Source: a virus
Taxonomy: Duplodnaviria; Heunggongvirae; Uroviricota; Caudoviricetes
DNA length: 9,795 nt
Reading direction: 5' to 3' (one strand)
IMG/VR virus record: IMGVR_UViG_2778261533_000002
Location: 1-9,795 of that record
In this document: positions 1-9,795 of the stretch, piece by piece
How the letters are laid out: the number at the start of each line of letters is the position of its first letter
Numbering within the stretch: position 1 is the stretch's first letter
The notes under the pieces: model-generated
Told to the model about the DNA's origin: nothing
What the model saw: only the letters and a program-made list of their open reading frames with translations
Database searches by the model: none
Position numbers and translations under genes: made by a program

Positions 1-235
1 CATGACAAGGTCATCGGGCATTATCTGAACATAAAACACTATCAGTAAGTTGGAGTCATTACCAAGCTATAGATGATAGAAAAATTGGAGCGGCAATGTA
101 TATATTTTCTAGCCATAATGGGTTTTCTACAATCAAGTATCCAAAAGGTATTAAGTATATTATAGCCAATAGTTGAAGGTTTTTTAATTTGGATGATGCG
201 TCAACCAACTTATTTTTATATTCCATACAACGTCC

Positions 236-1309
236 TTATTTCAACTTTAACGCCAAATCTTCAGCTTTTGGATGATAATACCGCATTAGCATTCTTGGAT
301 CTTTATGTCCTGTAATTTTGGTCAGTTCATGCATAGGGAAAATTTCAGCAAGTCGAGAAGTTGCTTCATGTCGAAGGTCATGAAATCTTAAATCTTTAAG
401 GAATGATTCATCACATAATGAGTTTGTTTTCTCGTATCGTTCTCTGGCTCGTTTTACAGCTCGGTCAAAAGCTCGGGTAATCGCGTCTGCACGCATATCA
501 AAAACCTTATCAGCAGCTGGCTTAGAATGTTCCTTGAGACTGGACAGTATCGTGATGGCTTTCGTTGATAAAGGGACATCGCGGGCATTACCATTCTTAG
601 TATCCGGCAGATGTGCAACTCGCCGATCAAGATCGATAAAGCGCCATCGAAGCTCTGCGATTTCGCTACGGCGCATGGCTGTCTCTAACGCCAGAAGAAT
701 GATTGCTGGCAATACTAATGAATGTGTTGCGGCGATGATATGTTCGATCTCGTTGGCTATTTCCTTTCCTGACGTAACACCGGTTTTCTCAGAAACTACA
801 GGCAGCGCTTCCAGGCGTCTGGTCCTGGAGTTCTTGGGTTGAGGTTTGCGAATGGCCTCTACGGGGTTCAGCAGGCTCTCCATGCCCCATTCTTTCCGCG
901 AAACGTTGAATACATGAGAAAGTAAGGCCAAACGCCTTAAAACGGTTGCAGGGGCATAGATTTTCAACCATTCATCTCTCAGCTTGGCGACATCGGCACT
1001 CCTGATGCTGGCCATATAGTTTTTCGCCAGCTGAGTGCCTTTTAGTATCCGCACCAATGATCGGTCTTGCACTGCCCCTTTTTTGTCGGGAACAATCTCT
1101 TTTTCATATCGCGTTAGGGCTTCATACAATGTCGTAGATTCCGCTTCGCTGCGGCTAAGCCAAACTCCTCTCGCCATTTCTGACTCGATCATTTTGGCCC
1201 AAGCTTCTGCTTCTACTTTGGTGTTAAAGGTTTTGGTTTGAGAGGGAAAACCTCGTTTACGGATTTGAGCTTCCCATTGGTAGTTACCACGTTTGCGTAT
1301 AGTCGCCAT
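236..1309 (-). CDS. Tyrosine-type site-specific integrase of element A
   Basis: Open frame 236-1339 on the minus strand. The track start at 1339 is TTG; the in-frame ATG at 1309 (MATIRKRGNYQWEAQIRKRG...) is the more likely start. C-terminal catalytic signature of tyrosine recombinases is present: RFHDLRHEATSRL and the tyrosine in MRYYH. Stop at 236-238. Confidence 0.85.
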   Translation of the reverse strand: MATIRKRGNYQWEAQIRKRGFPSQTKTFNTKVEAEAWAKMIESEMARGVWLSRSEAESTTLYEALTRYEKEIVPDKKGAVQDRSLVRILKGTQLAKNYMASIRSADVAKLRDEWLKIYAPATVLRRLALLSHVFNVSRKEWGMESLLNPVEAIRKPQPKNSRTRRLEALPVVSEKTGVTSGKEIANEIEHIIAATHSLVLPAIILLALETAMRRSEIAELRWRFIDLDRRVAHLPDTKNGNARDVPLSTKAITILSSLKEHSKPAADKVFDMRADAITRAFDRAVKRARERYEKTNSLCDESFLKDLRFHDLRHEATSRLAEIFPMHELTKITGHKDPRMLMRYYHPKAEDLALKLK

Positions 1310-1397
1310 TTCTGTCTGATTCCTAACGAACTGTGGCAATATTGTGGCAAAAAATCCATTTAAATTCGATAGGTATTGATTTTACAAGATCAATTTA

Positions 1398-1446
1398 CGC
1401 ATTCGTAATGCGAAGGTCGTAGGTTCGACTCCTATTATCGGCACCA
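1398..1446 (+). other. Attachment-site core: 3'-terminal 49 nt of a tRNA-Thr(CGU) gene (thrW-like), including the T-arm, acceptor 3' strand and CCA; not a complete tRNA
   Basis: CGCATTCGTAATGCGAAGGTCGTAGGTTCGACTCCTATTATCGGCACCA folds as anticodon stem-loop (anticodon CGT), variable loop, T-arm (TTCGACT loop) and acceptor 3' strand plus CCA. The upstream sequence does not supply an acceptor 5' strand or D-arm. Identity to E. coli thrW is recalled from memory. Confidence 0.8.
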
Positions 1447-1460
1447 TTTAAATCAATAAG

Positions 1461-2624
1461 TTACACATCATTAGTACCTTCCTTATTTTTTGACTGGGAC
1501 GAATTTGGGACCGATGGGTTCAGGATCGAGTCTATTTGCCGTGCGTGTTCGGTAAGGTGATTAGGTGCAAGGTGAGCATATCGACGAACCATTTCGATAG
1601 ACTCCCAGCCTCCCATTTCCTGTAACACTGACAACGGGACTCCGGCTTGAACCAGCCAACTTGCCCAGGTGTGTCTCAAGTCGTGAAATCTGAAATCATC
1701 AATACCAGCCCGTCTCAGCGCCGCTTTCCAGGCTGTGTTTGCGTCATACCGCATCTTCCTTACTGTTGGCGCTTTCGTTCCGTCTGGTTTGGTACAGCTT
1801 TCCTTGTACACAAATACCCAACGGTGATGATTCCCGATTTGTTTTTTCAAAACGCGACATGCAGTATCATTCAGCGCAACGCCAATTGCGCGGTTTGATT
1901 TACTCTCTTCCGGGTTTATCCATGCCACCCGGCGCTGCATGTCTATTTGTTGCCATTCAAGGTTGATGATGTTCGAGCGTCTTAAGCCTGTTGCCAGTGC
2001 AAATTCAACAACAGACTTTAATGGCTCCGGACATTCATCAATCAGCCTTTGTGCTTCATGGGGCTCCAGCCAGCGGATCCGTTTATTCTTTGGTTGAGGC
2101 ACTTTAATAATTGGTGCCTTATCCAGCATTTTCCATTCACGCTCTGCGGCTCTTAGTAGGGCCTTTATAAATGAAAGATGCGTAGCCTTCGTTGCAACGG
2201 ACGCTGGTTTTGGCGTGTATTCTGGAACAGGTTTCCCTTTTTTTCTGCATGCTTCTGCCCTGAGTCTCCAGTTTTCCTCATGACGCCGGTTCGTCATTTT
2301 CTGCATTGCTGAATAAATTTTTGATTCAGTAATGTCTCTTAGTTGCATTCCTGCGAAATGTTGAAGCCAGAATCCGATCCGGCTTTTGTCATCGTCCAGT
2401 GATTTTTTATGTGCTTTCTCTTCAAGCCACCTGACACACGCTTCCTCGAACGTTATATCAGGTATTTCACCAAGTTTGCTGACCCGCCATGCTTCAGCCT
2501 TTAGCTTGTCATGGAGTTCTGTCGCCTGCCTTTTGTCCTTTGTTCCAAGAGACTGTTTAAATCTTTTACCGTTCGGCAATGTGAAACTGGCGTACCATAT
2601 TTCACCTCTGCGGAAGAGTGACAT
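1461..2624 (-). CDS. int: Phage integrase, P22 Int-like tyrosine recombinase (387 aa)
   Basis: ATG at 2622-2624 ([14 protein letters not shown]...), stop at 1461-1463. Catalytic motifs [14 protein letters not shown] and VRRYAHL are present. Length and N-terminus match my recollection of P22 Int, which integrates at thrW. Confidence 0.9.
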
Positions 2625-2851
2625 TTTCTTTCCTCTGTTATGCCATCACCCGCGCTCACCTGGACAGTATGCAGCGGAGACTGAAGAGCCGCAATGCAGG
2701 CTTGTCGTGTTGTGAGGTAAGGAGATTTATTCTTAGTGGGATCTTTGCGTGTTGCCTGAAGACGCCCTGTGCGTATCCAGTTAATGGCAGTCGGTCTGGA
2801 TATCTTGAGAAAATGACAGGCCTCATCGAGTGTGAGGCTGTATGGCTCCAT
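2501..2851 (-). CDS. xis: Excisionase (Xis), 116 aa, helix-turn-helix
   Basis: The track ORF 2501-2935 is an upstream extension. The internal ATG at 2849-2851 ([31 protein letters not shown]...) gives a 116-aa product and overlaps the stop of the upstream gene by 1 nt (TAATG). The 3' end overlaps int by 124 nt in another frame. The position upstream of int and the HTH-like segment fit an excisionase. Confidence 0.75.
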
Positions 2852-3156
2852 TATTTCACCTCTTGCTGTGACATTGTTGAAAAATGGATACCAGCTCGTT
2901 GCTGCCAGACGATCCAACCGAGAGTCATATCCCATGCCATGTATTCGTTATCGCCGTTTTTTGCTCTCCGACGATCTACTAAGTTACCGAAACGCTTTTC
3001 CATGAATAATTCATAAGCTTCGCGTTCATCTGGTTCTACTTCCAGAGATAGGAGTGCGATTTCATAAGCACGGCGCTCAATATCGTCTCGCACGTCAAGG
3101 CTGCTGATACGCTCTTTAATTTCTTTAATCAGTTCTTTGTCGGTAAAAGTGGTCAT
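2851..3156 (-). CDS. Hypothetical phage early protein (101 aa)
   Basis: ATG at 3154-3156 overlaps the stop of the upstream gene by 1 nt (TAATG), and its own stop overlaps the xis start by 1 nt. Acidic, helical-looking sequence with no recognisable motif. Confidence 0.6.
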   Translation of the reverse strand: MTTFTDKELIKEIKERISSLDVRDDIERRAYEIALLSLEVEPDEREAYELFMEKRFGNLVDRRRAKNGDNEYMAWDMTLGWIVWQQRAGIHFSTMSQQEVK

Positions 3157-3518
3157 TATGCTCCAGCCTCCGGTGCTTTTGGCATTACTGCCCAGTGAGT
3201 GATATTGACGTTTTCAAGGTCCCCGACCTGAAATGTCCACTGCCATTCTCCGGTTTCTTTTTGTCCCCAGGTGTACCAGAGAGAACGCCAACCAATTAGC
3301 CAGCCTTCTCCGTTAGCATCGAATAACAAAACACTTTCATTTGCTGGTGGCAGTTCAGTTGACACTGGTATTACTTTGTTTTCCTGTGCTGCACATTTAG
3401 CTTCAAGCGCATCGAATTTACGCACCAGGTATTCAGCATCTGTTTCATTTACTTTCAGATCTCGCGGTACACATCTCCCACGAAGAAACCCTTCCATTTC
3501 GAAAACATTCATGCGCAT
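3156..3518 (-). CDS. DUF551-like phage protein (120 aa)
   Basis: ATG at 3516-3518 is preceded by GGAG at an appropriate distance. The C-terminal segment WQWTFQVGDLENVNITHWAVMPKAPE resembles the conserved THWMPLPEPP end of DUF551 proteins, as I recall the family. First gene of the leftward operon. Confidence 0.65.
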   Translation of the reverse strand: MRMNVFEMEGFLRGRCVPRDLKVNETDAEYLVRKFDALEAKCAAQENKVIPVSTELPPANESVLLFDANGEGWLIGWRSLWYTWGQKETGEWQWTFQVGDLENVNITHWAVMPKAPEAGA

Positions 3519-3973
3519 TTGCGTAACTCCGATAACTCGTTAAAGCGTTCCATAAACATCCCGTAACAGACAACAGGGCAGAGAACGGTGCTGTCTTTTT
3601 CAGTTTGAGAGTGGCGGTGTTAGTTTCTCCACAAAACAGAGAAGAACACCTGCGGTGGCAGCCGCCCGGATGGATTGGGTTATGAGCCCGTCGTCCGGTG
3701 ATGCTCTTCTCTGTTTTGTAAAAAGAGCGGTACCAGCCGGAAGCAAGTGTACAAACTGGTACCGCCAAAGCAGTGGCTGTTGTGGTGACCGGTGCTGATC
3801 TCCGGCTTGCGGTTATTTCAGACTCTCACGGGCGTTTAATTGCCCCGCCGAACAGCTCTTTTCCGCAATAGCTGCAATGTCTTTCGCGCATCAGTCTGCG
3901 CATTCACCACAACGCTGAGAGCACTTAGCCAGTTATCTATCCGAAAGATTAACAGAACACCTTCAATTTTTAA
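3519..3973. promoter_or_regulatory. Divergent control region between the leftward (int/xis) and rightward operons; contains two large inverted repeats and no ORF
   Basis: Imperfect palindrome with 18-bp arms (3631-3648 and 3702-3719, 17 of 18 complementary) separated by 53 bp. Immediately after, a perfect 10-bp inverted repeat GCGGTACCAG/CTGGTACCGC (3727-3736 and 3756-3765) with a 19-bp spacer. A hairpin followed by TTTTT lies at about 3566-3600. Promoter hexamers were not confidently assigned. Confidence 0.4.
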
Positions 3974-4057
3974 CCACAGAACGATGAGGCTAACCGCAAT
4001 GCGTCGAATGTTTATCAGCTTAACGTTGCGAAGCTTCAGGCAGCGGCATTTTCTCAA

Positions 4058-4212
4058 CTGTCAGATTCTGACCCGTCAAAATCTGACGCATCAAAATCTG
4101 ACCCGTCAAAATTTGATGCGTCGAAATCTGGCAAAAAAGCGGGTTTTCACCCGTCAGAATCTGGCGGGGATCCGTCAGTAAAATCAAAACATGATCCGTC
4201 AGATAAAAAACC
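4058..4212. repeat. Tandem 15-bp repeats, consensus cCGTCAAAATCTGAc: five contiguous units (4058-4132) plus three degenerate CCGTCAG-initiated copies (4151, 4172, 4196)
   Basis: Direct reading: ctgtcagattctgac / ccgtcaaaatctgac / gcatcaaaatctgac / ccgtcaaaatttgat / gcgtcgaaatctggc. The period is a multiple of 3 and sits in an open frame, where it encodes DPSKS/DASKS-type pentapeptides. Confidence 0.8.
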
Positions 4213-4330
4213 TTCTCGTCCGGACGCTTCGCAACCGGACACGCAGACGGCTGAACAGGATTTTTTAACTCGCCATCCTGATGCGGTTGTATTCAGCCCT
4301 AAAAAGCGCCAGTGGGGGACGCAGGATGAT

Positions 4331-4699
4331 TTGACCTGCGCACAGTGGCTCTGGAAAAAAATCATCGCCCTGTACGAGCAGGCTGCCGAATGTGACGGCG
4401 AGGTGGTTCGTCCCAAAGAACCGAACTGGACAGCCTGGGCAAACGAAATTCGCCTGATGTGTGTGCAGGATGGTCGTACTCACAAACAAATCTGCGAGAT
4501 GTACAGCCGCGTCAGCCGCGATCCGTTCTGGTGCCGTAACGTGCTCAGCCCGTCGAAGCTGCGGGAAAAATGGGATGAGCTTTCTCTGCGCTTATCGCCG
4601 TCCGTCAGCACGTACACAGAAAAACGCGAAGACCCGTACTTCAAAGCCAGTTACGACAATGTGGACTACAGCCAGATCCCGGCAGGATTCAGGGGGTGA
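4331..4699 (+). CDS. DnaT-like (primosomal protein I C-terminal domain-like) phage replication-associated protein; coordinates are from the first canonical start (TTG), but the frame is open from 3974
   Basis: The C-terminus ...DNVDYSQIPAGFRG matches the characteristic C-terminal end of E. coli DnaT (...SEPDSQIPPGFRG, from memory). Stop at 4697-4699, immediately before the SD (AGGGGG) and ATG of the next gene. The same frame is stop-free for 119 codons upstream (3974-4330) with no ATG/GTG/TTG, so the 5' extent is unresolved. Confidence 0.6.
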   Translation: MTCAQWLWKKIIALYEQAAECDGEVVRPKEPNWTAWANEIRLMCVQDGRTHKQICEMYSRVSRDPFWCRNVLSPSKLREKWDELSLRLSPSVSTYTEKREDPYFKASYDNVDYSQIPAGFRG

Positions 4700-4701
4700 G
4701 C

Positions 4702-5190
4702 ATGAGTCTTTTGAATGACGTTCAGAAATTCATTGAAGCCCATCCGGGCTGTACTTCCGGAGACATTGCGGATGCTTTTGCAGGTTACTCACGGCAGCGC
4801 GTTCTGCAGTCAGCAAGCAAGTTACGTCAGAGTGGGCGTGTGGCTCACCGTTGTGAAGGAGATACACACAGACATTTCCCGCGCCTGACTGAGAGAGCGC
4901 AGGATCCGGAACCACAACCAGTTCGTGAAACCAGACCTGTGCGCAATTTCTATGTCGGCACTAACGACCCGCGGGTGATTTTGTGCCTGACCCGCCAGGC
5001 GGAAGAACTGGAGTCCAGGGGCTTATACCGTCGTGCTGCAACGGTGTGGATGGCGGCATTCCGTGAAAGCCACTCCCAGCCAGAACGAAACAATTTTCTG
5101 GCGCGTCGTGAACGGTGTTTACGGAAAAGCAGTAAGCGGGCTGCATCAGGTGAAGAGTGGTATCTCTCAGGGAATTACGTGGGGGCTTAA
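4702..5190 (+). CDS. PerC-family-like transcriptional regulator with an N-terminal winged-helix-like region (162 aa)
   Basis: ATG at 4702 sits 5 nt after AGGGGG; the track GTG at 4696 is less likely. The C-terminal motif AEELESRGLYRRAATVWMAAF resembles the LE.GLWRRAA.RW core I recall for PerC/Pch proteins. Stop at 5188-5190 overlaps the next start (TAATG). Confidence 0.6.
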   Translation: MSLLNDVQKFIEAHPGCTSGDIADAFAGYSRQRVLQSASKLRQSGRVAHRCEGDTHRHFPRLTERAQDPEPQPVRETRPVRNFYVGTNDPRVILCLTRQAEELESRGLYRRAATVWMAAFRESHSQPERNNFLARRERCLRKSSKRAASGEEWYLSGNYVGA

Positions 5191-5843
5191 TGAGTAATAA
5201 ATATTGCCAGGCGCTGGCGGAACTGCGGAACAAACCAGCCCATGAACTGAAGGAAGTGGGCGATCAGTGGCGCACGCCGGACAACATTTTCTGGGGAATT
5301 AACACTCTGTTTGGCCCGTTTGTTCTGGATCTGTTTACTGACGGTGATAACGCCAAATGTGCTGCGTATTACACGGCGGAAGACAACGCGCTGGCGCATG
5401 ACTGGTCAGAACGCCTTGCGGAGCTTAAAGGTGCTGCCTTTGGTAATCCCCCATACAGCCGCGCCAGTCAGCATGAGGGGCAATACATCACCGGCATGCG
5501 TTACATCATGAAGCATGCCAGTGCCATGCGTGATAAAGGCGGGCGCTATGTTTTCCTGATCAAAGCTGCCACCAGCGAAGTGTGGTGGCCGGAAGATGCA
5601 GATCATATTGCTTTTATTCGCGGGCGTATTGGTTTTGAACTGCCTGCCTGGTTTATCCCGAAGGATGAGAAGCAGGTGCCGACAGGCGCTTTCTTCGCTG
5701 GTGCTATTGCTGTTTTCGACAAGACCTGGAAGGGACCGGCAATCAGCTACATCGGGCGCTATGAACTTGAGGCATGTGGTGAGGCCTTTCTGGCGCAGGT
5801 TCGCCAGCAGGCAGAAAAACTGGTCAGGGAGATGGCGGCATGA
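5190..5843 (+). CDS. Phage Dam-type DNA N6-adenine methyltransferase (217 aa)
   Basis: ATG at 5190 is preceded by GGGGG and overlaps the upstream stop; the track GTG at 5157 is less likely. Motifs [10 protein letters not shown] and FGNPPYS (catalytic NPPY) fit the small phage Dam family found in T1 and lambdoid nin regions. Stop at 5841-5843 overlaps the next ATG (ATGA). Confidence 0.75.
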
Positions 5844-6154
5844 CGACGTTAACTCAATGCCAGCAGCAGGTGCTGGATATGCTGATTTCTTATCAGAAAG
5901 AACGTGGCTTCCCGCCAACCAATCAGGAGGTGGCAACCATGCTGGGATGCATGGCCCGTCTGAAAAAGAACAACAGCGATTTGCACGATTTATTAGTAGA
6001 TTATTATGTAGGTGGTATGACGTTTATGGCGCTTGCCCGTAAACATGGGCGTTCTGATTGCTGGGTTGGGCGCTTATTGCAAAAGGCAGAAGGCATCATT
6101 GAAGGTATGTTGATAATGTTAGAAATAGAATTGGAAATGGACTCAAATATCTAG
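5840..6154 (+). CDS. Q-like late antiterminator (QuuD/21-type short Q) with an atypical LexA-like N-terminus (104 aa)
   Basis: ATGA-coupled to the MTase. The C-terminal two thirds ([35 protein letters not shown]...AEGIIEGML) resemble my recollection of the DLP12 QuuD antiterminator. The N-terminal 36 aa ([33 protein letters not shown]) instead resemble the LexA N-terminal DNA-binding helix pair. The last 20 codons lie in AT-rich sequence. Confidence 0.5.
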
Positions 6155-6281
6155 AAAGATATTTTATGAGTATCTGGATTTTTAATTTGTATTGTTAGCA
6201 TGAAATTAAGGAGGGTGGACTGTTTGTGCTTTATATTAATGTTTTTGTGGGGATTTAATAACCACTGATTTATTTGAGGGT

Positions 6282-6316
6282 GGCGCTAATGTACAAGGTT
6301 TTTAGTAATTAGCGCC
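6282..6316 (+). terminator. Possible intrinsic terminator or hairpin downstream of the Q-like gene
   Basis: Perfect 9-bp inverted repeat GGCGCTAAT/ATTAGCGCC with a 17-nt loop, followed on the plus strand by a U-rich tract (tgctggtttgttattttatttt). It lies 11 nt past the stop of the convergent minus-strand gene, but that strand has no U-run after it. Confidence 0.3.
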
Positions 6317-6326
6317 TGCTGGTTTG

Positions 6327-7778
6327 TTATTTTATTTTGCTTACTATATTTGTAATAAGTGGGTCAAATTTCTCATCAATAATTTCAATATATTTTTTAA
6401 TTGCTAAAGTTCTAATTACTTCCTCCTCACATTCTGCTTCTTTAGCAATTGCTTGAGTGTAATTGTGATGATCACTAATCCCTTCCTTTTTTATTAACCA
6501 ATCAAAATCAATATGATACTCCTTGTAGAGGAATTTTTTTACTTCCTCATGTTGAAATACTTCTACTTCTGGTGGCCTATTGCCAGGGAAAGAAAATAAA
6601 TCATCTTTAATGTTTTCTCCAACATCTGCATCTCTTACGGCAATAACATTAAGGCCTGCTTTCTTGAATACCTCGACTGCTTGTCGGACTGCATCTTTAT
6701 CTCCAATATCAGTGATTTGAATGGATTTAAGAATGTCTCTCCGCTTTGCTCTAATTACTTCACTAAGTAAAACTTTTGCAAACTGGTCTTCTACGCAAAT
6801 ATGCAGCCCTTTAAACTGCCCATCAGACAGTATTGATCTCACATGAGTTGTTGAAATTCCATCTTTGATATAGACACCAGTCTGATCTCTAATAAGTAAT
6901 TTTCGTGCATCAGGAGGTAAAGCATTTAATATCACACTTGAGTGTGTTGATAATATTATTTGATGTTTTCTACGTTGACATACTTCCATTAAATATTTTG
7001 CAAATTCATACTGTGCGCTTTCATGAAGAGATGTTTCTGGTTCTTCTAGTACGAAAAGACTTTGCTCTGGAGCTGTTTCAAGCATATCAACCGTATAAAG
7101 AACTCTTCCTTCGCCAAACCCCATGTTATTTTCAGAATAAGAATACCCAAGTCTTTCAACAATACCAATTTCTGAACGACGTGCTCTATGAGAAATTCCT
7201 TGGAATGCGATATCATCATATGGATGACCTATTATTTTTGCCATCTTCAATATTACTGAATGGTCGACGCTTCTTCTCTCTGTTAAATCAAAGTCTTTAC
7301 CGCCATAAACACTTATATCTCTACGTTCTACTTTTGGAATATAGACAGTAAAACCAATGTAAAAACAGTGTCTTTCTGGTTGTCTTTTATATCCAGACCA
7401 AGAAGACTTTATGCGAGTGACAGTCACATCTTGTGTTTTCGTTGAATCATTTGTTTCATATTTATAAATGACACTGGCGTCATTATCGAAAGGGGCTGGA
7501 TCGGCTTTAGATACAGGGAAAAAATCTTTAATATATAATCTCTTATATTCACGGGCTGTAACTGGTTTTTTATATGCGCATATTGCTAACTGCCCAAGAG
7601 TGCTTTTCCCAGCGCCGTTTAGCCCTGATATTGCAGTTACCGGAAAATTTATATTTAATGTTAGTTTTTTTATTCCTCGAAATCCATTTATCTCTAGACT
7701 TTTAATTACGGAGCCAAAGTTTGAGTATCTATTTTTATCAAAGTACATGCATTTTAGTATATTTTTTATGTCTGACAT
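6327..7778 (-). CDS. ABC-type ATPase fused to a Toprim-like nuclease domain; OLD/PARIS/Gabija-like candidate anti-phage defence protein (483 aa)
   Basis: ATG at 7776-7778 has AGGAAAG upstream and an in-frame TAA two codons before it. Walker A GLNGAGKST (about aa 52-60, read directly from the DNA as GGG CTA AAC GGC GCT GGG AAA AGC ACT). Walker B plus D-loop LFVLEEPETSLH (about 241-252). H-loop ILSTHS (about 275-280). C-terminal Toprim-like signature: CVEDQFAKVLL (Glu about 330) and, about 55 aa later, AVRDADVGE (DxDxG, about 383-387). Confidence 0.7.
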   Translation of the reverse strand: MSDIKNILKCMYFDKNRYSNFGSVIKSLEINGFRGIKKLTLNINFPVTAISGLNGAGKSTLGQLAICAYKKPVTAREYKRLYIKDFFPVSKADPAPFDNDASVIYKYETNDSTKTQDVTVTRIKSSWSGYKRQPERHCFYIGFTVYIPKVERRDISVYGGKDFDLTERRSVDHSVILKMAKIIGHPYDDIAFQGISHRARRSEIGIVERLGYSYSENNMGFGEGRVLYTVDMLETAPEQSLFVLEEPETSLHESAQYEFAKYLMEVCQRRKHQIILSTHSSVILNALPPDARKLLIRDQTGVYIKDGISTTHVRSILSDGQFKGLHICVEDQFAKVLLSEVIRAKRRDILKSIQITDIGDKDAVRQAVEVFKKAGLNVIAVRDADVGENIKDDLFSFPGNRPPEVEVFQHEEVKKFLYKEYHIDFDWLIKKEGISDHHNYTQAIAKEAECEEEVIRTLAIKKYIEIIDEKFDPLITNIVSKIK

Positions 7779-8043
7779 TTTTTATCTTTCCTGATATGAA
7801 TGAGAGTTATCTTTAGAAAAACAATAAATTTATAACATTTAGAGATGTATTCATCAATGATTGGGTAAATATCGTGCATTTGTTGTTTTAAAATCAACCA
7901 AGAATGATTTTTATAATTATGTCAATTGCCTTATTATCAATATGGTAATGTTTTCTCAATCTAATTATTGGGGGGGAATATATTATTTACAATCGTAAAT
8001 AATCAGATATGCTCTCAAGAGTGGTTACTTCGCCACACAACTT

Positions 8044-8069
8044 AAACCCGCCGTCGAGCGGGTTTTTTT
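8044..8069 (+). terminator. Rho-independent terminator (plus strand)
   Basis: aaacccgc-cgtcga-gcgggttt hairpin (GC core CCCGC/GCGGG) followed directly by a T run of 7 (8063-8069). It marks the right edge of the AT-rich island. Confidence 0.65.
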
Positions 8070-8191
8070 GTACCTGTAAACCTGGTGCAGTACGGTAAAC
8101 ACGCTGGTGGTCGTGAATACTGACTTTTTATCTTGCTGGCTTTTTAGACAAGAGTTATTGGTATGTCATGTTAACCAGAAGGAAAAAAGAC

Positions 8192-8386
8192 ATGTTAAAA
8201 CAGCAAGATATGACAGAAACGGCGAAAGTTGTTTTTAATGAATTAAGCATCGAACCGGCAACAGTCGGGGAGATTGCACAAAACACATATCTTTCACGCG
8301 AACGCTGTCAGTTAATACTGACCCAGTTGGTTATGGCGGGGCTGGCAGATTACCAGTTCGGCTGTTACAGACGCCTTCAGCTATGA
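8192..8386 (+). CDS. Small winged-helix DNA-binding protein (64 aa), possibly PapI/FaeA-like
   Basis: ATG at 8192 lies 8 nt after AGAAGGA; the track ATG at 8168 lacks an SD. The segment ATVGEIAQNTYLSRERCQLILTQLVMAGLA has the spacing of an HTH recognition helix followed by a wing, comparable to PapI as I recall it. Confidence 0.55.
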   Translation: MLKQQDMTETAKVVFNELSIEPATVGEIAQNTYLSRERCQLILTQLVMAGLADYQFGCYRRLQL

Positions 8387-8535
8387 AGGACTTTTAATTT
8401 GTGAAAATGGGCGGCTGGTGGGTGTTGGTAGCACCTGCCAGCCATTCGCTCATGCTTACTGGTCACAAGCGAACCACGGCCCACTGCTTTAGCGCAAAAG
8501 CAGAGTGAGCCTACCAGAGTTACGCTTACTGATCC

Positions 8536-9588
8536 ATGAAAAATACTGTAAAAATAAACAGTGTTGATTTAATCAACGCTGATTGCCTGCATTTTATTCA
8601 GTCCCTGCCTGATGATTCCATTGACCTGATTGTTACCGATCCGCCGTACTTCAAGGTGAAACCCAACGGTTGGGACAATCAGTGGAAAGGGGACGAAGAT
8701 TACCTTAAGTGGCTGGACCACTGTCTGGCCCAGTTCTGGCGGGTGTTGAAACCTGCCGGAAGCCTTTACCTGTTCTGTGGGCATCGCCTGGCATCTGATA
8801 TTGAGATCATGATGCGTGAACGTTTCAACGTGCTTAACCATATCATCTGGGCGAAGCCGTCCGGACGTTGGAATGGGTGTAATAAAGAAAGTCTGCGCGC
8901 ATATTTTCCTGCCACAGAGCGCGTTCTGTTTGCTGAACATTACCAGGGGCCATATCGCGGCAAAAGTGACGGCTATGCGGCAAAAGAAAGGGAACTCAAA
9001 CAGCACATAATGGCACCGCTGATATCGTATTTCAGGGATGCTCGTGCCGAACTGGGTATAACGGCAAAACAAATTGCCGAAGCCACAGGTAAGAAAAATA
9101 TGGTTTCCCACTGGTTTGGTGCCAGTCAGTGGCAGTTGCCGAATGAGGCTGACTATCGGAAGTTACAGGCACTGTTTTCCCGTATAGCGGCAGAGAAGTT
9201 TCAGGAACAACAACTGGAACAACCACACCACCAGCTGGTGGCATCTTATGATTCACTGAATCGCAAATATTCTGAATTGCTGGATGAGTTTAAATCTCTC
9301 CGGCGCTATTTCTCCGTATCAGTCTCCGTGCCTTATACCGATGTCTGGATGCATAAACCCGTTCAGTTCTACCCGGGTAAACATCCGTGTGAGAAACCGG
9401 CGGATATGCTCAGGCAAATAATCAATGCCAGTAGTCGACCTGGTGATCTGGTTGCTGATTTTTTTATGGGATCCGGTTCCACAATAAAAGCAGCAATGGC
9501 GCTGGGGCGTCGGGCCTTAGGTGTTGAGCTTGAGTCAGAGCGGTTTAACCAGACAGTGAAAGAGATAAACGAGCTGGTGGGGAAATAA
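8536..9588 (+). CDS. DNA methyltransferase, beta-class N6-adenine/N4-cytosine type (motif IV before motif I), 350 aa; no cognate endonuclease in the window
   Basis: N-terminal [12 protein letters not shown] (catalytic DPPY) and C-terminal [17 protein letters not shown] (AdoMet-binding FxGxG). The central target-recognition region contains an HTH-like segment ([12 protein letters not shown]). A GATC sits immediately 5' of the ATG. Confidence 0.85.
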
Positions 9589-9594
9589 TCTGGT

Positions 9595-9620
9595 GGCCAC
9601 GTCAGGTGGCCTTTTTATTT
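9595..9620 (+). terminator. Rho-independent terminator after the MTase, in the position of a late-region tR'-like terminator upstream of the holin start
   Basis: ggccac-gtcag-gtggcc hairpin (9595-9611) followed by TTTTTATTT (9612-9620), 7 nt after the MTase stop and 36 nt before the holin-like ATG. Confidence 0.65.
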
Positions 9621-9655
9621 CCATTACACAGCACCCGCATCTGCGAGGTGGGGTT

Positions 9656-9784
9656 ATGAAATCCATGGATAAGTTAACAACGGGTGTCGCCTATGGCACC
9701 TCAGCAGGTAGTGCCGGGTACTGGTTTTTACAGTTTGAACCGTCCCGGGAATCCTGGAGACTAAACTCCCTGAGAAAGAGGTAA
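9656..9784 (+). pseudogene. N-terminal remnant of an S21/EssD-type pinholin (dual-start MKSM motif and first transmembrane/SAR segment only)
   Basis: ATG at 9656 is preceded by [33 protein letters not shown] matches the first 26 residues of phage 21 S as I recall them. The frame then diverges ([16 protein letters not shown]) and stops at 9782-9784, and no frame in the remaining window encodes a second TMD. A new RBS-ATG (AAAGAGG, ATG at 9789) follows. Confidence 0.45.
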
Positions 9785-9795
9785 ACAGGATGACT

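Follow-up and report, generated by a model that had tools for sequence, protein, structure and literature searches.

Why the 3′ end of a tRNA gene, without its 5′ half, should lie between two integrase genes is the question raised by this locus. The window (the whole stretch of DNA that was analyzed, 9,795 nucleotides, positions 1 to 9,795 of the virus record IMGVR_UViG_2778261533_000002) holds the two genes on either side of a 49-nt tRNA fragment, and an earlier note, made from the sequence alone, had read this arrangement as a hybrid attachment junction produced by tandem integration. All the positions it gave were found to be correct. Our analysis shows that the region is very probably the internal junction of a tandem array, in which two independent integrative elements, A on the left and B on the right, occupy the 3′ end of the thrW gene.

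The core of the junction (1398–1446, plus strand; CGCATTCGTAATGCGAAGGTCGTAGGTTCGACTCCTATTATCGGCACCA) corresponds exactly to thrW over its 3′ 49 nt, tRNA positions 28–76, and comprises the anticodon loop, the T arm, the 3′ acceptor strand, and CCA. It was aligned with the intact thrW genes of E. coli TUM10008 (locus L001, 1696–1744), 26561, and ATCC 43886; all 49 nt were identical, and 100–200 shuffles gave no chance match. ARAGORN identified the intact gene as tRNA-Thr with the anticodon CGT and detected no tRNA in the whole window, so the 5′ half of thrW is absent here, and the assignment of the fragment to the 3′ end of a tRNA-Thr(CGU) gene was borne out. The base preceding 1398 is A in the window and G in thrW. 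The last 46 nt of the core (1401–1446, plus strand) form the P22/SfIV-type core, the same 46 bp as in P22 attP, and an attP of 46 bp is given for SfIV, SfI, and SfV (PMC3851460). The 23-bp ‘attP core’ of P22 (NC_002371, 21300–21322) maps to 1408–1430 (plus strand), entirely within the retained tRNA fragment.

To the left of the core, intA (236–1309, minus strand) encodes the 357-aa tyrosine integrase of element A. The start codon (ATG) is 88 bp away from the core and the gene is read leftward from there, in the orientation described earlier. IntA matched the Pfam family PF00589 (Phage_integrase; E = 1.6e-26, profile positions 6–170 of 172) and the PHROG 1 integrase (E = 2e-49); its best phage relatives reached only about 39% identity, and a PDB sequence search with IntA gave no match. 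In the pairwise alignment with IntB, the integrase of element B, identity was only 30% over 244 aa. The tyrosine recombinase residues (R, K, H-x-x-R, H/W, Y) were visible in both proteins, in IntA as R..K..HxxR..H..Y within the segments AMRRSE, TKNGNARDV, HDLRH, GHKD, and RYYH, and in IntB with RRYAH among its catalytic segments. Among 5426 complete E. coli genomes, intA was carried by 95, as a single chromosomal copy in all of them.

The P arm of element A (1310–1397) contains the upstream region of intA and forms the element-derived side of A's attR. At all A-bearing loci examined it lay directly between intA and the core, independent of the right-hand neighbour. A promoter and terminator scan of 1150–1650 returned nothing, including no sigma-70-like promoter for intA in the P arm. 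Within this arm a direct repeat, GTGGCAA-N4-GTGGCAA (1333–1350, plus strand), occurred once in the window against 0.01 expected. Across 16 loci and more than 400 kb, exact matches to this repeat were confined to the terminal regions of element A, where they lay some 83 bp in from the left end or 48 bp short of the right-end core, and all had one orientation. This distribution suggests that the repeats are candidate arm-type sites for IntA.

Beyond intA, the window holds only a stub of the next gene of element A (59–226, minus strand), which was reduced by an IS1 insertion to 55 codons; the gene encodes 296 aa when intact, as at L001 19273–20163. The stub matched PHROG 26661 over positions 1–54 of 296, and its exact 55-aa product was found in 218 assembly-collection blocks. 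IS1 interrupts element A 170 bp beyond intA, and its terminal inverted-repeat end occupies the left edge of the window (1–63), with the IS1 transposase gene just beyond in loci of the same allele. This segment, which we take to be the IS1 end itself, accounts for the tens of thousands of matches that the window has, spread over nearly all E. coli genomes. In relatives, element A measures about 12–33 kb and carries higA, traJ, trbJ, trbL, vbhA, and variable anti-phage cargo together with IntA. The earlier note spoke of a resident prophage; element A is not a prophage but an island of the integrative type, which bears traJ/trbJ/trbL and a varying set of defence genes.

To the right of the core, positions 1447–1460 form the start of the P′ arm of element B, which reaches from the core to the intB stop codon and runs on into the 3′ end of intB. 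These positions were identical to the sequence after intact thrW in two loci with B only (L002 and L003). The intB gene (1461–2624, minus strand; 387 aa) has its 3′ end toward the core, with the stop codon 14 bp away. IntB was identical to P22 Int at 347 of the 387 residues (90% over the full length), in agreement with the initial P22-type reading, and showed 99.5% identity to SfIV Int. Its match to PF00589 was strong (E = 3.5e-48, profile positions 1–171 of 172), and a PDB sequence search gave distant matches to HP1 Int and Xer only. The adjacent xis gene (2501–2851, minus strand; 116 aa) shares 124 nt with intB, the same overlap as in P22. Xis was identical to P22 Xis at 101 of 116 residues (87%) and matched the PHROG 2907 excisionase (E = 1e-50) and the HTH_17 domain. 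Neither reading frame is broken in the window, both proteins are orthologous to those of P22, and the 46-bp thrW 3′-end core adjoins the int 3′ end as in the P22/SfIV-type layout. Element B is lambdoid, a prophage whose int-xis-attP module is of the P22/SfIV type. The copy in the window is without about 7 kb present in the ATCC 43886 prophage, the immunity region included, and is cut by an IS3-family element. As A is interrupted by IS1 and B is both shortened and IS3-cut, the present-day mobility of either element is doubtful.

Comparison with complete E. coli genomes identified both flanks of the core. The sequence to its left was the end of element A in all 95 genomes with intA, and the sequence to its right was that which follows intact thrW in the B-only strains (L002, L003). 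The middle junction is thus P(A)-core-P′(B), as had been proposed, and all four arm types were matched in related genomes: the thrW-P′(A) junction reads GGCACCA followed by TCTTTT(A/C)T..., and the junction of P(B), core, and native flank reads ...GGATTCTTATA + core + TTTAAATCAAGTAGTTACCCC. In TUM10008, which showed 99.6% identity to the window across 64–3000, the order was proA-thrW-A(19.6 kb)-core-B-core-LysR′/paoD. The intact tRNA gene had been expected beyond the left end of element A, and in close relatives it was there, 19.6 kb to the left of the junction in TUM10008 and 33 kb to the left in NCTC9038. In the latter strain, as in others, A is of the window's IS1-marked allele and stands alone, with the native flank directly after it. 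At the proximal end of the array, intact thrW was located at L001 1669–1744, L006 866–941, and L015 35485–35560, all in close relatives.

A third core copy at the right end of element B, another feature to be looked for, was present in relatives at L001 40291–40336 and L003 48120–48165, preceded by the other arm of B. At the distal core of L001, P(B) stood before the core, and behind it lay the flank that follows thrW in strains with an empty site. A search with the 49-mer at up to 3 mismatches missed the TUM10008 copy, because the arm of B replaces the first 3 nt and there is one further mismatch; a 30-mer/46-mer search recovered L001 40291–40336.

Empty, single, and double configurations were all found, as the suggested comparison with related strains had anticipated. 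The thrW site was empty in 955 of the 5426 genomes. Element A alone occurred at L007, L008, L013, and L015, and B alone at L002 and L003, with clean att junctions. Where B alone lay beside intact thrW, it was bounded by 46(+2)-bp direct repeats 45.7 kb apart, and a 46-bp repeat flanked B in ATCC 43886. The exact junction of the window (thrW-A-core-B-core) was present in 17 genomes, and the reverse order (thrW-B-core-A-core), with the reciprocal junction P(B)-core-P′(A), in 42; UPEC85 was verified for the latter, with B-core-A-core-paoD. The locus had been described as an integration hotspot holding at least two elements, and thrW is indeed a well-known one. The best coverage of the window by any complete RefSeq E. 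coli genome was at most 84%, and an exact-protein look-up with the IS1-truncated stub product found many genomes with the same allele and none with the same B.

The most probable account of these observations is the following. Elements A and B each target the 3′ end of thrW by their own tyrosine integrase, giving the array thrW(intact)-A-core-B-core, of which the window carries the middle core. The attR of A consists of its P arm and the displaced 49-nt tRNA 3′ end; the attL of B uses the same fragment as its core, followed by the P′ arm and intB. The middle core is attR of A and attL of B simultaneously. Each Int presumably catalyses conservative recombination inside the shared core, and either element could still excise alone, leaving the other behind. 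For the genome of the window, the outer two sites are predicted from the close relatives.

Could the two halves be a single composite element with two integrases, in which the tRNA fragment is an internal relic and no working boundary? The integrase genes are only 151 bp apart and travel together at more than 99% identity in 17 genomes, as such an element would have it. However, each half occurs alone with clean att junctions, the opposite order exists in 42 genomes, and the two integrases share only 30% identity; the single-element and reverse-order genomes have already refuted this reading in practice, and we regard it as extremely improbable. The same low probability is given to the reading of the fragment as native thrW, its 5′ half lost when A inserted into the gene or deleted part of it, in a strain without an intact thrW at this site. 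The window indeed has just the 3′ 49 nt and no detected tRNA, but the sequence to the left of the core is the conserved end of A and not the proA-thrW spacer, and an intact thrW lay beside proA at the other end of A in every related A-bearing genome examined, those with the IS1 allele included.

The array might also have been imported ready-made or re-assorted by homologous recombination, over large segments or between core copies or flanking homology, rather than built by two integrations in this lineage. The same IS1-marked A allele (identity 99.4–100% over the part of window 1–1447 matched at each locus) stands beside at least four right neighbours, namely the native flank, two B variants, and a further element, and segment exchange explains this variety as readily as repeated integration and excision. 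An inverted core copy in strain E54 also shows that rearrangement takes place within the array. Such a course is unlikely, and it would alter the history and not the nature of the feature, as the arms meet precisely at the core, without added bases, and the junction must still have arisen from site-specific integration. The preferred reading remains two independent integrative elements in tandem at thrW. The earlier claim that one element entered the att site of a resident is correct, but the order of arrival of A and B is not deducible from the junction, because both histories give the same one. The extent of identity (49 nt against 46 nt) was considered as a guide to this order and rejected, since both histories predict the same middle junction.

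In RefSeq, the stretch equivalent to window 1335–1446 is recorded as a ‘tRNA-Ser’ of 112 nt in almost all A-bearing E. coli genomes listed. ARAGORN found no cloverleaf in these 112 nt, the Rfam family RF00005 scored 22.3 bits, below its gathering score of 29, and over 1372–1439 only, and the fold was no more stable than that of shuffled sequence (z = −1.03). A real chimeric tRNA made of P(A) and the core was rejected on these three results, and the RefSeq ‘tRNA-Ser’ at this place is a recurrent annotation error.

The closest known case is Shigella flexneri, where experiments showed SfI to enter thrW beside a resident SfX, at the attL of the latter, and form a tandem (Sun et al. 2011, PMC3306764). 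The tRNA gene beside proA is the same, the integrase family is the same (with the 99.5% match of IntB to SfIV Int), and so is the array structure, in which att cores separate the two elements and close the array on both sides. In that case both partners are phages, whereas here the partner of B is a non-phage island. The SfI and SfX integrases are probably closely related, since the SfIV paper describes Int as conserved between SfI and SfIV, and SfX also uses thrW, while IntA is only 30% identical to IntB. IntA would recognise a slightly longer tRNA stretch (49 against 46 nt), and intA, which points away from the core, occupies the other end of its element. With P22 (NC_002371), element B shares Int (90%), Xis (87%), the identical 46-bp core, the 14-bp spacing between int and core, and the 124-nt int/xis overlap. 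The rest of B differs: it is lambdoid and CPS-53-like (yfd genes) and not a P22-like podovirus, the tail genes in relatives being of the siphovirus type, and the relatives examined carry no gtr O-antigen genes beside the att site.

Element A resembles PIMEs, integrative mobilizable elements of Pseudomonadota with alpA and repA as core markers (bioRxiv 10.64898/2026.01.12.698999). Its relatives combine an integrase with traJ, trbJ, and trbL but have no complete type IV secretion system, and its large variable region is full of immune systems, such as retron Ec78, an ABC-three-component system, and a pPIWI-associated nuclease. The A copies examined have no annotated alpA or repA, in a comparison that covered the genes named in the annotation. 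Other islands and prophages at thrW (CP4-6 of K-12, PAI III-536, and the APEC Vat/Tsh island; PMC7545054) share the hotspot from proA to pao/yag, but they have other integrases and cargo and are array neighbours, not relatives, of A or B. Directly after the core of A in NCTC11023 comes a CP4-6-like island. Tandem prophages at thrW are described in O157:H7 (PMC9997748), and thrW is among the most used tDNA hotspots (PMC7545054).

A further proposal is tentative. The 49-nt fragment at the end of the IS1-crippled and effectively fixed element A may serve as a working secondary attB, away from any functional tRNA, which P22/SfIV-type prophages repeatedly enter and leave; such traffic would explain the variety of right-hand neighbours (native flank, two B variants, a further element) of one IS1-marked A allele. 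If this is true, decayed islands would make lasting landing pads and multiply the capacity of the hotspot. Separately, A may represent an undescribed thrW-specific, PIME-like branch of defence islands with GTGGCAA-N4-GTGGCAA arm sites.

Integration in tandem at thrW was known before, and for SfI and SfX by experiment; the finding is real but ordinary, and the locus opens no new question. Two unrelated integrases have come, by convergence, to use overlapping cores at one tRNA 3′ end, which lets their elements stack in either order, and array order at thrW should not be taken as arrival order. The junction accounts for the recurrent 112-nt ‘tRNA-Ser’ error and marks the boundaries by which the variable defence island and the prophage can be correctly delimited. 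The locus is a clean worked example of one tRNA gene gathering several mobile elements.

The 49-nt stretch at window 1398–1446, CGCATTCGTAATGCGAAGGTCGTAGGTTCGACTCCTATTATCGGCACCA, matched exactly the last 49 nt (positions 28–76) of the intact 76-nt E. coli thrW gene. The intact genes were taken from strains TUM10008, 26561, and ATCC 43886, and ARAGORN identified thrW as tRNA-Thr with a CGT anticodon. Of the tRNA, the match took in the CGU anticodon loop with the 3' part of the anticodon stem, both the variable and the T arm, and the 3' acceptor strand with CCA. The base preceding 1398 was unlike thrW, ARAGORN called no tRNA gene in the window, and the Rfam tRNA model scored 22.3 bits on it, below the threshold of 29. 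Window 1398–1446 is therefore a 3' fragment only, which agrees with the earlier note's reading of a tRNA-Thr 3' end without its 5' half. The 46-nt P22-type core was contained in the 49-nt core of element A, the integrative island to the left, and the P22 genome annotation gives a 23-bp core, which fell at window 1408–1430, entirely within the kept fragment.

Integrase genes flanked this core in the orientations first described. The 5' end of intA (236–1309, minus strand; tyrosine recombinase, 357 aa) faced it, with the start codon 88 bp away, and the 3' end of the P22-type intB (1461–2624, minus strand; tyrosine recombinase, 387 aa) approached from the right, with the stop codon at 14 bp. The excisionase gene xis (2501–2851, 116 aa) shared 124 nt with intB, precisely the overlap found in P22. 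IntB showed 90% identity to P22 Int and 99.5% to Int of Shigella phage SfIV, and the excisionase was 87% identical to P22 Xis. IntA and IntB shared only 30% identity across 244 residues, and the nearest phage relatives of IntA were about 39% identical. All three genes were intact in the window.

Sequences on both sides of every 46-nt core copy were compared in 16 related loci, and four arm types recurred. P'(B), TTTAAATCAATAAGTTACACATCATTAG..., leads to intB and followed the intact thrW in strains carrying only element B, the lambdoid prophage on the right (L002 and ATCC 43886). P(B), ...GAATTAGAAGCGGATTCTTATA, stood ahead of B's distal core copy; in P22 attP an identical 46-bp core is preceded by the identical TTCTTATA. 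P'(A), TCTTTTATAATAAAATCATC..., followed the intact thrW where A adjoins the tRNA. P(A), ...GTGGCAATATTGTGGCAAAAAATCC...GATCAATTTA, preceded the core at the right end of A; in each of the 95 complete E. coli genomes with intA, it adjoined that gene without a break. The window junction was P(A)-core-P'(B), so that the core is simultaneously attR of A and attL of B; the proposed hybrid att junction is thus borne out by the arms. A GTGGCAA-N4-GTGGCAA motif was present at window 1333–1350; it precedes the core by 48 bp and lies 24 bp upstream of the start codon of intA. Its exact matches in the related loci (>400 kb) were all in the terminal regions of A, at either end and in a single orientation. 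From this placement we infer candidate arm-type IntA binding sites.

The further core copy and the intact tRNA predicted outside the window were found in related genomes. TUM10008, with 99.6% identity to window 64–3000, had the order proB-proA-thrW-A(19.6 kb)-core-B-core-LysR'/paoD. Its third core, at the right end of B (locus L001, 40291–40336, one mismatch), had P(B) ahead of it and the thrW flank of empty-site strains behind it. NCTC9038 carried A only: the core of A was joined directly to native chromosome, and the intact thrW stood at the left end of A, at a distance of 33 kb. ATCC 43886 carried B alone, between two copies of a 46(+2)-bp direct repeat lying 45.7 kb apart. Of 5426 complete genomes, 955 had the empty site, with thrW joined to its native flank; E. 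coli B and C are two of these. The exact window junction was present in 17 genomes. The reverse junction, P(B)-core-P'(A), was commoner among complete E. coli genomes (42, with UPEC85 at L016, 20001–20186); UPEC85 showed a lambdoid prophage, core, a 13.9-kb copy of A, core, and paoD, in that order. A and B therefore stack in either order. The E54 group of A-B strains, in which a genome can hold as many as four core copies, also shows inversion or rearrangement within the thrW array: one additional core was inverted (L006, 27828–27873, minus strand) and another had a 1-nt deletion (39131–39160), with an IS66 element, Avs2, and integrase fragments between the two.

Lambda-family tyrosine integrases bind their own arm sites and exchange DNA strands across a short overlap that lies in the shared core. 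IntA and IntB would each act in this way, and a second element entering at either core copy would produce an array. The integrating element brings its own copy of the tRNA 3' end, which keeps the tRNA whole on the proximal side and leaves a fragment displaced distally. As the P22 23-bp core lies wholly in the kept fragment, A's attR gives B's integrase a complete core. Entry into the att site of a resident element, as the earlier note proposed, is upheld in the structure of the junction; which element was resident is not told by it, since A entering the intact thrW of a B lysogen and B entering A's attR leave the identical middle junction. The extent of identity (49 nt or 46 nt) did not discriminate between these histories. 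In the SfI/SfX experiment, the incoming phage was at attL of the resident phage (PMC3306764). A single IS1-marked A allele adjoined at least four different right-hand neighbours, which fits turnover at A's attR and fits homologous segment exchange equally well. The experiment and the IS1-marked allele point in opposite directions on arrival order.

Element A is not a prophage, contrary to what had been supposed. Its copies (L001, 1745–21334; L004; L005, 828–12498; L006, 942–14512; L015; L016, 20117–33950) had a constant backbone of higA, traJ, trbJ, trbL, vbhA, a 296-aa gene, and intA, with thrW-proximal cargo that differed between strains. TUM10008 had DUF4297/coiled-coil, HNH+ATPase, and pPIWI-associated nuclease, whereas NCTC11023 had retron Ec78, NCTC9038 an ABC-three-component system, and A23 a dynamin-family protein. 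The cargo also included a PD-(D/E)XK nuclease and DUF4365, the latter together with the pPIWI-associated nuclease. A behaves as a mobile defence-island scaffold. PIME integrative mobilizable elements carry int, traJ, trbJ, and trbL with immune systems (2026 preprint, bioRxiv 10.64898/2026.01.12.698999). A resembles these elements, but alpA and repA were not annotated in its copies, and it is therefore not classed as a PIME member. Window 1–63, which we take to be an IS1 end, cuts the 296-aa gene beside intA to 55 codons (window 1–226), and the same shortened product is widespread. In NCTC9038 this IS1 is part of an insertion of some 16 kb inside A (L015, 3232–21419), flanked by IS1 and holding a polysaccharide synthesis/export cluster with undecaprenyl-phosphate glucose phosphotransferase, a GumC-like protein, glycosyltransferases, and galE. 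The same insertion was seen in many other genomes.

Element B is a lambdoid prophage. Its early genes are CPS-53-like (yfdT, yfdS, and others), and its integration module is of the P22/SfIV type. Relative to the intact-looking ATCC 43886 prophage, the window copy was without yfdR-yfdQ-yfdP, the XRE-repressor/cro-like/ymfL immunity region, and the LexA-like/RusA/KilA-N/DUF968 block, about 7 kb over three gaps (window 3565–5948 against L003, 4606–13905), and is probably defective. An IS3-family (IS1203/IS629-like) end in the last 60 bases (~9736–9795) interrupts an essD-like holin gene starting at 9657. The window array is probably a decaying remnant, and IS copies at both edges suggest a short-read contig or an IS-rich strain. 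Six tandem copies of a 15-bp period (TCAAAATCTGACCCG-like) with internal inverted repeats lay at 4046–4168, within a replication-initiator-like gene region, and also in ATCC 43886 (L003, 9396–9518); they look like lambdoid origin iterons. A 483-aa ATPase gene (6327–7778, minus strand; Pfam AAA_15/AAA_21/DUF2813; PADLOC HEC-04, E=3.9e-47; RefSeq 'ATP-dependent nuclease') stood by itself on the other strand, with the Q-antiterminator region on one side and the methyltransferase and lysis genes on the other, and is a candidate prophage-borne anti-phage gene. Two methyltransferases looked orphan (5157–5843, Dam-type; 8536–9588, N6_N4).

In almost all listed A-bearing genomes, RefSeq annotates a 112-nt 'tRNA-Ser' across A's P arm and the thrW fragment (window 1335–1446; L001, 21272–21383; L015, 2012–2123); in NCTC11023 the label is 'tRNA-Thr' (L004, 12436–12547). 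ARAGORN made no call on this feature, Rfam gave the same 22.3 bits against 29, and its fold was no better than that of shuffled sequence. A systematic false positive is the probable explanation, to which the anticodon and T arms, both intact, and a chance ATTGAT-N8-ATCAAT hairpin (1375–1394) would contribute.

thrW is listed among the tDNA sites that integrating elements use most often in E. coli (PMC7545054). Tandem prophages are reported there in O157:H7 (PMC9997748), tandem integration of SfI and SfX at thrW has been reproduced experimentally (PMC3306764), and a 46-bp attP is published for SfIV, SfI, and SfV (PMC3851460). The tandem array in the window is thus a known kind of structure, correctly recognised in the earlier note. 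The small additions are that the RefSeq tRNA-Ser/tRNA-Thr label on the hybrid site is unsupported by ARAGORN, Rfam, and folding, that both array orders occur naturally, and that B is partnered by a defence island that is not a phage and whose integrase is only distantly related.

What the first reader, a model, noticed from the sequence alone, without database searches (positions are those of the whole stretch)
3519..3973. Gene-free, highly structured control region with no repressor gene: a probable deletion scar that may also hold an sRNA or operators
Where a lambdoid prophage would carry its immunity and replication-initiator genes, this window has about 450 bp without a credible ORF. It contains an imperfect palindrome with 18-bp arms around a 53-bp loop (3631-3719), an adjacent perfect 10-bp inverted repeat with GGTACC cores (3727-3765), and a hairpin plus T5 at about 3566-3600. 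These could be operators for a regulator encoded elsewhere, a structured non-coding RNA, or the relic of a large deletion joining the early-left operon to late nin-region genes.
Basis: seen in the sequence. Interest (0 to 1): 0.4.

Follow-up and report, generated by a model that had tools for sequence, protein, structure and literature searches.

The report
Prophage deletion scar holding known sRNA
The "gene-free" stretch is a patchwork left by at least four deletions in a decayed SfV/mEp460-type prophage, and it still holds a full copy of the published small RNA sRNA-17, its terminator and a conserved but undescribed RNA hairpin, so it is mostly ordinary prophage decay with one unexplained RNA element inside.

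Summary
The third, the 3566-3600 hairpin plus T5, is no more stable than shuffled sequence.

Window 3509-3996 is a mosaic of remnants:
- the last 57 nt of yfdR;
- a 57-59-nt internal piece of yfdQ;
- a 317-bp block (3619-3935) that is 98-100% identical to the unannotated leader between the repressor and yfdP in intact relatives (mEp460, O157 prophages; SfV in part);
- the last 19 nt of cro plus the cro-ymfL spacer;
- a start-less replication gene O'.

The repressor, cro, yfdP and most of yfdQ and yfdR are gone.

The primers and probe of Sun et al. 2020 place sRNA-17 at 3914->3721 on the minus strand. The GGTACC inverted repeat plus a U-run is its intrinsic terminator. That terminator is kept as a structure in 31 of 31 diverse relatives, with different stem sequences.

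The large palindrome (3719->3631, minus strand) is a conserved RNA hairpin. It has 8 compensatory pairs, and 66 G-U cells against 3 A-C cells. Its tip matches the anticodon arm of initiator tRNA at 14 of 14 bases. Its function is unknown.

The sRNA copy has lost the upstream region of its relatives beyond about 20 bp, so it is probably silent here. The repeats are not operators, and no ORF in the stretch is credible.

The parts
3509..3565 (-). Remnant of the 3' end of yfdR (last ~19 codons; overlaps the yfdS start at 3518). Deletion joint A lies at 3565/3566.
   Evidence: Window 3500-3565 matches L005 (mEp460) 1038-1103, L001 and L007 at 97-98%. yfdR is annotated at L005 1047-1583. Joint display with CCGT.A microhomology.
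3564..3622 (-). Internal fragment of yfdQ (57-59 nt). Deletion joint B lies at 3619-3622.
   Evidence: 100% identical to K-12 yfdQ (H42) and to L005 2161-2219 inside yfdQ 1712-2536. The fold is no better than shuffles.
3619..3935 (-). Conserved 317-bp leader block of the early-left operon. In intact relatives it lies between the repressor and yfdP.
   Evidence: 99.4% identical to mEp460 L005 3001-3317, 98.7% to L001, 100% to H16. Matches to part of the query are present in 2987 of 5426 complete E. coli genomes, mostly unannotated.
3625..3724 (-). Long conserved RNA hairpin. The outer stem is ~24 bp (arms 3631-3655 and 3695-3719). There is an inner conserved hairpin. The terminator U-tract can pair with the conserved GGAGAA downstream.
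   Evidence: -51.2 kcal/mol, z -7.8. RNAalifold and pair counts on 31 diverse sequences: 98% of cells paired, 8 pairs with compensatory change, 0/500 shuffles reach the covariation score, slid controls give at most 2 pairs. 66 G-U cells versus 3 A-C cells, my tally from the pair tables, which favours the minus-strand RNA.
3677..3690 (-). Tip of the long hairpin: CGGGCUCAUAACCC. It is identical to the anticodon stem-loop of E. coli initiator tRNA-fMet (three G-C pairs plus the CUCAUAA loop).
   Evidence: Exact match located. The tRNA sequence was verified as 100% identical to genes annotated tRNA-Met, median 4 places per genome. No full tRNA is detected.
3720..3767 (-). Intrinsic terminator of sRNA-17: a 13-bp stem built on the GGTACC inverted repeat (3727-3765), followed by UCUUUUU (3726-3720).
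   Evidence: A stem directly before a U-run is kept in 31/31 relatives, with different stem sequences. It coincides with the RACE-defined 3' end (primer at 3721).
3721..3914 (-). Full-length homologue of sRNA-17 (Sun et al. 2020). The RNA runs 3914->3721.
   Evidence: The full-length primers map at 3721-3752 (0 mismatches) and 3882-3914 on the minus strand (1 mismatch). The northern probe maps at 3803-3852 on the plus strand, so it is antisense to the RNA. The orientation of the RACE primers is given.
3779..3913 (-). Closing helix of the sRNA body (GUUGUGGUGA 3913-3904 with UCACCACAAC 3788-3779). It encloses a 5' hairpin, an internal hairpin and a last hairpin.
   Evidence: Perfect 10-nt complement (I15). 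Present in the MFE folds of nearly all 37 distinct units from four sequence classes. The helix is invariant, so it shows no covariation.
3934..3996 (+). Remnant of the last 19 nt of cro plus the cro-ymfL spacer. Deletion joint C lies at 3934/3935 and joint D at about 3996/3997.
   Evidence: 100% identical to SfV L007 4480-4542 (cro is 4298-4498, orf36 starts at 4542). 96.8% identical to the E. coli H8 prophage L254 2047-2109, just upstream of ymfL.
3986..4699 (+). Truncated, start-less replication gene O' with an orphan iteron array (4046-4210).
   Evidence: The frame is open, with no ATG/GTG/TTG before 4331. PHROG 391 'replication initiation O-like' matches profile positions 190-298 only. RefSeq annotates the same sequence as 'missing N-terminus' in L002 and K-12. 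Iterons (D1-D3).

Best explanation
Window 3509-3996 is the collapsed control region of a degraded SfV/mEp460-type lambdoid prophage. At least four illegitimate deletions removed the immunity genes (repressor, cro), ymfL through the N-terminus of O, all of yfdP, and most of yfdQ and yfdR.

What survives intact is the 317-bp leader of the early-left operon. On the minus strand it reads, 5' to 3':
1. the ~194-nt structured RNA published as sRNA-17;
2. its intrinsic terminator, which is the GGTACC inverted repeat plus a U-run;
3. a long conserved RNA hairpin that in intact phages sits between that terminator and the first early-left gene, yfdP.

In intact relatives, leftward transcripts that start upstream of the block mostly stop at the terminator and give the discrete sRNA. 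In one immunity type they start at a consensus promoter placed so that +1 falls at the first base of the conserved RNA. Read-through RNA carries the long hairpin into the yfdP-yfdT message. There the hairpin most likely acts as a processing, stability or protein-binding element.

Shown here: homology, the joints, the primer mapping, conservation of the terminator, and covariation of the hairpin.

Inferred: attenuator behaviour, the role of the hairpin, and the view that this copy is transcriptionally orphaned. That view rests on two facts: the copy keeps only about 20 bp of its relatives' upstream sequence, and it has lost all of its downstream genes.
For: Joints and missing genes: read against the annotated intact relatives.

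The same O' truncation occurs in K-12 CPS-53 and in a DLP12-position prophage.

sRNA-17 mapping.

Terminator.

Hairpin covariation and strand asymmetry.

A consensus TTGACA-18-TACATT promoter with flanking palindromes lies directly upstream of the conserved RNA in L189, L196, L225 and L243.

The RNA belongs to a family with shared architecture in four sequence classes, found in Escherichia, Shigella, Salmonella and Klebsiella phages.

No sigma-70-like promoter is found in 3400-4100.

No protein family matches any ORF in the stretch.

An identical 1401-bp stretch (window 3000-4400) is present in a second assembly, GCA_958313175.1.

Published RNA-seq shows that replacing the sRNA-17 body raised yfdP RNA about 95-fold. 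This fits a cis-acting barrier.
Against: No transcript data exist for this strain, so silence of the copy is an inference.

In the mEp460/RS218 context no convincing -10/-35 precedes the RACE 5' end (my reading). The origin of the sRNA there, own promoter or processing, is unresolved.

The yfdP up-shift in the published mutant could be a polar effect of the inserted cassette.

The viral loci that make up most of the hairpin alignment were gathered with a pattern that fixes 16 of 17 bases of the hairpin tip. Invariance of those bases is therefore partly by construction. Relatives found by BLAST and the unforced flanks agree, however.

The sRNA body alone is not more stable than shuffles (z = -1.6), and its closing helix shows no covariation.
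Confidence: 0.82

Rival explanations
1. The sRNA-terminator-hairpin block is not mainly a trans-acting sRNA gene. It is a cis-acting leader device of the early-left operon. Possible forms are RNA-mediated processive antitermination (as put does in HK022), a leader-derived immunity RNA (as in P4 CI or P1 c4), or an RNase III-type processing switch. On this view sRNA-17 is simply the terminated leader.
For: The conserved RNA begins at the predicted +1 of a consensus operator-flanked promoter in one immunity type.

Its position between the immunity region and the first early-left gene is fixed across genera.

The terminator and hairpin always sit next to each other.

The largest changes in the published knockout were the adjacent genes yfdP and yfdR.
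Against: There is no sequence similarity to the HK022 pL/put region.

There is no Rfam C4, isrK or other match in the block.

A discrete, terminated RNA is seen in a lysogen by northern blot. An efficient antiterminator should not produce that.

The knockout raised downstream RNA rather than lowering it.

The same RNA body also occurs in P1-like and Klebsiella phages, away from any yfdP operon.
Confidence: 0.3
2. The inverted repeats are DNA operators for a repressor encoded elsewhere in the genome.
For: Palindromic symmetry, and a location next to where the immunity region used to be.
Against: The GGTACC stem is replaced by unrelated stem sequences in relatives while pairing and the U-run are kept.

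The long hairpin has 66 G-U cells versus 3 A-C cells, which is a strand-specific RNA signature.

In intact relatives the candidate operators are other palindromes that flank the promoter, upstream of this block.
Confidence: 0.03
3. The stretch encodes one or more small proteins. Candidates are the 107-aa minus-strand ORF 3445-3768, the 47-aa plus-strand ORF 3655-3798 annotated in mEp460, or an N-terminal extension of YfdP as annotated in Salmonella phage 118970_sal3.
For: Some records annotate hypothetical proteins over this block. A peptide-like stretch, ITGRRAHNPIHPG, is kept in four divergent relatives.
Against: That frame has no ATG. Its phase relative to yfdP differs between relatives. 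Its C-terminal continuation changes frame with loop indels.

The two 'synonymous' changes in it are also the compensatory pair of the inner stem.

No Pfam hit for any of the ORFs, and no PHROG hit for the one scanned.

The 107-aa ORF crosses two deletion joints.
Confidence: 0.05
4. The palindromes are chance features of junk DNA left by deletion.
For: One of the three reported structures (3566-3600) is at chance level.
Against: z-scores of -5 to -8. 98-100% conservation in thousands of E. coli genomes. Covariation in Salmonella and Klebsiella relatives.
Confidence: 0.01

Closest known systems
sRNA-17 of E. coli K1 RS218 (Sun et al. 2020, Front Microbiol 11:574833, PMC7719688)
   Same: The sequence is the same. 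The full-length primers and the northern probe map with 0-1 mismatch. The block is 99.4% identical to the mEp460 copy that the paper names as a homologue. Strand, length (~193-194 nt) and terminator are the same.
   Different: This copy keeps only about 20 bp of the upstream region that the authors used as the ArcA-bound promoter fragment. Both neighbours, the repressor side and yfdP, are deleted. Expression is untested. The paper did not describe the closing helix, the wider family or the downstream hairpin.
CPS-53 (KpLE1) and DLP12-type cryptic prophages of E. coli K-12 and relatives
   Same: The backbone is the same (yfdT, yfdS, O', yfdN, yfdM), and the truncated O' begins within a few bases of the same point (window 3985-3991), consistent with a shared truncation.
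   Different: K-12 CPS-53 keeps yfdP, yfdQ and yfdR but has lost the whole leader block. The DLP12-position element in OHT76-1 joins yfdR directly to O'. Only this remnant keeps the sRNA-terminator-hairpin block without its genes.
Lambda pL leader (nutL, the RNase III-sensitive hairpin before N, tL terminators)
   Same: Same map position (the first few hundred nucleotides of the leftward early transcript). Both contain a long hairpin ahead of the first gene, and terminators.
   Different: The boxA-like GCUCUCA just upstream of the RNA is not kept across contexts. No matching site follows cro. No N-like gene is present.
HK022 put RNAs (cis-acting antiterminator RNAs)
   Same: A structured RNA that starts at or near +1 of the early-left promoter, ahead of terminators.
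   Different: No sequence similarity. The architecture differs: a closing helix with three hairpins, ~135 nt, versus two stem-loops, ~70 nt. Here the RNA is followed at once by a terminator that does terminate.
Anticodon stem-loop of initiator tRNA-fMet
   Same: 14 of 14 bases are identical (CGGGCUCAUAACCC), including the three G-C pairs and the CAU anticodon loop. They are presented at the tip of a long helix.
   Different: No D arm, T arm or acceptor arm. ARAGORN and the Rfam tRNA model find nothing. The lower two pairs of the tRNA stem are not kept. Loop position 37 is U in the Klebsiella and Salmonella variants.

Membership tests
sRNA-17 (published prophage sRNA) | Sequence identity over the RACE-defined ~193 nt | tested here: met
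   Primers at 3721-3752 (0 mismatches) and 3882-3914 (1 mismatch). Probe at 3803-3852 (0 mismatches). 99.4% identical to mEp460.
sRNA-17 (published prophage sRNA) | Minus-strand RNA that ends in an intrinsic terminator | tested here: met
   The RACE and probe orientation puts the RNA on the window's minus strand. A 13-bp stem plus UCUUUUU lies at 3767-3720.
sRNA-17 (published prophage sRNA) | Upstream promoter fragment with an ArcA site (primers PsRNA-17 F/R, ~250 bp upstream) | tested here: not met
   Homology to mEp460 and its relatives stops at 3935, about 20 bp upstream of the 5' end. Beyond that lie cro-tail and O' sequence. No promoter-like site is found.
sRNA-17 (published prophage sRNA) | Expression as a discrete RNA | not testable with these tools
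   Needs a northern blot or RNA-seq of the source strain.
Deletion scar in a lambdoid prophage | Flanks collinear with intact relatives, intervening genes absent, gene fragments at the joints | tested here: met
   Four joints, with ~1.06 kb and ~0.78 kb missing at joints A and B relative to mEp460, and short microhomologies. Repressor, cro and ymfL...O N-terminus are missing at joints C and D.
Rho-independent terminator | G+C-rich stem directly followed by a U-run, conserved as a structure | tested here: met
   (z -5.15). 31/31 relatives keep a stem abutting U5-7, with at least 8 different stem sequences.
Conserved structured RNA (cis-regulatory hairpin) | Compensatory base changes and strand-specific G-U tolerance | tested here: met
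   8 pairs and 51 cells with double changes. 0/500 shuffles reach the covariation score. Slid controls give at most 2 pairs. 66 G-U cells versus 3 A-C cells, my tally from the pair tables. Caveat: most sequences were gathered with a pattern inside the loop.
Lambda-type nut site | boxA plus a boxB hairpin present after both early promoters, with an N-like protein | tested here: not met
   The boxA-like GCUCUCA varies (GAAUCCUUA, UUGUUUUUA, and others) in other contexts of the same RNA. No similar element lies in the retained cro-ymfL spacer. No N-like ORF is present.
HK022-type put RNA | Sequence or structure similarity to putL/putR | tested here: not met
   No significant match to HK022 24000-31000. 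Function as an antiterminator was not tested.
tRNA / tRNA-like gene | Cloverleaf detectable by ARAGORN or Rfam RF00005 | tested here: not met
   Only a 14-nt identity to the anticodon arm.
Rfam families (C4, isrK, DicF, and others) | Score at or above the gathering threshold | tested here: not met
   No hit in the window. Only chance-level hits at E up to 10 in 3400-4100. No hit on the homologous blocks of seven relatives.
Operator sites | Conserved DNA sequence of the palindrome half-sites | tested here: not met
   Stem sequences diverge while pairing is preserved. The mismatch pattern is strand-asymmetric.

The most novel reading that the evidence does not exclude
The surviving 317-bp block may be one example of an unrecognised three-part leader RNA: a structured ~190-nt RNA with an invariant GUUGUGG/CCACAAC closing helix, then a terminator, then a ~90-nt hairpin. 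It heads the early-left operon of SfV, mEp460, ST64B and phiNP-type phages across Escherichia, Shigella, Salmonella, Klebsiella and Citrobacter.

The hairpin tip copies the anticodon arm of initiator tRNA-fMet. It could therefore bind something that reads that arm. Candidates are the 30S P site or IF3, MetRS, or a VapC/MvpT-type toxin that cleaves tRNA-fMet. Established knowledge, not checked here, is that such toxins are carried by Shigella pINV and Salmonella. On this reading the hairpin would be a regulatory switch or an anti-toxin decoy, and not a mere processing site.
Probability: 0.2. Interest if true: 0.7.

Novelty: new member of a known kind. Interest (0 to 1): 0.38.

Why it matters
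For this window, the result closes the question. The "structured gene-free region" is prophage decay around an sRNA gene that is already published. It is not a new control system.

Three wider points could be useful:
- sRNA-17, published as an sRNA with no Rfam homologue and found full-length in only 60 of 1,676 E. coli genomes, is in fact one class of a family with a conserved architecture, sitting at the head of the early-left operon.
- Its terminator and the following hairpin are far more widespread than the sRNA body. Matches to part of the 419-bp query, most often the hairpin-terminator module, are found in about 55% of complete E. coli genomes, often in several copies, almost always unannotated.
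- The largest expression changes reported for the sRNA-17 knockout are the adjacent yfdP and yfdR genes. This suggests that a cis (terminator or leader) effect should be separated from trans regulation.

The initiator-tRNA-like hairpin tip gives a concrete and cheap hypothesis to test.

Tried and rejected
1. Nut-site idea. A boxA/boxB-like pair at 3925-3880 on the minus strand looked plausible. I rejected it because the boxA-like part is not kept in other contexts and no nutR or N counterpart exists.

2. put-like antiterminator. No similarity to the HK022 early region.

3. Rfam. Nothing at gathering or permissive thresholds, in the window or in seven relatives. The only hits were C4 and isrK elsewhere in intact relatives, and true tRNAs in RCS47.

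4. Coding potential of the hairpin region. Frames are inconsistent between relatives, and there are no Pfam or PHROG hits.

5. Exact search for joint B in one genome per species found nothing. A second genome scan with a 16-base pattern was swamped by chance matches in unrelated taxa and was useless. The same pattern worked in viral contigs.

6. Search for sRNA-to-downstream-leader base pairing with duplexfold was uninformative, because the energies were within the range of shuffles.

7. A sequence-based alignment across sRNA classes recovered only the invariant closing helix. Covariation in the last hairpin was read by eye and was not scored.

8. Looked for tRNA genes or tRNA-like calls next to the sRNA in relatives. 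ARAGORN finds only the two known tRNAs of RCS47.

9. RS218 itself is not in the E. coli collection, so the mapping used the paper's primers.
Full report
**What the window is.** The window is a whole 9,795-bp contig (NMHY01000063.1, GCA_002512315.1). It carries a heavily deleted lambdoid prophage. The features, in order, are:
- two integrases (236-1339 and 1461-2624, minus strand);
- an excisionase;
- yfdT (2851-3156) and yfdS (3156-3518);
- the region in question;
- an O-like replication gene fragment with iterons;
- yfdN and a Dam-type methylase;
- a fused LexA/Q ORF;
- an AAA-type nuclease and a second methylase;
- a holin.

Its right-hand 3.5 kb is 99.9% identical to an intact prophage of E. 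coli H8.

**Check of the observation.** The large palindrome is real. Its arms are 3631-3655 and 3695-3719, 25 nt and 84% complementary. As RNA it folds at -51.2 kcal/mol on the minus strand (z -7.8) and -46.2 on the plus strand (z -6.5).

The perfect 10-bp GGTACC repeat (3727-3736 and 3756-3765) is also real. It extends to a 13-bp stem with z about -5.

The third reported feature, a hairpin plus T5 at about 3566-3600, is not a structure. Its MFE is -6.4 kcal/mol, z is +1.0, and 176 of 200 shuffles fold as well.

The ORFs that overlap the stretch have no Pfam hit, and the one scanned against PHROGs has none either.

**The stretch is a mosaic of remnants.** I compared it with annotated intact relatives: mEp460, SfV, an O157:H7 prophage, strain Ecol_224 and the H8 prophage. 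BLAST at word sizes 7-11 gives the following map.
- Window 3500-3565 is the start of yfdS plus the last 57 nt of yfdR.
- 3564-3622 is an internal piece of yfdQ. It is 100% identical to K-12 yfdQ, and it contains the supposed "hairpin + T5".
- 3619-3935 is a 317-bp block, 99.4% identical to mEp460 30819-31135. In intact phages this block lies between the repressor and yfdP.
- 3934-3996 is 100% identical to the last 19 nt of SfV cro plus the spacer up to the ymfL-like orf36.
- From about 3986 an O-like frame runs open to 4699, but it has no start codon before 4331. It matches only the C-terminal part of the O profile.

Relative to mEp460, joint A (3565/3566) removes about 1.06 kb. Joint B (3619-3622) removes about 0.78 kb, including all of yfdP. 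Both joints show short microhomologies. Joint C removes the promoter-operator region, the repressor and most of cro. Joint D removes ymfL through the N-terminus of O.

Homology of the truncated O' to K-12 CPS-53 starts at window 3991, and to a DLP12-position element of strain OHT76-1 at 3985. The truncation therefore looks shared and older than the others.

No complete E. coli genome in RefSeq has the whole arrangement. A second draft assembly carries it, 100% identical over 1,401 bp. The "deletion scar" reading is therefore correct, but there are several scars, and the join is to a broken O gene, not to nin genes.

**The 317-bp block holds a published sRNA.** A full-text search for yfdP together with sRNA found Sun et al. 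2020 (PMC7719688). They described sRNA-17, a 193-nt RNA mapped by 5' and 3' RACE and by northern blot in an mEp460-like prophage of E. coli K1 RS218.

Their primer table maps onto the window as follows.
- The "full length" forward primer is at 3721-3752 with no mismatch.
- The reverse primer is at 3882-3914 on the minus strand with one mismatch.
- The northern probe is at 3803-3852 on the plus strand, so it is antisense to a minus-strand RNA.
- The 5'-RACE primers are plus-strand sequences and the 3'-RACE primers are minus-strand sequences. This fixes the RNA as 3914->3721 on the minus strand.

The RNA ends exactly at the GGTACC hairpin and its UCUUUUU tail, so that repeat is the sRNA's intrinsic terminator. 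Rfam has no model for the RNA, as the authors also noted.

**The terminator is conserved as a structure, not as a sequence.** I gathered relatives from phage GenBank records and from viral contigs and reduced them to 31 sequences below 96% identity. In every one, a stem directly abuts a run of 5-7 U on the minus strand. The stems differ: GGCGGUACCAG, GGCGGUUAUCCA, GUCGGCGUC, UGCCCA, GCGGCGCCAG, CUGGCGG, GGCGGCAUC and GGGGCGGUAACA. This is what a terminator does and what an operator does not.

**The large palindrome is a conserved minus-strand RNA hairpin.** RNAalifold on the same 31 sequences predicts an outer stem, an inner conserved hairpin and a small variable hairpin. Some relatives carry a 25-30-nt insertion that forms its own stem.

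The pair counts are:

| Measure | Result |
|---|---|
| Cells paired | 98% |
| Pairs with changes on both sides | 8 (51 cells) |
| Shuffles reaching the covariation score | 0 of 500 |
| Such pairs with the 3' partner slid by 1-3 columns | at most 2 |

The pair tables contain 66 G-U or U-G cells and only 3 A-C cells (my tally). The helix therefore holds on the minus strand and would be interrupted on the plus strand. This points to an RNA made in the direction of the early-left operon.

The conserved GGAGAA just after the hairpin can pair with the terminator's U-tract.

The region is not coding. The apparently conserved peptide frame has no start codon. Its phase relative to yfdP differs between relatives. 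It changes frame after loop indels.

One caveat applies. The viral sequences were collected with a 17-nt pattern inside the inner hairpin, so invariance of those bases is partly forced. The unforced flanks, and the relatives found by BLAST, show the same conservation.

**An unexpected detail at the hairpin tip.** The tip of the inner hairpin (3690->3677, CGGGCUCAUAACCC) is identical over 14 nt to the anticodon stem-loop of initiator tRNA-fMet, with three G-C pairs closing a CUCAUAA loop. I checked the tRNA sequence against E. coli genomes: it is 100% identical to genes annotated tRNA-Met, at a median of four places per genome.

There is no tRNA here. The lower pairs of the tRNA stem are not kept. 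Loop position 37 is U in the Klebsiella and Salmonella variants. Whether this is mimicry is untested.

**sRNA-17 belongs to a wider family.** I extracted every unit that runs from the conserved 5' motif GUUGUGGUGAAUGCG to the terminator. This gave 37 distinct units in four sequence classes: mEp460 type (this window), SfV type, Klebsiella type, and one longer form.

Nearly all of them fold the same way:
- a closing helix, GUUGUGG(UG) with (CA)CCACAAC (window 3913-3904 with 3788-3779, I15);
- a short 5' hairpin;
- one or two internal hairpins;
- a last hairpin that abuts the 3' strand of the closing helix.

The stem of that last hairpin differs between classes (CCGG, CCGGG, GGUGG, GCUGG), while its loop keeps AGGCA or AGNUCAGCA. 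The closing helix is invariant, so it shows no covariation. The body of the window's copy is not more stable than shuffles (z -1.6).

The upstream context varies:
- In one immunity type, a consensus TTGACA-18-TACATT promoter flanked by palindromes puts +1 at the first base of the conserved RNA.
- In SfV the unit follows a terminator.
- In several prophages a T-arm-like sequence precedes it.
- In the P1-like phage RCS47, three copies follow tRNA or tRNA-like genes.
- In the mEp460/RS218 context I see no convincing -10/-35.

The origin of the 5' end there, own promoter or processing, is therefore open.

**What this means for the window.** Homology to all relatives stops at 3935, about 20 bp upstream of the RNA's 5' end. 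This removes the ~250-bp fragment that Sun et al. used as the ArcA-responsive promoter. No sigma-70-like site is found in 3400-4100.

Downstream, the genes that the leader would control are gone, and the hairpin now runs into yfdQ and yfdR debris and then yfdS. I therefore infer that this copy is an orphan, intact in sequence but probably silent or driven only by read-through. This is an inference, not a measurement.

**Mechanism in intact phages.** This section is inferred. Leftward transcripts end at the terminator and accumulate as the sRNA. The fraction that reads through carries the long hairpin into the yfdP-yfdT message. A 24-30-bp duplex there would be a natural RNase III or protein-binding site.

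The published knockout replaced the sRNA body but kept the terminator. Its largest effects were on the adjacent genes: yfdP rose about 95-fold and yfdR went from 0 to 8 reads. This fits a cis barrier, but a cassette promoter could also explain it.

I tested and rejected a lambda-type nut site and found no similarity to HK022 put.

**Verdict.** It is a deletion scar (several of them), and it holds a non-coding RNA. That RNA is already published, the repeats are RNA structures and not operators, and one reported hairpin is noise.

The unexplained residue is the conserved hairpin with its initiator-tRNA-like tip, and the family-level architecture of the sRNA. Neither appears in Rfam or in the papers I could search.

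Noticed in passing
window 5840-6154 (+): This 104-aa ORF is a fusion of a LexA-like N-terminus (PHROG 362, residues 1-39) and the C-terminal part of a Q antiterminator (PHROG 79). It is a further internal deletion: relative to the E. coli H8 prophage it removed RusA, KilA-N and DUF968.
   Followed up: partly
window 3677-3690 (-): CGGGCTCATAACCC at the tip of the conserved hairpin is identical to the anticodon stem-loop of initiator tRNA-fMet (three G-C pairs plus the CAU loop). It may be mimicry. No tRNA is detectable.
   Followed up: partly
window 4046-4210 (+): An orphan iteron array (15-nt period, TCAAAATCTGACCCG-like) sits inside a start-less O' fragment. The origin repeats are kept without an initiator able to bind them.
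   Followed up: no
window 236-1339 and 1461-2624 (-): Two tyrosine integrase genes lie in tandem at the left end. The second is only 81% identical (DNA) to the IntD-type region of strain OHT76-1.
   Followed up: no
window 6327-7778 (-) and 8536-9588 (+); L255 4488-6043: An AAA_15/AAA_21 ATP-dependent nuclease and an N6/N4 DNA methylase sit between Q and the holin, in a moron or defence-like position. In the second assembly that carries the same remnant, the nuclease is interrupted by a DDE transposase.
   Followed up: no
L009 (phage RCS47) about 940-1720, minus strand: Three copies of the sRNA-17-type 5' motif follow tRNA-Asn, tRNA-Thr and an unannotated tRNA-like stem. They are antisense to the annotated plp and upl genes, so those CDS calls may overlie RNA genes.
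   Followed up: partly
L003, L010, L011, L142, L203: about 20-45 nt upstream of the sRNA 5' motif: A T-arm-like sequence (GGTCCGTTCGATTCGGAC, followed by ACCGGCA) lies directly before the sRNA in several prophages. ARAGORN calls no tRNA. It may be a processing signal.
   Followed up: partly
L189, L196, L225, L243: about 45 nt upstream of the sRNA 5' motif: A consensus promoter (TTGACA-18-TACATT) flanked by ATGTAGGATAnCCAACAT-type palindromes places +1 at the first base of the conserved RNA. This is probably pL and its operators in another immunity type.
   Followed up: partly
L005 5639-5827 and L003 5694-5882 (+): Rfam isrK and C4 antisense RNA matches lie inside the annotated Rha/antirepressor gene of mEp460 and of an O157 prophage. 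This looks like a P1 immI-like RNA control module. It is absent from the window.
   Followed up: no
L240 (viral contig), sRNA unit: A hybrid sRNA has an SfV-class body but the mEp460-class linker after CACCACAAC. This suggests recombination at the invariant closing helix.
   Followed up: no

Follow-up and report, generated by a model that had tools for sequence, protein, structure and literature searches.

A start-less open frame upstream of yfdN

The window, by which we mean the whole 9,795 nt stretch of phage DNA that was analysed (IMG/VR record IMGVR_UViG_2778261533_000002), belongs to an E. coli prophage at thrW. The features of interest are a reading frame that stays open over 242 codons, two slivers of prophage DNA and two deletion junctions around its upstream end, an array of short repeats within it, a shorter TTG-started ORF that shares its register, and the downstream gene yfdN (Table 1). 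As originally predicted, the frame runs without a stop from 3974 to a TGA at 4697-4699 and contains no ATG, GTG or TTG between 3974 and 4330, where the sole near-cognate codon is CTG 4058. The translation quoted with that prediction agreed with the one we recomputed, and the two in-frame stops placed just upstream (TAA 3950 and TAA 3971) are both present, as is a TAG at 3926. The chance of 119 stop-free codons, put beforehand at well under 1 %, came to 0.0015-0.0027 from base composition and 0.0022 in 20,000 shuffles, whilst that of the same stretch without any start codon was 0.006. This 119-codon leader is the longest start-less one in the window (next longest 52, median 6, among 830 open segments in six frames). 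The start-less frame is confirmed as a real and non-random feature.

Table 1. Features at and around the start-less open frame, in window coordinates
Feature	Position	Strand	Remarks
Sliver: non-coding DNA between yfdP and the cI-like repressor gene	3619..3935	+	317 nt
Deletion junction J3	3934..3935		Microhomology TA; 1,284 bp lost
Sliver: last 19 nt of cro-like ymfT plus the ymfT-ymfL spacer	3934..3996	+	63 nt; 100 % identical to intact prophages
Start-less open frame	3974..4699	+	242 codons including stop; no canonical start before 4331
Out-of-frame ORF created by the junction	3984..4181	+	65 codons from ATG 3984, 61 codons from ATG 3999; no Pfam match
Deletion junction J4	3987..3996		ymfL ribosome-binding site fused to O codons 76-78
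O-like initiator gene segment that aligns colinearly with codons 78-313 of the intact 313-aa genes	3991..4699	+	1 nt in 709 different from the E. coli D6 allele
Iteron array, presumed phage origin inside the initiator gene	4046..4210		Encodes the SDSDPSKSDASKSD... 'linker'
A_AAA_AAG heptamer	4133..4139	+	In register with the junction ORF; a -1 slip leads into the O frame
TTG-started ORF, 122 aa	4331..4699	+	100 % identical to K-12 YfdO (b2358, CPS-53)
C-terminal tail SQIPAGFRG	4670..4696	+	Sole similarity to E. coli DnaT (SQIPPGFRG), 8/9
yfdN (PerC family)	4696..5190	+	Overlaps the remnant's stop codon; same arrangement in intact prophages and K-12

A truncated O-like initiator gene and its deletion junctions

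A megablast search with positions 3800-4750 (951 nt) as query was utilized to place the frame among 5,426 complete E. coli genomes. In 1,561 of these a single match spanned at least 80 % of the query; among the matches listed, all began at window position 3987 and lay under a gene for a 313-aa 'helix-turn-helix domain-containing protein' followed by yfdN. Such O-like genes are multicopy, with a median of two matching places per E. coli genome. The intact gene of E. coli D6 (942 nt, 313 aa) sits in a standard lambdoid early-right operon, in the order LexA-family repressor, Cro, YmfL, DUF4222, O-like gene, YfdN, Dam-like methylase and RusA. The window retains slivers of the order common to the intact relatives (cI - cro - ymfL - DUF4222 - O - yfdN). 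Positions 3991-4699 differ from the D6 allele by 1 nt in 709, and the deletion that removed the remainder of the gene must therefore be recent. The counterpart in the functional phages SfII, SfIV and Kati carries the annotation 'O protein family', 'replication protein' or 'primosomal protein'.

Protein comparisons gave the same picture. The 241-aa window product, which is 97-99 % identical to intact 313-aa proteins, matched PHROG phrog_391 ('replication initiation O-like') with E=3.2e-96, covering only positions 77-298 of the 298 in the profile, whereas the intact protein covers positions 1-298. The intact protein carries the Pfam winged helix HTH_36 at residues 23-70; the window product lacks HTH_36 and returned no Pfam match at E<=0.01 and no NCBIfam match. 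Of 2,157 homologues found in a database search, 120 were listed, the majority of these being 280-340 aa long with PF13730. We aligned 27 sequences of the family (the window and 26 homologues): MS.K(L/V) opens 25 of the homologues, the remaining one is without its first 17 residues, and the N-terminal domain is present in all 26. The window sequence enters this alignment at ...GNRNASNVYQLNV, within the wing of the winged helix. The search for an N-terminal domain in homologues that had been suggested as a check was run, and revealed a winged-helix domain of about 77 aa that the window copy has lost. Homologues starting at the equivalent of 4331 with unrelated DNA upstream had been named as the contrary outcome, and the opposite was found.

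We are therefore highly confident that 3974-4699 represents the 3' three-quarters of a lambda-O-like initiator gene whose 5' end was recently deleted, in a decaying E. coli prophage of the SfII/SfIV/e14 type at thrW. The intact gene encodes a winged-helix DNA-binding domain (~77 aa), a repeat-encoded linker whose iteron array would form the origin, and a helical C-terminal replisome-organiser domain with a DnaT-like tail; the deletion took the start codon and the DNA-binding domain from the window copy. The latter is a gene fragment, not a functional O-like initiator. Without a DNA-binding domain the remnant cannot act as an initiator, and the prophage is consequently replication-dead.

Compared with the lambdoid O initiators (lambda O; phrog_391; SfII/SfIV), the intact relatives share an N-terminal DNA-binding domain, in-gene iterons, a C-terminal replisome-recruiting domain and a position in the PR operon after cro and a cII-like gene, whereas the window copy is missing the start codon and the DNA-binding domain. 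Unlike those initiators, the gene is followed by a PerC-family regulator in place of a P/DnaC-type loader gene, its product ends in the DnaT-like tail SQIPxGFRG, and its iterons are palindromic with 15-bp spacing as opposed to the four 19-mers of lambda.

The resemblance to DnaT, from which the gene had first been labelled 'DnaT-like', did not extend beyond this tail. BLASTP against E. coli DnaT (primosomal protein I) aligned the last nine residues only, the two proteins having SQIP(A/P)GFRG in common and no other sequence similarity; GFRG is kept in most of the 26 aligned homologues. No DnaT chain occurred among the PDB matches of the window product, by sequence or by fold, and the product has neither the N-terminal oligomerisation domain nor the C-terminal three-helix ssDNA-binding domain of DnaT. 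The gene is an O-like initiator with a tail that mimics DnaT, not a DnaT homologue, and it is this tail that has given rise to database names such as 'primosomal protein'.

To define how the gene was broken, we compared the window by BLAST with intact relatives (loci L004 and L005), which divided it into colinear pieces. Relative to these, the window has five colinear deletions separated by slivers of 59, 317 and 63 nt. Both parental sequences of every junction were recovered at 98-100 % identity together with their microhomologies, and at four of the five junctions the dinucleotide TA occurs in the microhomology (TA, GTTA, TA and TAACCG). The loss at J3 took the gene for the cI-like repressor, the PR/OR region and all but a small part of cro, leaving a repressor-less prophage. 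At J4, GAGGCTAACCG|TGG, containing the ymfL Shine-Dalgarno sequence and GTG start, was joined to CAGGGTAACCG|CAA, representing O codons 76-78. The microhomology here is TAACCG, with 9 of 10 nt matching over AGGnTAACCG, and the deletion ran between these two near-identical 10-mers. The 1,134 bp lost at J4 comprised ymfL, the DUF4222 gene and O codons 1-77.

This anatomy explains both ends of the observation. The TAA stops at 3950 and 3971 come from the ymfT/ymfL-spacer sliver, and the frame begins at 3974 because 3971 is the first in-frame stop of that unrelated cro-ymfL spacer; it is still open because the deletion is very recent and there has been too little time for decay. Of three explanations offered by the original prediction, a 5'-truncated pseudogene is the right one, the two parents of the junction having been recovered base by base. 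The remnant accounts for the puzzling ORF and, taken by itself, is a textbook pseudogene.

Iterons, SrsR boxes and the fate of the fragment

The repeat array within the remnant consists of at least six palindromic units at 15-bp spacing, namely TCAGATTCTGAC (GTCAGA-T-TCTGAC), then TCAAAATCTGAC, together with degenerate copies. Its translation in the O frame is SDSDPSKSDASKSDPSKFDASKS. The translation quoted earlier for this Ser/Asp/Lys-rich stretch was correct, but its description as a plausible linker was imprecise, as the stretch is a translated iteron array. The linker is disordered in the predicted structure (pLDDT <50, residues 32-89), and in the family alignment the number of repeats varies from about one to eight among homologues whilst the flanks are conserved. 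Gene O of lambda contains the origin iterons, to which the N-terminal domain of O binds. By analogy with this arrangement, and given the variation in iteron copy number among homologues, the array is most likely the phage origin.

A second identity for the same repeats emerged from work on K-12. Of all sites in the K-12 genome, the LysR-type regulator SrsR (YgfI) binds most strongly in the yfdO/yfdP spacer, where it footprints four 11-bp boxes (TCAGATTTTGa and variants), and it activates transcription of yfdONMLK (PMC9181523). The published boxes TCAGATTTTGA match window units 4061-4116 on the minus strand; the copies at 4076-4086 and 4091-4101 are exact, and those at 4061, 4106, 4121, 4154 and 4184 are near matches. 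By sequence, the SrsR boxes are these iterons seen from the opposite strand. Reasoning from K-12, the former iterons in the window would act as binding sites for SrsR, the activator of the yfdO operon. The K-12 box array is a fossil of the iterons of a presumed phage origin, and it follows that a host LysR regulator was matched to, or co-opted, the iterons of a phage. This equivalence of SrsR boxes and phage iterons is one of two side results of wider reach, the other being the common end-point of many independent deletions described below.

The K-12 gene yfdO, in the cryptic prophage CPS-53/KplE1, is the closest parallel to the window remnant. It has the identical 122-aa TTG-started ORF, the iteron/SrsR boxes, yfdN downstream and a start-less open frame across its 357-nt yfdO-yfdP spacer, and its truncation point matches that of the window within 4 nt (TAACCG). 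Over 709 nt, the window and K-12 yfdO with its upstream spacer show six nucleotide differences. The two remnants nevertheless arose from different deletions in differently placed prophages (CPS-53 lies at argW). K-12 lost about 2.8 kb in a deletion of its own, with the start of yfdP as left partner (CATCA|TAACCGC) and microhomology TA, whereas in the window the left partner is the ymfL ribosome-binding site, the microhomology is TAACCG and cI and cro were removed by a separate deletion. The assembly collection has 11,393 blocks in which an ORF identical to YfdO is called. K-12 YfdO has already been named a defective replication protein O in the literature; the window remnant is of the same kind and hence ordinary. 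Three misreadings are to be avoided here: taking the 122-aa call 'YfdO' at face value, labelling the product 'primosomal protein/DnaT', and treating what the repeats encode as a 'linker'. 'DnaT-like' should be replaced by 'O-like initiator' and 'linker' by 'origin iterons'.

Two alternatives were considered next. A sequencing or assembly artefact, in which the gene is really intact and the junction a mis-assembly of repeated prophage sequence, might be suspected on two grounds: the window's own junction was not found in the 5,426 complete E. coli genomes, IMG/VR, GTDB representatives or JGI metagenomes, so that it has been seen in this window alone, and the presence of several O-like copies per genome can break short-read assemblies. 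However, five colinear deletions with clean microhomologies and 98-100 % identical flanks are unlike chimeric joins, and analogous truncations occur at the same site in independent complete genomes; we consider an artefact highly improbable. The original prediction had also raised expression by frameshifting from an overlapping frame. Translation would begin at ATG 3999 or ATG 3984 in the junction ORF, proceed for 45-50 codons in the +1 frame, in which this ORF reads the iterons, slip by -1 at 4133-4139 and continue in the O frame to 4699. The heptamer is a canonical dnaX-type slippery site in the correct register, a small GC hairpin (CGGGT/ACCCG, 4140-4153) lies directly 3' of it, and ATG 3999 sits 9 nt after the ymfL Shine-Dalgarno GAGG. 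Against this, the upstream ORF arose only by chance when the deletion formed its junction, and since that junction was not found elsewhere in the collections searched, the ORF cannot have been selected. Furthermore, K-12 reads AAAAAAT at the heptamer, the KK dipeptide is not conserved across the family, the hairpin abuts the heptamer with zero spacer, PR is deleted, and the product would still be without a DNA-binding domain. The in-register heptamer is a genuine coincidence, and there is very little probability that it reflects a designed mechanism.

A third alternative concerns the present role of the fragment rather than its origin, and complements rather than contradicts the truncated-pseudogene reading. 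Under it, the gene has been domesticated: the 122-aa fragment would be a putative host-beneficial protein and the 357 nt upstream its promoter or regulatory region, with the former iterons as activator sites for SrsR. Several observations are consistent with this. The ORF is identical to K-12 YfdO, and deletion of yfdO lowers the survival of K-12 in H2O2 (PMC3105296); SrsR acting on the iteron boxes activates the yfdONMLK mRNA in K-12 (PMC9181523), and the boxes are kept in the window; AGGA at 4323-4326 precedes TTG 4331 by 4 nt; and the fragment holds a helical domain predicted to fold with confidence (pLDDT 83-93, residues ~120-210). However, the counterpart of TTG 4331 is an internal Leu codon in intact genes, and gene callers emit this ORF after any kind of break in the O gene. 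A single nt separates the window allele from an intact gene, leaving no time for selection, and the published yfdO phenotypes may be polar effects on downstream genes. PR is deleted, and no sigma-70-like promoter was found within 3500-4800. Initiation at TTG 4331, the second explanation of the original prediction, corresponds to the K-12 annotation of yfdO and draws plausible though indirect published support from the mRNA and the deletion phenotype. The 122-aa TTG product may still be expressed from the window, and we regard domestication as possible but on balance doubtful.

A shared breakpoint at O codons 76-78

The point at which the window copy was truncated recurs in other prophages. At least seven independent rearrangements, with seven different partners, end within one 9-nt stretch, GGGTAACCG (window 3987-3996): those of the window, K-12 CPS-53, K-12 e14, E. 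coli isolate NRZ100214 (L008) and the IMG/VR loci L093, L129/L140 and L132. A 300-nt probe centred on the site was intact across it in 1,575 of the complete E. coli genomes. CPS-53-type copies retain codon 78 onward, whereas the e14 fragment ymfN/oweE is a complementary remnant of the same gene family that ends at the same GGGT|AACC. It differs from the window copy in keeping codons 1-77, with the N-terminal domain, and losing everything downstream; its partner is the large terminase gene (...CAGGGT|GATGG, microhomology GGT). In the literature, the EcoGene names oweS/oweE matched nothing but the English word 'owes'. In NRZ100214 the break (...GGGTAAC|AGCGC) creates an in-frame fusion to a tail-fibre gene.

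The remaining three left partners came from a search of the collections for TAACCGCAATGCG... preceded by any base but the intact G, and were a cro 3' end (L093), another cro type (L129/L140) and a site near the yfdR 3' end (L132). The same search design found no junction at any of three further TA positions in the gene. Loci L065 and L143 carry an independent -1 frameshift (GGG to GG) at the breakpoint site. For a gene of 942 nt, seven distinct junctions inside 9 nt depart far from uniformity; the targeted searches were biased toward the site. Truncations elsewhere in the gene also exist, including the fusion proteins P0004 and P0006 and an iteron deletion (P0016), and the allele at locus L009 breaks elsewhere, at probe position 99.

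All junctions in the window and all junctions at the shared site fit a break directly 3' of a T, often within TAAC/GTTA; across the 14 partner sites of junctions with known parents, the break fits T|A in 12 and T|G in two. We considered whether GGGTAACCG might be a hot spot of site-specific breakage or recombination, at which prophages of the e14/CPS-53/SfII type lose one end of their replication gene again and again; we put this forward tentatively and think it unlikely to be correct. If true, it would imply a host or phage nicking or recombination activity on the wing-coding DNA beside the origin, driving prophage domestication.

A number of known activities were compared with the site and set aside. 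As a pseudo-att site of the thrW integrase, the breakpoint site (site D) fits the anticodon-stem-loop core at 11 of 17 positions, but 24 sites in an 18-kb prophage do so equally well, against 23 expected from shuffles. For a Pin/Gin-type invertase, D matches the pix half-site at 3 of 12 positions (by eye), and the real pix of L009 lies about 60 nt from its junction. Restriction-type palindromes (GGTAACC at D, GATATC at the cro site) are absent from the other partners, and the ends misfit the predicted cuts; the Dcm/Vsr site CCAGG at D is not specific to the breakpoint site. Comparison by eye with the targets of IS5 (YTAR), IS10 (GCTNAGC) and IS608 (TTAC), and with the integron GTTRRRY, RuvC, Xer and gyrase consensus sequences, gave none that fits all partners. 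The production of in-frame fusion proteins was likewise rejected as a common feature: in L093 the cro 3' end is in frame with O codon 78, yet cro has an upstream stop, L129 is out of frame, and L130 (K-12 type) and L132 are without a usable start. Should the shared breakpoints stem from a specific enzymatic break, they would represent a defined mechanism of prophage inactivation; CAAGGCAATCGT is an example of a synonymous recoding of the breakpoint site.

Rearrangements converging on the O-like gene

The O-like replication-initiator gene was found to be broken inside the same 9 nt, at the site GGGTAACCG, by seven independent rearrangements whose partners differed. A GGG to GG frameshift in two further loci (L065/L143) also fell within these 9 nt, and control searches for junctions at three other positions in the O-like gene found none.

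Relative to intact relatives, the prophage in the window carried five deletions, of 1058, 785, 1284, 1134 and 2613 bp. Between the first four, very short colinear remnants (59, 317 and 63 nt) were left in place, an arrangement reminiscent of template switching in series or of recurrent deletions centred on TA. The fifth (5945-5948) joined part of a LexA-like gene to the antiterminator-Q region, producing a chimeric ORF and accounting for the loss of rusA, kilA-N and DUF968.

Coordinates of features in the window and of O-like gene junctions (L-handles are loci in other genomes or prophages)
Feature	Position	Strand	Remarks
Integrase genes	236-1339; 1461-2624	minus	on either side of tRNA-Thr piece
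tRNA-Thr piece	1398-1446		3' 48 nt
Deletion junctions	3565; 3622; 3935; 3996; 5948		microhomologies TA; GTTA; TA; TAACCG; T
O-like gene breakpoint	3987-3996; L002 7587; L007 2651; L008 2656; L093 7410; L129/L140; L132
Direct repeat	3999-4008; 4116-4125		perfect, 10 nt
Iterons matching SrsR boxes	4061-4116	minus (boxes)
DnaT tail motif	4670-4696
Chimeric ORF	5840-6154		product of fifth deletion
ATP-dependent nuclease	6327-7778	minus	annotated so in relatives
DNA methyltransferase	8536-9588	plus	350 aa

Gene fusions were also observed at the breakpoint in other prophages. One IMG/VR prophage (L093, 7333-8118) had the 3' end of a cro-like gene in frame with O codon 78 (…SDLRPD/NRNASN…), although no fusion protein is expected because its cro has a stop upstream. 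In the E. coli isolate NRZ100214 (L008, 2417->5156), a tail-fibre gene lay in frame behind the N-terminal 79 codons of O, and this fusion is annotated as a single 'tail fiber domain-containing protein' (WP_086711726.1).

Iterons and the DnaT-like tail

The iterons of the presumed former phage origin corresponded to the published boxes for SrsR (YgfI), a host LysR-type regulator, in the K-12 yfdO/yfdP spacer. The passages on SrsR in the source paper refer to the bound DNA simply as the yfdO/yfdP spacer and do not term the boxes iterons (PMC9181523). This correspondence suggests that repeats of a presumed phage origin are bound by a host LysR regulator. The core iterons were flanked by a direct repeat, ATGCGTCGAA, and a database allele (P0016; …GNRNAS/KSGKK…) was missing exactly the inter-repeat DNA, leaving an initiator gene without iterons.

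Alignment of homologues (A5) identified the DnaT tail motif (S)QIPxGFRG as the C-terminus of O-like initiators in the family, and no P/DnaC-type loader gene was present downstream of those carrying it. The tail may mimic DnaT and thereby recruit the host helicase-loading machinery.

Possible cargo genes and the thrW end

The nuclease and methyltransferase genes, situated between a Q-antiterminator remnant and the lysis genes, may represent moron or defence cargo. At the thrW end, the tRNA-Thr piece extended from the anticodon stem onwards with its 5' half absent, and an ARAGORN search of the window for tRNAs found none. The same thrW att site appears to carry a second integrative element in tandem.

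Follow-up and report, generated by a model that had tools for sequence, protein, structure and literature searches.

The replication origin of lambdoid phages, which combines iterons with an AT-rich tract, sits in the middle of the initiator gene O (PMC7466680; PMC6022878). Ori-lambda comprises four dyad-symmetric iterons of 18–19 bp and an AT-rich tract, with the annotated iterons corresponding to codons 117–145 of O. Stx phages possess six iterons, and this variation in iteron number among relatives alters the length of the protein, which is 13 residues longer in the Stx phages. Related arrangements are found in gene 15 of phage phi80 and in 'replication protein 15' of Proteus phage Pm34, both of which encode a lambda-type N-domain followed by dyad repeats, an AT-rich tract and a conserved C-domain. 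The former has CGGGAA-N-TTCCCG repeats with a pitch of 21 bp, the latter TGTCTCTA-N-TAGAGACA repeats with a pitch of 24 bp. Ectopic copies of ori-lambda or of its iterons block lambda replication, and this plasmid-mediated inhibition phenotype (IP) requires the iterons, whereas the AT-rich part is dispensable, with oop RNA also needed (PMC4488673, PMC3349717).

A further described system concerns the host. SrsR (YgfI), a LysR-type regulator, gives its strongest gSELEX peak in K-12 at the yfdO/yfdP 'spacer' (Kobayashi et al. 2022, PMC9181523). Several gel-shift complexes, a 66-bp DNase I footprint and four 11-bp boxes were reported for this site (PMC9181523). The mRNAs of yfdO and yfdK decrease in an srsR mutant and increase upon SrsR overexpression, and SrsR activates the yfdO-N-M-L-K transcript downstream of the site (PMC9181523). 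The site was treated as an intergenic promoter element, and neither iterons nor an origin are mentioned in that work (PMC9181523).

The DNA analysed here is a stretch of 9,795 bp (hereafter the window), in which an array of 15-bp repeats lies within the remnant of an O-like initiator gene. On the basis of sequence comparison and analogy with the systems above, we consider it likely, with a probability of about 0.8, that the repeats are the initiator-binding iterons of a lambda-like origin located inside its own initiator gene, of which the window retains an orphan relic. The relevant features are as follows.

3987–3996, no strand assigned: deletion junction, where the ymfL (cII-like) ribosome-binding region gAGGcTAACCG is joined to cAGGgTAACCG (O codons 76–80).
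3992–4699, plus strand: 5'-truncated O-like replication initiator gene, codons 79–313 of the SfIV/D6-type protein, homologue of K-12 yfdO/oweS.
4060–4072, no strand assigned: putative iteron unit 1, GTCAGATTCTGAC, a perfect 13-bp palindrome with a central T.
4075–4087, no strand assigned: putative iteron unit 2, GTCAAAATCTGAC.
4090–4102, no strand assigned: putative iteron unit 3, ATCAAAATCTGAC.
4105–4117, no strand assigned: putative iteron unit 4, GTCAAAATTTGAT.
4120–4132, no strand assigned: putative iteron unit 5, GTCGAAATCTGGC, degenerate.
4153–4165, no strand assigned: putative iteron unit 6, GTCAGAATCTGGC, within the codon-frozen block TTT CAC CCG TCA GAA TCT GGC GGG.
4169–4207, no strand assigned: two GATCCGTCAG(T/A)(A/T)AAA repeats, 24 bp apart, each with a GATC (Dam) site and a GTCAG half-site.
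4174–4215, no strand assigned: AT-rich stretch and candidate DNA-unwinding region, 67% AT with a 30-bp peak of 73%.

The array was detected with Tandem Repeats Finder at 4067–4130 with a period of 15, 4.3 copies and 81% matches, and was also called with a period of 30 and 88% matches. The unit was re-parsed as a 13-bp near-palindrome plus a 2-bp spacer, and the six dyad-symmetric 13-mers within 4060–4165 yielded the consensus GTCA-R-A-W-TCTGAC. Five of them follow an exact 15-bp pitch, with starts at 4060, 4075, 4090, 4105 and 4120, while the sixth full site starts at 4153, 33 bp past unit 5, and recurs at the equivalent position in most homologues. They are followed by two half-site copies (GATCCGTCAG...), with starts at 4169 and 4193. 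This mapping agrees with the earlier note, which had counted five contiguous units and three degenerate copies within 4058–4212, both in number and in range. With up to two mismatches allowed, GTCARAWTCTGAC gave 11 strand-matches, all at the six sites and none elsewhere in the window, against a chance expectation of 0.87 ± 1.22, and none of 200 shuffles reached 11. RNA folding of 4050–4215 gave a minimum free energy (MFE) of -53.2 kcal/mol, compared with -31.3 ± 3.5 for shuffled sequences (z = -6.2), and many inverted-repeat pairs link the units. A weak terminator-like hairpin was observed on the minus strand (4153–4140), which is kept only partly in homologues. Rfam and tRNA scans of the window were empty, and no promoter-like site was detected within 3500–4800.

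The frame in which the array reads SDPSK/SDASK continues to the IPAGFRG (DnaT-like) end at 4699, and the truncated gene encodes a linker, a lambda-O-like C-domain and the DnaT-like IPAGFRG tail. From 3987 onwards, the window shares 99.7% identity with an intact E. coli D6 gene encoding 313 residues, whose product is 100% identical to that of phage Kati and 99.4% identical to that of SfIV. The D6 protein matches phrog_391, 'replication initiation O-like', with an E value of 7.9e-136. In the full-length D6-type protein, Pfam HTH_36 matches residues 23–70, and residues 166–277 show 39% identity to lambda/434 O and 35% to phi80 gene 15. The array spans codons 101–133 of the intact homologue, between these two segments, and no P-like loader gene follows the initiator. 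Of 5426 complete E. coli genomes, 1576 (~29%) carry the intact cognate gene. Current annotations describe the SfIV/Kati-like initiator only as a 'helix-turn-helix domain-containing protein' or a 'primosomal protein'.

A sequence search of solved structures with the full-length protein returned marginal MarR/PaaX winged-helix matches (E ~0.008), consistent with a wHTH fold and otherwise uninformative. Single-sequence AlphaFold modelling of the truncated ORF was poor (mean pLDDT 47), and the repeat-encoded residues showed no secondary structure in this model, at low confidence (pLDDT ~40). Assignment to the pentapeptide-repeat proteins (Pfam PF00805-type beta-helix) was rejected: the full-length protein gave no such Pfam match and contains only 4–6 S-D-x-S-K units, with no predicted secondary structure.

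The O side of the junction falls in AGGGTAACCG (O codons 76–80). The deletion arose between AGGnTAACCG microhomologies, with loss of ymfL, a DUF4222 gene and O codons 1–78, including the HTH_36 DNA-binding domain. The DnaT-like frame has a stop before 3974, and the first ATG, GTG or TTG after it is the TTG at 4331. The array, which had been placed directly upstream of or within the DnaT-like frame, is indeed in frame with it, but the gene around it is not intact in the window. A functional cognate initiator is thus missing in cis, given that codons 1–78 with the HTH are gone and that there is no start codon before 4331. As a consequence, the putative origin would be an orphan relic that cannot fire alone.

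Constraint on the repeats was assessed in 80 homologous prophage loci from ~40 genera, covering many Enterobacterales. Across these loci, the motif occurs 12.8 times per kb in the linker and 0.33 times per kb outside it. Among 216 S-x-S-D units, the first serine is encoded by TCA in 94% (background 17%) and the second by TCT in 90% (background 9%), with lysine as AAA in 100% (background 62%) and aspartate as GAC in 82% (background 43%). By comparison, the modal codon of conserved residues in the N-domain is kept in only 53% of genes. Third codon positions carry 1.3–1.5 bits in the unit versus 0.58 bits in the N-domain and are as conserved as the first and second positions of the unit. The first codon of the unit carries only 0.4–0.8 bits, and the 2–3-bp spacer between sites varies freely, with changes that alter amino acids. 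Because synonymous sites in the flanks are close to saturated, the codon conservation cannot be due to recent common descent. This codon pattern indicates that the repeat is conserved as DNA and not as peptide.

The reading frame is nonetheless the same for 418 of 419 motif sites in the homologues, and the site spacings (15, 30, 33, 48 and 63) are all multiples of 3. Homologues possess 1 to 6 contiguous units and mostly 4–7 sites in total. The copy-number comparison that had been suggested as a check was favourable to an in-frame repeat, as numbers differ only by 15-bp steps and no homologue contradicts it. The proposal that the array encodes a low-complexity S/D/P/K linker likewise holds in the intact homologues.

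A variant class of N-domain, found in E2348/69, Erwinia, Morganella and Mixta, differs by one inserted residue and by substitutions around the recognition helix. It shows 56% overall identity to D6, with C-domain DNA that is 77% identical. Its array consists of GTCAA-N3-TTGAC palindromes at the same 15-bp pitch, and these encode unrelated peptides such as SNIDP, STVDP and SMVDP. Conversely, the same array is combined with another C-domain in phiNP, YeP3 and most of the 80 loci. The lambda-type N-domains of phi80 and Pm34, in turn, are followed in the same place by different dyad repeats, at the 21- and 24-bp pitches given above. In the sequences compared, the array therefore tracks the N-domain and not the C-domain.

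The search for an adjacent AT-rich unwinding element, which had also been recommended, returned the candidate at 4174–4215. Within the 60 bp containing the two GATC-led repeats, 69 of 77 homologues possess two or three GATC sites, against 0.255 expected, and the GAT and GTA codons of the GATCCGTCAG repeats are invariant (69 of 69). The AT content of the AT-rich stretch in the 77 homologues averages 65%, compared with 49% gene-wide. At 67% AT, the stretch of the window is weaker than the AT-rich region of lambda, which has 79%. Similarity between the GATC-led AT-rich repeats and the oriC 13-mers (GATCTnTTnTTTT) was considered, but the match was poor by eye and no claim is made.

Read on the opposite strand, units 4, 3, 2 and 1 correspond to the K-12 SrsR boxes TCAaATTTTGa, TCAGATTTTGa (twice) and TCAGAgTcTGa, respectively. 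In the window, units 2 and 3 are identical to the TCAGATTTTGa box and unit 4 to TCAaATTTTGa, while unit 1 is one nucleotide off TCAGAgTcTGa. The other nine SrsR targets match the box at only 6–8 of 11 positions, so that the 'SrsR box' is essentially this array. SrsR probably binds and activates at the window copy too; srsR itself is not part of the window. The O-like gene of K-12 is truncated within 4 nt of the point observed in the window, via a different deletion, and both the K-12 CPS-53 locus and the window keep the putative iteron array intact in the absence of the initiator DNA-binding domain. Their surroundings differ: the yfdP promoter region lies upstream in CPS-53, whereas the window has a remnant of the cro–ymfL spacer, and the downstream operon of the window includes an intact Dam methylase and lacks yfdL and yfdK.

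Several other explanations of the array were weighed against these data. The one preferred in the earlier note, in which slippage duplicated a pentapeptide of a disordered linker while the DNA itself has no cis role, agrees with the 15-bp period of five codons, the single frame with spacings in multiples of 3, the 1–6 contiguous units, the low-complexity S/D/P/K composition and the absence of secondary structure in the AlphaFold model, the latter at low confidence. It fails on the near-frozen synonymous sites and the free spacer. The two serines of each unit are fixed on different codons, and third positions are conserved while the x residue is free. The synonymous drift expected of a peptide repeat is likewise not observed (TCA 94%, TCT 90% and AAA 100%, against a modal-codon fraction of 0.53). 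Moreover, dyad symmetry is meaningless for a peptide, the variant class keeps pitch and symmetry while encoding other peptides, and the frame in the window has no start codon. Codon analysis thus largely refutes a purely coding repeat, which we regard as very unlikely. The accompanying argument, that a 15-bp period is not a helical repeat and hence points to coding, is not decisive. Still less plausible is that the other open frame represents a real gene for a small LTRQN-repeat protein, encoded by the ORF at 3840–4181 or from the ATG at 3984. This frame does encode LTRQN repeats, as had been stated, and is open for 113 codons in the window, with its stop at 4179–4181. The ATG, though, lies in the former ymfL ribosome-binding region, was placed beside the array through the deletion and lacks its own ribosome-binding site. 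In homologues, the frame has a median of 55 open codons, down to 5, and always ends at a TAA derived from the conserved GTA-AAx codons, which leaves such a gene hardly credible.

More serious, if still unlikely, is the possibility that the array is primarily an SrsR operator or upstream activating site for the yfdO-N-M... operon, with the likeness to iterons incidental. The highest K-12 gSELEX peak, the 66-bp footprint and the effects on yfdO and yfdK expression (PMC9181523) speak for it, as does the correspondence of the boxes to units 1–4, three of which are identical in the window, and binding SrsR may well be what the relic does today. Against it, in active phages (SfIV, Kati) and in ~80 prophages from Yersinia to Proteus and Erwinia the intact array is embedded in coding sequence, where a promoter between two domains of a single protein is unnecessary. 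In addition, a host factor leaves unexplained why the palindrome changes with the class of phage N-domain. The nine other targets match only at 6–8 of 11 positions, and no promoter-like site was found in 3500–4800. The conserved element might instead act as a folded single strand (mRNA, ssDNA or cruciform) and not as duplex sites, which is what the folding energy (-53.2 vs -31.3 ± 3.5 kcal/mol, z = -6.2) and the many inverted-repeat pairs joining units would suggest. However, any array of dyad sites folds in this manner, no Rfam match was obtained, and the number and spacing of units differ among homologues, so long-range pairs are not preserved. As protein binding to the duplex has been demonstrated on the near-identical K-12 copy of this DNA with SrsR (PMC9181523), a folded strand has very little chance of being the functional form.

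The origin reading, which the earlier note had mentioned as a mere possibility, is better supported by the frozen synonymous sites, the dyad symmetry and the covariation with the N-domain. Some observations weigh against it. The sites are shorter and more tightly spaced than classical iterons (18–19 bp at 20–24 bp), the AT-rich region has only 65–67% AT versus 79% in lambda, and the occurrence of copies in one frame (418 of 419) is equally required of a pure coding repeat. Furthermore, the sole direct protein-binding data on array DNA concern a host regulator and not a phage initiator, and the strong single-strand folding (z = -6.2) leaves room for a structural role. Literature searches by motif string, SfIV replication and DnaT-like phage initiators returned no description of an SfIV-type origin, and no biochemical or replication data were found for the SfIV/D6 initiator family.

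As in ori-lambda, the array is located in an initiator gene, where an N-terminal DNA-binding domain meets a homologous C-terminal one (39% identity), and it consists of multiple dyad-symmetric sites with A-tracts, with an AT-rich region on the downstream side. It also doubles as the coding sequence of a flexible linker, and its site number varies among relatives, with the corresponding effect on protein length. The location, the presence of at least three dyad sites, the downstream AT-rich tract, the specificity linked to the N-domain and the constraint at the DNA level are all those of a lambdoid in-gene origin. Iterons of ~18–19 bp at a pitch of ~20–24 bp are replaced here by 13-bp sites at 15 bp, or ~1.4 helical turns, which is a difference of form within the kind. 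The strict pitch entails a single frame and a pentapeptide repeat, whereas the lambda iterons have codon offsets of 0, 2, 2 and 1. Further differences from ori-lambda are the weaker AT-rich tract with its two or three conserved GATC sites, the DnaT-like tail on the protein together with the missing P-like loader gene, and the truncation of the initiator in the window. An in-gene lambdoid origin is thus a known kind of system, and what is new here is a member with a 15-bp pitch, not a new kind.

In the proposed mechanism, the intact 313-residue protein of SfIV, Kati and D6 would bind the 13-bp GTCA-R-A-W-TCTGAC sites through HTH_36 winged-helix dimers, and the resulting nucleoprotein complex would open the adjacent AT-rich, GATC-bearing stretch at 4169–4215. 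Recruitment of the host helicase machinery would then fall to the lambda-O-like C-domain and the DnaT-like tail, a role assigned to them because no P-like loader gene follows. As the sites are coding at a pitch of five codons, they also spell the S-D-x-S-K linker of variable length between the domains. Engagement of the orphan origin in the window would need the cognate initiator to be supplied in trans, from an SfIV-like phage that is co-resident or superinfects.

Origin decoys show that initiation of a phage can be titrated or silenced by a copy of its origin that is detached from the initiator gene, although those reside on multicopy plasmids and the array of the window is a single chromosomal copy. 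Phage-origin resistance is known as 'Per' in lactococci. It is conceivable, if doubtful, that orphan origins of this type persist in cryptic prophages owing to some benefit for the host, either as a decoy or sensor for incoming SfIV-like initiators or as a co-opted top-affinity SrsR site. If so, a co-opted SrsR site would link a host stress regulator to prophage genes, and the origins of live SfIV-like phages may likewise be SrsR targets, with their replication modulated as a result.

The locus also provides a clean test case for distinguishing a coding repeat from an in-gene DNA site, owing to its position-specific synonymous codons and to the two serines that are fixed differently. Under the origin reading, the strongest SrsR site of K-12 would be reread as an iteron array left behind as a fossil in a replication gene that has been truncated, which bears on the SrsR consensus and regulon, and a concrete candidate origin would be assigned to the SfIV/Kati-like temperate phages and prophages, which are very common in enterobacteria.

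The 15-bp repeat that the earlier note had read from the sequence was recovered at the same place by Tandem Repeats Finder and by a pattern search. The former returned a period of 15 with 4.3 copies and 81% matches at 4067-4130, and also called the same array with a period of 30 and 88% matches. Direct reading of the sequence gave a natural unit consisting of a 13-bp near-palindrome and a 2-bp spacer, with the following copies in the window:

Start 4060, unit 1, GTCAGATTCTGAC-CC
Start 4075, unit 2, GTCAAAATCTGAC-GC
Start 4090, unit 3, ATCAAAATCTGAC-CC
Start 4105, unit 4, GTCAAAATTTGAT-GC
Start 4120, unit 5, GTCGAAATCTGGC
Start 4153, unit 6, sixth full site, GTCAGAATCTGGC
Starts 4169 and 4193, two half-site copies, GATCCGTCAGTAAAA and GATCCGTCAGATAAA

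When GTCARAWTCTGAC was searched over the whole 9795-bp window with up to two mismatches, matches were confined to the six unit sites, giving 11 strand-matches versus 0.87 ± 1.22 expected, a count reached in 0 of 200 shuffles. The minus strand carries a terminator-like hairpin (CGGGTGAAAACCCG, then T6) at 4140-4153, between units 5 and 6; its stem is only partially conserved in homologues.

Three-frame translation placed the array in a frame reading ...SDSDPSKSDASKSDPSKFDASKSGKK... that is open through to ...DYSQIPAGFRG* at 4699, so that the array lies within the DnaT-like frame, which runs uninterrupted to the IPAGFRG end. No ATG, GTG or TTG was found in this O-like frame from the stop before 3974 to a TTG at 4331. 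Across 5426 complete E. coli genomes, the window was matched from 3987 or 3991 onwards, with identity of up to 99.7%, and sequence upstream of these positions had no match at the same places. In E. coli D6, the counterpart makes up the 3' three-quarters of a 313-aa gene that is intact, within a lambdoid prophage arranged as repressor, cro, ymfL (cII-like), DUF4222, the 313-aa gene, yfdN, Dam methylase, RusA and Q, with no P-like or DnaC-like gene after the 313-aa gene in this order. In K-12, the counterpart is the CPS-53 pseudogene yfdO/oweS, annotated as 'missing N-terminus'. The intact protein is 100% identical to a phage Kati protein and 99.4% identical to one of Shigella phage SfIV, and was assigned to phrog_391, 'replication initiation O-like' (E 7.9e-136). 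It comprises a Pfam HTH_36 winged-helix domain (residues 23-70), a segment (residues 166-277) with 39% identity to lambda/434 O and 35% to phi80 gene 15, and DnaT C-terminus-like C-terminal residues. HTH_36 and a DnaT C-terminal motif also occur in DopC, a domesticated lambda-O-like protein (PMC5509034).

Junction comparison revealed that the window has lost ~1.13 kb between two copies of AGGnTAACCG, one in the ymfL ribosome-binding region (gAGGcTAACCGtg) and the other in codons 76-80 of the O-like gene (cAGGgTAACCGc). The deletion removed ymfL, the DUF4222 gene and initiator codons 1-78, that is, the entire DNA-binding domain, and it is near certain that the window copy is without its initiator. 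The other open frame, encoding LTRQN repeats, starts at an ATG at 3984 inside the former ymfL ribosome-binding region, in a frame other than that of O, and stops at 4179-4181. It was rejected as a gene because it is not conserved, its openness varying among homologues (median 55 open codons, minimum 5). Three different deletion junctions share one 10-bp stretch, AGGGTAACCG (O codons 76-80), at window 3987-3996 and in the compared loci L001 (4001-4010), L002 (3990-4004) and L083 (1725-1745). At this stretch, the ymfL ribosome-binding region is joined to the O gene in the window, yfdP-upstream sequence is joined to the O gene in K-12 CPS-53, and O nucleotides 1-234 are joined to the terminase large subunit gene in K-12 e14, the latter in 283 genomes. 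A single initiator gene is thus split in K-12 between two different cryptic prophages, one half in each, with the cut at the same bond. Since in-situ initiation is lethal ('replicative killing'; PMC3349717, PMC6022878), loss of O function is expected to be selected in non-excisable prophages; this explains the loss, not the nucleotide-level coincidence of the junctions.

Constraint on DNA and on peptide was compared in 80 loci with the same N-terminal domain, one genome per species, from Shigella, Atlantibacter, Enterobacter, Citrobacter, Kluyvera, Yersinia, Rahnella, Pantoea, Erwinia, Proteus, Providencia and other genera, plus five phage or prophage genes. The 13-mers, counted if at least 7 of 8 outer positions matched, numbered 286 in 22 kb of linker versus 90 in the remaining 270 kb (12.8 versus 0.33 per kb). 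Units picked on protein sequence alone (S-x-S-D/E, n=216) used TCA for the first serine in 94%, TCT for the second in 90%, AAA for lysine in 100% (124/124) and GAC for aspartate in 82%, compared with 17%, 9%, 62% and 43%, respectively, in the remainder of these genes. A pair of serines three codons apart is thus fixed on different codons, forming a TCA...TCTGA dyad that is meaningless for the peptide. Recent common descent does not account for this fixity, as the 50 most conserved N-domain residues use the modal codon in only 53% of genes and D6 shares the codon with other genes at only 42% of identical residues. Information over codon positions 1, 2 and 3 follows the usual coding pattern in the N-domain (1.49, 1.68 and 0.58 bits). 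For the 15-bp unit, the values are 1.52, 1.28 and 1.29 bits at the third positions of codons 2-4 and only 0.43, 0.77 and 0.40 bits within the first codon, so that synonymous sites that are frozen alternate with non-synonymous sites that vary freely (x = P, A, T, G, V, R and others). A downstream block, TTT SAC CCG YCA GAA TCT GGS GGG GAT CCG TCA GTA AAW TCA, is as frozen as the units, with its TTT, GAT and GTA codons invariant in 69/69 genes.

The motif tracks the N-domain and not the C-domain: an unrelated C-domain accompanies the same motif in phiNP, in YeP3 and in most of the 80 loci. Conversely, an E2348/69 prophage gene, which shows 77% identity with the window in its C-domain DNA and shares the tail (IPPGFRG), has an N-domain that differs around the recognition helix (GA-GMSTVRTAIA to GARSESTVKSAIA) and in the wing (RRQGNRN to RKVGGRN), with 56% overall identity. 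In its array, pitch (15 bp) and dyad symmetry are retained, but the palindrome is GTCAA-N3-TTGAC and the encoded peptides are LTVDP, SNIDP, STVDP and SNFDG; Erwinia, Morganella and Mixta loci show the same variant pattern.

An AT-rich element of the kind the earlier note had proposed to look for lies beside the array, a 42-bp stretch downstream of unit 6 with 67% AT (4174-4215). The equivalent 48 bp average 65% AT in 77 homologues versus 49% gene-wide, and 69 of these 77 have 2-3 GATC sites versus 0.255 expected per 60 bp. Two conserved GATC sites, at 4169-4172 and 4193-4196, belong to the AT-rich portion of the putative origin. A Dam-family methyltransferase of the phage's own is encoded two genes downstream (5157-5843), intact in the window and truncated in K-12, and this combination suggests methylation- or SeqA-linked control of initiation. 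The layout agrees with published lambdoid origins, in which iterons, inverted repeats bound by an O dimer, and an AT-rich tract lie mid-O, and iteron number differs among phages, thus changing O length (PMC7466680; PMC6022878). At the same place in the gene, phages with a lambda-type N-domain carry other dyads followed by an AT-rich tract, namely CGGGAA...TTCCCG at 21 bp in phi80 and TGTCTCTA...TAGAGACA at 24 bp in Proteus phage Pm34; in lambda, the annotated iterons span O codons 117-145 with codon offsets of 0, 2, 2 and 1 and precede a 79% AT tract. Directly after these tracts, lambda (locus L087, 39160-39200), phi80 (L088) and Pm34 (L090) share TCGTC-GAGAATTCT-GAATCCTCTGAC, encoding the peptide SSENSxESSD. 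Within it, GTCAGAGAATTCTGGC resembles unit 6 (GTCAGAATCTGGC, 4153-4165) and could represent a common origin element independent of initiator class.

The earlier note had preferred slippage of a coding pentapeptide, with iterons as a second possibility. As to copy number, genes carry 0-9 sites (mode 5-6), and 239 of 337 inter-site spacings are exactly 15 bp, the rest being 30, 33, 48 or 63 bp apart from single cases at 45, 87 and 116 bp. A repeat maintained for coding only is contradicted by the codon data, and slippage describes only a by-product. Folding into a single-strand structure might be argued from the array z-score of -6.2, but any palindrome array would yield this value, and varying unit numbers break long-range pairs. 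A host operator has direct experimental backing, as the highest genomic-SELEX peak of the LysR-type regulator SrsR (YgfI) in K-12 is the 'yfdO/yfdP spacer', where SrsR protects 66 bp with four 11-bp boxes (TCAaATTTTGa, TCAGATTTTGa twice and TCAGAgTcTGa) and activates the yfdONMLK transcript (Kobayashi et al. 2022, PMC9181523). When reverse-complemented, these boxes correspond exactly to units 4, 3, 2 and 1, three being identical in the window and one differing by a single base; protein binding to the array is experimentally established, for this host factor. The region looked intergenic in K-12 only because the start annotated for yfdO lies further downstream, and iterons or an origin are not mentioned in PMC9181523. 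Deletion of yfdO increases peroxide sensitivity (PMC3105296). SrsR may be active at the window locus at present, but as the primary role an operator is contradicted by phylogenetic breadth, coding context and N-domain covariation. SrsR binding was treated as secondary given that intact phage genes from many genera preserve the array and that it changes together with the phage N-domain; the binding reflects either co-option of the relic or a by-product of the close packing of six palindromes. The best-supported reading is iterons, backed by the codon data, the N-domain covariation and the AT-rich tract, and we assign a probability of roughly 80% to the array having evolved as initiator-binding origin repeats. 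The element is of a textbook kind; this member, unusual in its 13-bp site and in its in-frame pitch of 15 bp, is undescribed.

As initiator-binding repeats in the intact phage, the 13-mers would be occupied by dimers of the winged-helix N-domain, the 15-bp pitch of ~1.4 turns placing adjacent dimers on nearly opposite helix faces and the alternating CC and GC spacers generating a 30-bp super-period. The complex would stress the adjacent AT-rich, GATC-bearing tract, and the O-like C-domain with the DnaT-like tail would recruit the host helicase machinery. With the cis initiator gone, the window would retain an orphan origin, whose engagement in trans is conceivable given that 1576 of the 5426 complete E. 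coli genomes have the intact cognate gene. Plasmid-borne ectopic copies of ori-lambda or its iterons block lambda initiation (PMC4488673; PMC3349717), which motivates the idea, by analogy, that the orphan array might act as a decoy, such blocking being known from multicopy DNA only.

Elsewhere in the prophage remnant, tandem tyrosine-integrase-like ORFs (236-1339 and 1461-2624, both minus strand) are followed by an HTH_17 excisionase-like ORF (2501-2935) and yfdT/yfdS homologues; int and xis are adjacent here, whereas intS and torI lie at opposite ends of K-12 CPS-53. A 104-aa ORF (5840-6154) joins a LexA-type DNA-binding N-terminus to a Q antiterminator C-terminal part (PF01726 + PF06530), and the 80% match of 5945-6114 to the D6 quuD region points to a second internal deletion of ~2.6 kb, with loss of the RusA, KilA-N and DUF968 genes. 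Downstream, a foreign block (6327-7778, minus strand; 8536-9588, plus strand) encodes a 483-aa ABC/AAA_15-type ATPase and a type II N6/N4 DNA methyltransferase (E 3.3e-152). The ATPase matches PADLOC candidate defence family HEC-04 (E 3.9e-47) and, more weakly, AriA, GajA and ATPase-Toprim. The block may represent a defence island that was inserted into the prophage remnant.

The window array is a relic only; its counterpart in K-12 was characterised earlier, under a different name. The other nine SrsR targets in the K-12 genome match the 11-bp box at only 6-8 of 11 positions (PMC9181523, Table 1), so that the SrsR consensus derives essentially from this phage array of iterons, with possible consequences for the interpretation of the SrsR regulon.

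Follow-up and report, generated by a model that had tools for sequence, protein, structure and literature searches.

Two orphan adenine methyltransferase genes retained in a degraded SfV-like prophage of Escherichia coli

The DNA analysed here (hereafter the window, 9,795 nucleotides) is an entire E. coli contig that carries a degraded SfV-like lambdoid prophage. The repressor region, the start of the replication gene and most of the Q gene have been deleted. A deletion scar is preserved as the plus-strand ORF at 5840-6154, in which a LexA-like N-terminus is fused in frame to the C-terminus of Q (Pfam LexA_DNA_bind at residues 1-36, Phage_antitermQ at residues 34-99); the 2.6-kb deletion behind it removed RusA, KilA-N, DUF968 and most of Q, and its breakpoints were mapped by BLAST at 14860/17467 on an intact prophage (L001). 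At the right-hand end only the 5' fragment of a holin gene is left (9656-9735, plus strand, PF04971). Homology to the intact prophage stops at 9735, where the gene is cut by an IS3-family terminus (9736-9795), and the terminal 66 bases of the window recur as IS3-family transposase ends in 3038 genomes. That the element is a deletion-riddled remnant had been overlooked in the first-pass annotation, which had drawn attention to two unrelated orphan DNA methyltransferases (MTases).

The first of these genes (5190-5843, plus strand) is intact and encodes a phage Dam-type N6-adenine MTase of 217 amino acids. Its 5' end overlaps the preceding stop codon (TAATG) and its own stop overlaps the next start (ATGA); the neighbours are a PerC-like gene and the LexA-Q fusion ORF. 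The protein matches Pfam PF05869 (E=4.3e-45, 153.9 bits, cutoff 28.1) and, over model positions 1-165 of 165, the NCBIfam equivalog TIGR01712, phage_N6A_met (8.2e-76, 253 bits, cutoff 97), so that its identification as a small phage Dam holds good. Residues 86-89 form the catalytic motif NPPY, DLFTD lies at residue 47, and the columns W27, T29, P30, L46, D47 and N86-S90 are invariant across this protein, T1 Dam and VT2 Dam. A PDB sequence search with Dam gave no match. The enzymes of T1 and VT2-Sakai (M.EcoT1Dam, M.EcoVT2Dam) are GATC-specific small phage Dams of PF05869, and share with the window protein the Pfam/NCBIfam family and the W-x-T-P, LD and NPPYS motifs. However, they are only 23-31% identical to it, and they lack its insertion after NPPY and its longer C-terminus. 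Much closer are the Dam proteins of SfV (98.2% identity) and of the E. coli O104:H4 C227-11 prophage (99.1%), and the gene was found in 1725 of the 5426 complete E. coli genomes. Given the 98% identity to SfV Dam and the equivalog-level NCBIfam match, the enzyme most likely methylates GATC. Allison et al. 2002 reportedly found that SfV encodes multiple methylases and are said to have confirmed orf-41 experimentally as a Dam methylase. A kinship of the small Dam with the non-specific MTases Hia5/Hin1523 was weighed and dismissed, since these are alpha-class relatives of EcoDam. RefSeq phage records label the Dam "phosphoadenosine phosphosulfate reductase", which is an artefact.

The second gene (8536-9588, plus strand), likewise intact, encodes a beta-class N6-adenine MTase of 350 amino acids, predicted to be sequence-non-specific and belonging to the family of M.EcoGII, which has become a routine tool of chromatin footprinting. 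The beta-class assignment made earlier is confirmed: residues 29-341 match PF01555 (N6_N4_Mtase, E=2.2e-42), the motifs follow the beta-class order, DPPY at residue 35 and then FMGSG at residue 310, and among the beta-class MTases matched in a PDB sequence search are RsrI, MboIIA and CcrM. At the family level the two MTases are unrelated, as had been proposed (pairwise BLASTP E=0.084), although both are (D/N)PPY amino-MTases. The late protein is 100% identical to WP_000799656.1 of E2528-C1, and its identity is 98.3% to SfV orf48, 89.6% to Anc291, 81.4% to M.EcoGII of C227-11 and 71% to SUPREM. From M.EcoGII (349 aa, with an identical motif order) it differs by 65 substitutions, and it belongs to the SfV orf48 allele group; the alignment has no internal gaps, the difference of one residue in length lying at the C-terminus, and in the four-helix-bundle TRD (residues 160-237) the identity is 76.9%. 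Aligned with the published M.EcoGII sequence, the C227-11 protein agrees at 345 of 348 positions; the differences at the other three resemble machine-reading errors.

Several features surround the late MTase gene on the plus strand. A terminator scan identified an intrinsic terminator upstream (8044-8070, late-operon tR'-like), whose 8-bp stem includes 5 GC pairs and precedes a T-run; its SfV homologue is the terminator annotated at 33675-33710. A second one directly 3' of the gene (9595-9620) corresponds to that annotated in SfV at 35222-35253. About 30 nt upstream of the first terminator, the promoter scan yielded a candidate late promoter, TTTACA-16-TATGCT (7986-8013), which is a consensus match only. 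In C227-11 and LR-06 the gap between the Q stop and the cargo gene is just 12-14 bp, which would place the late promoter downstream of the cargo. Between terminator and MTase is an orf47-like gene (8192-8386; 64 aa; phrog_331, 1.8e-35), whose AF2 model (pLDDT 90.6) adopts a winged-helix fold with IclR-type N-terminal domains as the best match (TM 0.84). It is followed by a structured 5' leader of the MTase gene (8387-8535; MFE -57.1 kcal/mol, z = -2.66), which matched no Rfam family; the sole output of the Rfam search was a spurious miRNA match on the ori iterons.

Concerning other phages, the order Q, small winged-helix ORF, MTase and holin recurs in E. coli, Klebsiella and Salmonella. In these three groups the orf47-like proteins encoded upstream of M.EcoGII-family genes are 54-98% identical and the leader hairpin, located at 8405-8450 in the window, is nearly invariant. 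In Erwinia the MTase likewise lies between Q and holin, and the small ORF is absent. Overall, the MTase comes after Q and before the lysis genes in C227-11, E2528-C1, LR-06 and SfV and at the Klebsiella, Salmonella and Erwinia loci, the Q of the intact E2528-C1-type prophage being 123 aa long; the Klebsiella and Salmonella phages with the module possess an additional early-region MTase, of varying family. Among the 5426 complete E. coli genomes the gene or module occurs in 1148-1410 (1148 for the gene). The late MTase is therefore part of a conserved late-operon leader module, and its earlier assignment to the cargo region has to be abandoned. SfV carries the same Q-holin module although it lacks the ATPase gene.

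The cargo proper is a low-GC gene on the minus strand (6327-7778) encoding an OLD-like ATP-dependent nuclease of 483 amino acids (Pfam AAA_15/AAA_21). The PADLOC candidate HEC-04, itself uncharacterised, matches it best (3.9e-47); the C-terminal region matches the PADLOC model ATPase-Toprim_I-B (2.5e-22), as in class 1 OLD, but similarity to a solved OLD nuclease structure is weak (PDB 6p74, 5.8e-07 over about 60 residues). With P2 Old and the class 1 OLD nucleases it has in common that it is a single-gene, prophage-borne ABC-ATPase without a conserved partner. Among 57 homologous loci from many phyla, clustering of the neighbours revealed no conserved one, and tblastn with the window MTases as queries found no relative of either within 7 kb, except at one locus (L012), where a single weak beta-class match at the motif level lies near the ATPase homologue. 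The gene is present in only 11 of the 5426 E. coli genomes, against 1148 for the late MTase gene, and base composition also differs (GC 0.32-0.37 in the ATPase region, 0.48-0.51 in the late MTase, about 0.54 in Dam), in agreement with the separate acquisition suggested previously. In other phages the slot between Q and orf47 is filled by unrelated genes, of which those of LR-06 and C227-11 had no Pfam or PADLOC match. A sister contig has lost most of the ATPase gene and kept both MTases at 100% identity. We conclude that the ATPase is an independent, stand-alone OLD-like defence candidate inserted in a variable cargo slot.

Neither MTase is adjoined by a restriction endonuclease, as first noted: the immediate neighbours are phage regulatory or lysis genes, including, for the late MTase, the 64-aa winged-helix ORF and the holin fragment. 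The orphan status extends to intact relatives, and the sole nuclease in the vicinity, the OLD-like ATPase, is distributed independently.

Both MTases were already known, being annotated in the SfV genome record (U82619 / NC_003444), where dam (orf41) and orf48 have the same order and relative positions as in the window and the terminators flanking the late MTase are conserved. Unlike the degraded window, SfV is viable: it possesses cI/cro, replication genes and a complete lysis cassette, and its Q allele is a different one. The window, for its part, has an ATPase gene between the Q remnant and orf47 that SfV does not have. The viable phage mEp460 also possesses both MTase genes, and the pair is a standard feature of SfV-like phages; the first-pass annotation had overlooked this textbook association. 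In C227-11 the gene order is PerC, 217-aa Dam, LexA-like, RusA, KilA-N, DUF968, Q, cargo, orf47 and M.EcoGII. There, too, M.EcoGII follows Q/orf47 and precedes the lysis genes, and the prophage has this same 217-aa Dam, whose REBASE name may be M.EcoGV. Compared with C227-11, the window lacks Q, and its late MTase gene is not followed by the tRNA and esterase genes found behind M.EcoGII.

From these data we consider it very probable that the window is a decayed SfV-like prophage that keeps a GATC-methylating phage Dam and a non-specific late MTase, which in intact relatives would play a sequential anti-restriction role. In an intact phage, Dam, encoded in the early right operon, would be made during early replication, and the non-specific MTase only after Q antitermination, shortly before packaging. 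Progeny DNA would then leave the cell heavily N6-methylated and could resist many restriction enzymes of the next host. In the lysogen both MTase genes would be off, and non-specific methylation would be harmful there. This timing is suggested by gene position; that the late MTase would be off in the lysogen is likewise suggested by positional evidence, namely the flanking terminators and the Q deletion. Anti-restriction is the accepted role for the M.EcoGII family, whose members M.EcoGII and M.EcoGI, from C227-11 prophages, methylate adenine non-specifically, are silent in the lysogen and do harm under constitutive expression (Murray et al. 2018, PMC5778455).

The presence of two modification activities had also been taken to hint at epigenetic control, and one or both MTases might indeed act as regulators in the lysogen, for instance with phage Dam supplementing host Dam and so stabilising lysogeny or changing host gene expression. 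Lysogens of the Stx phage Phi24B express a phage-encoded Dam, stable 933W lysogeny needs host Dam (PMC3342100), and a separate dam promoter is annotated in SfV. However, that promoter is weak and has a changed -35 hexamer in the window; host Dam is already present in E. coli, so a second GATC methylase would add little in a lysogen; GATC sites in the window are neither avoided nor enriched (33 observed, 35 expected); and the M.EcoGI/II-type genes are transcriptionally silent in C227-11 and EC958. We therefore regard the regulatory role as quite unlikely, and of the two purposes proposed earlier the anti-restriction one is preferred.

As judged from its sequence, the late enzyme most likely acts on adenines in nearly every sequence context, although it may have some sequence preference, given its 19% divergence from M.EcoGII (23% in the TRD). 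That divergence, TRD changes included, together with the generic RefSeq name "site-specific DNA-methyltransferase", could be taken to indicate a conventional site-specific orphan MTase. On the other hand, all characterised members and ancestors that bracket the late MTase are non-specific (M.EcoGI, M.EcoGII, Anc291 at 90% and SUPREM at 71%), and the nearest site-specific relative, M.PflMI, is just 27% identical to M.EcoGII (PMC11551740). In the same work the reconstructed ancestors all methylated DNA, and no sequence motif in RNA emerged for M.EcoGII, Anc291 or SUPREM (PMC11551740). Site specificity of the conventional kind is thus very improbable, and homology, which had been proposed as the means of assigning specificities, points to GATC for Dam and to adenine without sequence specificity for the late MTase.

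The idea of a modification-sensitive pair, with the late MTase shielding the cell or the element against the ATPase-nuclease next to it, an idea to which the distance of 757 bp between the genes and a weak match of the ATPase to MADS MAD3 (26 bits, far under the NCBIfam cutoff of 420) might lend some colour, is largely refuted and scarcely credible, because the MTase module is ~100 times commoner than the ATPase, SfV carries it without the ATPase, the ATPase loci bring neither relatives of the MTases (bar the weak match described above) nor a conserved neighbour, the sister contig keeps the MTases after losing most of the ATPase gene, the two genes differ in GC content (0.33-0.36 in the ATPase, 0.48-0.51 in the MTase) and lie on opposite strands, unrelated cargo takes the same slot elsewhere, and an MTase of a family silent in lysogens could not protect continuously.

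Returning to the sequential anti-restriction role, it belongs to intact relatives. Here, with Q largely deleted, the repressor region and part of the replication gene also gone, and the holin gene interrupted by the IS, the late MTase is probably silent, and it may be that neither MTase gene of the remnant is expressed. The pair is here an inherited relic, not a system selected in this strain. As such the finding is ordinary and adds little that is new. Its practical value lies in annotation: the RefSeq name of the late gene should be read as denoting an M.EcoGII-type, probably non-specific, enzyme. It is conceivable, if unlikely, that orf47, the structured 150-nt leader and the MTase form a dedicated module gating a toxic MTase, and that the Q of a co-resident prophage activates the relic in trans. 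The terminator, orf47 and the leader, and probably the late promoter, survive in the remnant, so a compatible Q could act in this way. If this is true, the trans-activated relic MTase would give the DNA of another phage broad anti-restriction methylation.

Two DNA methyltransferase genes, unrelated in sequence (pairwise E = 0.084), are present in the window as the first-pass annotation had described, at 5190-5843 and 8536-9588, both on the forward strand. The genes that flank them (PerC-like regulator, LexA/Q fusion ORF, 64-aa winged-helix ORF, holin fragment) include no restriction endonuclease, so that both can be regarded as orphans. The catalytic motif is kept in both products (NPPY at residues 86-89 of the first; DPPY at residue 35 of the second, followed at residue 310 by FMGSG in the order of the beta class). 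The pair as a feature is already known: the 2002 genome paper of phage SfV reportedly described multiple methylases, with Dam confirmed experimentally.

The first enzyme (217 aa) matches Pfam PF05869 'Dam' (E = 4.3e-45) and, with 253 bits, clears the 97-bit cutoff of the NCBIfam equivalog TIGR01712 'phage N-6-adenine-methyltransferase'. It is 98.2% identical to SfV Dam (orf41) and 99.1% identical to a 217-aa protein of a prophage in E. coli O104:H4 C227-11, whereas the Dam proteins of T1 and VT2-Sakai, although of the same family, are only 23-31% identical. The gene was found in 1725 of 5426 complete E. coli genomes. RefSeq phage records such as NC_003444 (11023-11676 in our locus L002) call phage Dam 'phosphoadenosine phosphosulfate reductase', a label that is apparently an artefact of phrog_33262, a PHROG built on fusion proteins.

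The second, late enzyme (350 aa; PF01555 N6_N4_Mtase, E = 2.2e-42) aligns with solved beta-class methyltransferases such as RsrI, MboIIA and CcrM. It is 100% identical to a protein of E. coli E2528-C1, 98.3% to SfV orf48 and 81.4% to a 349-aa protein of C227-11, which itself shares 345 of 348 aligned residues with published M.EcoGII; the other three were apparently misread by machine from the supplementary PDF. Judged by its sequence, the late enzyme is a member of the well-studied M.EcoGII family. M.EcoGII and its paralogue M.EcoGI (95% identical) methylate adenine in any context and are carried on prophages, where they are silent in the lysogen, their constitutive expression being harmful (PMC5778455). 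Every reconstructed ancestor of the clade methylated DNA, nanopore sequencing revealed no RNA sequence motif for M.EcoGII or for the clade members Anc291 and SUPREM, and the nearest site-specific enzyme, M.PflMI, is just 27% identical to M.EcoGII (PMC11551740). Methylome studies of O111 STEC and ST131 list homologues as 'nonspecific' orphan methyltransferases, inactive or untranscribed in lysogens. The late enzyme is 89.6% identical to Anc291 and 71% to SUPREM and, because the characterised relatives and reconstructed ancestors that bracket it are non-specific and the nearest site-specific enzyme is so distant, alignment places it well within the non-specific clade.

The gene order around M.EcoGII in the C227-11 prophage (PerC, 217-aa Dam, LexA-like, RusA, KilA-N, DUF968, Q, reverse-strand cargo, the small ORF orf47, methyltransferase) is that of the intact relatives of the window. 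The more distant M.EcoGII-family genes of Klebsiella, Salmonella and Erwinia (78-80% identical) always lie between Q and holin, whatever the family of Q or holin. In the phages concerned from Klebsiella and Salmonella, the early right region encodes a second methyltransferase, whose family varies: it is of MT-A70 or D12 class in Klebsiella, and in Salmonella it is a C5+D12 fusion of 817 aa. Its gene is located just upstream of Q in two loci (L067 and L068) and between the replication gene and RusA in another (L069); LR-06 and SfIV have none. Since the early enzymes differ among these Klebsiella and Salmonella prophages (L067-L071), the early position behaves as an exchangeable module, and their occurrence alongside the late M.EcoGII type makes the pairing of an early methyltransferase with a late non-specific one a recurrent phage design. 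In the window the late gene lies between two intrinsic terminators (8044-8070 and 9595-9620) that the SfV record annotates as well, an arrangement that fits Q-dependent late expression.

The first-pass annotation had instead placed the late methyltransferase in a cargo region and considered that it might protect against a modification-sensitive nuclease encoded beside it. The candidate is the reverse-strand gene at 6327-7778, encoding an OLD-like ABC-type ATPase-nuclease (PADLOC HEC-04, 3.9e-47; also ATPase-Toprim_I-B, with a weak match to the solved OLD nuclease 6p74), named 'ATP-dependent nuclease' in RefSeq. With its flanks it occurs in 11 of the 5426 complete E. coli genomes, against 1148 for the late methyltransferase and 1410 for the orf47/methyltransferase upstream segment, and SfV has the methyltransferase but not the ATPase. 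Around 57 ATPase homologues (42-78% identical; Proteobacteria, Bacteroidota, Actinomycetota and other phyla), a screen confined to relatives of the window's two methyltransferases found none within 7 kb except for a weak beta-class motif match in L012; nor do the 57 have a conserved neighbour in common. A sister E. coli contig (L065) is 100% identical to the window outside the ATPase region, where an IS5-like element (L065 6819-8014) has taken the place of 1.26 kb (window 6755-8011) comprising the ATPase promoter region and, from its 5' end, two-thirds of the gene. From Q to the late terminator (window 6155-8044; L006 16853-17872, L007 4448-5909 and L072 2182-4578 in other loci) stretches a slot whose reverse-strand cargo varies. 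The window has the OLD-like ATPase there and an Erwinia prophage a PDC-S06/AAA_13 defence candidate (ATPase), while LR-06 and C227-11 carry genes that match no family; in SfV the slot is empty. From this slot, the independent distribution of the ATPase and its absence from SfV, it follows that the ATPase is cargo and the late methyltransferase backbone, and the proposed self-protection is not borne out. The difference in base composition formerly cited in favour of separate acquisition is real.

Directly upstream of the late gene, orf47 (named as in SfV; 8192-8386, forward strand) encodes a 64-aa protein confidently predicted to be a small winged helix (pLDDT 90.6; best match to IclR-type N-terminal domains, TM 0.84). 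It keeps this position in E. coli, Klebsiella and Salmonella, while the Erwinia locus is without a homologue. Regulation of the methyltransferase is a possible role for orf47. The 150-nt leader that follows (8387-8535, forward strand) stays near-invariant across genera, in spite of divergence in the genes on either side. A strong hairpin and further stems make it more highly structured than its shuffled versions (z = -2.66); it has no match to an Rfam family, and covariation support is weak because the sequences are so similar. Together, orf47 and the structured leader may point to a control system devoted to a toxic enzyme.

The window spans the whole of NMHY01000063.1, a contig of 9795 bp from an E. 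coli assembly. Its left end (1-63), recognised by eye, is presumably an IS1 terminus, and the homologous stretch of LR-06 overlaps with a gene annotated as IS1 transposase. At the right end, an IS3-family terminus (9736-9795) interrupts the holin gene, the break falling at 9735/9736. Two tandem tyrosine integrases lie on the reverse strand, one (236-1339) from a different island, likewise beside an SfV-like prophage in LR-06, and one (1461-2624) of SfV phage type; ARAGORN called no tRNA at the tRNA-Thr 3' fragment (about 1398-1446). From 1398 on, the contig matches SfV-like lambdoid prophages at tRNA-Thr, such as that of E2528-C1, with 99% identity and keeps 8.3 kb of an equivalent 15.3 kb. 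Most of yfdR/yfdQ/yfdP and the entire cI/cro immunity region are missing, the O-like replication gene has lost its 5' portion, and a 2.6-kb block (LexA-like C-terminus, RusA, KilA-N, DUF968 and most of Q) is gone as well. This last deletion, with 3-4 bp of microhomology at its junction, generated the fusion ORF at 5840-6154 (forward strand), in which 36 aa of the LexA-like N-terminus are in frame with the C-terminal 68 aa of Q; in RefSeq its product goes by 'antiterminator Q family protein' (WP_097412898.1), and only two contigs on record carry it. Given these deletions and the interrupted holin, the element is a prophage remnant lacking repressor, complete replication initiator, antiterminator and lysis cassette. 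Within the truncated replication gene a 15-bp iteron, TCTGACCCGTCAAAA, is repeated four and a third times (4067-4130), presumably as the phage origin; an Rfam mir-5880 match there is spurious and produced by the iterons.

As Q is deleted, the late methyltransferase gene is probably silent in this remnant. The anti-restriction role suggested by the first-pass annotation is supported, without the cargo status and the nuclease link. Lambda and P22 DNA is left under-methylated by host Dam. Most likely, the phage Dam would supplement the methylation of GATC sites in rapidly replicating phage DNA and the late enzyme would then blanket progeny DNA with m6A ahead of packaging, so that the covered DNA could escape restriction in the next host.

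Follow-up and report, generated by a model that had tools for sequence, protein, structure and literature searches.

The stretch of DNA considered here, called the window below, is the whole of the 9,795-bp contig NMHY01000063.1 from the Escherichia coli draft assembly GCA_002512315.1, and the element that it carries is a decayed prophage. A phage gene for a Dam-type N6-adenine methyltransferase (5190–5843, plus strand; PF05869, E 5e-45, with a gene call and a gene order shared with two related prophages, L002 and L003) is followed on the same strand by an ORF of 104 aa, which runs from an ATG at 5840 to a TAG at 6152–6154 and was defined by ORF and gene calling, Pfam and a protein search. The ATG of this fusion ORF overlaps the TGA stop of the methylase gene (ATGA) and has the sequence AGGGAG 8–9 nt 5' of it, and the same overlap of Dam stop and next start is found in the parent phage, which has an intact LexA-family gene at that place. 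The exact fusion protein is present in the NCBI database as WP_097412898.1, under the name 'antiterminator Q family protein'.

The first-pass annotation had read the 36 N-terminal residues of this ORF as LexA-like and the C-terminal two thirds as resembling a short Q antiterminator of the 21/DLP12 type, and profile searches of the two halves agree with it on both counts, placing them in two different families with Pfam as well as with PHROGs. In Pfam, residues 1–36 match LexA_DNA_bind at profile positions 1–36 of 65 (E 5.3e-7; 29.8 bits, above the cut-off of 23.7 bits), the profile being PF01726, so that the boundary falls exactly where the first-pass annotation had drawn it, and residues 34–99 match Phage_antitermQ (PF06530) at positions 53–118 of 118 (E 1.7e-17). 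The PHROGs profiles split the protein in the same manner, into positions 1–39 of 106 of phrog_362, a 'transcriptional repressor', and positions 72–150 of 156 of phrog_79, labeled 'anti-termination protein Q-like'. In NCBIfam, residues 1–38 align with positions 1–38 of 203 of the LexA model TIGR00498 at a sub-threshold 22.9 bits (cut-off 110.95), and Pfam also returns weak HTH_23 and HTH_58 matches at residues 46–89; a PADLOC scan gave no match for the fusion protein. The two-part composition of the ORF is far beyond chance. In a search of 5.8 billion proteins, the fusion was the only one of the 120 best matches to contain both Pfam domains, so that the full-length match to one established family, which would have spoken against a chimera, was not found.

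The parents of the two halves can be named, and the proposal that the ORF is an in-frame chimera made by recombination is confirmed at the level of single bases. When window positions 5700–6330 were compared with 5,426 complete E. coli genomes, there were thousands of matches to either half, and the LexA-family/Q junction was found in 0 of the 5,426; a single record spans both halves, but with 538 extra bases between them. Positions 5700–5948 are 100% identical to Dam and LexA-family genes in many E. coli genomes, where they are annotated 'phage N-6-adenine-methyltransferase | LexA family transcriptional regulator', and positions 5940–6330 have 99.5% identity to a segment annotated 'antiterminator Q family protein | ATP-dependent nuclease' in complete E. 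coli genomes. The prophage of strain ATCC 43886 (L002), an apparently intact relative, was taken as the reference for the size of the deletion. Window positions 3987–5948 align with positions 1433–3394 of this prophage and end at codon 36 of its LexA-family gene, and window positions 5940–9735 align with positions 6001–9793 and begin at codon 56 of its Q gene; the 3' part of Q with its flank (window 5948–6340) is 100% identical to ATCC 43886, with no mismatch. Base-by-base comparison together with the alignment places the deletion junction at 5948 on the plus strand: the left parent is identical to the window up to T5948 and the right parent from T5948 on, which amounts to a perfect microhomology of 1 nt. 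The window has GGGAT|GC where the left parent has GGGATAC and the right parent GGGTGC, or, with more context, ...CTGGGATGCATGG where the left parent has ...CTGGGAT|ACCG and the right parent ...GCGGGT|GCATGG. The left parent segment (5840–5948, plus strand; placed by identity and alignments) comprises codons 1–36 of a 108-aa phage LexA-family gene (phrog_362), and the right parent segment (5949–6154, plus strand; 100% identical to the ATCC 43886 Q gene) comprises codons 56–123 and the stop of a 123-aa Q gene of the QuuD/H-19B type. In the protein alignment, the fusion likewise consists of LexA-family residues 1–36 followed by Q residues 56–123.

Relative to ATCC 43886, 2,613 bp are absent, which is exactly 871 codons, and the join is in frame because this length is a multiple of three. 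The missing sequence comprised the rest of the 108-aa LexA-family gene, rusA, a KilA-N gene, a DUF968 gene and codons 1–55 of Q. Both flanks are 99–100% identical to the parent genes, and the deletion must be recent because neither flank has a single substitution relative to the parent alleles. In ATCC 43886 the relative is integrated at thrW, adjoining the tRNA-Thr gene downstream of proA, and its gene order, as taken from the RefSeq annotation, is int, an xis-like gene, yfdR/Q/P, repressor, a cro-like gene, ymfL, a DUF4222 gene and an HTH gene at the left, followed by PerC, Dam, the 108-aa LexA-family gene, RusA, KilA-N, DUF968 and the 123-aa Q, and after Q by the ATP-dependent nuclease on the minus strand, a small ORF, a DNA methyltransferase, essD, rrrD, lysis genes and terminase.

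What the fusion retains of its left parent is the beginning of a DNA-binding domain. The 108-aa parent protein aligns with LexA residues 2–70 (E 6e-16) and matches phrog_362 over positions 1–106, whereas the fusion keeps the equivalent of LexA residues 1–36, about the first half of the roughly 70-residue DNA-binding domain, and does not contain the complete winged-helix domain (about LexA residues 1–70). Neither the fusion nor its 108-aa parent has an S24 peptidase domain in Pfam or NCBIfam. Relative to the phage LexA-family proteins (108 aa; WP_000210170.1 and WP_032200250.1), the fusion has the same residues 1–36, the same start, ribosome-binding site and Dam overlap, but lacks 72 of the 108 residues, including the part aligned with LexA 37–70. 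Recognition helix 3 and the wing belong to the second half of the LexA DNA-binding domain. The fusion is therefore without the LexA recognition helix because its LexA part stops at residue 36, and LexA-type DNA binding should be lost.

The right parent contributes a longer segment. In the intact Q protein WP_001504953.1 (123 aa), residues 56–123 are identical to fusion residues 37–104, and an alignment with six relatives shows the N-terminal 55 Q residues replaced in the fusion, so that a full-length PF06530 match, including the WGAW and RPxCxDDD motifs, is reduced to the C-terminal half of the profile. The comparison with QuuD and Q21 that the first-pass annotation had suggested gives the same result, with Q homology in the C-terminal part only. 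The fusion is 58% identical to QuuD of DLP12 in a protein alignment, and the first 55 Q residues, which carry the WGAW and RPQCCDDD motifs, are replaced in it by 36 residues from an unrelated gene; the Q of VT1-Sakai is 77% identical to the intact parent Q. It had also been suggested that the last 20 codons run into AT-rich island sequence. These codons are indeed AT-rich (GC 0.32, against 0.45–0.51 upstream), but they are not read-through into an island: the tail is identical to that of the intact Q allele, reaches the last position of the PF06530 profile (118 of 118) and can be aligned with the C-termini of other Q proteins, and the quuD tail of DLP12 has a GC content of 0.33. The last 20 codons are native Q sequence.

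A comparator of known structure is Q21 of phage 21 (PDB 6P18, 6P19 and 6JNX), of which the parent Q is a sequence homologue. In Q21, the linker between H1 and H2, H2 itself and the linker between H2 and H3 form a torus that lies inside the RNA-exit channel, with the nascent RNA threading through it and the narrowest point at Ser29 and Thr54, while H3 contacts the RNA polymerase dock, and DNA is bound through a helix-turn-(loop)-helix that resembles sigma region 4 (bioRxiv 10.1101/651190). Intact Q residues 8–90 align with Q21 residues 20–103 (PDB 6P18/6JNX, E 2.7e-8); the parent Q falls short of the length of Q21 by about 40 residues, and the last 33 residues of the parent are unaligned to Q21. 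Within the alignment of Q residues 8–90, the breakpoint at Cys56 of Q corresponds to Val69 of Q21, and the fusion keeps the part from about Q21 residue 69 on. The counterparts of Ser29 and Thr54, which are Asn17 and Ser41 of the parent Q, are both deleted, so that the torus segment has no equivalent in the fusion, which lacks the whole torus-forming segment because the breakpoint lies at the Val69 equivalent. AlphaFold2 modeling yielded a pLDDT of 57 for a near-identical full-length Q (P0003, from an alignment of 80 sequences) and of 55 for the fusion alone, and our structural statements rest on the alignment to Q21 because these models are of low confidence; the low-confidence full-length model (pLDDT 57) predicts a helix at residues 47–63, with the breakpoint inside it. 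As a torus segment like that of Q21 would enter the RNA-exit channel and block the formation of terminator hairpins, and the fusion is without that segment, it has probably lost antitermination, which accords with the earlier suggestion that the product may be inactive as an antiterminator. The C-terminal body that would correspond to the sigma-region-4-like helix-turn-helix is kept in sequence, as residues 37–104 equal parent residues 56–123 and give the weak HTH matches, though the models of it are of low confidence; with the entire predicted helix-turn-helix present, the retained Q body might still bind DNA to some extent.

The fusion ORF occupies the position expected of a Q gene, that of QuuD and the Q genes of H-19B and VT1-Sakai, upstream of a homologous segment with the cognate pR', Q-binding element and terminator, and of the essD holin and lysis genes. 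The first-pass annotation had suggested a search of 6155–6330 for a pR'-like promoter and a Q-utilisation site, but the promoter and terminator scan found no promoter-like site in that interval. The probable late promoter pR' lies further downstream, at 7986–8013 on the plus strand (TTTACA, a 16-nt spacer and TATGCT), and is supported by the promoter scan and by homology to DLP12 and VT1-Sakai. It is followed at 8044–8071 on the same strand by a GC-rich, terminator-like hairpin with a T run, supported by the scan and by homology to the first of the putative pR' terminators of VT1-Sakai. Over its 82 bp, the late-control segment has 86.6% identity to the sequence that precedes essD in DLP12 and 80% identity to the sequence that immediately follows Q in Stx phages of the H-19B/VT1-Sakai type and in Ss-VASD, where the Stx-phage annotations read 'putative late promoter', 'putative Q-utilization' and 'putative rho-independent terminator for pR' transcript'. 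By eye, an AATC repeat spaced by 10 bp can be seen in the spacer of pR', and this repeat may be bound by Q. In L003, a prophage whose Q allele differs, the sequence in common with the window sets in only at 8017, about the expected start of transcription, which would fit an exchange of Q together with its binding site. In the Stx phages of strain Sakai, the pR' transcript has its measured 3' end at a second terminator, 258 nt downstream of where it starts, and processing of the terminated transcript in Stx phages yields StxS, a small RNA that binds Hfq (PMC7547250). In view of that 3' end, the hairpin at 8044–8071 is a putative terminator that may be of high or low efficiency.

A minus-strand gene of 1.45 kb separates the fusion ORF from pR', as it does in the intact parent phage. 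It encodes an 'ATP-dependent nuclease' of 483 aa (6327–7778) with an OLD-family ATPase/TOPRIM organization and is inserted cargo by its Pfam, PADLOC and RefSeq assignments; Pfam matches it to AAA_15 and AAA_21 and weakly to an OLD-like TOPRIM domain, PADLOC matches it to HEC-04 (E 5e-47), and it is a candidate defence gene. The same slot between Q and pR' is occupied elsewhere by other minus-strand genes, the nmpC porin in DLP12 and two hypothetical genes in L003. Between the fusion stop and the point where the convergent nuclease gene ends, an inverted repeat was seen by eye at 6282–6316 (GGCGCTAAT ... ATTAGCGCC; 9-bp stem, 17-nt loop) and is followed by a T-rich run; its long loop kept the automatic scan from flagging it. 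The repeat may serve as a terminator of the fusion ORF, of the nuclease gene or of both.

Decay of the prophage extends well beyond the fusion. Compared with the intact relative, the window has also lost a region that begins with yfdR, includes the immunity genes (repressor and cro) and takes in, at its other end, the 5' part of the HTH gene that precedes PerC; short yfdQ and yfdP fragments are all that is left of it. At the right, the essD-type holin gene persists as its 5' part (9656–9735, plus strand; Phage_holin_2_1 on a gene call at 9656–9784, with the alignment to the ATCC 43886 prophage stopping at 9735) and is interrupted near codon 27 by one end of an IS3-family element of the IS1203/IS629 kind, which continues to the contig end at 9795, bases from about 9724 to 9795 matching IS3-family element ends. 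At the left, bases 1–60 are an IS1 end, so that both ends of the contig are IS sequence. Two tyrosine integrase genes lie in tandem (236–1339 and 1398–2624); from 1398 on, the sequence matches the 3' part of tRNA-Thr (thrW) and the thrW prophage integrase, and bases 1–1400 are 100% identical to a segment of other genomes with 'site-specific integrase / tRNA-Ser / IS1'. The left part of the window suggests two islands side by side. Rfam at its gathering thresholds and ARAGORN returned nothing in the window.

Similar truncations of Q occur in other degraded lambdoid prophages of E. coli, where upstream sequence is likewise joined to a 3' fragment of Q, with a left partner other than the LexA-family gene: rusA'-'Q in strain 300490, NinE-Q (P0115), YlcG-Q (P0009), SieB-Q (P0101) and IS629-type insertions (P0011, P0062 and P0113), several of them with nearly the same breakpoint. 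One spot in Q, GGGTGC|ATGGCC (codons 56/57; nucleotides 165–169 of the QuuD/H-19B-type gene), recurs as the right-hand breakpoint: at least five rearrangements that arose independently and differ in their left partner have their ends no more than 4 nt from it. The left partner is the LexA-family gene in the window (5944–5951), rusA in strain 300490 (GGTTA|CATGG; L001, 6785–6792), ninE in another locus (CCGCCA|TGG; L006, about 4112–4120), 70 nt with no match in complete genomes in a fourth (L007, about 72–80), and early-left genes in 22 complete E. coli genomes including APEC O78 (L050, about 5362–5370). The window junction was considered as a product of the 300490 junction by a second deletion, and this derivation was rejected because the window keeps the G of Q at 5949, where strain 300490 has A. 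Two further candidates for the site were rejected, a metagenome contig of low coverage with a frameshifted Q (P0070) and a lineage (P0011/L008) in which an IS629/IS1203-type insertion, rather than a deletion junction, lies 6 nt upstream of the spot. The same type of IS end is joined to Q at codons 45, 50 and 55 (L008, 1–83; P0011, P0062 and P0113), and the IS629/IS1203 family appears to have inserted repeatedly and independently into the same 30 bp of the Q gene. The remaining breakpoints in Q are scattered, 116 of the 119 IMG/VR loci in which the right flank is present have an intact Q, and the recurrent spot has no stable DNA hairpin (z 0.12 relative to shuffled sequences). We consider it unlikely that codons 56/57 are a non-random site of rearrangement, whether through a site-specific break or through selection for the C-terminal HTH domain. 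If selection were the cause, the Q HTH domain, whether translated from Met57 or as part of a fusion, would act as an anti-Q that sits on the Q-binding element, silencing late genes or excluding related phages.

Before the fusion is interpreted, its reality and its nature as a chimera have to be considered. The window is a short draft contig flanked by IS sequences, which is the kind of setting that could yield a chimeric contig, but the identical junction sequence is present in an independent assembly, GCA_958313175.1, whose contig (L004) differs by an IS5-type element inserted in the nuclease gene. The contig is moreover reported from four samples, and the junction lies in unique sequence with no repeat there. 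An assembly or sequencing artefact is excluded because the two independent assemblies carry the same junction, and we give this explanation a negligible probability. That the LexA-like N-terminus might instead be native to a sub-family of Q, with no chimera at all, is extremely improbable; no point was found in its favor, the 80 full-length relatives aligned share an N-terminus that reads MRDIQMVLERWGAW..., and the first 109 bp of the ORF have 100% DNA identity with another gene, which in intact phages is found 2.2 kb upstream of Q. The fusion is rare as well as real, with WP_097412898.1 seen on two contigs and forming a singleton cluster at 90%, and its left partner and junction are confined to one lineage.

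Two other readings would grant the fusion a function. One, which the first-pass annotation had raised as a Q variant with altered DNA recognition, is an active antiterminator to which the LexA-like N-terminus gives a new DNA specificity. Both halves do come from DNA-binding or transcription proteins, and the frame is open, but just residues 1–36 of the roughly 70-residue LexA domain are present, the equivalents of Q21 residues 1–68 are missing together with the torus positions, and the architecture is shared by no homologue among the 120 best matches. With the LexA recognition helix and the Q torus segment both absent, this proposal is not supported, and we judge it very improbable. The other is a dominant-negative 'anti-Q', in which the HTH body would bind the Q-binding element at pR' without a torus and so block late genes, of the resident element or of superinfecting phages with the same Q specificity. 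The retention of the HTH region (weak matches at 46–89, identical to intact Q 56–123), the intact start signals and Dam coupling, the pR'-like region that is still present at 7986–8071, and the exactly shared C-terminal Q portion kept by several independent rearrangements would all suit such a role. On the other hand, the breakpoint inside the helix predicted at 47–63 (in the low-confidence model) means that the body may not fold, and high-affinity binding by Q21 needs two protomers in contact (bioRxiv 10.1101/651190). The native early promoter region is also deleted, the equivalent Q fragment of strain 300490 is out of frame with the upstream gene, and the fusion is a singleton, unchanged since its formation, and so gives no sign of selection. 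A dominant-negative role therefore appears improbable.

We favor the reading that the fusion ORF is a pseudogene-like remnant, without either parental activity, of one illegitimate deletion in a decaying lambdoid prophage at thrW, and would give this a probability of about 0.88. The reading builds on an observed parentage, an exact junction, the reading frame, the rarity of the join and the residues lost with it. In the proposed sequence of events, a single deletion of 2,613 bp at 1 nt of microhomology would have brought codon 56 of Q directly behind codon 36 of the LexA-family gene, and as the latter gene's ribosome-binding site and its start coupled to Dam are kept, translation of the fusion could continue. 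The open frame could reflect chance, which would give it in 1 of 3 cases, or selection.

The fusion is an ordinary, recent and lineage-specific product of prophage decay. Its database label, 'antiterminator Q family protein', is misleading, as the protein is a LexA-family'-'Q deletion chimera without the part predicted to be needed for antitermination, and it should be counted neither as a working late-gene switch nor as a new domain architecture. The locus shows how the early-right operon of a domesticated prophage collapses while its cargo, here the candidate-defence nuclease and the methyltransferase, is kept. The clustered breakpoints in Q, if confirmed, would point to a mechanistic hot spot or to selection acting on prophage decay.

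Follow-up and report, generated by a model that had tools for sequence, protein, structure and literature searches.

A short AT-rich stretch holding one gene, oriented against the late genes of a phage, raises the question of where this gene came from, why it lies at this site and what it could do. It is found in a 9,795-nt piece of viral DNA (Caudoviricetes), which was analysed as a whole and is called the window below. The host of the gene is a lambdoid E. coli prophage integrated at thrW and decayed in this window. The AT-rich segment is very probably horizontally acquired defence cargo (a "moron"), a solitary OLD-family enzyme in an exchangeable prophage slot.

Composition and borders of the segment

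The GC fraction is 0.52–0.55 at positions 4200–6000, falls to 0.24–0.38 across 6000–8100 and then returns to 0.48–0.51. The initial annotation described this sharp drop as extending over about 1.9 kb and set its limits at 6095–8040 (GC 0.329). When prophages that share the Q type but carry other cargo were compared by blastn, the breakpoints fell at 6141/6142 on the left and 7985/7986 on the right, no more than about 50 bp from these limits. Breakpoints and composition together delimit the island proper:

6142–7985, no strand: variable cargo segment

The GC content of this segment is 0.330 versus 0.49 in the remaining prophage (1398–9735; z = −13.7), and the lowest-GC window of 1844 nt in the whole sequence starts at 6111. 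The GC3 of the cargo gene is 0.22 versus 0.42–0.68 in nine flanking genes, so that neither GC nor GC3 is uniform. A similarly low GC (0.33–0.34) is found in the initial 450 nt of the window.

Direct or inverted repeats flanking 6142–7985 were searched for and not found, and a search of the window gave no tRNA genes. The sole match of an Rfam search of the window was a sub-threshold match of a miRNA model to an iteron array outside the segment. Because the insertion signatures (repeats, tRNA genes) are absent, the island is neither a transposon nor an integrase-type insertion. More likely, it entered through an exchange in which the conserved flanks recombined.

Flanking genes and the probable late promoter region

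The left border lies at the end of a Q gene:

5840–6154, plus: fusion ORF of 104 aa, LexA-family N-terminus joined to the C-terminal two-thirds of a QuuD-type Q (Pfam)

A Q-like gene had been expected at this side and is indeed there, ending at 6154 with a Phage_antitermQ domain (residues 34–99, 1.7e-17); however, it is preceded by LexA_DNA_bind at residues 1–36, and the ORF is an in-frame fusion that arose by a deletion. Compared with intact prophages, in which rusA, KilA-N, DUF968 and the full Q lie in between, the deletion junction is at about 5945–5950. The prophage is decayed in other places as well, the repressor region being deleted and the holin gene cut by an insertion sequence, while Q is both fused and truncated. 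A Dam-like methylase gene belonging to the prophage backbone occupies 5190–5843.

To the right of the segment, the following features are found:

7986–8043, plus: probable late promoter and conserved leader GTTAAGAGTGGTTACTTCGCCACACAACTT (backbone conservation)
8044–8072, plus: intrinsic terminator, probable tR' of the late leader (scan and fold)
8192–8386, plus: small winged-helix (TrmB-like) gene of the backbone late region (weak Pfam DprA_WH and TrmB)
8536–9588, plus: N6/N4 DNA methyltransferase gene of the backbone (Pfam N6_N4_Mtase, 2.2e-42; PADLOC MTase_II, 3.3e-152)
9653–9735, plus: remnant of a P21-type holin gene, S/essD (Pfam Phage_holin_2_1; homology to intact prophages ends at 9735)
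9736–9795, no strand: end of an IS3-family element truncating the holin gene (matches to IS3 loci)

All eight aligned prophages with a PF06530-type Q share the element at 7986–8043 irrespective of their cargo, and it is replaced where the Q type differs (L018, with a ydfT-type Q, and L004). It occurs 120 nt upstream of essD in DLP12 and directly after Q in four IMG/VR contigs with an empty slot. The candidate −35 hexamer is TTTACA (7986–7991) and the candidate −10 is TATGCT (8008–8013). The latter is consistent across the alignment (TATGCT, TATTAT or TAATCT), and the former is not conserved in all Q subtypes. The region 7986–8072 is taken only as the probable PR'/tR' late promoter-leader-terminator element.

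The terminator at 8044–8072 is a stem-loop followed by a T-run (−20.1 kcal/mol, z = −3.7). The terminator placed by the initial annotation at the right boundary thus exists, but it is an invariant part of the backbone, unchanged in all ten of the aligned prophages, even where the slot is empty or the Q differs. It could not terminate the cargo gene, since it lies on the plus strand and the cargo gene on the minus strand. The holin remnant was likewise correctly recognized but wrongly placed at the island edge. It starts at 9653, 1.6 kb further right, and the winged-helix gene, annotated in all relatives, and the methyltransferase gene stand between. Beyond it, the 68-nt terminal stretch has thousands of matches to loci annotated "IS3 family transposase".

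The same applies to the comparison of this position with those of stx and nmpC. Having Q to its left and the probable late promoter to its right, the slot corresponds to the nmpC position, with the gene on the opposite strand as in DLP12, and not to the stx position. The stx genes sit downstream of PR'/tR' in the same orientation as the late operon, and cargo of this type needs Q for its expression. Cargo of the stx type was rejected for this locus, the island gene being upstream of the 7986–8072 element and on the opposite strand.

The slot in related prophages

The proposal that different cargo would occupy the Q-holin interval of related prophages was borne out: the flanks are the same and the cargo is different. 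The slot, which extends from the point where a QuuD-type Q gene stops to the conserved promoter-leader-terminator element, is recombinationally exchangeable. It is empty in L004 and in the four IMG/VR contigs mentioned above. A minus-strand porin gene (nmpC/ompC-like) fills it in L003, L016 and L026, the last being DLP12 itself; a 148-aa protein is encoded there in L005 and L006, an NA37 protein together with a 408-aa protein in L015, and a C5-methyltransferase with an adjacent 592-aa HEC-04-like ATPase-Toprim protein in L017 and L132. Kiwa and several PADLOC candidate systems occupy the slot in other prophages. Conserved flanks thus enclose unrelated cargo or none.

A sample of 99 IMG/VR contigs pairing Q with the conserved motif gave, besides empty sites, 23 cargo clusters with a GC content of 0.31–0.42, and the main ORF was antisense in 22 of them. 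Known or candidate defence genes were present in at least seven clusters, which include Kiwa, PDC-S20, PDC-S42, PDC-M53A, an HNH effector-like gene, an NsnA/PD-T4-2-like gene and HEC-04-like genes with a C5-methyltransferase. About half of the sampled slots held a porin gene. Since the porin is no classical defence system, the slot is a general cargo site and not an exclusively defensive one.

The cargo gene and its product

As initially described, one gene of the segment opposes the late operon, and it is the sole long ORF there:

6327–7778, minus: gene for a 483-aa ABC-ATPase/OLD-type Toprim nuclease, HEC-04-like
7779–7985, minus: AT-rich upstream region of this gene, GC 0.25 (read from the sequence, with a consensus scan)
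6283–6317, no strand: hairpin 14 nt downstream of the stop codon (folding)

The start codon is preceded by the Shine-Dalgarno-like AGGAAAG (complement of 7786–7792). The consensus scan proposed minus-strand sigma-70 promoters at 7992–7964 and 7940–7913. The promoter count for the cargo (13 versus 9.8 ± 3.3 expected from shuffled sequences) was no better than chance; therefore, these sites are candidates only and expression of the cargo is assumed. The hairpin gave −15.6 kcal/mol and z = −4.0 when the minus strand was folded. It is followed by a U-rich tract on the plus strand and by no U-run on the minus strand. Its role may be to terminate or insulate the Q and cargo transcripts where they converge.

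The 483-aa product is identical to RefSeq WP_032083250.1, whose name, "ATP-dependent nuclease", is an annotation; ATP- and metal-dependent nuclease activity is predicted. Judging from its sequence, the protein combines an ABC-type ATPase and an OLD-type Toprim nuclease domain in one chain. Pfam matches are AAA_15, AAA_21, AAA_23 and SMC_N. Of the two parts that characterize the OLD family, the N-terminal ABC-type ATPase is recognized by Walker A (G52-x-N-G-x-G-K58-S/T-T60), Walker B (E246) and the H-loop (H279), and the C-terminal Toprim domain by its conserved glutamate and DxD metal-binding motif; the Walker A, Walker B and H-loop positions and E330/D331/D383/E404 of Toprim are invariant in 54 homologues. 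The best PADLOC match is HEC-04 (PDLC04149; E 3.9e-47, residues 5–410), followed by the retron I-B ATPase-Toprim (2.5e-22), and the PADLOC "Old" model is not among the top 25 matches. Because the HEC-04 match ends at residue 410, the C-terminal helical extension (about residues 411–483) is not covered by this model. NCBIfam has no equivalog model for the protein, all of its matches being far under the cut-offs.

Structural comparisons point in the same direction. Ts OLD (6p74) was first in the PDB searches, with 5.8e-07 by sequence and 1.8e-20 by profile. GajA aligned from Walker B onwards and across the Toprim domain, and the profile matches of the ATPase were OLD, AriA, PtuA, GajA and Rad50. 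The full-length model matched OLD, GajA and the retron Eco8 effector with a TM score of only about 0.34, its ATPase inserts being of low confidence (pLDDT <50 for 125 residues). As this fold search was weak and the inserts poorly modelled, the C-terminal domain was modelled separately; the fold matches of the Toprim domain were moderate (Foldseek E 7.5e-3 to 3e-2, TM 0.41–0.46).

HEC-04 is the Hma-embedded candidate 4 of E. coli MOD1-EC5853 (WP_081360980.1), found inside a helicase-methylase-ATPase system. When tested, it gave defence as a single gene against T4, T5 and other phages, and mutation of K62, E319 or D375/D377 abolished defence against T4/T5-like phages. BLASTP aligned the cargo protein collinearly with the first 399 aa of WP_081360980.1 (26% identity, E 5e-30), and the essential HEC-04 residues correspond to K58, E330 and D383/D385. 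A family profile match, collinear homology to a tested member and the essential residues are therefore all present. Homology to the tested HEC-04 suggests that the 483-aa protein itself has anti-phage activity.

Distribution of the cargo family

Of 5426 complete E. coli genomes, only 11 contain the 483-aa cargo. Alternative cargoes occur in 10, 30 and 185 genomes, the NA37 and 408-aa pair accounting for 30 and the 148-aa lipoprotein-like protein for 185. No sequenced phage of the INPHARED set carries the island, and the flanks alone match there. The plasmid collection gave distant relatives only, the best of which (Acidiphilium) is 49% identical. The nearest relatives of the gene belong to other genera and not to phages of the host prophage's family. 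They are 57–78% identical, AT-rich and found in distant genera, and the neighbours of the homologues differ between E. coli, Klebsiella, Pseudomonas, Aeromonas and Shewanella. In Aeromonas, a DUF3427/HNH gene lies 13 nt downstream of the homologue; it is missing in the other genera.

The gene is AT-rich relative to every host examined (Klebsiella homologue 0.37 versus 0.48–0.62; Pseudomonas 0.41 versus 0.58–0.62). This, together with membership in a family of experimentally shown anti-phage activity, supports the original suggestion of horizontally acquired defence or fitness cargo.

Possible mode of action and alternative explanations

The cargo would consist of a single self-sufficient gene whose own AT-rich promoter region drives transcription opposite to that of the phage; its product would therefore be made in the lysogen independently of Q. 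The N-terminal ABC-type ATPase would most likely sense an infection cue, or act as the switch that responds to it, and would license the C-terminal metal-dependent Toprim nuclease, which could then cut nucleic acid and stop the infecting phage. The target may be phage DNA, host DNA or, as for AriB of PARIS, tRNA, and abortive infection is one possible outcome. It should be noted that we infer both the trigger and the substrate.

The nuclease could instead be paired with the backbone methyltransferase (8536–9588) and/or the Dam-like methylase (5190–5843) in a manner resembling restriction-modification, the methylase shielding self DNA and the ATPase-Toprim enzyme cutting unmodified incoming DNA. 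The two methyltransferases within one prophage would agree with this, as would the C5 methyltransferase adjoining the 592-aa HEC-04-like protein in L017 and L132 and the embedding of the original HEC-04 in a helicase-methylase-ATPase system. Such pairing is nevertheless unlikely, because both enzymes belong to the backbone and accompany every cargo type as well as the empty slot. Moreover, no methyltransferase gene adjoins the homologues of Klebsiella, Pseudomonas, Aeromonas and Shewanella, and the tested HEC-04 defended alone.

The matches of the ATPase to the SMC_N, RecF and Rad50 heads could also indicate that the gene serves DNA metabolism (recombination, repair or replication by a RecF/SMC/Rad50-like ATPase with Toprim) or is a selfish addiction module, and is not concerned with immunity. 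P2 Old kills recB and recC hosts, which speaks for this reading. Roles beyond defence are also a matter of speculation by the authors of the study on IbfA, a HEC-04 homologue considered below. This explanation is very unlikely, given that the cargo is dispensable and rare and the same prophage backbone occurs without it. Its antisense position is in a slot that also holds Kiwa and other defence candidates, its closest profile is that of a validated defence protein, and the family moves among distant genera as an AT-rich gene with variable neighbours.

Heavy degradation of the prophage (loss of the repressor region and of the stretch from rusA to the Q N-terminus, insertion sequence in the holin gene) and the fact that no promoter is established for the cargo might suggest an inert relic that has lost expression and function. 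This is highly improbable: the ORF is unbroken and retains every catalytic residue, its start codon follows the Shine-Dalgarno-like sequence, and this decayed prophage encodes exactly the same protein (100% identity) as apparently complete ones. That the low GC is merely phage-intrinsic, lambdoid genomes being mosaics with local AT-rich stretches such as the first 450 nt of the window, can practically be dismissed, since the composition changes where the breakpoints against related prophages lie, some prophages have an empty slot, the nearest relatives are in other genera, and the gene was checked and is not at this position in all related prophages.

Significance of the locus

Acquired defence cargo, as the locus is best understood, is represented here by a clear but fairly ordinary phage-borne example. 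It adds one prophage-borne single-gene ATPase-Toprim defence candidate, which is already in RefSeq and which PADLOC would label HEC-04. A decayed prophage that retains an intact defence gene fits host domestication of phage cargo. The value of the gene is rather that of a marker of a well-defined exchange site, bounded to the left by the stop codon of Q and to the right by a conserved leader motif of 36 nt. The slot can be extracted from any enterobacterial genome as the interval from a PF06530-type Q gene to the motif AAGAGTGGTTACTTCGYCACACARCTTAAACCCGCC, and a small sample gave Kiwa, several candidate systems and many unknown genes.

A broader reading, which is tentative and rather doubtful as a whole, is that the interval from a QuuD-type Q to the late promoter is a dedicated, antisense-constrained and undescribed defence hotspot in a large family of enterobacterial lambdoid phages and prophages. 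A literature search found the P2/P4, ICE and phi80 hotspots and no description of the Q-PR' slot as one, although this does not prove that none exists. If the broader reading were true, the cargo classes without a PADLOC match, more than half of those seen, would be new anti-phage systems, for example the 148-aa lipoprotein-like protein, the NA37 and 408-aa pair and the pairs of 313-aa and 150-aa membrane proteins. The antisense placement, convergent with early rightward transcription through Q, could then be an inbuilt switch that shuts the defence gene down once the prophage enters the lytic cycle. The clade of the 483-aa protein would form an HEC-04-like subfamily of its own, with a distinct trigger and perhaps, as with AriB, its closest structural relative, RNA (tRNA) as the substrate.

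Comparison with known systems

The quuD-nmpC-essD region of DLP12 has the same slot, with minus-strand cargo upstream of the lysis genes and a promoter-leader-terminator element 87% identical over 82 nt. It differs in that its cargo is a porin gene and no TrmB-like or methyltransferase gene lies between the terminator and essD. The defence hotspots of P2-like phages and P4-like satellites also have conserved flanks and variable, AT-rich, often defensive cargo (PMC9122126, PMC9519451). In phi80, the antisense tai is a defence gene opposing late transcription, and its switch-off in lytic growth was proposed (PMC11364771). Unlike the Q-PR' slot, these sites belong to another phage family and another position.

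Membership in PARIS was rejected. The AriA and AriAB models match only residues 210–285 (the Walker B region), Pfam gives no DUF4435, and there is no second gene beside that for the 483-aa protein, whereas PARIS consists either of two proteins (464 and 305 aa) or of one fused protein of about 700 aa. Gabija was rejected as well, as neither the island nor its flanks contain a helicase gene and the GajA models match only the Walker B region.

Among the OLD families, comparison was made with P2 Old, the class 2 enzymes (Ts, Bp and Xcc OLD), class 4 GajA and the retron Eco8 effector. P2 Old has 586 aa, and the cargo protein is shorter. The neighbouring UvrD-like helicase of class 2, the retron of class 3 and GajB of class 4 are all missing next to the cargo gene. 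The single gene of the island and the differing neighbours in five genera show no conserved partner, as in the solitary enzymes of class 1.

IbfA of the IncI1 plasmids R64 and pUA1135 is a single-gene phage-interference factor with ATPase and Toprim parts and a recognized homologue of HEC-04. Its published phenotype is altered early and late phage transcription with no clear DNA loss, which does not obviously fit simple DNA cleavage. Like the cargo protein, it is an ATPase-Toprim factor carried on a mobile element, but it has 518 aa and is plasmid-borne in an operon. The "AAA family ATPase" genes of IncI1 plasmids, assumed to be IbfA, encode proteins about 23% identical to residues 25–392 of the cargo protein. 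HEC-04 differs from the cargo protein in location, being part of an Hma system and not of a prophage Q-PR' slot, and only 26% of residues are identical. Both are single polypeptides of similar length (about 490 versus 483 aa), in which an ABC-type ATPase is followed by Toprim.

Composition and layout of the island

The initial annotation had described a sharp fall in GC content over a region holding one gene on the strand opposite to the late operon, and both points were confirmed. In a sliding window, GC content passes from 0.52–0.55 at 4200–6000 to 0.24–0.38 at about 6000–8100 and to 0.48–0.51 beyond. The limits first proposed (6095–8040) give 0.329; those obtained by comparison with other prophages (6142–7985) give 0.330 versus 0.49 in the remaining prophage (z = −13.7). 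The lowest-GC stretch of 1844 nt in the window begins at 6111. The third-position GC of the cargo gene is 0.22 versus 0.42–0.68 for the flanking genes. The following features were found:

ending at 6154, plus strand: gene with a Phage_antitermQ domain (Pfam), left of the island
6283–6317: stable hairpin 14 nt past the cargo stop codon (z = −4.0 on the minus strand, by folding)
6327–7778, minus strand: cargo gene, the sole long ORF in the island, 483 aa
207 nt upstream of the cargo start: region with a GC content of 0.25
ahead of the cargo ATG: Shine-Dalgarno-like AGGAAAG, read from the sequence
8044–8072, plus strand: GC-rich hairpin followed by seven T, right edge of the island (scan and folding)

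The hairpin at 6283–6317 may serve as an insulator of converging transcripts. The predicted promoter of the cargo gene itself presumably lies inside the 207-nt upstream region, where the number of promoter consensus matches was not above chance in a consensus scan.

Right boundary of the island

The right junction was aligned in ten prophages, eight of them with a PF06530-type (QuuD-type) late antiterminator gene Q. All eight are homologous from about 7990 onward and have three elements in common, a promoter-like pair of hexamers, a leader and a hairpin:

7986–7991, plus strand: candidate −35 TTTACA (alignment)
8008–8013, plus strand: candidate −10 TATGCT (TAATCT or TATTAT in other subtypes)
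leader stretch, nearly invariant: GTTAAGAGTGGTTACTTCGCCACACAACTT
hairpin with seven T, the third common element

In the two prophages with other Q types (L018, ydfT-type; L004), homology begins only at the hairpin (8045). DLP12 (L026 6578–6659) carries the same element 120 nt upstream of essD, and thousands of E. coli prophages with a Q of the QuuD type share the element 7986–8072, among them DLP12 of K-12. Because it adjoins Q in empty slots, varies together with the Q type and lies ahead of the lysis genes, it probably represents the late promoter, Q-utilisation (qut) leader and tR' of this Q family; under this assignment, the leader RNA would be about 52 nt long. The terminator, initially counted among the features of the island at its right boundary, therefore belongs to the phage backbone, and its direction is wrong for ending the cargo transcript. 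By the same assignment, the cargo lies upstream of the probable late promoter, antisense and outside Q control, and its transcription would converge with early transcription arriving through Q.

Variable cargo between Q and the probable late promoter element

Only 11 of 5426 complete E. coli genomes contain the island, each time between Q and the same downstream genes, and one or both flanks occur in about 3600–4000 of these genomes. Breakpoints against prophages of the same Q type lie at 6141/6142 and 7985/7986. The expectation that different cargo would occupy the same slot was borne out. The slot is empty in FT130 (L004), and holds an nmpC/ompC-like porin gene on the minus strand in L003, L016 and DLP12 itself (L026). 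A 148-aa lipoprotein-like protein is encoded on the minus strand in phage PhiR40_1 (L005 3290–3736) and strain S115 (L006), with 185 genomes carrying this cargo; an NA37 nucleoid-associated protein with a 408-aa protein (L015 1040–3411) is found in 30. A C5 cytosine methyltransferase accompanies a 592–596-aa HEC-04-like ATPase-Toprim protein in L017 (584–3423) and the IMG/VR locus L132, and in 10 complete E. coli genomes. Here an OLD-type nuclease and a methylase may be paired in a way that resembles restriction-modification.

The slot can readily be located by the conserved 36-nt leader motif, which an IMG/VR search found in at least 119 viral contigs. Among the matches listed, a PF06530-type Q is upstream of the motif in 99 contigs. 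In four, the Q-to-motif distance is 83 nt and the Q stop codon is about 40 nt from the motif; these are empty sites. The remaining distances are 626–3029 nt (1862 nt in the window) and form 23 sequence clusters, with main ORFs on the minus strand in 22 and GC content of 0.31–0.42; 49 of the contigs listed carry the porin.

PADLOC recognized Kiwa in viral contig L036 (KwaB, 2e-150, with a 173-aa membrane protein), PDC-S20 (KAP/PifA-like), PDC-S42, PDC-M53A, an HNH effector-like protein, an NsnA/PD-T4-2-like DUF262 protein and the HEC-04-like protein with its methyltransferase. No PADLOC match was obtained for about half of the 23 clusters among the IMG/VR matches listed, nor for the NA37 pair and the 148-aa protein. 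The slot cargo is thus often, but not only, defensive. The IMG/VR loci without a PADLOC match include L042, L087, L090, L031, L106, L033, L064, L134 and L095. Their cargoes include recurrent pairs of an about 310-aa protein and an about 150-aa membrane protein, a 427-aa protein and others. Like the NA37 pair and the 148-aa protein, these cargoes are antisense and AT-rich throughout and are candidates for new functions. As a by-product, the slot is more interesting than the gene: it is easily delimited and holds many uncharacterised antisense cargo genes.

Identity of the 483-aa protein

Pfam assigns the protein to ABC/SMC-like ATPases (AAA_15, 2.2e-19; also AAA_21, AAA_23 and SMC_N). The top PADLOC model is HEC-04 (3.9e-47, residues 5–410), followed by the ATPase-Toprim effector of type I-B retrons; the AriA, NsnB, GajA and PtuA models rank after it and align only around the Walker B region. 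The search for an NCBIfam equivalog gave none, and the identical RefSeq protein WP_032083250.1 is named 'ATP-dependent nuclease'. Among PDB sequences, the Thermus scotoductus OLD nuclease 6p74 ranks first, at 5.8e-07 when the protein alone is the query and at 1.8e-20 for a 54-sequence profile, which also aligned GajA from the Walker B motif through to the end of the alignment in the Toprim domain. The full-length AlphaFold model is of moderate quality (pLDDT 69), with poorly modelled ATPase inserts, and first matches OLD, GajA and the retron Eco8 effector. Residues 301–483 modelled alone are confident (pLDDT 90.7), and in Foldseek the same proteins come on top with weak E-values.

Both domains carry conserved catalytic residues. 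The residues invariant in all 54 homologues, which reach down to 22% identity, are G52, N54, G55, K58 and T60 of Walker A, E246 (Walker B), H279 (H-loop), E330, D331, D383 and E404; D385 is conserved in 46. HEC-04 guards E. coli against several phages, and its mutants K62A and E319A/D375A/D377A lose defence. Residues 1–399 of the tested HEC-04 protein, as given in supplementary table 2 of its paper, align collinearly with the window protein (26% identity, E 5e-30), and K58, E330 and D383/D385 align with the mutated residues. A classical phage-interference gene of IncI1 plasmids, IbfA, is likewise a HEC-04 homologue (PMC12111858); plasmid genes of this kind have only about 23% identity to the window protein. 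Profiles, residues and alignments therefore place the protein in the solitary ATPase-Toprim family. Judged by its sequence, it is a distant member of this validated defence family of the OLD superfamily, and its gene a putative new HEC-04/IbfA-like solitary defence nuclease.

The family is tightly conserved (57–78% identity, 482–484 aa) in Klebsiella, Vibrio, Pseudomonas, Aeromonas, Shewanella, Methylomonas and others; homologues (E below 1e-30) form 128 clusters at 50% identity. The gene neighbourhood changes from host to host: in Klebsiella the gene lies among phage or satellite genes, in Pseudomonas beside a ThsB-TIR-like gene, in Aeromonas on an integrase island with a DUF3427/HNH gene and in Shewanella among housekeeping genes. 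In every host examined, the gene is far more AT-rich than its surroundings. At the DNA level, the loci of other genera resemble the window only within the ORF and do not share its flanking non-coding sequence. In one Klebsiella prophage (L010 3584–9408), the homologue stands between two copies of a protease-capsid fusion gene, as if inserted into the head module. The Aeromonas DUF3427/HNH gene (L020–L022 6468–7274) starts 13 nt downstream of the homologue, a partner not seen elsewhere.

State of the prophage

The window holds a decayed lambdoid prophage, of which strain E2528-C1 has an apparently complete copy at thrW (L019). Compared with it, the window lacks the yfdR-yfdP genes, the repressor/cro region with part of the replication gene, and the entire block from rusA through KilA-N and DUF968 to the Q N-terminus (a 2.6-kb deletion). 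This deletion fused Q in frame with a LexA-family gene, and the late antiterminator, chimeric and without its N-terminus, is probably non-functional. The nuclease protein is identical to copies in complete prophages despite this decay.

5840–6154, plus strand: chimeric 'Q' ORF, LexA-family residues 1–36 joined at about 5945–5950 to the C-terminal two-thirds of a QuuD-type Q
9653–9735, plus strand: remnant of the P21-type holin gene essD, cut after 27 codons by an IS3-family end; the window stops inside this IS (9736 onward), which we take to be IS629/IS1203-like

Two orphan DNA methyltransferases (5190–5843, Dam-like N6-adenine; 8536–9588, N6/N4 type II-like) belong to the backbone, being present whatever the cargo; their likely role is to protect the phage itself against restriction. 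A 15-nt tandem repeat (TCTGACCCGTCAAAA, 4.3 copies, 4067–4130), probably origin iterons, lies within the remnant of a helix-turn-helix replication-initiator-like gene. The single Rfam match in the window, mir-5880 on these repeats, is sub-threshold and spurious.

To the left of the prophage, 1–1460 is a different element with an IS1 end, a 55-aa ORF and a second tyrosine integrase gene (236–1339, minus strand). Strains TD225-C4 and TW14425 have a 100% identical locus at the end of the thrW island that faces pao, and there RefSeq labels the equivalent of 1335–1446 as an odd 112-nt 'tRNA-Ser'. ARAGORN found no tRNA genes in the window; 1398–1446 equals the last 49 nt, at the 3' end, of tRNA-Thr (thrW) in L019. 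The arrangement looks like a tandem at a duplicated att site.

Proposed function and comparison with known systems

AT richness, antisense orientation, the variable slot and HEC-04 homology support the earlier reading of the island as horizontally acquired defence or fitness cargo, subject to corrections in its details. By analogy with HEC-04, OLD, GajA and PARIS, the ABC ATPase would act as sensor or switch and the Toprim domain as effector nuclease. The substrate cut is DNA for OLD and GajA and tRNA for AriB, to which the C-terminal domain is structurally closest. A disturbed early/late phage transcription, the phenotype of IbfA (PMC12111858), does not match either case well. Its antisense placement may keep the cargo gene silent while its own prophage grows lytically, as proposed for tai in phi80 (PMC11364771).

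The cargo position had been likened to those of nmpC and stx. The first likeness holds: nmpC of DLP12 occupies the same position beside the same element, and the slot is already known there as the nmpC site. The second does not. The stx genes lie downstream of PR'/tR' and are co-transcribed with the late genes; the window cargo is antisense and upstream of the probable late promoter, and the stx-equivalent position, downstream of the element, is taken by a small winged-helix gene and the N6/N4 methyltransferase, both of the backbone.

Follow-up and report, generated by a model that had tools for sequence, protein, structure and literature searches.

An AT-rich cargo gene of a decayed lambdoid Escherichia coli prophage encodes a probable one-protein anti-phage nuclease of the HEC-04/IbfA superfamily

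The DNA analysed here is a stretch of 9,795 nucleotides (hereafter, the window), of which the minus strand between positions 6327 and 7778 carries a complete ABC ATPase-Toprim gene, encoding 483 amino acids from an ATG start. The product resembles the RefSeq protein WP_032083250.1, named 'ATP-dependent nuclease'; a literature search with the RefSeq accession returned no result. A preliminary description, made from the sequence alone, had listed the reading frame and its motifs, all of which were found as described. The ABC ATPase head, with its beta-rich insert, occupies the N-terminal residues 1-316 (6831..7778, minus strand, as are all the gene features that follow). It includes a Walker A motif, GLNGAGKST, at residues 52-60 (7599..7625), which identifies K58 as the Walker A lysine, a Walker B/D-loop segment, LFVLEEPETSLH, at residues 241-252 (7023..7058), containing E246 and, at residue 244, LEEPE, and an H-loop, ILSTHS, at residues 275-280 (6939..6956), with STHS at residue 277 and the histidine at H279. 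The C-terminal residues 317-483 (6330..6830) comprise the Toprim domain and a helical bundle, with the Toprim glutamate motif CVEDQ at residues 328-332 (6783..6797; E330 and D331) and the DxD motif RDADVG at residues 382-387 (6618..6635; D383 and D385). E330 and D383 are 53 residues apart, close to the spacing of about 55 originally given. A Shine-Dalgarno-like AGGAAAG, read from the sequence and rated good, lies 5' of the ATG (7786..7792, minus strand), together with a candidate promoter of the gene's own (TTGATA, 16 nt, AATTAT; 9/12; 7913..7940, minus strand). The latter is a consensus match from a promoter scan and constitutes weak evidence, since promoter-like sites in the region are no commoner than expected from shuffled sequence.

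The gene is contained in an AT-rich cargo island of 1.9 kb, extending from the Q gene to a terminator (6155..8043). The GC content is 0.34 in the gene and 0.27-0.33 in its flanks, as opposed to 0.48 outside the island on both sides, so the low-GC island is real (0.27-0.34 versus 0.48). The left boundary is a chimeric ORF (5840..6154, plus strand) that joins a LexA-like N-terminus to the C-terminal half of antiterminator Q, a deletion remnant; no one-piece match to the LexA-Q junction was found in complete E. coli genomes. The right boundary is an intrinsic terminator returned by the terminator scan (8044..8072, plus strand), with an 8 bp stem, 5 GC pairs and a T run, and the same place in SfV, just after Q, is annotated as 'putative rho-independent terminator'. 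Homology to SfV picks up again at 8045. The Q-to-terminator gap is a variable cargo slot in related prophages, measuring just ~100 bp in SfV and holding a different antisense gene in a related prophage of strain 120899. As for an insertion signature, the island borders lack meaningful direct or inverted repeats and share only short AT-rich chance matches; in the window, no tRNA genes and no Rfam families at the gathering threshold were detected. The host element is a decayed SfV/mEp460-like lambdoid E. coli prophage, which bears out the prophage location first suggested, and the 483-aa gene runs antisense to its late genes. Within the window the prophage is heavily deleted, with the immunity and replication region lost and Q truncated, and the expression context of the gene is therefore uncertain.

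The loss of the immunity and replication region and the truncation of Q, along with the weak promoter evidence, would fit an inactive remnant, intact-looking but unexpressed or decaying in a dead prophage. This reading is hardly credible in view of a full-length ORF with all catalytic residues intact and a good Shine-Dalgarno sequence, of DNA that is 99.7-99.8% identical to the copies in intact prophages, and of the strong purifying selection under which the gene stands across genera. The dN between the gene and its orthologues is far below dS (NG86), the dS being saturated, and hence undefined, in three of the four orthologue pairs and a numeric dN/dS being obtained for one only.

Of 5426 complete E. 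coli genomes, 11 contain the island. The clade of ~483-aa proteins is spread over gammaproteobacterial mobile elements, with orthologues in satellites or defence islands. No conserved neighbour occurred in five genomic contexts, including loci of Klebsiella, Pseudomonas, Aeromonas and Shewanella, where the neighbours are defence-type genes (AbiC, HEPN, ThsB-TIR) or integrases. Two candidates for a hidden partner were rejected: the upstream same-strand genes of 140-170 aa in Pseudomonas, Aeromonas and Shewanella do not align with one another, and one Klebsiella context lacks the gene that follows the orthologue downstream. Between 6155 and 8043, the only other ORFs of at least 60 aa are antisense and lie within the 483-aa gene. 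The antisense ORF at 6905-7351 (plus strand, 148 aa), unusually long in that its length is reached in 1% of codon shuffles, was rejected as a gene because it is open in none of four orthologues. The earlier observation that the island holds no partner of at least 60 aa is thus true of non-overlapping ORFs, the remainder being unconserved antisense ORFs. On genomic evidence, the 483-aa protein would act alone, without a conserved partner.

Profile, alignment and structure evidence agree on the make-up of the protein: its ABC ATPase head is SMC/Rad50-like and is joined to a Toprim nuclease domain of OLD/AriB type, as had been proposed in naming an ABC ATPase with a Toprim of the OLD/PARIS kind. 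The full-length AF2 model, based on an alignment built without the plasmid-derived sequence, has a pLDDT of 84 and places the CVEDQ motif at the end of strand 325-329 and the RDADVG motif after strand 378-382. Conservation was assessed in alignments of 54-55 sequences, representing two clades, or three when the plasmid clade is included. K58, E246, H279, E330, D331, D383 and D385 are invariant in the 54-sequence alignment, whose two clades share 24-26% identity, and all seven residues are still invariant with the third, plasmid clade added. Both alignments also keep G52, N54, G55 and G57, besides K58, of Walker A, and V329, besides E330 and D331, of the Toprim glutamate motif; in the Walker B/D-loop segment, L241, E246, L251 and H252 are invariant in three clades, and the two-clade alignment keeps E245 as well. 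Because the key residues are invariant across clades sharing only 24-26% identity, the motifs are more than chance. The residues predicted to be catalytic are those picked beforehand (K58, D383 and D385), together with E330.

The top Foldseek matches of the full-length model in the PDB were TsOLD (6p74, 6.6e-13), GajA (5e-11) and the OLD nuclease of retron Eco8. Among solved structures, TsOLD also ranks first by sequence, at 5.8e-7 when the protein is used alone and at 7.9e-15 when the family profile is used. With class 1 OLD the protein shares a single gene with an ABC ATPase at the N-terminus and a Toprim at the C-terminus, as the class is defined (PMC10568477), and with P2 old it shares its standing as prophage cargo, P2 old being a single prophage-borne gene that excludes other phages (PMC10568477). 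A canonical class 1 OLD nuclease, i.e. an orthologue-level relative of P2 Old and Thermus OLD with the same working, is nevertheless an improbable identification. The sequence matches to TsOLD are confined to the ATPase motifs, the full-length TM-score to TsOLD is 0.37, and structural alignments with class 1 OLD give 15-19% identity. The Pfam OLD-like_TOPRIM profile (PF20469) scores 13 bits (E 0.16), under its 23.2-bit gathering cut-off, and matches one of 54 family members, weakly; of the PADLOC profiles, just HEC-04 and retron I-B are matched by the C-terminal domain alone. P2 Old has ~586 residues, and the dimerization domain of OLD and GajA is helical. At the place where OLD and GajA carry a dimerization domain, inserted in the ATPase (review PMC10568477), the AF2 monomer model of the 483-aa protein has an apparently different and smaller insert that is mostly beta (strands 97-141 and 164-215, the loops at 79-84 and 144-155 being of low confidence) and shows no helical dimerization domain, and the ATPase parts of these systems were described as structurally distinct (Payne et al., bioRxiv 10.1101/2024.01.29.577857). 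The protein is, moreover, 45-100 aa shorter than class 1 OLD, the PDB sequence file giving 528 aa for Thermus OLD (Thermus scotoductus, 6p74); the difference of about 100 residues formerly quoted is roughly right.

In profile searches against OLD, Gabija and PARIS, suggested in the preliminary description, the GajA and AriA matches are restricted to the ATPase, OLD-like_TOPRIM stays below threshold, and HEC-04 is best. A fused PARIS (AriA-AriB), which would respond to anti-restriction proteins such as Ocr and cut tRNA-Lys, would combine the same ABC ATPase and Toprim modules; the PADLOC AriA profiles reach 7.7e-19 and 1.6e-14, and PARIS is phage- or satellite-borne, commonly phage-borne (PMC11464382). 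It is very unlikely as an explanation, however, given that the AriA and AriAB matches extend over no more than the conserved stretch of the ATPase at residues 210-285, that the fused AriAB profile attains just 3e-11 over residues 219-285 of the protein with a model of 694 positions, that no AriB profile matches the C-terminal domain alone, that there is no Pfam DUF4435-type match, and that the HEC-04 profile outscores the PARIS profiles by far. PARIS is, in addition, described as two proteins, AriA and AriB, in a large complex (PMC10802454). Retron I-B (class 3 OLD, Retron-Eco8) provides the sole profile other than HEC-04 whose match extends into the Toprim and helical part (6.6e-5 with the C-terminal domain alone), and by fold Eco8 and GajA rank among the closest to the model; the retron I-B and GajA proteins, in contrast, have 580-740 aa. 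As to retron parts, the window contains neither an RT-like ORF nor an Rfam family at the gathering threshold. Gabija (class 2 OLD) differs in its UvrD-like GajB helicase, an ORF for which is absent from both island and window, and the GajA profiles match the ATPase segment only.

The best defence-profile match is PADLOC HEC-04 (PDLC04149; E 3.9e-47, 159 bits), aligning residues 5-410 with positions 7-403 of 494, followed by the retron I-B ATPase-Toprim profile (2.5e-22, residues 238-470); PHROG 3940 is matched at 1.5e-77. HEC-04 is a single-gene ABC ATPase-TOPRIM protein that guards E. coli against T4 and T5; the tested protein, WP_044502283.1, comes from E. coli MOD1-EC5853, its K62A and E319A/D375A/D377A mutants lose defence, and its induction is toxic (Payne et al., bioRxiv 10.1101/2024.01.29.577857). 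Its sequence was taken from Table S2 of that preprint and aligns collinearly by BLASTP over residues 1-402 of the 483-aa protein, with 26% identity (E 5e-30); identity to all 22 sequences of the HEC-04 clade is 24-26%. In this alignment K58, E330 and D383/D385 stand opposite HEC-04 K62, E319 and D375/D377, respectively, the counterparts of CVEDQ and RDADVG being FVEDE (E319) and IIDGD (D375/D377). The two proteins are alike in consisting of one polypeptide (~485-490 aa in HEC-04) in which an ABC ATPase is followed by Toprim, in keeping the essential K, E and DxD, and in requiring no partner gene. They differ in the C-terminal helical part, which the alignment makes ~15-20 residues shorter in the 483-aa protein; the final ~80 residues of the latter fall outside the profile match, and tested HEC-04 scores 745.8 bits on its own profile over positions 4-489, whereas the 483-aa protein reaches 159 bits, from positions 7-403. 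They also differ in context: HEC-04 was found embedded in Hma (helicase-methylase-ATPase) systems, which is its discovery context and not a mechanistic requirement, whereas the 483-aa gene occupies a lambdoid prophage slot between Q and the late-gene region, in a window without a helicase.

IbfA, an abortive-infection protein encoded by the IncI1 plasmids R64 and pUA1135, belongs to the HEC-04 superfamily (PMC12111858), and R64 IbfA (sequence from NC_005014) is accepted as a HEC-04 homologue in the literature. On the HEC-04 profile it scores 141 bits, a distance similar to that of the 483-aa protein. IbfA likewise unites ATPase and Toprim in one protein, of ~518 aa, on a mobile element, and its phenotype against a P22-like phage is abortive-infection-like (PMC12111858). 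Unlike the 483-aa protein, it is plasmid-borne beside a ProQ/FinO gene and 35 residues longer; identity is ~25%, and BLASTP aligns only the ATPase part (residues 14-283, E 2e-11). A 521-aa protein of an IncF plasmid was rejected as IbfA, being just 29% identical to R64 IbfA, and represents a further clade. The profile and alignment scores thus place the 483-aa protein in the HEC-04/IbfA superfamily, as a clade separate from tested HEC-04 and as far from it as IbfA is. The labels 'uncharacterised' and 'undescribed subfamily' do not stand, because PADLOC already lists the family as HEC-04 and a homologue has been shown to defend against phages (T4 and T5), with IbfA in the same superfamily (PMC12111858) and a RefSeq name, 'ATP-dependent nuclease', in existence.

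We consider it probable (about 0.8) that the gene encodes a single-polypeptide anti-phage protein of the HEC-04/IbfA kind, carried as AT-rich, self-contained prophage cargo (a 'moron'). The competing proposal that it serves not immunity but DNA metabolism for the mobile element or the host (repair, recombination or element stabilisation) finds some footing in the resemblance of the ABC head to SMC, Rad50 and RecF, in the retention of the gene within a decayed prophage, and in the non-defence roles raised as possible for chromosomal IbfA homologues, for which co-option was speculated (PMC12111858). It has little to recommend it against a gene that is patchy (11/5426 complete E. coli genomes), AT-rich and horizontally mobile, that sits in a variable cargo slot, and whose neighbours elsewhere are defence genes and integrases. 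Both tested relatives, HEC-04 and pUA1135 IbfA, restrict phages, and R64 was also reported to hinder several (PMC12111858).

For the protein understood as an anti-phage effector, the most likely function would be that of an abortive-infection or exclusion nuclease gated by its ATPase; the defence activity of the clade, its trigger, target and oligomeric state are here inferred from relatives. In an uninfected lysogen, the ATP-binding head, probably in a homo-oligomer, would hold the Toprim site inactive. A cue from an infecting phage would change the state of the ATPase or of the oligomer, upon which nucleic acid would be cleaved at a Mg2+ site made up of E330, D383 and D385; phage development would be halted, the cell paying by growth arrest or death. 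Whether the target would be tRNA or DNA stands at roughly even odds: PARIS AriB acts on tRNA, and P2 OLD was reported as a tRNase (2026 preprint), while TsOLD, BpOLD and GajA cut DNA in vitro. To be set against this account is the report that with IbfA, ATP is not depleted and phage DNA replication is unaffected, an effect on phage transcription being proposed instead (PMC12111858).

It is a tentative idea, on the doubtful side, that the ~483-aa clade forms, within single-chain ABC-Toprim immunity, a lineage apart in function, with a trigger and target of its own; such a lineage may, for example, comprise a tRNase switched on by an intermediate that arises when competing temperate phages replicate or recombine. 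The clade may, in addition, have become specialised for life as cargo of prophages or satellites: lying antisense to the late genes in the gap between Q and the terminator, the gene could be expressed in step with lysogeny and be shut off by converging late transcription at induction.

The 483-aa gene is a branch of a known family and reveals no new kind of system, since the HEC-04/IbfA family has already been shown to defend against phages. A 2023 review of OLD proteins asks whether a single-gene OLD-like protein alone can drive phage defence (PMC10568477), and HEC-04 and IbfA are the start of an answer. The 483-aa gene would add a third deep branch to their superfamily, one that Gammaproteobacteria carry on lambdoid prophages, in satellite-like islands and in defence islands, and the gap between Q and the late terminator in SfV/mEp460-like prophages would be a cargo slot worth mining. 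As a compact one-gene cassette of 1.9 kb, it could serve for a comparison of infection sensing by different ABC heads, and for asking whether the Toprim effectors of the HEC-04/IbfA group cut tRNA or DNA.

The 483-aa open reading frame claimed in the preliminary description is present at 6327..7778 (-) with an ATG start, and all the motifs named for its product (hereafter the window protein) could be located: Walker A GLNGAGKST at aa 52-60 (K58), LEEPE at aa 244 inside LFVLEEPETSLH (aa 241-252), STHS at aa 277 (H279), CVEDQ at aa 328 (E330) and RDADVG at aa 382 (D383, D385). In Pfam, only ATPase families matched (AAA_15, 2e-19; AAA_21, 3e-14; AAA_23; SMC_N), OLD-like_TOPRIM staying sub-threshold (13 bits vs 23.2) and giving even a weak match in just 1 of 54 family members. 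The PADLOC profile of HEC-04, a single-gene ABC-ATPase-TOPRIM defence system, matched aa 5-410 (3.9e-47), and the retron type I-B 'ATPase-Toprim' profile covered aa 238-470, including the C-terminal domain (2.5e-22). The AriA profile (8e-19) and PHROG 3940, of unknown function (1.5e-77), were also matched; many GajA, PtuA and HEC-01A profiles aligned on the conserved ATPase segment only.

With an AlphaFold2 model (mean pLDDT 84) computed from an alignment of 54 sequences, the top Foldseek matches in the PDB were Thermus OLD (6.6e-13), GajA of Gabija (5e-11), the retron Eco8 OLD nuclease and PtuA. No solved structure was found for any superfamily member, the nearest by sequence profile being Thermus OLD (7.9e-15), via the ATPase motifs. 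Residues 317-483, modelled separately, reached pLDDT 95 and pTM 0.89, with a strand at 325-329 ending at E330, a strand at 378-382 followed by D383-x-D385, and then a helical bundle, a predicted secondary structure that follows the canonical Toprim pattern.

HEC-04, which Payne et al. list among their 'Hma-embedded candidate' systems, lowered plaquing of several coliphages, was toxic upon IPTG induction, and lost defence in the Walker A mutant K62A and the metal-site mutant E319A/D375A/D377A (bioRxiv 10.1101/2024.01.29.577857); its range is given elsewhere as T4 and T5, not T7 or lambda, by the authors who described the related plasmid protein IbfA (PMC12111858). The tested protein, WP_044502283.1 (Table S2; bioRxiv 10.1101/2024.01.29.577857), was recovered in full length (P0121) and aligned collinearly with the window protein over aa 1-402 (26% identity, E 5e-30), its K62, E319, D375 and D377 falling onto K58, E330, D383 and D385. 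These four residues were invariant in an alignment of 31 window-clade sequences, which share 57-78% identity with the query, and 22 HEC-04-clade sequences, which share 24-26%, as were E246, H279, D331, P403-E404 and histidine 437, and invariance was kept once an IncF-plasmid homologue was added. Profile searches, model, Foldseek and conservation uphold the earlier structural reading as an ABC ATPase plus Toprim: in place of the refuting outcome named there, a fold unrelated to nucleases whose acidic residues vary, a Toprim pattern with invariant E330, D383 and D385 was found.

IbfA, encoded by the IncI1 plasmids R64 and pUA1135, interferes with a P22-like phage in an abortive-infection-like manner and was identified by its authors as a HEC-04 homologue (PMC12111858). 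The R64 gene was located at NC_005014 32653-34209 (518 aa), adjoining a ProQ/FinO gene in agreement with the published description (PMC12111858); in the ATPase part, its product is about 25% identical to the window protein (E 2e-11). On the common PADLOC HEC-04 profile (494 positions), the tested HEC-04 scored 746 bits (positions 4-489), the window protein 159 (7-403), its Pseudomonas orthologue 159.5 (12-403) and R64 IbfA 141 (16-386); the window protein therefore belongs to a sister clade, roughly as distant from HEC-04 as IbfA is. IncF-type E. coli plasmids (loci L002:2465-4030 and L016:2965-4530) carry a 521-aa 'AAA family ATPase' adjoining a DUF3800 gene; with 29% identity to R64 IbfA, 23% to the window protein and a HEC-04 profile match of 3.9e-32, it is a further clade of the HEC-04/IbfA superfamily. 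In a tblastn search, the window protein had matches in 294 plasmid records, of which 249 were conjugative; the matches included both IbfA-type and 521-aa IncF-type proteins.

When 1.84 billion cluster representatives were searched exhaustively with HMMER, 128 representative clusters passed E <= 1e-30 and 971 passed E <= 1e-10, those listed being mostly 475-530 aa. Among 736 relatives found by a word-indexed search, the top 120 were nearly all 482-484 aa and came from Klebsiella, Vibrio, Pseudomonas, Aeromonas, Shewanella, Methylomonas, Acidithiobacillus and metagenomes. The accession of the window protein was not mentioned in the literature searched, and its RefSeq name is already 'ATP-dependent nuclease'. 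The proposal of an undescribed subfamily has been overtaken, single-gene ABC-Toprim defence of the HEC-04/IbfA kind being already known; judged by its sequence, the window protein appears to be a new member clade of that kind, residing in a prophage cargo slot.

The window consists of E. coli DNA and belongs to a lambdoid prophage resembling SfV, mEp460 and SfII. Its gene lies within a sharply AT-rich island at 6155-8043 (GC 0.34 in the gene, 0.27-0.33 in the flanks 6155-6326 and 7779-8043, 0.48 on both outer sides), which occurred in only 11 of 5426 complete E. coli genomes, all with this context. The ATG is preceded by a Shine-Dalgarno-like AGGAAAG, and sigma-70-like hexamers lie upstream at a frequency not above that of shuffled sequence. 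Phage SfV has an annotated terminator within about 100 bp after Q, and SfV homology of the window restarts exactly at the corresponding terminator (8044-8065). A prophage of E. coli strain 120899 with the same gene order holds a different antisense gene in this gap, encoding the 148-aa hypothetical protein WP_001038608.1 (L020:2989-3435, (-)), which had no Pfam match and is a candidate moron or defence gene of uncharacterised function. The short SfV gap and the different gene in a related prophage therefore mark the Q-to-terminator gap as a variable cargo slot, of which the 1.9-kb island is one allele; no insertion repeats were found at its borders. The prophage has lost its immunity and replication region, together with a segment that starts at RusA and includes the N-terminal half of Q, and ORF 5840-6154 is a LexA-like/Q chimera whose exact junction was absent from the complete E. 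coli genomes searched.

Other features of the window were recorded. Two tandem same-strand tyrosine integrase genes (236-1339 (-) and 1461-2624 (-); Pfam Phage_integrase 1.6e-26 and 3.5e-48) suggest that one attachment site holds two stacked integrative elements, of which the left matches SfIV-type phages from window position 1. Beside a deletion breakpoint, a 15-bp unit, TCTGACCCGTCAAAA, is repeated in 4.3 tandem copies (4067-4130) and accounts for the recurring 'QNLT' peptides among the listed ORFs; the repeats look iteron-like and may be a remnant of a lambdoid replication origin. Orphan DNA methyltransferase genes, normal in SfV-like phages, stand on either side of the island (5157-5843 (+), Dam-type, 5e-45; 8536-9588 (+), N6_N4_Mtase, 2.2e-42) and could alter how host or prophage nucleases treat the prophage's own or incoming DNA.

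Orthologue neighbourhoods were wholly different among the Klebsiella, Pseudomonas, Aeromonas and Shewanella loci. In Klebsiella (L003-L006), the orthologue sits in a satellite-like island with integrase, AlpA, AbiC-like, HicB, HEPN and capsid-protease fusion genes; in Pseudomonas (L007), it adjoins a ThsB-TIR gene; in Aeromonas (L010-L012), it occupies an integrase-bounded island in which a DUF3427/HNH gene of the same orientation follows 13 bp downstream and may be co-transcribed; in Shewanella, the site is chromosomal with no notable neighbours. The first three were found among other defence-type genes. Upstream same-strand genes of three orthologue loci did not align with each other, and no RNA family or tRNA was found in the window. 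Antisense within the window gene, a 148-aa ORF (6905-7351 (+)) exceeds 99% of codon-shuffled versions in length; none of the Klebsiella, Pseudomonas, Aeromonas and Shewanella orthologues keeps this frame, or the gene's other long antisense ORFs, open, and the 148-aa ORF probably arises as a side effect of AT-rich codon usage. Given the differing neighbours, unrelated upstream genes, closed antisense frames and lack of RNA or tRNA, no partner is conserved across the orthologue loci, in line with the single-gene proposal and with HEC-04 acting alone.

The window gene is under purifying selection (dN 0.18-0.29 against orthologues, with dS saturated; dN/dS 0.14 vs Shewanella). AT-richness is common to every orthologue (GC 0.34-0.43), including those of Pseudomonas and Aeromonas. 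Pseudomonas and Aeromonas genomes are GC-rich, and such a pattern fits a horizontally moving cassette.

Architecture and conservation are established for the window protein, and the mechanism proposed is drawn from HEC-04, IbfA, OLD, PARIS and Gabija. By analogy, the ABC head would bind ATP through K58, E246 and H279, would probably mediate self-association, and would hold back the Toprim site made by E330, D383 and D385, until a phage-derived cue lifted the restraint, leading to nucleic acid cleavage and arrest of the infected cell. As to the target, AriB is a tRNase (PMC12409363, PMC11464382), and P2 OLD has been reported as a tRNase too, with ssDNA hairpins of the lambda origin as activators (2026 preprint 10.64898/2026.07.10.737580), whereas TsOLD, BpOLD and GajA cleave DNA in vitro (PMC10568477). 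With IbfA, phage DNA replication was unaffected and late gene expression was reduced (PMC12111858), which would suit an RNA or translation target slightly better; by analogy, we would consider tRNA and DNA about equally likely. A distinct trigger or target for the window clade, if true, would make this clade more interesting.

Follow-up and report, generated by a model that had tools for sequence, protein, structure and literature searches.

The gap between a small winged-helix gene and a DNA adenine methyltransferase (MTase) gene in the 9,795 nt stretch of phage DNA analysed here (the window) holds a conserved and apparently undescribed family of RNA, and the covariation of its helices shows it to be a cis-acting structured 5′ leader of the MTase mRNA (8401–8535, + strand) that is widespread in temperate phages of the Gammaproteobacteria. 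Alignments and folding models further show that this RNA can take two mutually exclusive folds, swapping partners among six strands. We propose, with a probability that we would put at roughly 60%, that the leader is a translational gate on a toxic late MTase gene, in which one of these folds (OFF) blocks translation, and its purpose is most likely to keep toxic modification enzymes untranslated until the phage needs them.

Module organization and the methyltransferase

All of the elements described in an earlier, sequence-only reading of this DNA are present in the window, including the gap of 149 bp (8387–8535), two hairpins within it, and a GATC that is separated from the MTase ATG by a single base (C8535). 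They belong to a mobile module with the order terminator, small ORF, leader, MTase and terminator (Table 1). The upstream terminator is annotated at the same place in SfV and Ayreon and is the point at which homology to SfV starts, and the closing terminator is also annotated in both phages. In SfV, phiP27, Ayreon and others the module lies between Q and the holin. No sigma70-like promoter was found on the + strand between 8014 and 9795, and a tRNA/tmRNA scan of the whole window found none. Q antiterminators are present in the annotated phages; the Q gene in this window appears to be a deletion fusion, so that this particular prophage may never express the module.

Table 1. Features of the module and of the leader RNA, in window coordinates
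Feature	Position	Strand	Description and evidence
Intrinsic terminator, upstream module edge	8044..8071	+	8-bp GC-rich stem then T-run
Small winged-helix protein gene, 64 aa	8192 (ATG)..8386 (TGA)	+	ORF, Shine–Dalgarno sequence, AlphaFold2 fold, dN/dS
P0, terminator-like hairpin	8374..8400	+	Hairpin 8374–8389 and U-rich tail; terminator scan
Structured mRNA leader, ~135 nt	8401..8535	+	Covariance model R1 matches 8401–8538 (146.6 bits); covariation
P1, long-range helix closing the three-way junction	8408..8483	+	UGGGC 8408–8412 : GCCCA 8479–8483; RNAalifold
P2, hairpin	8413..8443	+	8413–8424 : 8432–8443; inverted repeat I6
P3, hairpin	8445..8473	+	8445–8454 : 8464–8473; covariation at 5/6 basal pairs
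P4, hairpin	8484..8503	+	8484–8493 : 8494–8503; inverted repeat I10; 6/6 modelled pairs covary
P5, hairpin	8504..8530	+	AGUGAGC 8504–8510 : GCUUACU 8524–8530; single-sequence centroid fold
MTase translation initiation region (TIR)	8523..8538	+	CGCUUACUGAUC (8523–8534), anti-TIR target; GATC 8531–8534; ATG 8536
M.EcoGII-family DNA adenine MTase, beta-class (DPPY...FxGxG)	8536..9588	+	Pfam N6_N4_Mtase, E 2e-42
Intrinsic terminator closing the module	9595..9620	+	Directly before P21-type holin (Pfam holin match)

The translated MTase contains TDPPYF and FFMGSGST, and its N6_N4_Mtase domain spans residues 29–341. It shares with the M.EcoGII family an N-terminal DPPY motif, a central TRD, a C-terminal FxGxG motif, a length of about 350 aa and a prophage location, and it is 81% identical to the MTase of phage 1720a-02, which is very similar to M.EcoGII (PMC5778455). 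A PDB sequence search with the MTase returned distant beta-class MTases only. We predict from these similarities that it is an M.EcoGII-type, non-specific adenine MTase; M.EcoGII itself is non-specific, silent in its lysogen and deleterious if constitutively expressed (PMC5778455). There is no restriction endonuclease gene beside the MTase in the window, SfV, phiP27 or Ayreon; what comes after it is either a terminator and the holin, or tRNAs and stx.

A structured leader RNA and its relatives

The gap folds better than shuffled sequences on the + strand (z = −3.2, with 1 of 200 shuffles as good) and less well on the minus strand (z −2.5). An RNA read from the minus strand was rejected on the basis of this weaker fold and of the frequent G-U pairs in the leader, which are compatible with the + strand only. 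The leader is organized as a three-way junction (P1–P3) and hairpins P4 and P5, with P0 in front, and the two hairpins seen in the sequence-only reading are P2 and P4 of this larger structure. A P0-equivalent hairpin stands directly before the leader in most of the examined loci that lack the small ORF.

The pairing seen among aligned relatives places the structure far beyond chance. When 66 leaders are aligned with MAFFT, blind to structure, 81% of the cells pair, compared with 29–50% in slid controls, and 19 pairs have double-sided changes; the observed values were reached by 0 of 500 shuffles, although such shuffle statistics, here and below, overstate independence since the leader sequences are phylogenetically related. 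A diverse alignment of 82 leaders gives 83.4% (32–46% when slid), with compensatory changes at 30 of 36 pairs, in 384 cells. The near-invariant P1 pairs in 100% of cells and its support comes from two independent compensatory events only (G-C to A-U in leader L034 and C-G to G-C in L081); double-sided changes are found at 8 of the 10 modelled pairs of P2 (alignment A6), and P5 has compensatory changes at all seven of its pairs. The leader remains 82–88% identical in loci whose adjacent small ORF has reached saturation at synonymous sites (dS 1.5–2). Some other candidate features were discarded: a 5′ GUGA:UCAC pseudoknot is only partly consistent across lineages, a hairpin AUCAG:CUGAU that would mask UGAUC has no covariation support, and the direct repeat GCTTACTGGTC/GCTTACTGATC (8454/8524) is lineage-specific and not a feature of the family.

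Related leaders occur in more than 230 phage and prophage loci of the Enterobacterales, Vibrio and Gilliamella. Searches of Rfam 15 gave nothing relevant for the whole window (E ≤ 1), for 8360–8560 (E ≤ 10) or for six Vibrio-type loci, and literature searches found no described leader of M.EcoGII, of Mom homologues or of the Q-stx region. The position of the element is strictly upstream, with an MTase gene following it in 189 of the 189 instances that have enough downstream DNA. A second scan, which used a relaxed pattern for the leader core, yielded 45 loci in which the downstream genes include Mom (17 loci; PF25680, E 9e-72), M.EcoGII-like MTases (eight), C5-MTases (five; PF00145), a com-like gene together with an MTase (four) and ParB-MTases (three). 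Members of the family are shown to lie immediately upstream of DNA-modification genes, where the late/lysis region begins, and to follow closely on a terminator-type hairpin. In the remaining eight of the 45 the core is directly upstream of holins; here extra hairpins follow the RNA, the holin has a good Shine–Dalgarno sequence and no start-site pairing is obvious, suggesting that the element may act in a way that is independent of the start site downstream.

Alternative folds and pairing at the start site

In the ON fold P1, P3 and P5 form, giving the three-way junction and its hairpins, and the MTase start region is single-stranded. In the OFF fold the UGGGC strand of P1 pairs instead with the 5′ strand of P3, its GCCCA strand pairs with GUGAGCC, and the freed 3′ strand of P3, which carries an invariant G(G/A)UCA, pairs to the 12 nt just 5′ of the ATG or, in other lineages, with the start codon itself. 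The anti-TIR sequence corresponds to the apical and 3′ part of P3 (8461–8471, GGUCACAAGCG) and includes the invariant UCA. The GCCCA pairing extends P4 through its flanks, GGCCCAC (8478–8484) with GUGAGCC (8505–8511), in a helix (ALT1) that excludes P1.

Each of the OFF pairings can be followed through the family. The helix AUGGGC:GCUCAU pairs in 94.5% of cells (33–51% when slid), ALT1 pairs in 91.4% with its outer pair changed from G-C to A-U in 10 sequences, and the anti-TIR:TIR pairing is found in 86.6% (14–45% when slid), with 36 double-change cells and a value that 0 of 500 shuffles reached. In 49 of 55 unique leaders the anti-TIR:TIR duplex is better than in shuffled sequences (median z −3.2). 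A Hafnia leader (L008) and L043, both of enteric type, have no significant anti-TIR pairing, and ON is their minimum-energy fold. Different lineages reach the same start-region pairing by way of different sequences: GGUCA-CA-AGCG:CGCU-UAC-UGAUC in the enterics, GAUCA-C-GGA:UCC-UGAUC in Proteus, GAUC-A-CGG:CCG-GAUC in Morganella, GUCAUAAG:CUUAUGAC over the com AUG in Vibrio, and (G/A)GUCAU(G):(C)AUGAC(C/U) over the AUG in the Mom, C5, ParB and Gilliamella groups. The MTase is without a normal Shine–Dalgarno sequence; its core anti-SD duplex has −2.4 kcal/mol, and −4.9 is obtained through the pairing of UGAUC to GAUCA of the 16S rRNA.

Energetically, the two folds of the window sequence lie within about 1.5 kcal/mol of each other (ON −56.9 and OFF −56.5 for 8395–8560; −55.4 and −56.9 for the leader plus 20 nt). 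For most of 71 leaders the fold of minimum energy is OFF, with ON higher by a median of 3.8 kcal/mol. The window has what is looked for in a riboswitch-type leader, namely a conserved, covarying structured domain 5′ of a gene on the same strand, and a predicted, mutually exclusive alternative pairing over the ribosome-binding site or start codon. The long leader pointed out in the sequence-only reading is, judging from the covariation and the start-site pairing, very probably regulatory for the MTase.

In the gate that we propose, translation would be blocked by the OFF fold, thermodynamically the ground state of most members of the family, and formation of the junction in the ON fold would leave the start region free. 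Together with the flanking terminators and a dependence on Q antitermination, such a gate would keep the MTase silent in the lysogen and restrict it to late lytic growth. The ON fold could be triggered by a small ligand or host factor that acts at the conserved junction, or by the kinetics of co-transcriptional folding, for example with a Q-modified RNA polymerase. A bolder reading is tentative: the leader might be the first known member of a new class of RNA sensors in phages, in which one three-way-junction aptamer common to unrelated anti-restriction genes (M.EcoGII-type MTase, Mom, C5-MTase and ParB-MTase) would respond to one common signal, be it a metabolite, a host factor or the state of a Q-modified polymerase, and would license translation only in productive lytic growth.

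A rival explanation, in which the junction is a true riboswitch aptamer and a small molecule or conserved host factor stabilizes P1 and P3 so as to free the start site, is in our view rather unlikely. It would fit the near-invariant unpaired junction nucleotides (AAUGGGCG, CAU, UCA and AACCAAGGCCCA), which extend from the Enterobacterales to Vibrio and Gilliamella, the sharing of the P1 3′ strand with the alternative helix, as in a classic riboswitch expression platform, and the energy gap between ON and OFF, which ligand binding could bridge. The same core stands before unrelated enzymes, which argues against autoregulation by the enzyme and in favour of a common signal. However, there is no evident ligand, and the downstream enzymes have no common co-substrate, since the MTases use SAM and adenine hypermodification is described, in the title of PMC13219725 (2026), as tRNA-dependent. 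Moreover, no known riboswitch class matches in Rfam, and the need for every strand to suit two pairing partners already accounts for much of the invariance of the sequence.

Purely kinetic control, which we regard as doubtful, would have the ON junction form first and open a short window for ribosome loading, after which relaxation to OFF would cap the amount of protein made per transcript, with an outcome that could depend on polymerase speed or Q modification. The minimum-energy folds of a growing transcript do alternate, being of ON type at 8485, 8505 and 8530 and of OFF type at 8476, 8512 and 8522, and the OFF fold with a complete start region appears only at 8538, although folding truncated RNAs to minimum energy approximates only roughly how a transcript folds while it is being made. 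The location of the element in the examined loci, after a terminator-type hairpin and at the head of the late/lysis region where a Q-modified polymerase reads it in the annotated phages, also accords with such control, for which the MS2 maturation-gene leader and hok mRNA are precedents. Kinetics alone nevertheless leave the invariant junction nucleotides unexplained.

The winged-helix gene, other readings and known systems

The small ORF is a genuine late gene that is accessory to the module and, as its substitution pattern indicates, under purifying selection. An AAGGA Shine–Dalgarno sequence lies 8 nt upstream of its start (anti-SD dG −5.7), the same start is annotated in SfV (orf47) and E. 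coli ATCC 43886, and the dN/dS of about 0.06 against homologues marks it as a real gene. AlphaFold2 models the 64 aa product as a classic winged helix (H1-S1-H2-H3-wing, with the wing a beta-hairpin; pLDDT 90.8), in agreement with the sequence-only reading. Homologues fall into 318 protein clusters, the best 120 of which come from E. coli, Shigella, Salmonella, Klebsiella, Citrobacter, Buttiauxella and other Enterobacterales. The likeness to PapI/FaeA that had been suggested was not borne out: Pfam (hmmscan, E ≤ 0.1) gave sub-threshold matches to DprA_WH (0.005), TrmB (0.008) and MarR_2 (0.026), with scores of 15–17 bits against cut-offs of 23–27, and none to FaeA or HTH_3, and Foldseek found generic winged helices only, the best being IclR N-domains (TM 0.84). 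Public annotation of the protein is 'TrmB family'.

Conservation of the small ORF with the MTase, which the same reading had made one test of its ideas, is partial. The ORF is upstream of the leader and MTase in 156 of 188 modules (83%) and absent from the other 32 (17%), where the leader is unchanged and equally conserved; in phiSTEC1575-Stx2k and PhiR5_1 it is present with no MTase. The RNA element does not need the small ORF, which is dispensable for the module. Its stop codon (8384–8386) lies inside P0, as it does within a predicted hairpin in 67 of 72 unique small-ORF/leader junctions, and translation of the ORF may by this placement aid read-through into the leader.

That the winged-helix protein is a dedicated MTase regulator, controller- or Com-like, which binds the leader as DNA or RNA and switches the MTase on or off, seems to us quite unlikely. 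The prevalence of the ORF and the strong selection on it favour a regulator, as does the position of its stop codon within P0, and the fold has RNA-binding relatives such as SelB bound to SECIS RNA (Foldseek TM 0.77). In Vibrio relatives the RNA and the MTase are separated by another small regulator-like gene, a Com-like zinc-ribbon ORF (Zn_ribbon_Com match sub-threshold, E 0.0065), and small proteins do accompany the module; such an ORF is absent from the window and among the relatives is restricted to the Vibrio type. Against this stand the modules without the ORF and the ORF without the MTase, and also the sampled Mom, C5-MTase and ParB-MTase loci, in which a terminator or tRNA 3′ end, and no ORF stop, immediately precedes the RNA, though no formal screen for the small ORF covered these second-scan loci. 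A promoter or operator for the protein was sought in the gap, which has no sigma70-like site and no convincing repeats, and the lack of an XRE/C-protein fold and of an endonuclease gene likewise tells against the controller arrangement that had been suggested.

An effect on transcription or RNA fate, whether as a terminator-insulator, a put-type processive antitermination RNA or an RNase processing or stability element of the late transcript, is very unlikely. The terminator-like hairpin before the element in the examined loci and the eight holin loci without start-site pairing could be taken in this sense, and the long perfect hairpin P2 could be a substrate for RNase III. But no U-tract follows P1–P5 in the window sequence, Q antiterminators are present in the annotated phages, and this explanation does not predict the lineage-specific complementarity to downstream start sites.

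Almost certainly wrong are a Dam/GATC-dependent, PapI-like methylation switch, for which one could cite the conservation of the GATC before the ATG in most enteric relatives (A134, T135 and C136 at 90% or more) and a Dam-type MTase encoded upstream at 5157–5843, but which has neither a FaeA/PapI match nor a promoter at the GATC, has a single site in the gap where pap-type sites are paired, and lacks the GATC in Hafnia, L043, Vibrio and Gilliamella relatives, and a small protein-coding gene in the gap, where a 33-codon ORF can be read from ATG 8406 but its frame is broken by loop indels and meets a stop after seven codons in Eeyore. On the alignments, the GATC is accounted for by the RNA pairing UGAUC : G(G/A)UCA and not by Dam control.

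M.EcoGII, Mom and similar DNA-modification enzymes are major weapons of phages against restriction and harm the host if mistimed, and to our knowledge little is understood of how they are silenced apart from Mu com-mom. If the gate that we propose is correct, one conserved RNA before four unrelated enzyme families would constitute a portable, common control cassette, would help to explain the silence of M.EcoGI and M.EcoGII in lysogens, and would offer a testable candidate for a new RNA switch in E. coli phages, including Stx-converting phages. The annotation of late-region DNA-modification genes could benefit as well, as could the expression or taming of M.EcoGII, which is a widely used reagent.

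Among known systems that come close, two have a small DNA-binding protein. PapI/FaeA and Dam phase variation also combine a small winged-helix protein with a nearby GATC, but the present locus belongs to a phage late operon, has a single GATC and no promoter, and encodes a protein that does not match the FaeA family. The C-proteins of restriction–modification systems have an XRE-type HTH, bind to C-boxes and set the time at which the endonuclease is expressed, and there too a small DNA-binding-type protein gene is immediately upstream of the methylase gene; the small protein of the present module is instead a winged helix, no endonuclease gene is present, and the module can dispense with the ORF. 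Another comparison is with the MS2 maturation gene and hok mRNA, where translation may occur only from a transient fold and the final minimum-energy structure blocks the start, although there is no sequence or structural homology and the kinetics of the present leader are modelled only. Riboswitches and bistable leaders that sequester the ribosome-binding site resemble it in having a conserved junction closed by P1, a P1 3′ strand shared with the alternative helix, an anti-RBS that pairs with the start region, and states that are nearly isoenergetic; in contrast to translational riboswitches, our leader belongs to no Rfam class, has a ligand that is only hypothetical, and carries its anti-RBS inside the aptamer-like domain (the P3 3′ strand) rather than in a separate platform. 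A further parallel is Mu com-mom, also a toxic late phage DNA-modification gene whose start site is masked by mRNA structure (here a predicted one), and the likeness is strengthened by members of the leader family that precede Mom-family genes and by those of Vibrio with a Com-like zinc-ribbon ORF. The Com protein of Mu opens a small hairpin, and the promoter there is under Dam/OxyR and C control, whereas the window has no com gene and a three-way-junction RNA of about 135 nt with a full alternative fold, one that is conserved across unrelated enzymes.

A conserved structured leader ahead of phage DNA-modification genes

The 149-nt gap between the small winged-helix ORF and the methyltransferase (MTase) gene is a conserved bistable RNA that lies ahead of several phage DNA-modification gene families, and for which we found neither an Rfam match nor, in a literature search, a published description. 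The sequence-only reading had placed a long structured leader here, with hairpins at 8413-8443 and 8484-8503; these are present and the leader is real, with covariation and with pairing far above that of slid controls. The gap folds more stably than its shuffles (z = -3.2), and DNA searches show that it accompanies the MTase gene even without the small ORF (phages Eeyore and LLS) and can still be recognised in phages of Morganella, Providencia and Hafnia, in which the small ORF is undetectable at the DNA level. Among 80 loci gathered through the MTase, with one genome per species, an alignment of the upstream 140 nt extends from Escherichia as far as Serratia, Gilliamella and Vibrio.

Helices P1, P2 and P3 form a three-way junction, with P4 and P5 to its 3' side. 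In a MAFFT alignment made blind to structure, pairing is seen in 81% of cells, compared with 29-50% in slid controls, and 19 pairs show double-sided changes, the observed values being reached by none of 500 shuffles. A covariance-model alignment gives 88.8% pairing; in the most diverse of these (82 sequences) the value is 83.4% (32-46% slid), with compensatory changes in 30 of the 36 pairs (384 cells). Two independent compensatory events affect P1 (loci L034 and L081). G-U pairs are abundant and compatible with the + strand only, and leader identity is 82-88% where the neighbouring ORF has saturated synonymous sites. A terminator-type hairpin, P0 in the window, lies just 5' of the leader in the loci examined.

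Features of the window and of related Vibrio-type loci
Feature	Locus	Position	Strand	Description
Tandem tyrosine-integrase genes	window	236-2624	-	
tRNA fragment	window	1372-1439	+	3' fragment
Short-repeat cluster	window	4059-4133	+	units such as TGACNCNTCAAAATC
Dam-type MTase	window	5157-5843		
LexA-N::Q-C fusion ORF	window	5840-6154	+	104 aa
Nuclease gene	window	6327-7778	-	AAA_15/AAA_21 'ATP-dependent nuclease' (OLD/AbiEii-like), 483 aa
Small ORF	window	8192-8386		64 aa
P0	window	8374-8389		terminator-type hairpin
P1	window	8408-8412/8479-8483	+	UGGGC with GCCCA; long-range helix of two invariant pentamers, RNAalifold
P2	window	8413-8424/8432-8443	+	
P3	window	8445-8454/8464-8473	+	
P4	window	8484-8503	+	
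P5	window	8504-8510/8524-8530	+	
98-aa ORF	L079	1791-2087	+	Vibrio plasmid or phage
Second RNA-like motif	L079	2175-2225		
Second RNA-like motif	L078	2140-2190		
Second RNA-like motif	L091	2130-2195		

To follow the association from the RNA to its neighbours, we scanned IMG/VR with a sequence pattern, which gave 120 loci; the MTase gene lay downstream in all 189 instances with sufficient downstream DNA (191 instances overall). A more relaxed pattern added 46 loci. In these the leader core is followed by Mom-family genes (17 loci; PF25680, E 9e-72), M.EcoGII-like MTases (8 loci), C5 cytosine MTases (5 loci; PF00145), a Com-like zinc-ribbon ORF and then the MTase (4 loci) or ParB-domain MTases (3 loci). 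As the same core stands ahead of unrelated genes, it is a portable leader of phage DNA-modification genes rather than one specific to an enzyme.

The triplet at 8401-8403 and its equivalents, immediately 5' of the A-run that leads into AUGGGCG, could serve as a start codon in the majority of enteric and Vibrio-type leaders (mostly GUG, with UUG in loci L005, L034 and L091 and AUG in Vibrio), about 9-10 nt 3' of the GGAGG-like 3' arm of P0. The reading frame 3' of this triplet shows no conservation, and leaders linked to Mom or to ParB-domain MTases (UUAGAAAUGGG, GGGAAAGAUGGG, CGGAGAAUGGG) lack such a triplet; it might conceivably represent a very short leader ORF or a ribosome stand-by site.

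A second conserved RNA-like motif (GCCUUGAGUACCUGAGACC, a loop, then GGAGAGGAAGC), with no Rfam match, occurs upstream of Vibrio, Aliivibrio and Psychromonas MTase homologues, including, besides the tabulated copies, loci L080, L082-L086, L088, L090 and L092-L094. In some loci it stands in tandem before the leader; elsewhere it occurs on its own, preceded by a LexA-box-like CTGT-N8-ACAG and a promoter, with a hairpin and the complementary GUAUUCAAGGCUCU after it.

Alternative folds and the start of translation

Minimum-energy folds of single sequences across lineages are repeatedly other than the covariation-supported one. In the second fold CGCUUACUGAUC at 8523-8534, immediately 5' of the MTase ATG, is paired with the loop and 3' strand of P3 (8461-8471, GGUCACAAGCG, which includes the invariant UCA), the freed 5' strand of P3 pairs with UGGGC, and GUGAGCC (8505-8511) pairs with GCCCA. 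AUGGGC:GCUCAU is paired in 94.5% of cells (33-51% slid) and GGCCCAC:GUGAGCC in 91.4%, its outer pair covarying from G-C to A-U. Pairing of the P3 stretch (anti-TIR) with the translation initiation region (TIR) reaches 86.6% (14-45% slid), with 36 double-change cells (0 of 500 shuffles), and the duplex is stronger than in shuffles for 49 of the 55 unique leaders. It is maintained by differing sequences in different lineages: for the enteric, Proteus and Morganella groups the target is the Shine-Dalgarno-less stretch immediately ahead of the AUG, and for the Vibrio (com), Gilliamella, Mom, C5-MTase and ParB-MTase groups it is the start codon itself, the genes of the last four all starting AUGAC(C/U), the complement of (G/A)GUCAU. 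Two relatives, that of Hafnia and locus L043, lack the masking pairing.

The GATC one base ahead of the ATG (8531-8534), which had been tentatively linked to a methylation-sensitive switch, is part of UGAUC, which pairs with the invariant G(G/A)UCA, and is absent where the pairing target has shifted to the start codon; it falls within an RNA pairing, and nothing favours Dam dependence.

The two folds of the window lie within about 1.5 kcal/mol of each other (-56.9 vs -56.5 kcal/mol for 8395-8560; -55.4 vs -56.9 for the leader plus 20 nt), and family-wide the masked fold usually has the lowest energy, the junction fold lying a median of 3.8 kcal/mol above it. As the transcript grows its minimum-energy fold switches back and forth between junction-type and OFF-type, the junction prevailing at 8530 and the masked fold at 8538, when the start region is complete. 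The MTase Shine-Dalgarno is essentially absent (-2.4 kcal/mol), and its UGAUC can pair weakly with GAUCA at the 3' end of 16S rRNA. Because masked and junction folds accompany this Shine-Dalgarno-less start, we read the leader, which is conserved, covaries in both of its nearly isoenergetic folds and is strictly associated with its genomic context, as a two-state translational gate, in which the start region would be masked in the OFF state and the junction formed in the ON state. An effect on translation, and this direction of switching, are what we infer; all functional statements are computational. Eight loci of the relaxed scan, with holins directly after the core, are at odds with the start-site model.

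With the enzyme and the small ORF set aside, the candidate triggers of such a gate are a shared ligand or host factor and the kinetics of folding, which may be tied to Q-modified polymerase. Autoregulation by the enzyme is unlikely since the downstream enzymes are unrelated, and the small ORF cannot be a universal trigger since many loci lack it.

The small winged-helix ORF

The 64-aa ORF is present as proposed, with a proper Shine-Dalgarno, and its product is predicted to be a canonical winged helix (AlphaFold2, pLDDT 90.8), with dN/dS of about 0.06 against homologues. There are 318 homologous protein clusters, the best 120 being from E. coli, Shigella, Salmonella, Klebsiella, Citrobacter, Buttiauxella and other Enterobacterales. 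The protein is a generic winged helix; structurally it comes nearest to IclR N-domains, dimerisation domains of O-methyltransferases, MarR/OhrR and the RNA-binding winged helix of SelB, and its Pfam matches (DprA_WH, TrmB, MarR) are all sub-threshold. The suggested likeness to PapI is not supported, Pfam giving no match to FaeA, and neither is the suggested role as a controller, the ORF being dispensable for the module: their linkage holds in 83% of cases (present upstream in 156, absent in 32, of 191 instances), and the ORF also exists without the MTase. No promoter of its own was found, making it a late gene.

P0 encloses the stop codon of the small ORF, as in 67 of 72 unique junctions, so that a ribosome terminating there would oppose P0 formation, and translation of the ORF could be coupled to read-through into the leader. 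In phages phiSTEC1575-Stx2k (L009 2501-2808) and PhiR5_1 (L010 2501-2782) the ORF is retained and the MTase replaced by other genes; homology ends within the leader (window ~8454 and ~8425 respectively), which in some Stx phages is thus a boundary of recombination or deletion. The Vibrio 98-aa ORF, which aligns weakly with the small protein (22% identity) and precedes a promoter-like TTGCAA-17-TATAAA, a terminator and the two RNA motifs, may be a distant counterpart.

Prophage setting and the methyltransferase

The window is a defective lambdoid (CPS-53/yfd-like) prophage of E. coli with two integrases and a PerC/YfdN homologue. The tandem integrase genes flank the tRNA fragment (Rfam tRNA, 22 bits; no tRNA gene there by ARAGORN), which suggests that two elements integrated serially at one tRNA attachment site. 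The short-repeat cluster, with repeated LTRQN motifs in an ORF translation, looks like replication-origin iterons; an Rfam miRNA match there is spurious.

All annotated phages examined have the module, bounded on both sides by intrinsic terminators, in the interval from the Q antiterminator to the lysis cassette (or to tRNAs and stx). In the fusion ORF of the window, residues 1-36 match LexA_DNA_bind and are joined to the C-terminal half of a Q antiterminator of phage-82 type (Pfam positions 53-118 of 118). The two genes are distinct in E. coli ATCC 43886 (L004 5229-8156), where RusA, KilA-N and DUF968 genes stand between the LexA-family gene and Q; from this comparison a deletion of ~2.6 kb seems to have fused them, probably inactivating Q, and this copy of the module may therefore be silent. 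The AT-rich nuclease gene, inserted in opposite orientation between Q and the module, has the appearance of a defence-type moron; at this site SfV and Ayreon carry different genes or none. Next come the module and, after it, a P21-type holin. Over 8000-8700, the window shares 98-99% identity with Shigella phage SfV (orf47/orf48) and about 81-84% with Stx2e phage phiP27 (L23/L24); of 5426 complete E. coli genomes, 1432 contain this stretch.

The MTase (8536-9588, + strand; 350 aa) is of the beta-class N6_N4 type (Pfam) and is 81% identical to that of phage 1720a-02, whose close similarity to M.EcoGII has been pointed out (PMC5778455). M.EcoGII, an adenine methyltransferase that is carried by a prophage and methylates irrespective of sequence, is silent in its own lysogen, and its constitutive expression harms the cell (PMC5778455); tight control of the MTase is therefore to be expected.

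Follow-up and report, generated by a model that had tools for sequence, protein, structure and literature searches.

Evidence that an IS629/IS1203-type insertion split the pinholin gene essD in a prophage remnant of Escherichia coli

The DNA analysed here, referred to as the window, is the whole of the 9795-bp draft contig NMHY01000063.1 (assembly GCA_002512315.1), a contig common to four samples, and it contains the remnant of a lambdoid prophage and, over its final 60 nt, insertion sequence (IS) DNA. Relative to the thrW prophage of E. coli ATCC 43886, the closest undeleted relative, four deletions have taken away ∼7 kb and left five collinear blocks in the window. Parts of yfdR and yfdQ, the cI- and cro-like regulators, ymfL and part of a replication gene are missing, and three of the four deletions, those affecting these genes, fall within 3565–3987. 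The stretch running from rusA through a kilA-N gene to a DUF968 gene is also missing; it was removed by a 2.6-kb deletion with a 9 bp overlap at the junction, which generated an in-frame LexA::Q fusion (5840–6154, forward strand) of LexA-family residues 1–36 and the C-terminal 69 residues of the 123-aa antiterminator Q. A previous description of this DNA, made from its letters without database searches (the first-pass annotation), had regarded the prophage as defective, and the four deletions together with the truncated Q support this view on grounds separate from the state of the holin gene. Homology to ATCC 43886 begins at 1398 with the 3′ 49 nt of tRNA-Thr (thrW); ARAGORN detected no tRNA in the window, in which only these 49 nt are present. 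A second integrase gene (236–1309, reverse strand) is located in window DNA that was not found in ATCC 43886, and over positions 1–1446 the thrW site appears to be occupied by two integrative elements arranged in tandem.

The interval from Q to the holin gene is where cargo genes are located in lambdoid phages. Here the window contains a gene for an AAA_15/AAA_21/DUF2813 ATPase (6327–7778, reverse strand), annotated as an 'ATP-dependent nuclease' in relatives, and an N6/N4 DNA methyltransferase gene (8536–9588, forward strand; PF01555, E = 2e-42), annotated as a DNA-methyltransferase in relatives, both of which are possibly defence-related. In the corresponding contig of a sister assembly (L003, from GCA_958313175.1) an IS5-type element was found in place of window stretch 6754–8012.

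At 3.4 kb downstream of Q, and 7 nt past the end of the methyltransferase reading frame, lies a hairpin resembling an intrinsic terminator (GGCCAC-GTCAG-GTGGCC, 9595–9611, forward strand), with a 6-bp stem, a 5-nt loop and a T-run (TTTTTATTT) extending to 9620. The predicted fold had a dG of −12.2 kcal/mol (z = −2.2 vs shuffles), and 9595–9620 was kept at 100% identity in the intact relatives. This element had been described as tR′-like; the hairpin and the T-run are real, and the tR′ label is doubtful. The lambda tR′ terminator ends the short pR′ transcript and is read through by Q-modified polymerase. An intrinsic terminator in that role is expected at a short distance downstream of pR′, beside Q, but here Q ends at 6154, and the reverse-strand nuclease gene and the methyltransferase gene intervene. 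Moreover, the hairpin was not found upstream of the identical holin gene of phage 434, in which homology with the window starts only 16 nt before the holin ATG; the hairpin therefore belongs to the methyltransferase module, where it forms the terminator of that gene, and 9595–9620 is read here as terminating an inserted module that is embedded in the late transcription unit. A promoter-like site (TTAAAA-18-TATAAT, 7888–7917), agreeing with the consensus at 10 of 12 positions, is followed after ∼130 nt by a stronger terminator (8044–8065; 8-bp stem, U7, −13.8 kcal/mol). The stretch 7888–8072 forms a candidate pR′/tR′ pair, which the reverse-strand nuclease gene sets apart from Q; on consensus matching, this pair would be better placed for the role than the hairpin at 9595.

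The hairpin is followed by the 5′ fragment of essD, which encodes an S21-type class II holin (pinholin). From 9500 to 9735 the sequence matched many complete E. coli genomes at 100% identity; there it is annotated as the end of a DNA-methyltransferase gene and then essD ('phage lysis protein EssD'); among these genomes none matched past 9735. The essD fragment (9656–9735, forward strand), which consists of codons 1–26 plus 2 nt and includes the MKSM motif and nearly all of the first transmembrane domain (TMD1), was 100% identical to the intact essD genes of E. coli SA186 and ATCC 43886. Alignment to the SA186 gene showed identity through ...TTACAGTT and complete divergence afterwards, which places the breakpoint between 9735 and 9736. 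Intact EssD has 71 aa, and many functional lambdoid phages have a holin that matches it at 100% identity; among them is phage 434, whose annotated S71 antiholin/S68 class II holin is the same protein and is followed by the SAR endolysin and the spanins. S21 proper is close but not identical, with Ile at position 7 where the window allele has Leu; the match of the 26 N-terminal residues to S21/EssD, including MKSM, that had been reported is exact for EssD. The dual start of a pinholin is preserved, with MKSM encoded at 9656–9667 behind a ribosome binding region (9645–9654, forward strand) that offers GAGGT for Met1 and GGGGT for Met4. In the expert-annotated phage 434 record (OL657227) an identical sequence carries two ribosome binding site features, one for the S71 and one for the S68 product.

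The remainder of the reading frame is not that of a holin. As had been noted from the sequence, the frame departs after codon 26 and stops 16 codons later, giving a 42-aa chimeric ORF (9656–9784, forward strand; ATG at 9656, TAA at 9782–9784) composed of EssD residues 1–26 and 16 residues encoded by the terminal repeat of an IS. These 16 residues, which follow Q26 and end the ORF, are hydrophilic, and a second TMD is absent: the highest hydropathy over 15 residues in the 42-aa ORF was 0.61 vs 2.12 for TMD2 of intact EssD. The ORF keeps the aromatic patch YWFLQ and has F in place of the W/L that comes next. Against PF04971 (phage P21 holin S; cut-off 26 bits) the 42-aa ORF scored 33.6 bits over profile positions 1–23 of 64 only, compared with 121 bits over positions 1–63 for intact EssD. 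With no TMD2 left on the window ORF, the conclusion that the holin had been destroyed holds, and the 42-aa ORF represents a fragment of a gene rather than a holin.

The sequence that replaces the end of essD is the left end of an IS of the IS629/IS1203 group, IS3 family (9736–9795, forward strand), of which the first 60 nt (TGAACCGTCCCGGG...) are present before the contig end. A query with 9730–9795 gave 16,648 matches, distributed over 3059 of the 5426 complete E. coli genomes and located at IS3 family transposase loci on chromosomes and plasmids, with up to 50 per genome, as is characteristic of a multicopy mobile element. Read at one multicopy locus, the element was 1310 bp in length, starting with TGAACCGCCCCGGG... 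and ending with ...CCGGGGCGGTTCA; the same length was obtained in three loci (L002, L007 and L008, the last from strain FDAARGOS_1058), and the terminal inverted repeats have the 5′-TG...CA-3′ form, with TGAACCGTCCCGGG on the left at 9736 and ...CCGGGGCGGTTCA on the right in L007 and L008. The 60-nt tail of the window was identical to the start of the complete 1310-bp element in both L007 and L008. RefSeq annotates the element as 'IS3 family transposase, programmed frameshift' together with a pseudoknot, in line with the overlapping orfA and orfB of this group, which a programmed −1 frameshift joins, and the window holds the first two codons of orfA only (MT..., from the ATG at 9790–9792 to 9795), behind the Shine-Dalgarno sequence AAAGAGG at 9775–9781; in the longer copies, L003 and L007, orfA continues as MTKNTRFSPEVRQRA.... 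The AAAGAGG motif and ATG had been recorded previously, the ATG one position too early at 9789, and had been taken for the start of a new gene; it is the start of the IS transposase. Similarly, the recombination breakpoint that had been placed near 9734 was correct as to site, and its cause is the left terminus of an IS (TGAACCG...) rather than an unspecified recombination.

The element was assigned at the level of the IS629/IS1203 group, and no named isoform (IS629, IS1203 or IS3411) was chosen. IS1203 and IS3411 are isoforms of IS629, the sub-types of which differ by 4–5% (PMC3271280). The window variant, which has T at IS position 8, differed from two other copies read at 61–87 of 1310 nt, a spread that falls in the same range as that reported between the sub-types. 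Of the IS629 copies in O157 genomes, 62% are located in prophages (PMC3271280). A full-text literature search with the string of the IS terminal repeat returned no paper.

The stop at 9795 is due to the repeated IS, which blocks short-read assembly, and no sequence lies beyond 9795 in the record because the draft contig is broken inside this repeat. The left junction was found in a second assembly, GCA_958313175.1, where contig L003 has a junction identical to that of the window and stops 124 nt into the IS. The 42-aa product is accordingly on record from two contigs only (NMHY01000063.1 and L003), both of them drafts broken within the repeat, and its protein cluster has a single member. The left junction was absent from all complete RefSeq E. 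coli genomes, and an exact scan for the 34-nt junction in the GTDB representative genomes, among which E. coli and Shigella are one representative, gave no match.

If an IS had inserted into essD, the right junction could be predicted beforehand as the IS right end followed by GTT and GCTCGATAAAG (the rest of essD), with an open chimeric ORF in the essD frame. A search with this predicted ORF retrieved several proteins with IS-derived N-termini and EssD residues 27–71 as C-termini. One of these (P0122) is encoded on contig 82 of GCA_958313175.1 (L007), the same assembly as L003. On this contig a 1310-bp IS (1489–2798), the first 60 nt of which are identical to the window tail and the first 124 nt to the L003 tail, is followed by GTT and then by GCTCGATAAAGTC..., which represents essD codons 27–71. 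GTT is also the last triplet of essD in the window (9733–9735, forward strand), and the L007 right junction reads ...GGTTCA/GTT/GCTCGAT, the two copies forming a 3-bp target-site duplication. Removal of the IS and one GTT restores essD exactly: when window 9656–9735 is fused with the 3′ part from L007, the resulting gene of 216 nt encodes the exact 71-aa EssD and differs from the SA186 gene at two nucleotides, both silent. The junctions were read on two contigs, the right one in the sister assembly GCA_958313175.1 and not in the window's own assembly, GCA_002512315.1; a matching chimeric protein record, WP_097412906.1 (P0002), is a shorter version of the same ORF and probably comes from the latter. 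Downstream of the essD 3′ part, the next genes in L007 are those for a lysozyme of 165 aa and an Rz protein of 153 aa, and then bor. The holin–endolysin–spanin order is absent from the window, and a check for the rest of the lysis cassette beyond 9795, which the first-pass annotation had proposed, comes to an end with the record itself and finds the cassette at the right end of the IS in the sister assembly.

These data make it close to certain that insertion of an IS629/IS1203-type element split essD in the prophage remnant and that the window shows the left part of this event. A 1310-bp element would have transposed into essD between codons 26 and 27 in the orientation of the gene, duplicating GTT, the target being an S21-type pinholin gene in a lambdoid prophage remnant at thrW (tRNA-Thr) of an E. 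coli strain. The insertion would part the regulatory N-terminal TMD1, left on an ORF whose last 16 codons belong to the IS terminal repeat, from the hole-forming TMD2, left at the right end of the IS ahead of the endolysin and Rz genes, and the late transcript would then yield no functional holin. In S21, as published dissection of the protein shows, TMD2 is both required for pores and sufficient to form them, and TMD1 with its N-terminal lysine times the triggering. Judged from this published work, holin function was probably lost, and we infer that the 42-aa product cannot form pinholes and would be at best a weakly membrane-associated peptide. Its expression is doubtful, since the ORF stands behind a terminator in a prophage remnant with a truncated Q.

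The two halves of essD may have become separated after the insertion. On the left side of its IS, L007 does not have the 5′ part of essD: the order on this single contig is cdiA-CT, cdiI-o11, the IS, GTT, the essD 3′ part and the lysozyme gene. The junction between cdiI and the IS was found at 100% identity in six complete genomes, where it is the site of a resident IS, and the copy at the cdiI site of FDAARGOS_1058 was identical to the L007 element over 1310 of 1310 nt. Recombination of the inserted element with the identical IS copy beside cdiI-o11, most simply an inversion, could have produced this order, which would refine the insertion reading rather than replace it. In the recombined arrangement the essD 5′ half of the window would lead into an IS and the old right flank of the cdiI copy, and the essD 3′ half and the lysis genes would lie beside cdiI. 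There is a precedent in an unrelated strain, on a 5.2-Mb contig (L005), in which an independent insertion at the same essD site is accompanied by a segment inverted between two inverted IS copies: two identical, inverted elements enclose an inverted prophage segment (613–10059), and the essD 5′ part (reverse strand, adjoining the IS end at 1922) and 3′ part (from 10060) are 8 kb apart in opposite orientation. The resident element of FDAARGOS_1058 (L008, 4590–5899, by cdiI-o11) abuts a truncated PAPS-reductase gene on its right and lacks a target duplication, having GTT as its left and GAC as its right flank, from which it appears that this copy has itself taken part in a deletion or rearrangement.

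Against recombination between IS copies stands the nature of the data, for an identical 1.3-kb repeat is normally unbridgeable by short reads and the path through L007 may be a mis-join made by the assembler. The tail lengths bear on this point. The IS tails of 60 nt in the window (9736–9795) and 124 nt in L003 (9739–9862) become 63 and 127 with the shared GTT added, and these values fit de Bruijn contigs that end one k-mer past a merge with another IS in-edge ending in GTT, for example that of the cdiI copy; for L003 the length of 127 would agree with the merging of two in-edges in a graph built at k = 127. The essD halves may flank one and the same IS copy, and the L007 order may reflect either rearrangement between IS copies or an arbitrary path of the assembler. 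We regard the recombination as plausible, at somewhat short of an even chance.

Other explanations of the junction fared worse. Taken by itself, the window shows a holin 5′ fragment, then non-homologous sequence and nothing more, as would be expected if a breakpoint of illegitimate or homologous recombination, or a deletion, had joined the 5′ end of the gene to unrelated DNA bearing a new gene, with loss of the rest. The start of the non-homologous part, however, coincides exactly with the TG terminus of an IS known in many copies, and the missing 3′ part of essD is present at the right end of that IS with a matching GTT duplication; a reciprocal junction with a 3-bp duplication argues for transposition and not deletion, which leaves this account extremely unlikely. 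The window is also a short draft contig ending in a repeat, and an assembly chimera, with essD not really hit, might have been suspected, but the left junction was present in two independent assemblies, the contig was found in four samples and the reciprocal junction with its target duplication exists as well, so that a chimera can scarcely be credited. There is a negligible probability that the 42-aa ORF encodes a true short membrane protein, maintained by selection for its own sake: it keeps its start codons, its ribosome binding sites and most of the weakly hydrophobic TMD1, but its tail is IS terminal-repeat sequence, it lies behind a terminator in a remnant with truncated Q, and no homologue sharing the tail, which had been named as the finding that would make it a bona fide short protein, was found beyond the one-member cluster on two contigs. 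The genuine short protein, the chimera and the holin 3′ deletion were all rejected.

Insertions of IS629-type elements in class II holin genes were observed repeatedly, in at least five or six independent events (P0001–P0008, L005:10059, L007:2798 and window 9735/9736). Three of these events, in three alleles, fall at the same codon, Q26: the window lineage, P0003, where the IS is of another sub-type and the duplication is 4 bp long (GTTA), and P0008, which has an S21-like allele. The insertions in P0004 and P0005 are 2–3 bp to the right of this site, and those in P0001 and P0006 are 6–9 codons away. Holin codon 26 looks like an insertion hot spot, contrary to the statement that IS629 has no sequence-based target (PMC3271280). 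The triplet GTT, often within CAGTT or CGGTT, flanks the IS in five of the six junction sets read (window 9733–9735; L002:2003–2005 and 3316–3318; L008:4587–4589; L005:610–612 and 10060–10062), the exception being the second L002 copy with the flank TTC. As read from these flanks, GTT may represent a target preference; the three hits at codon 26 hint at a sequence-specific hot spot, a reading that we nevertheless consider highly unlikely.

The reciprocal product of the insertion is an ORF at L007:2722–2937, in which 26 IS-encoded residues (MLPSETMIWQPEFTDKTLSWKPGAVQ) are joined in frame to EssD residues 27–71. It keeps the EssD loop, TMD2 and C-terminus and is without TMD1, and no obvious Shine-Dalgarno sequence precedes either of its ATG codons. 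NCBI annotates this chimeric ORF as a 'class II holin family protein' (WP_097412906.1) despite its being an insertion artefact. It is a long shot that the ORF, if it were transcribed from the transposase message, could act as an unregulated membrane-depolarising peptide, in which case the reciprocal chimera might outweigh the 42-aa fragment in importance.

The first-pass annotation was thus partly supported, being right on the effect and the location of the change and wrong on its cause, on the 'new gene' and on the fate of the cassette. The proper label for the locus is 'essD pseudogene interrupted by an IS629-family element', in place of a short holin-like protein followed by a new gene, and the case illustrates that contigs of draft assemblies ending in repeats can look like 'breakpoints'. 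IS inactivation of a prophage holin is an ordinary, known kind of event; this is another case of insertion sequences inactivating prophage lysis genes and fixing a remnant in the chromosome. The apparent hot spot at codon 26 and the possible chromosome rearrangement between IS copies are of modest additional value.

Several features of the locus can be compared with known systems. The hairpin at 9595 resembles lambda tR′ in being a GC-rich hairpin with a U-run, on the late strand and upstream of the holin gene, and differs from it in lying 3.4 kb from Q, directly behind a methyltransferase gene and in an inserted module. The IS shares with IS629, IS1203 and IS3411 of E. coli O157:H7, O111 and Shigella its length of 1310 bp and its TGAACCG...CGGTTCA ends, and likewise the orfA start MTKNTRFSPEV, the annotated programmed frameshift of orfAB and a target duplication of 3 bp; these elements are also alike in occurring many times in a genome and in favouring prophage DNA. 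The S21 pinholin (S71 antiholin/S68 holin) of the lambdoid phage 21, EssD of prophage DLP12 and the phage 434 holin have a 71-aa intact allele with an MKSM dual start, TMD1, a loop, TMD2 and a basic C-terminus, and their genes are followed by those for the SAR endolysin and the spanins. The window ORF retains residues 1–26 of this design exactly and, unlike these holins, is without the loop, TMD2 and C-terminus, having 16 IS-encoded residues instead. The reciprocal ORF resembles engineered S21 pinholins from which TMD1 was deleted, which still form pores.
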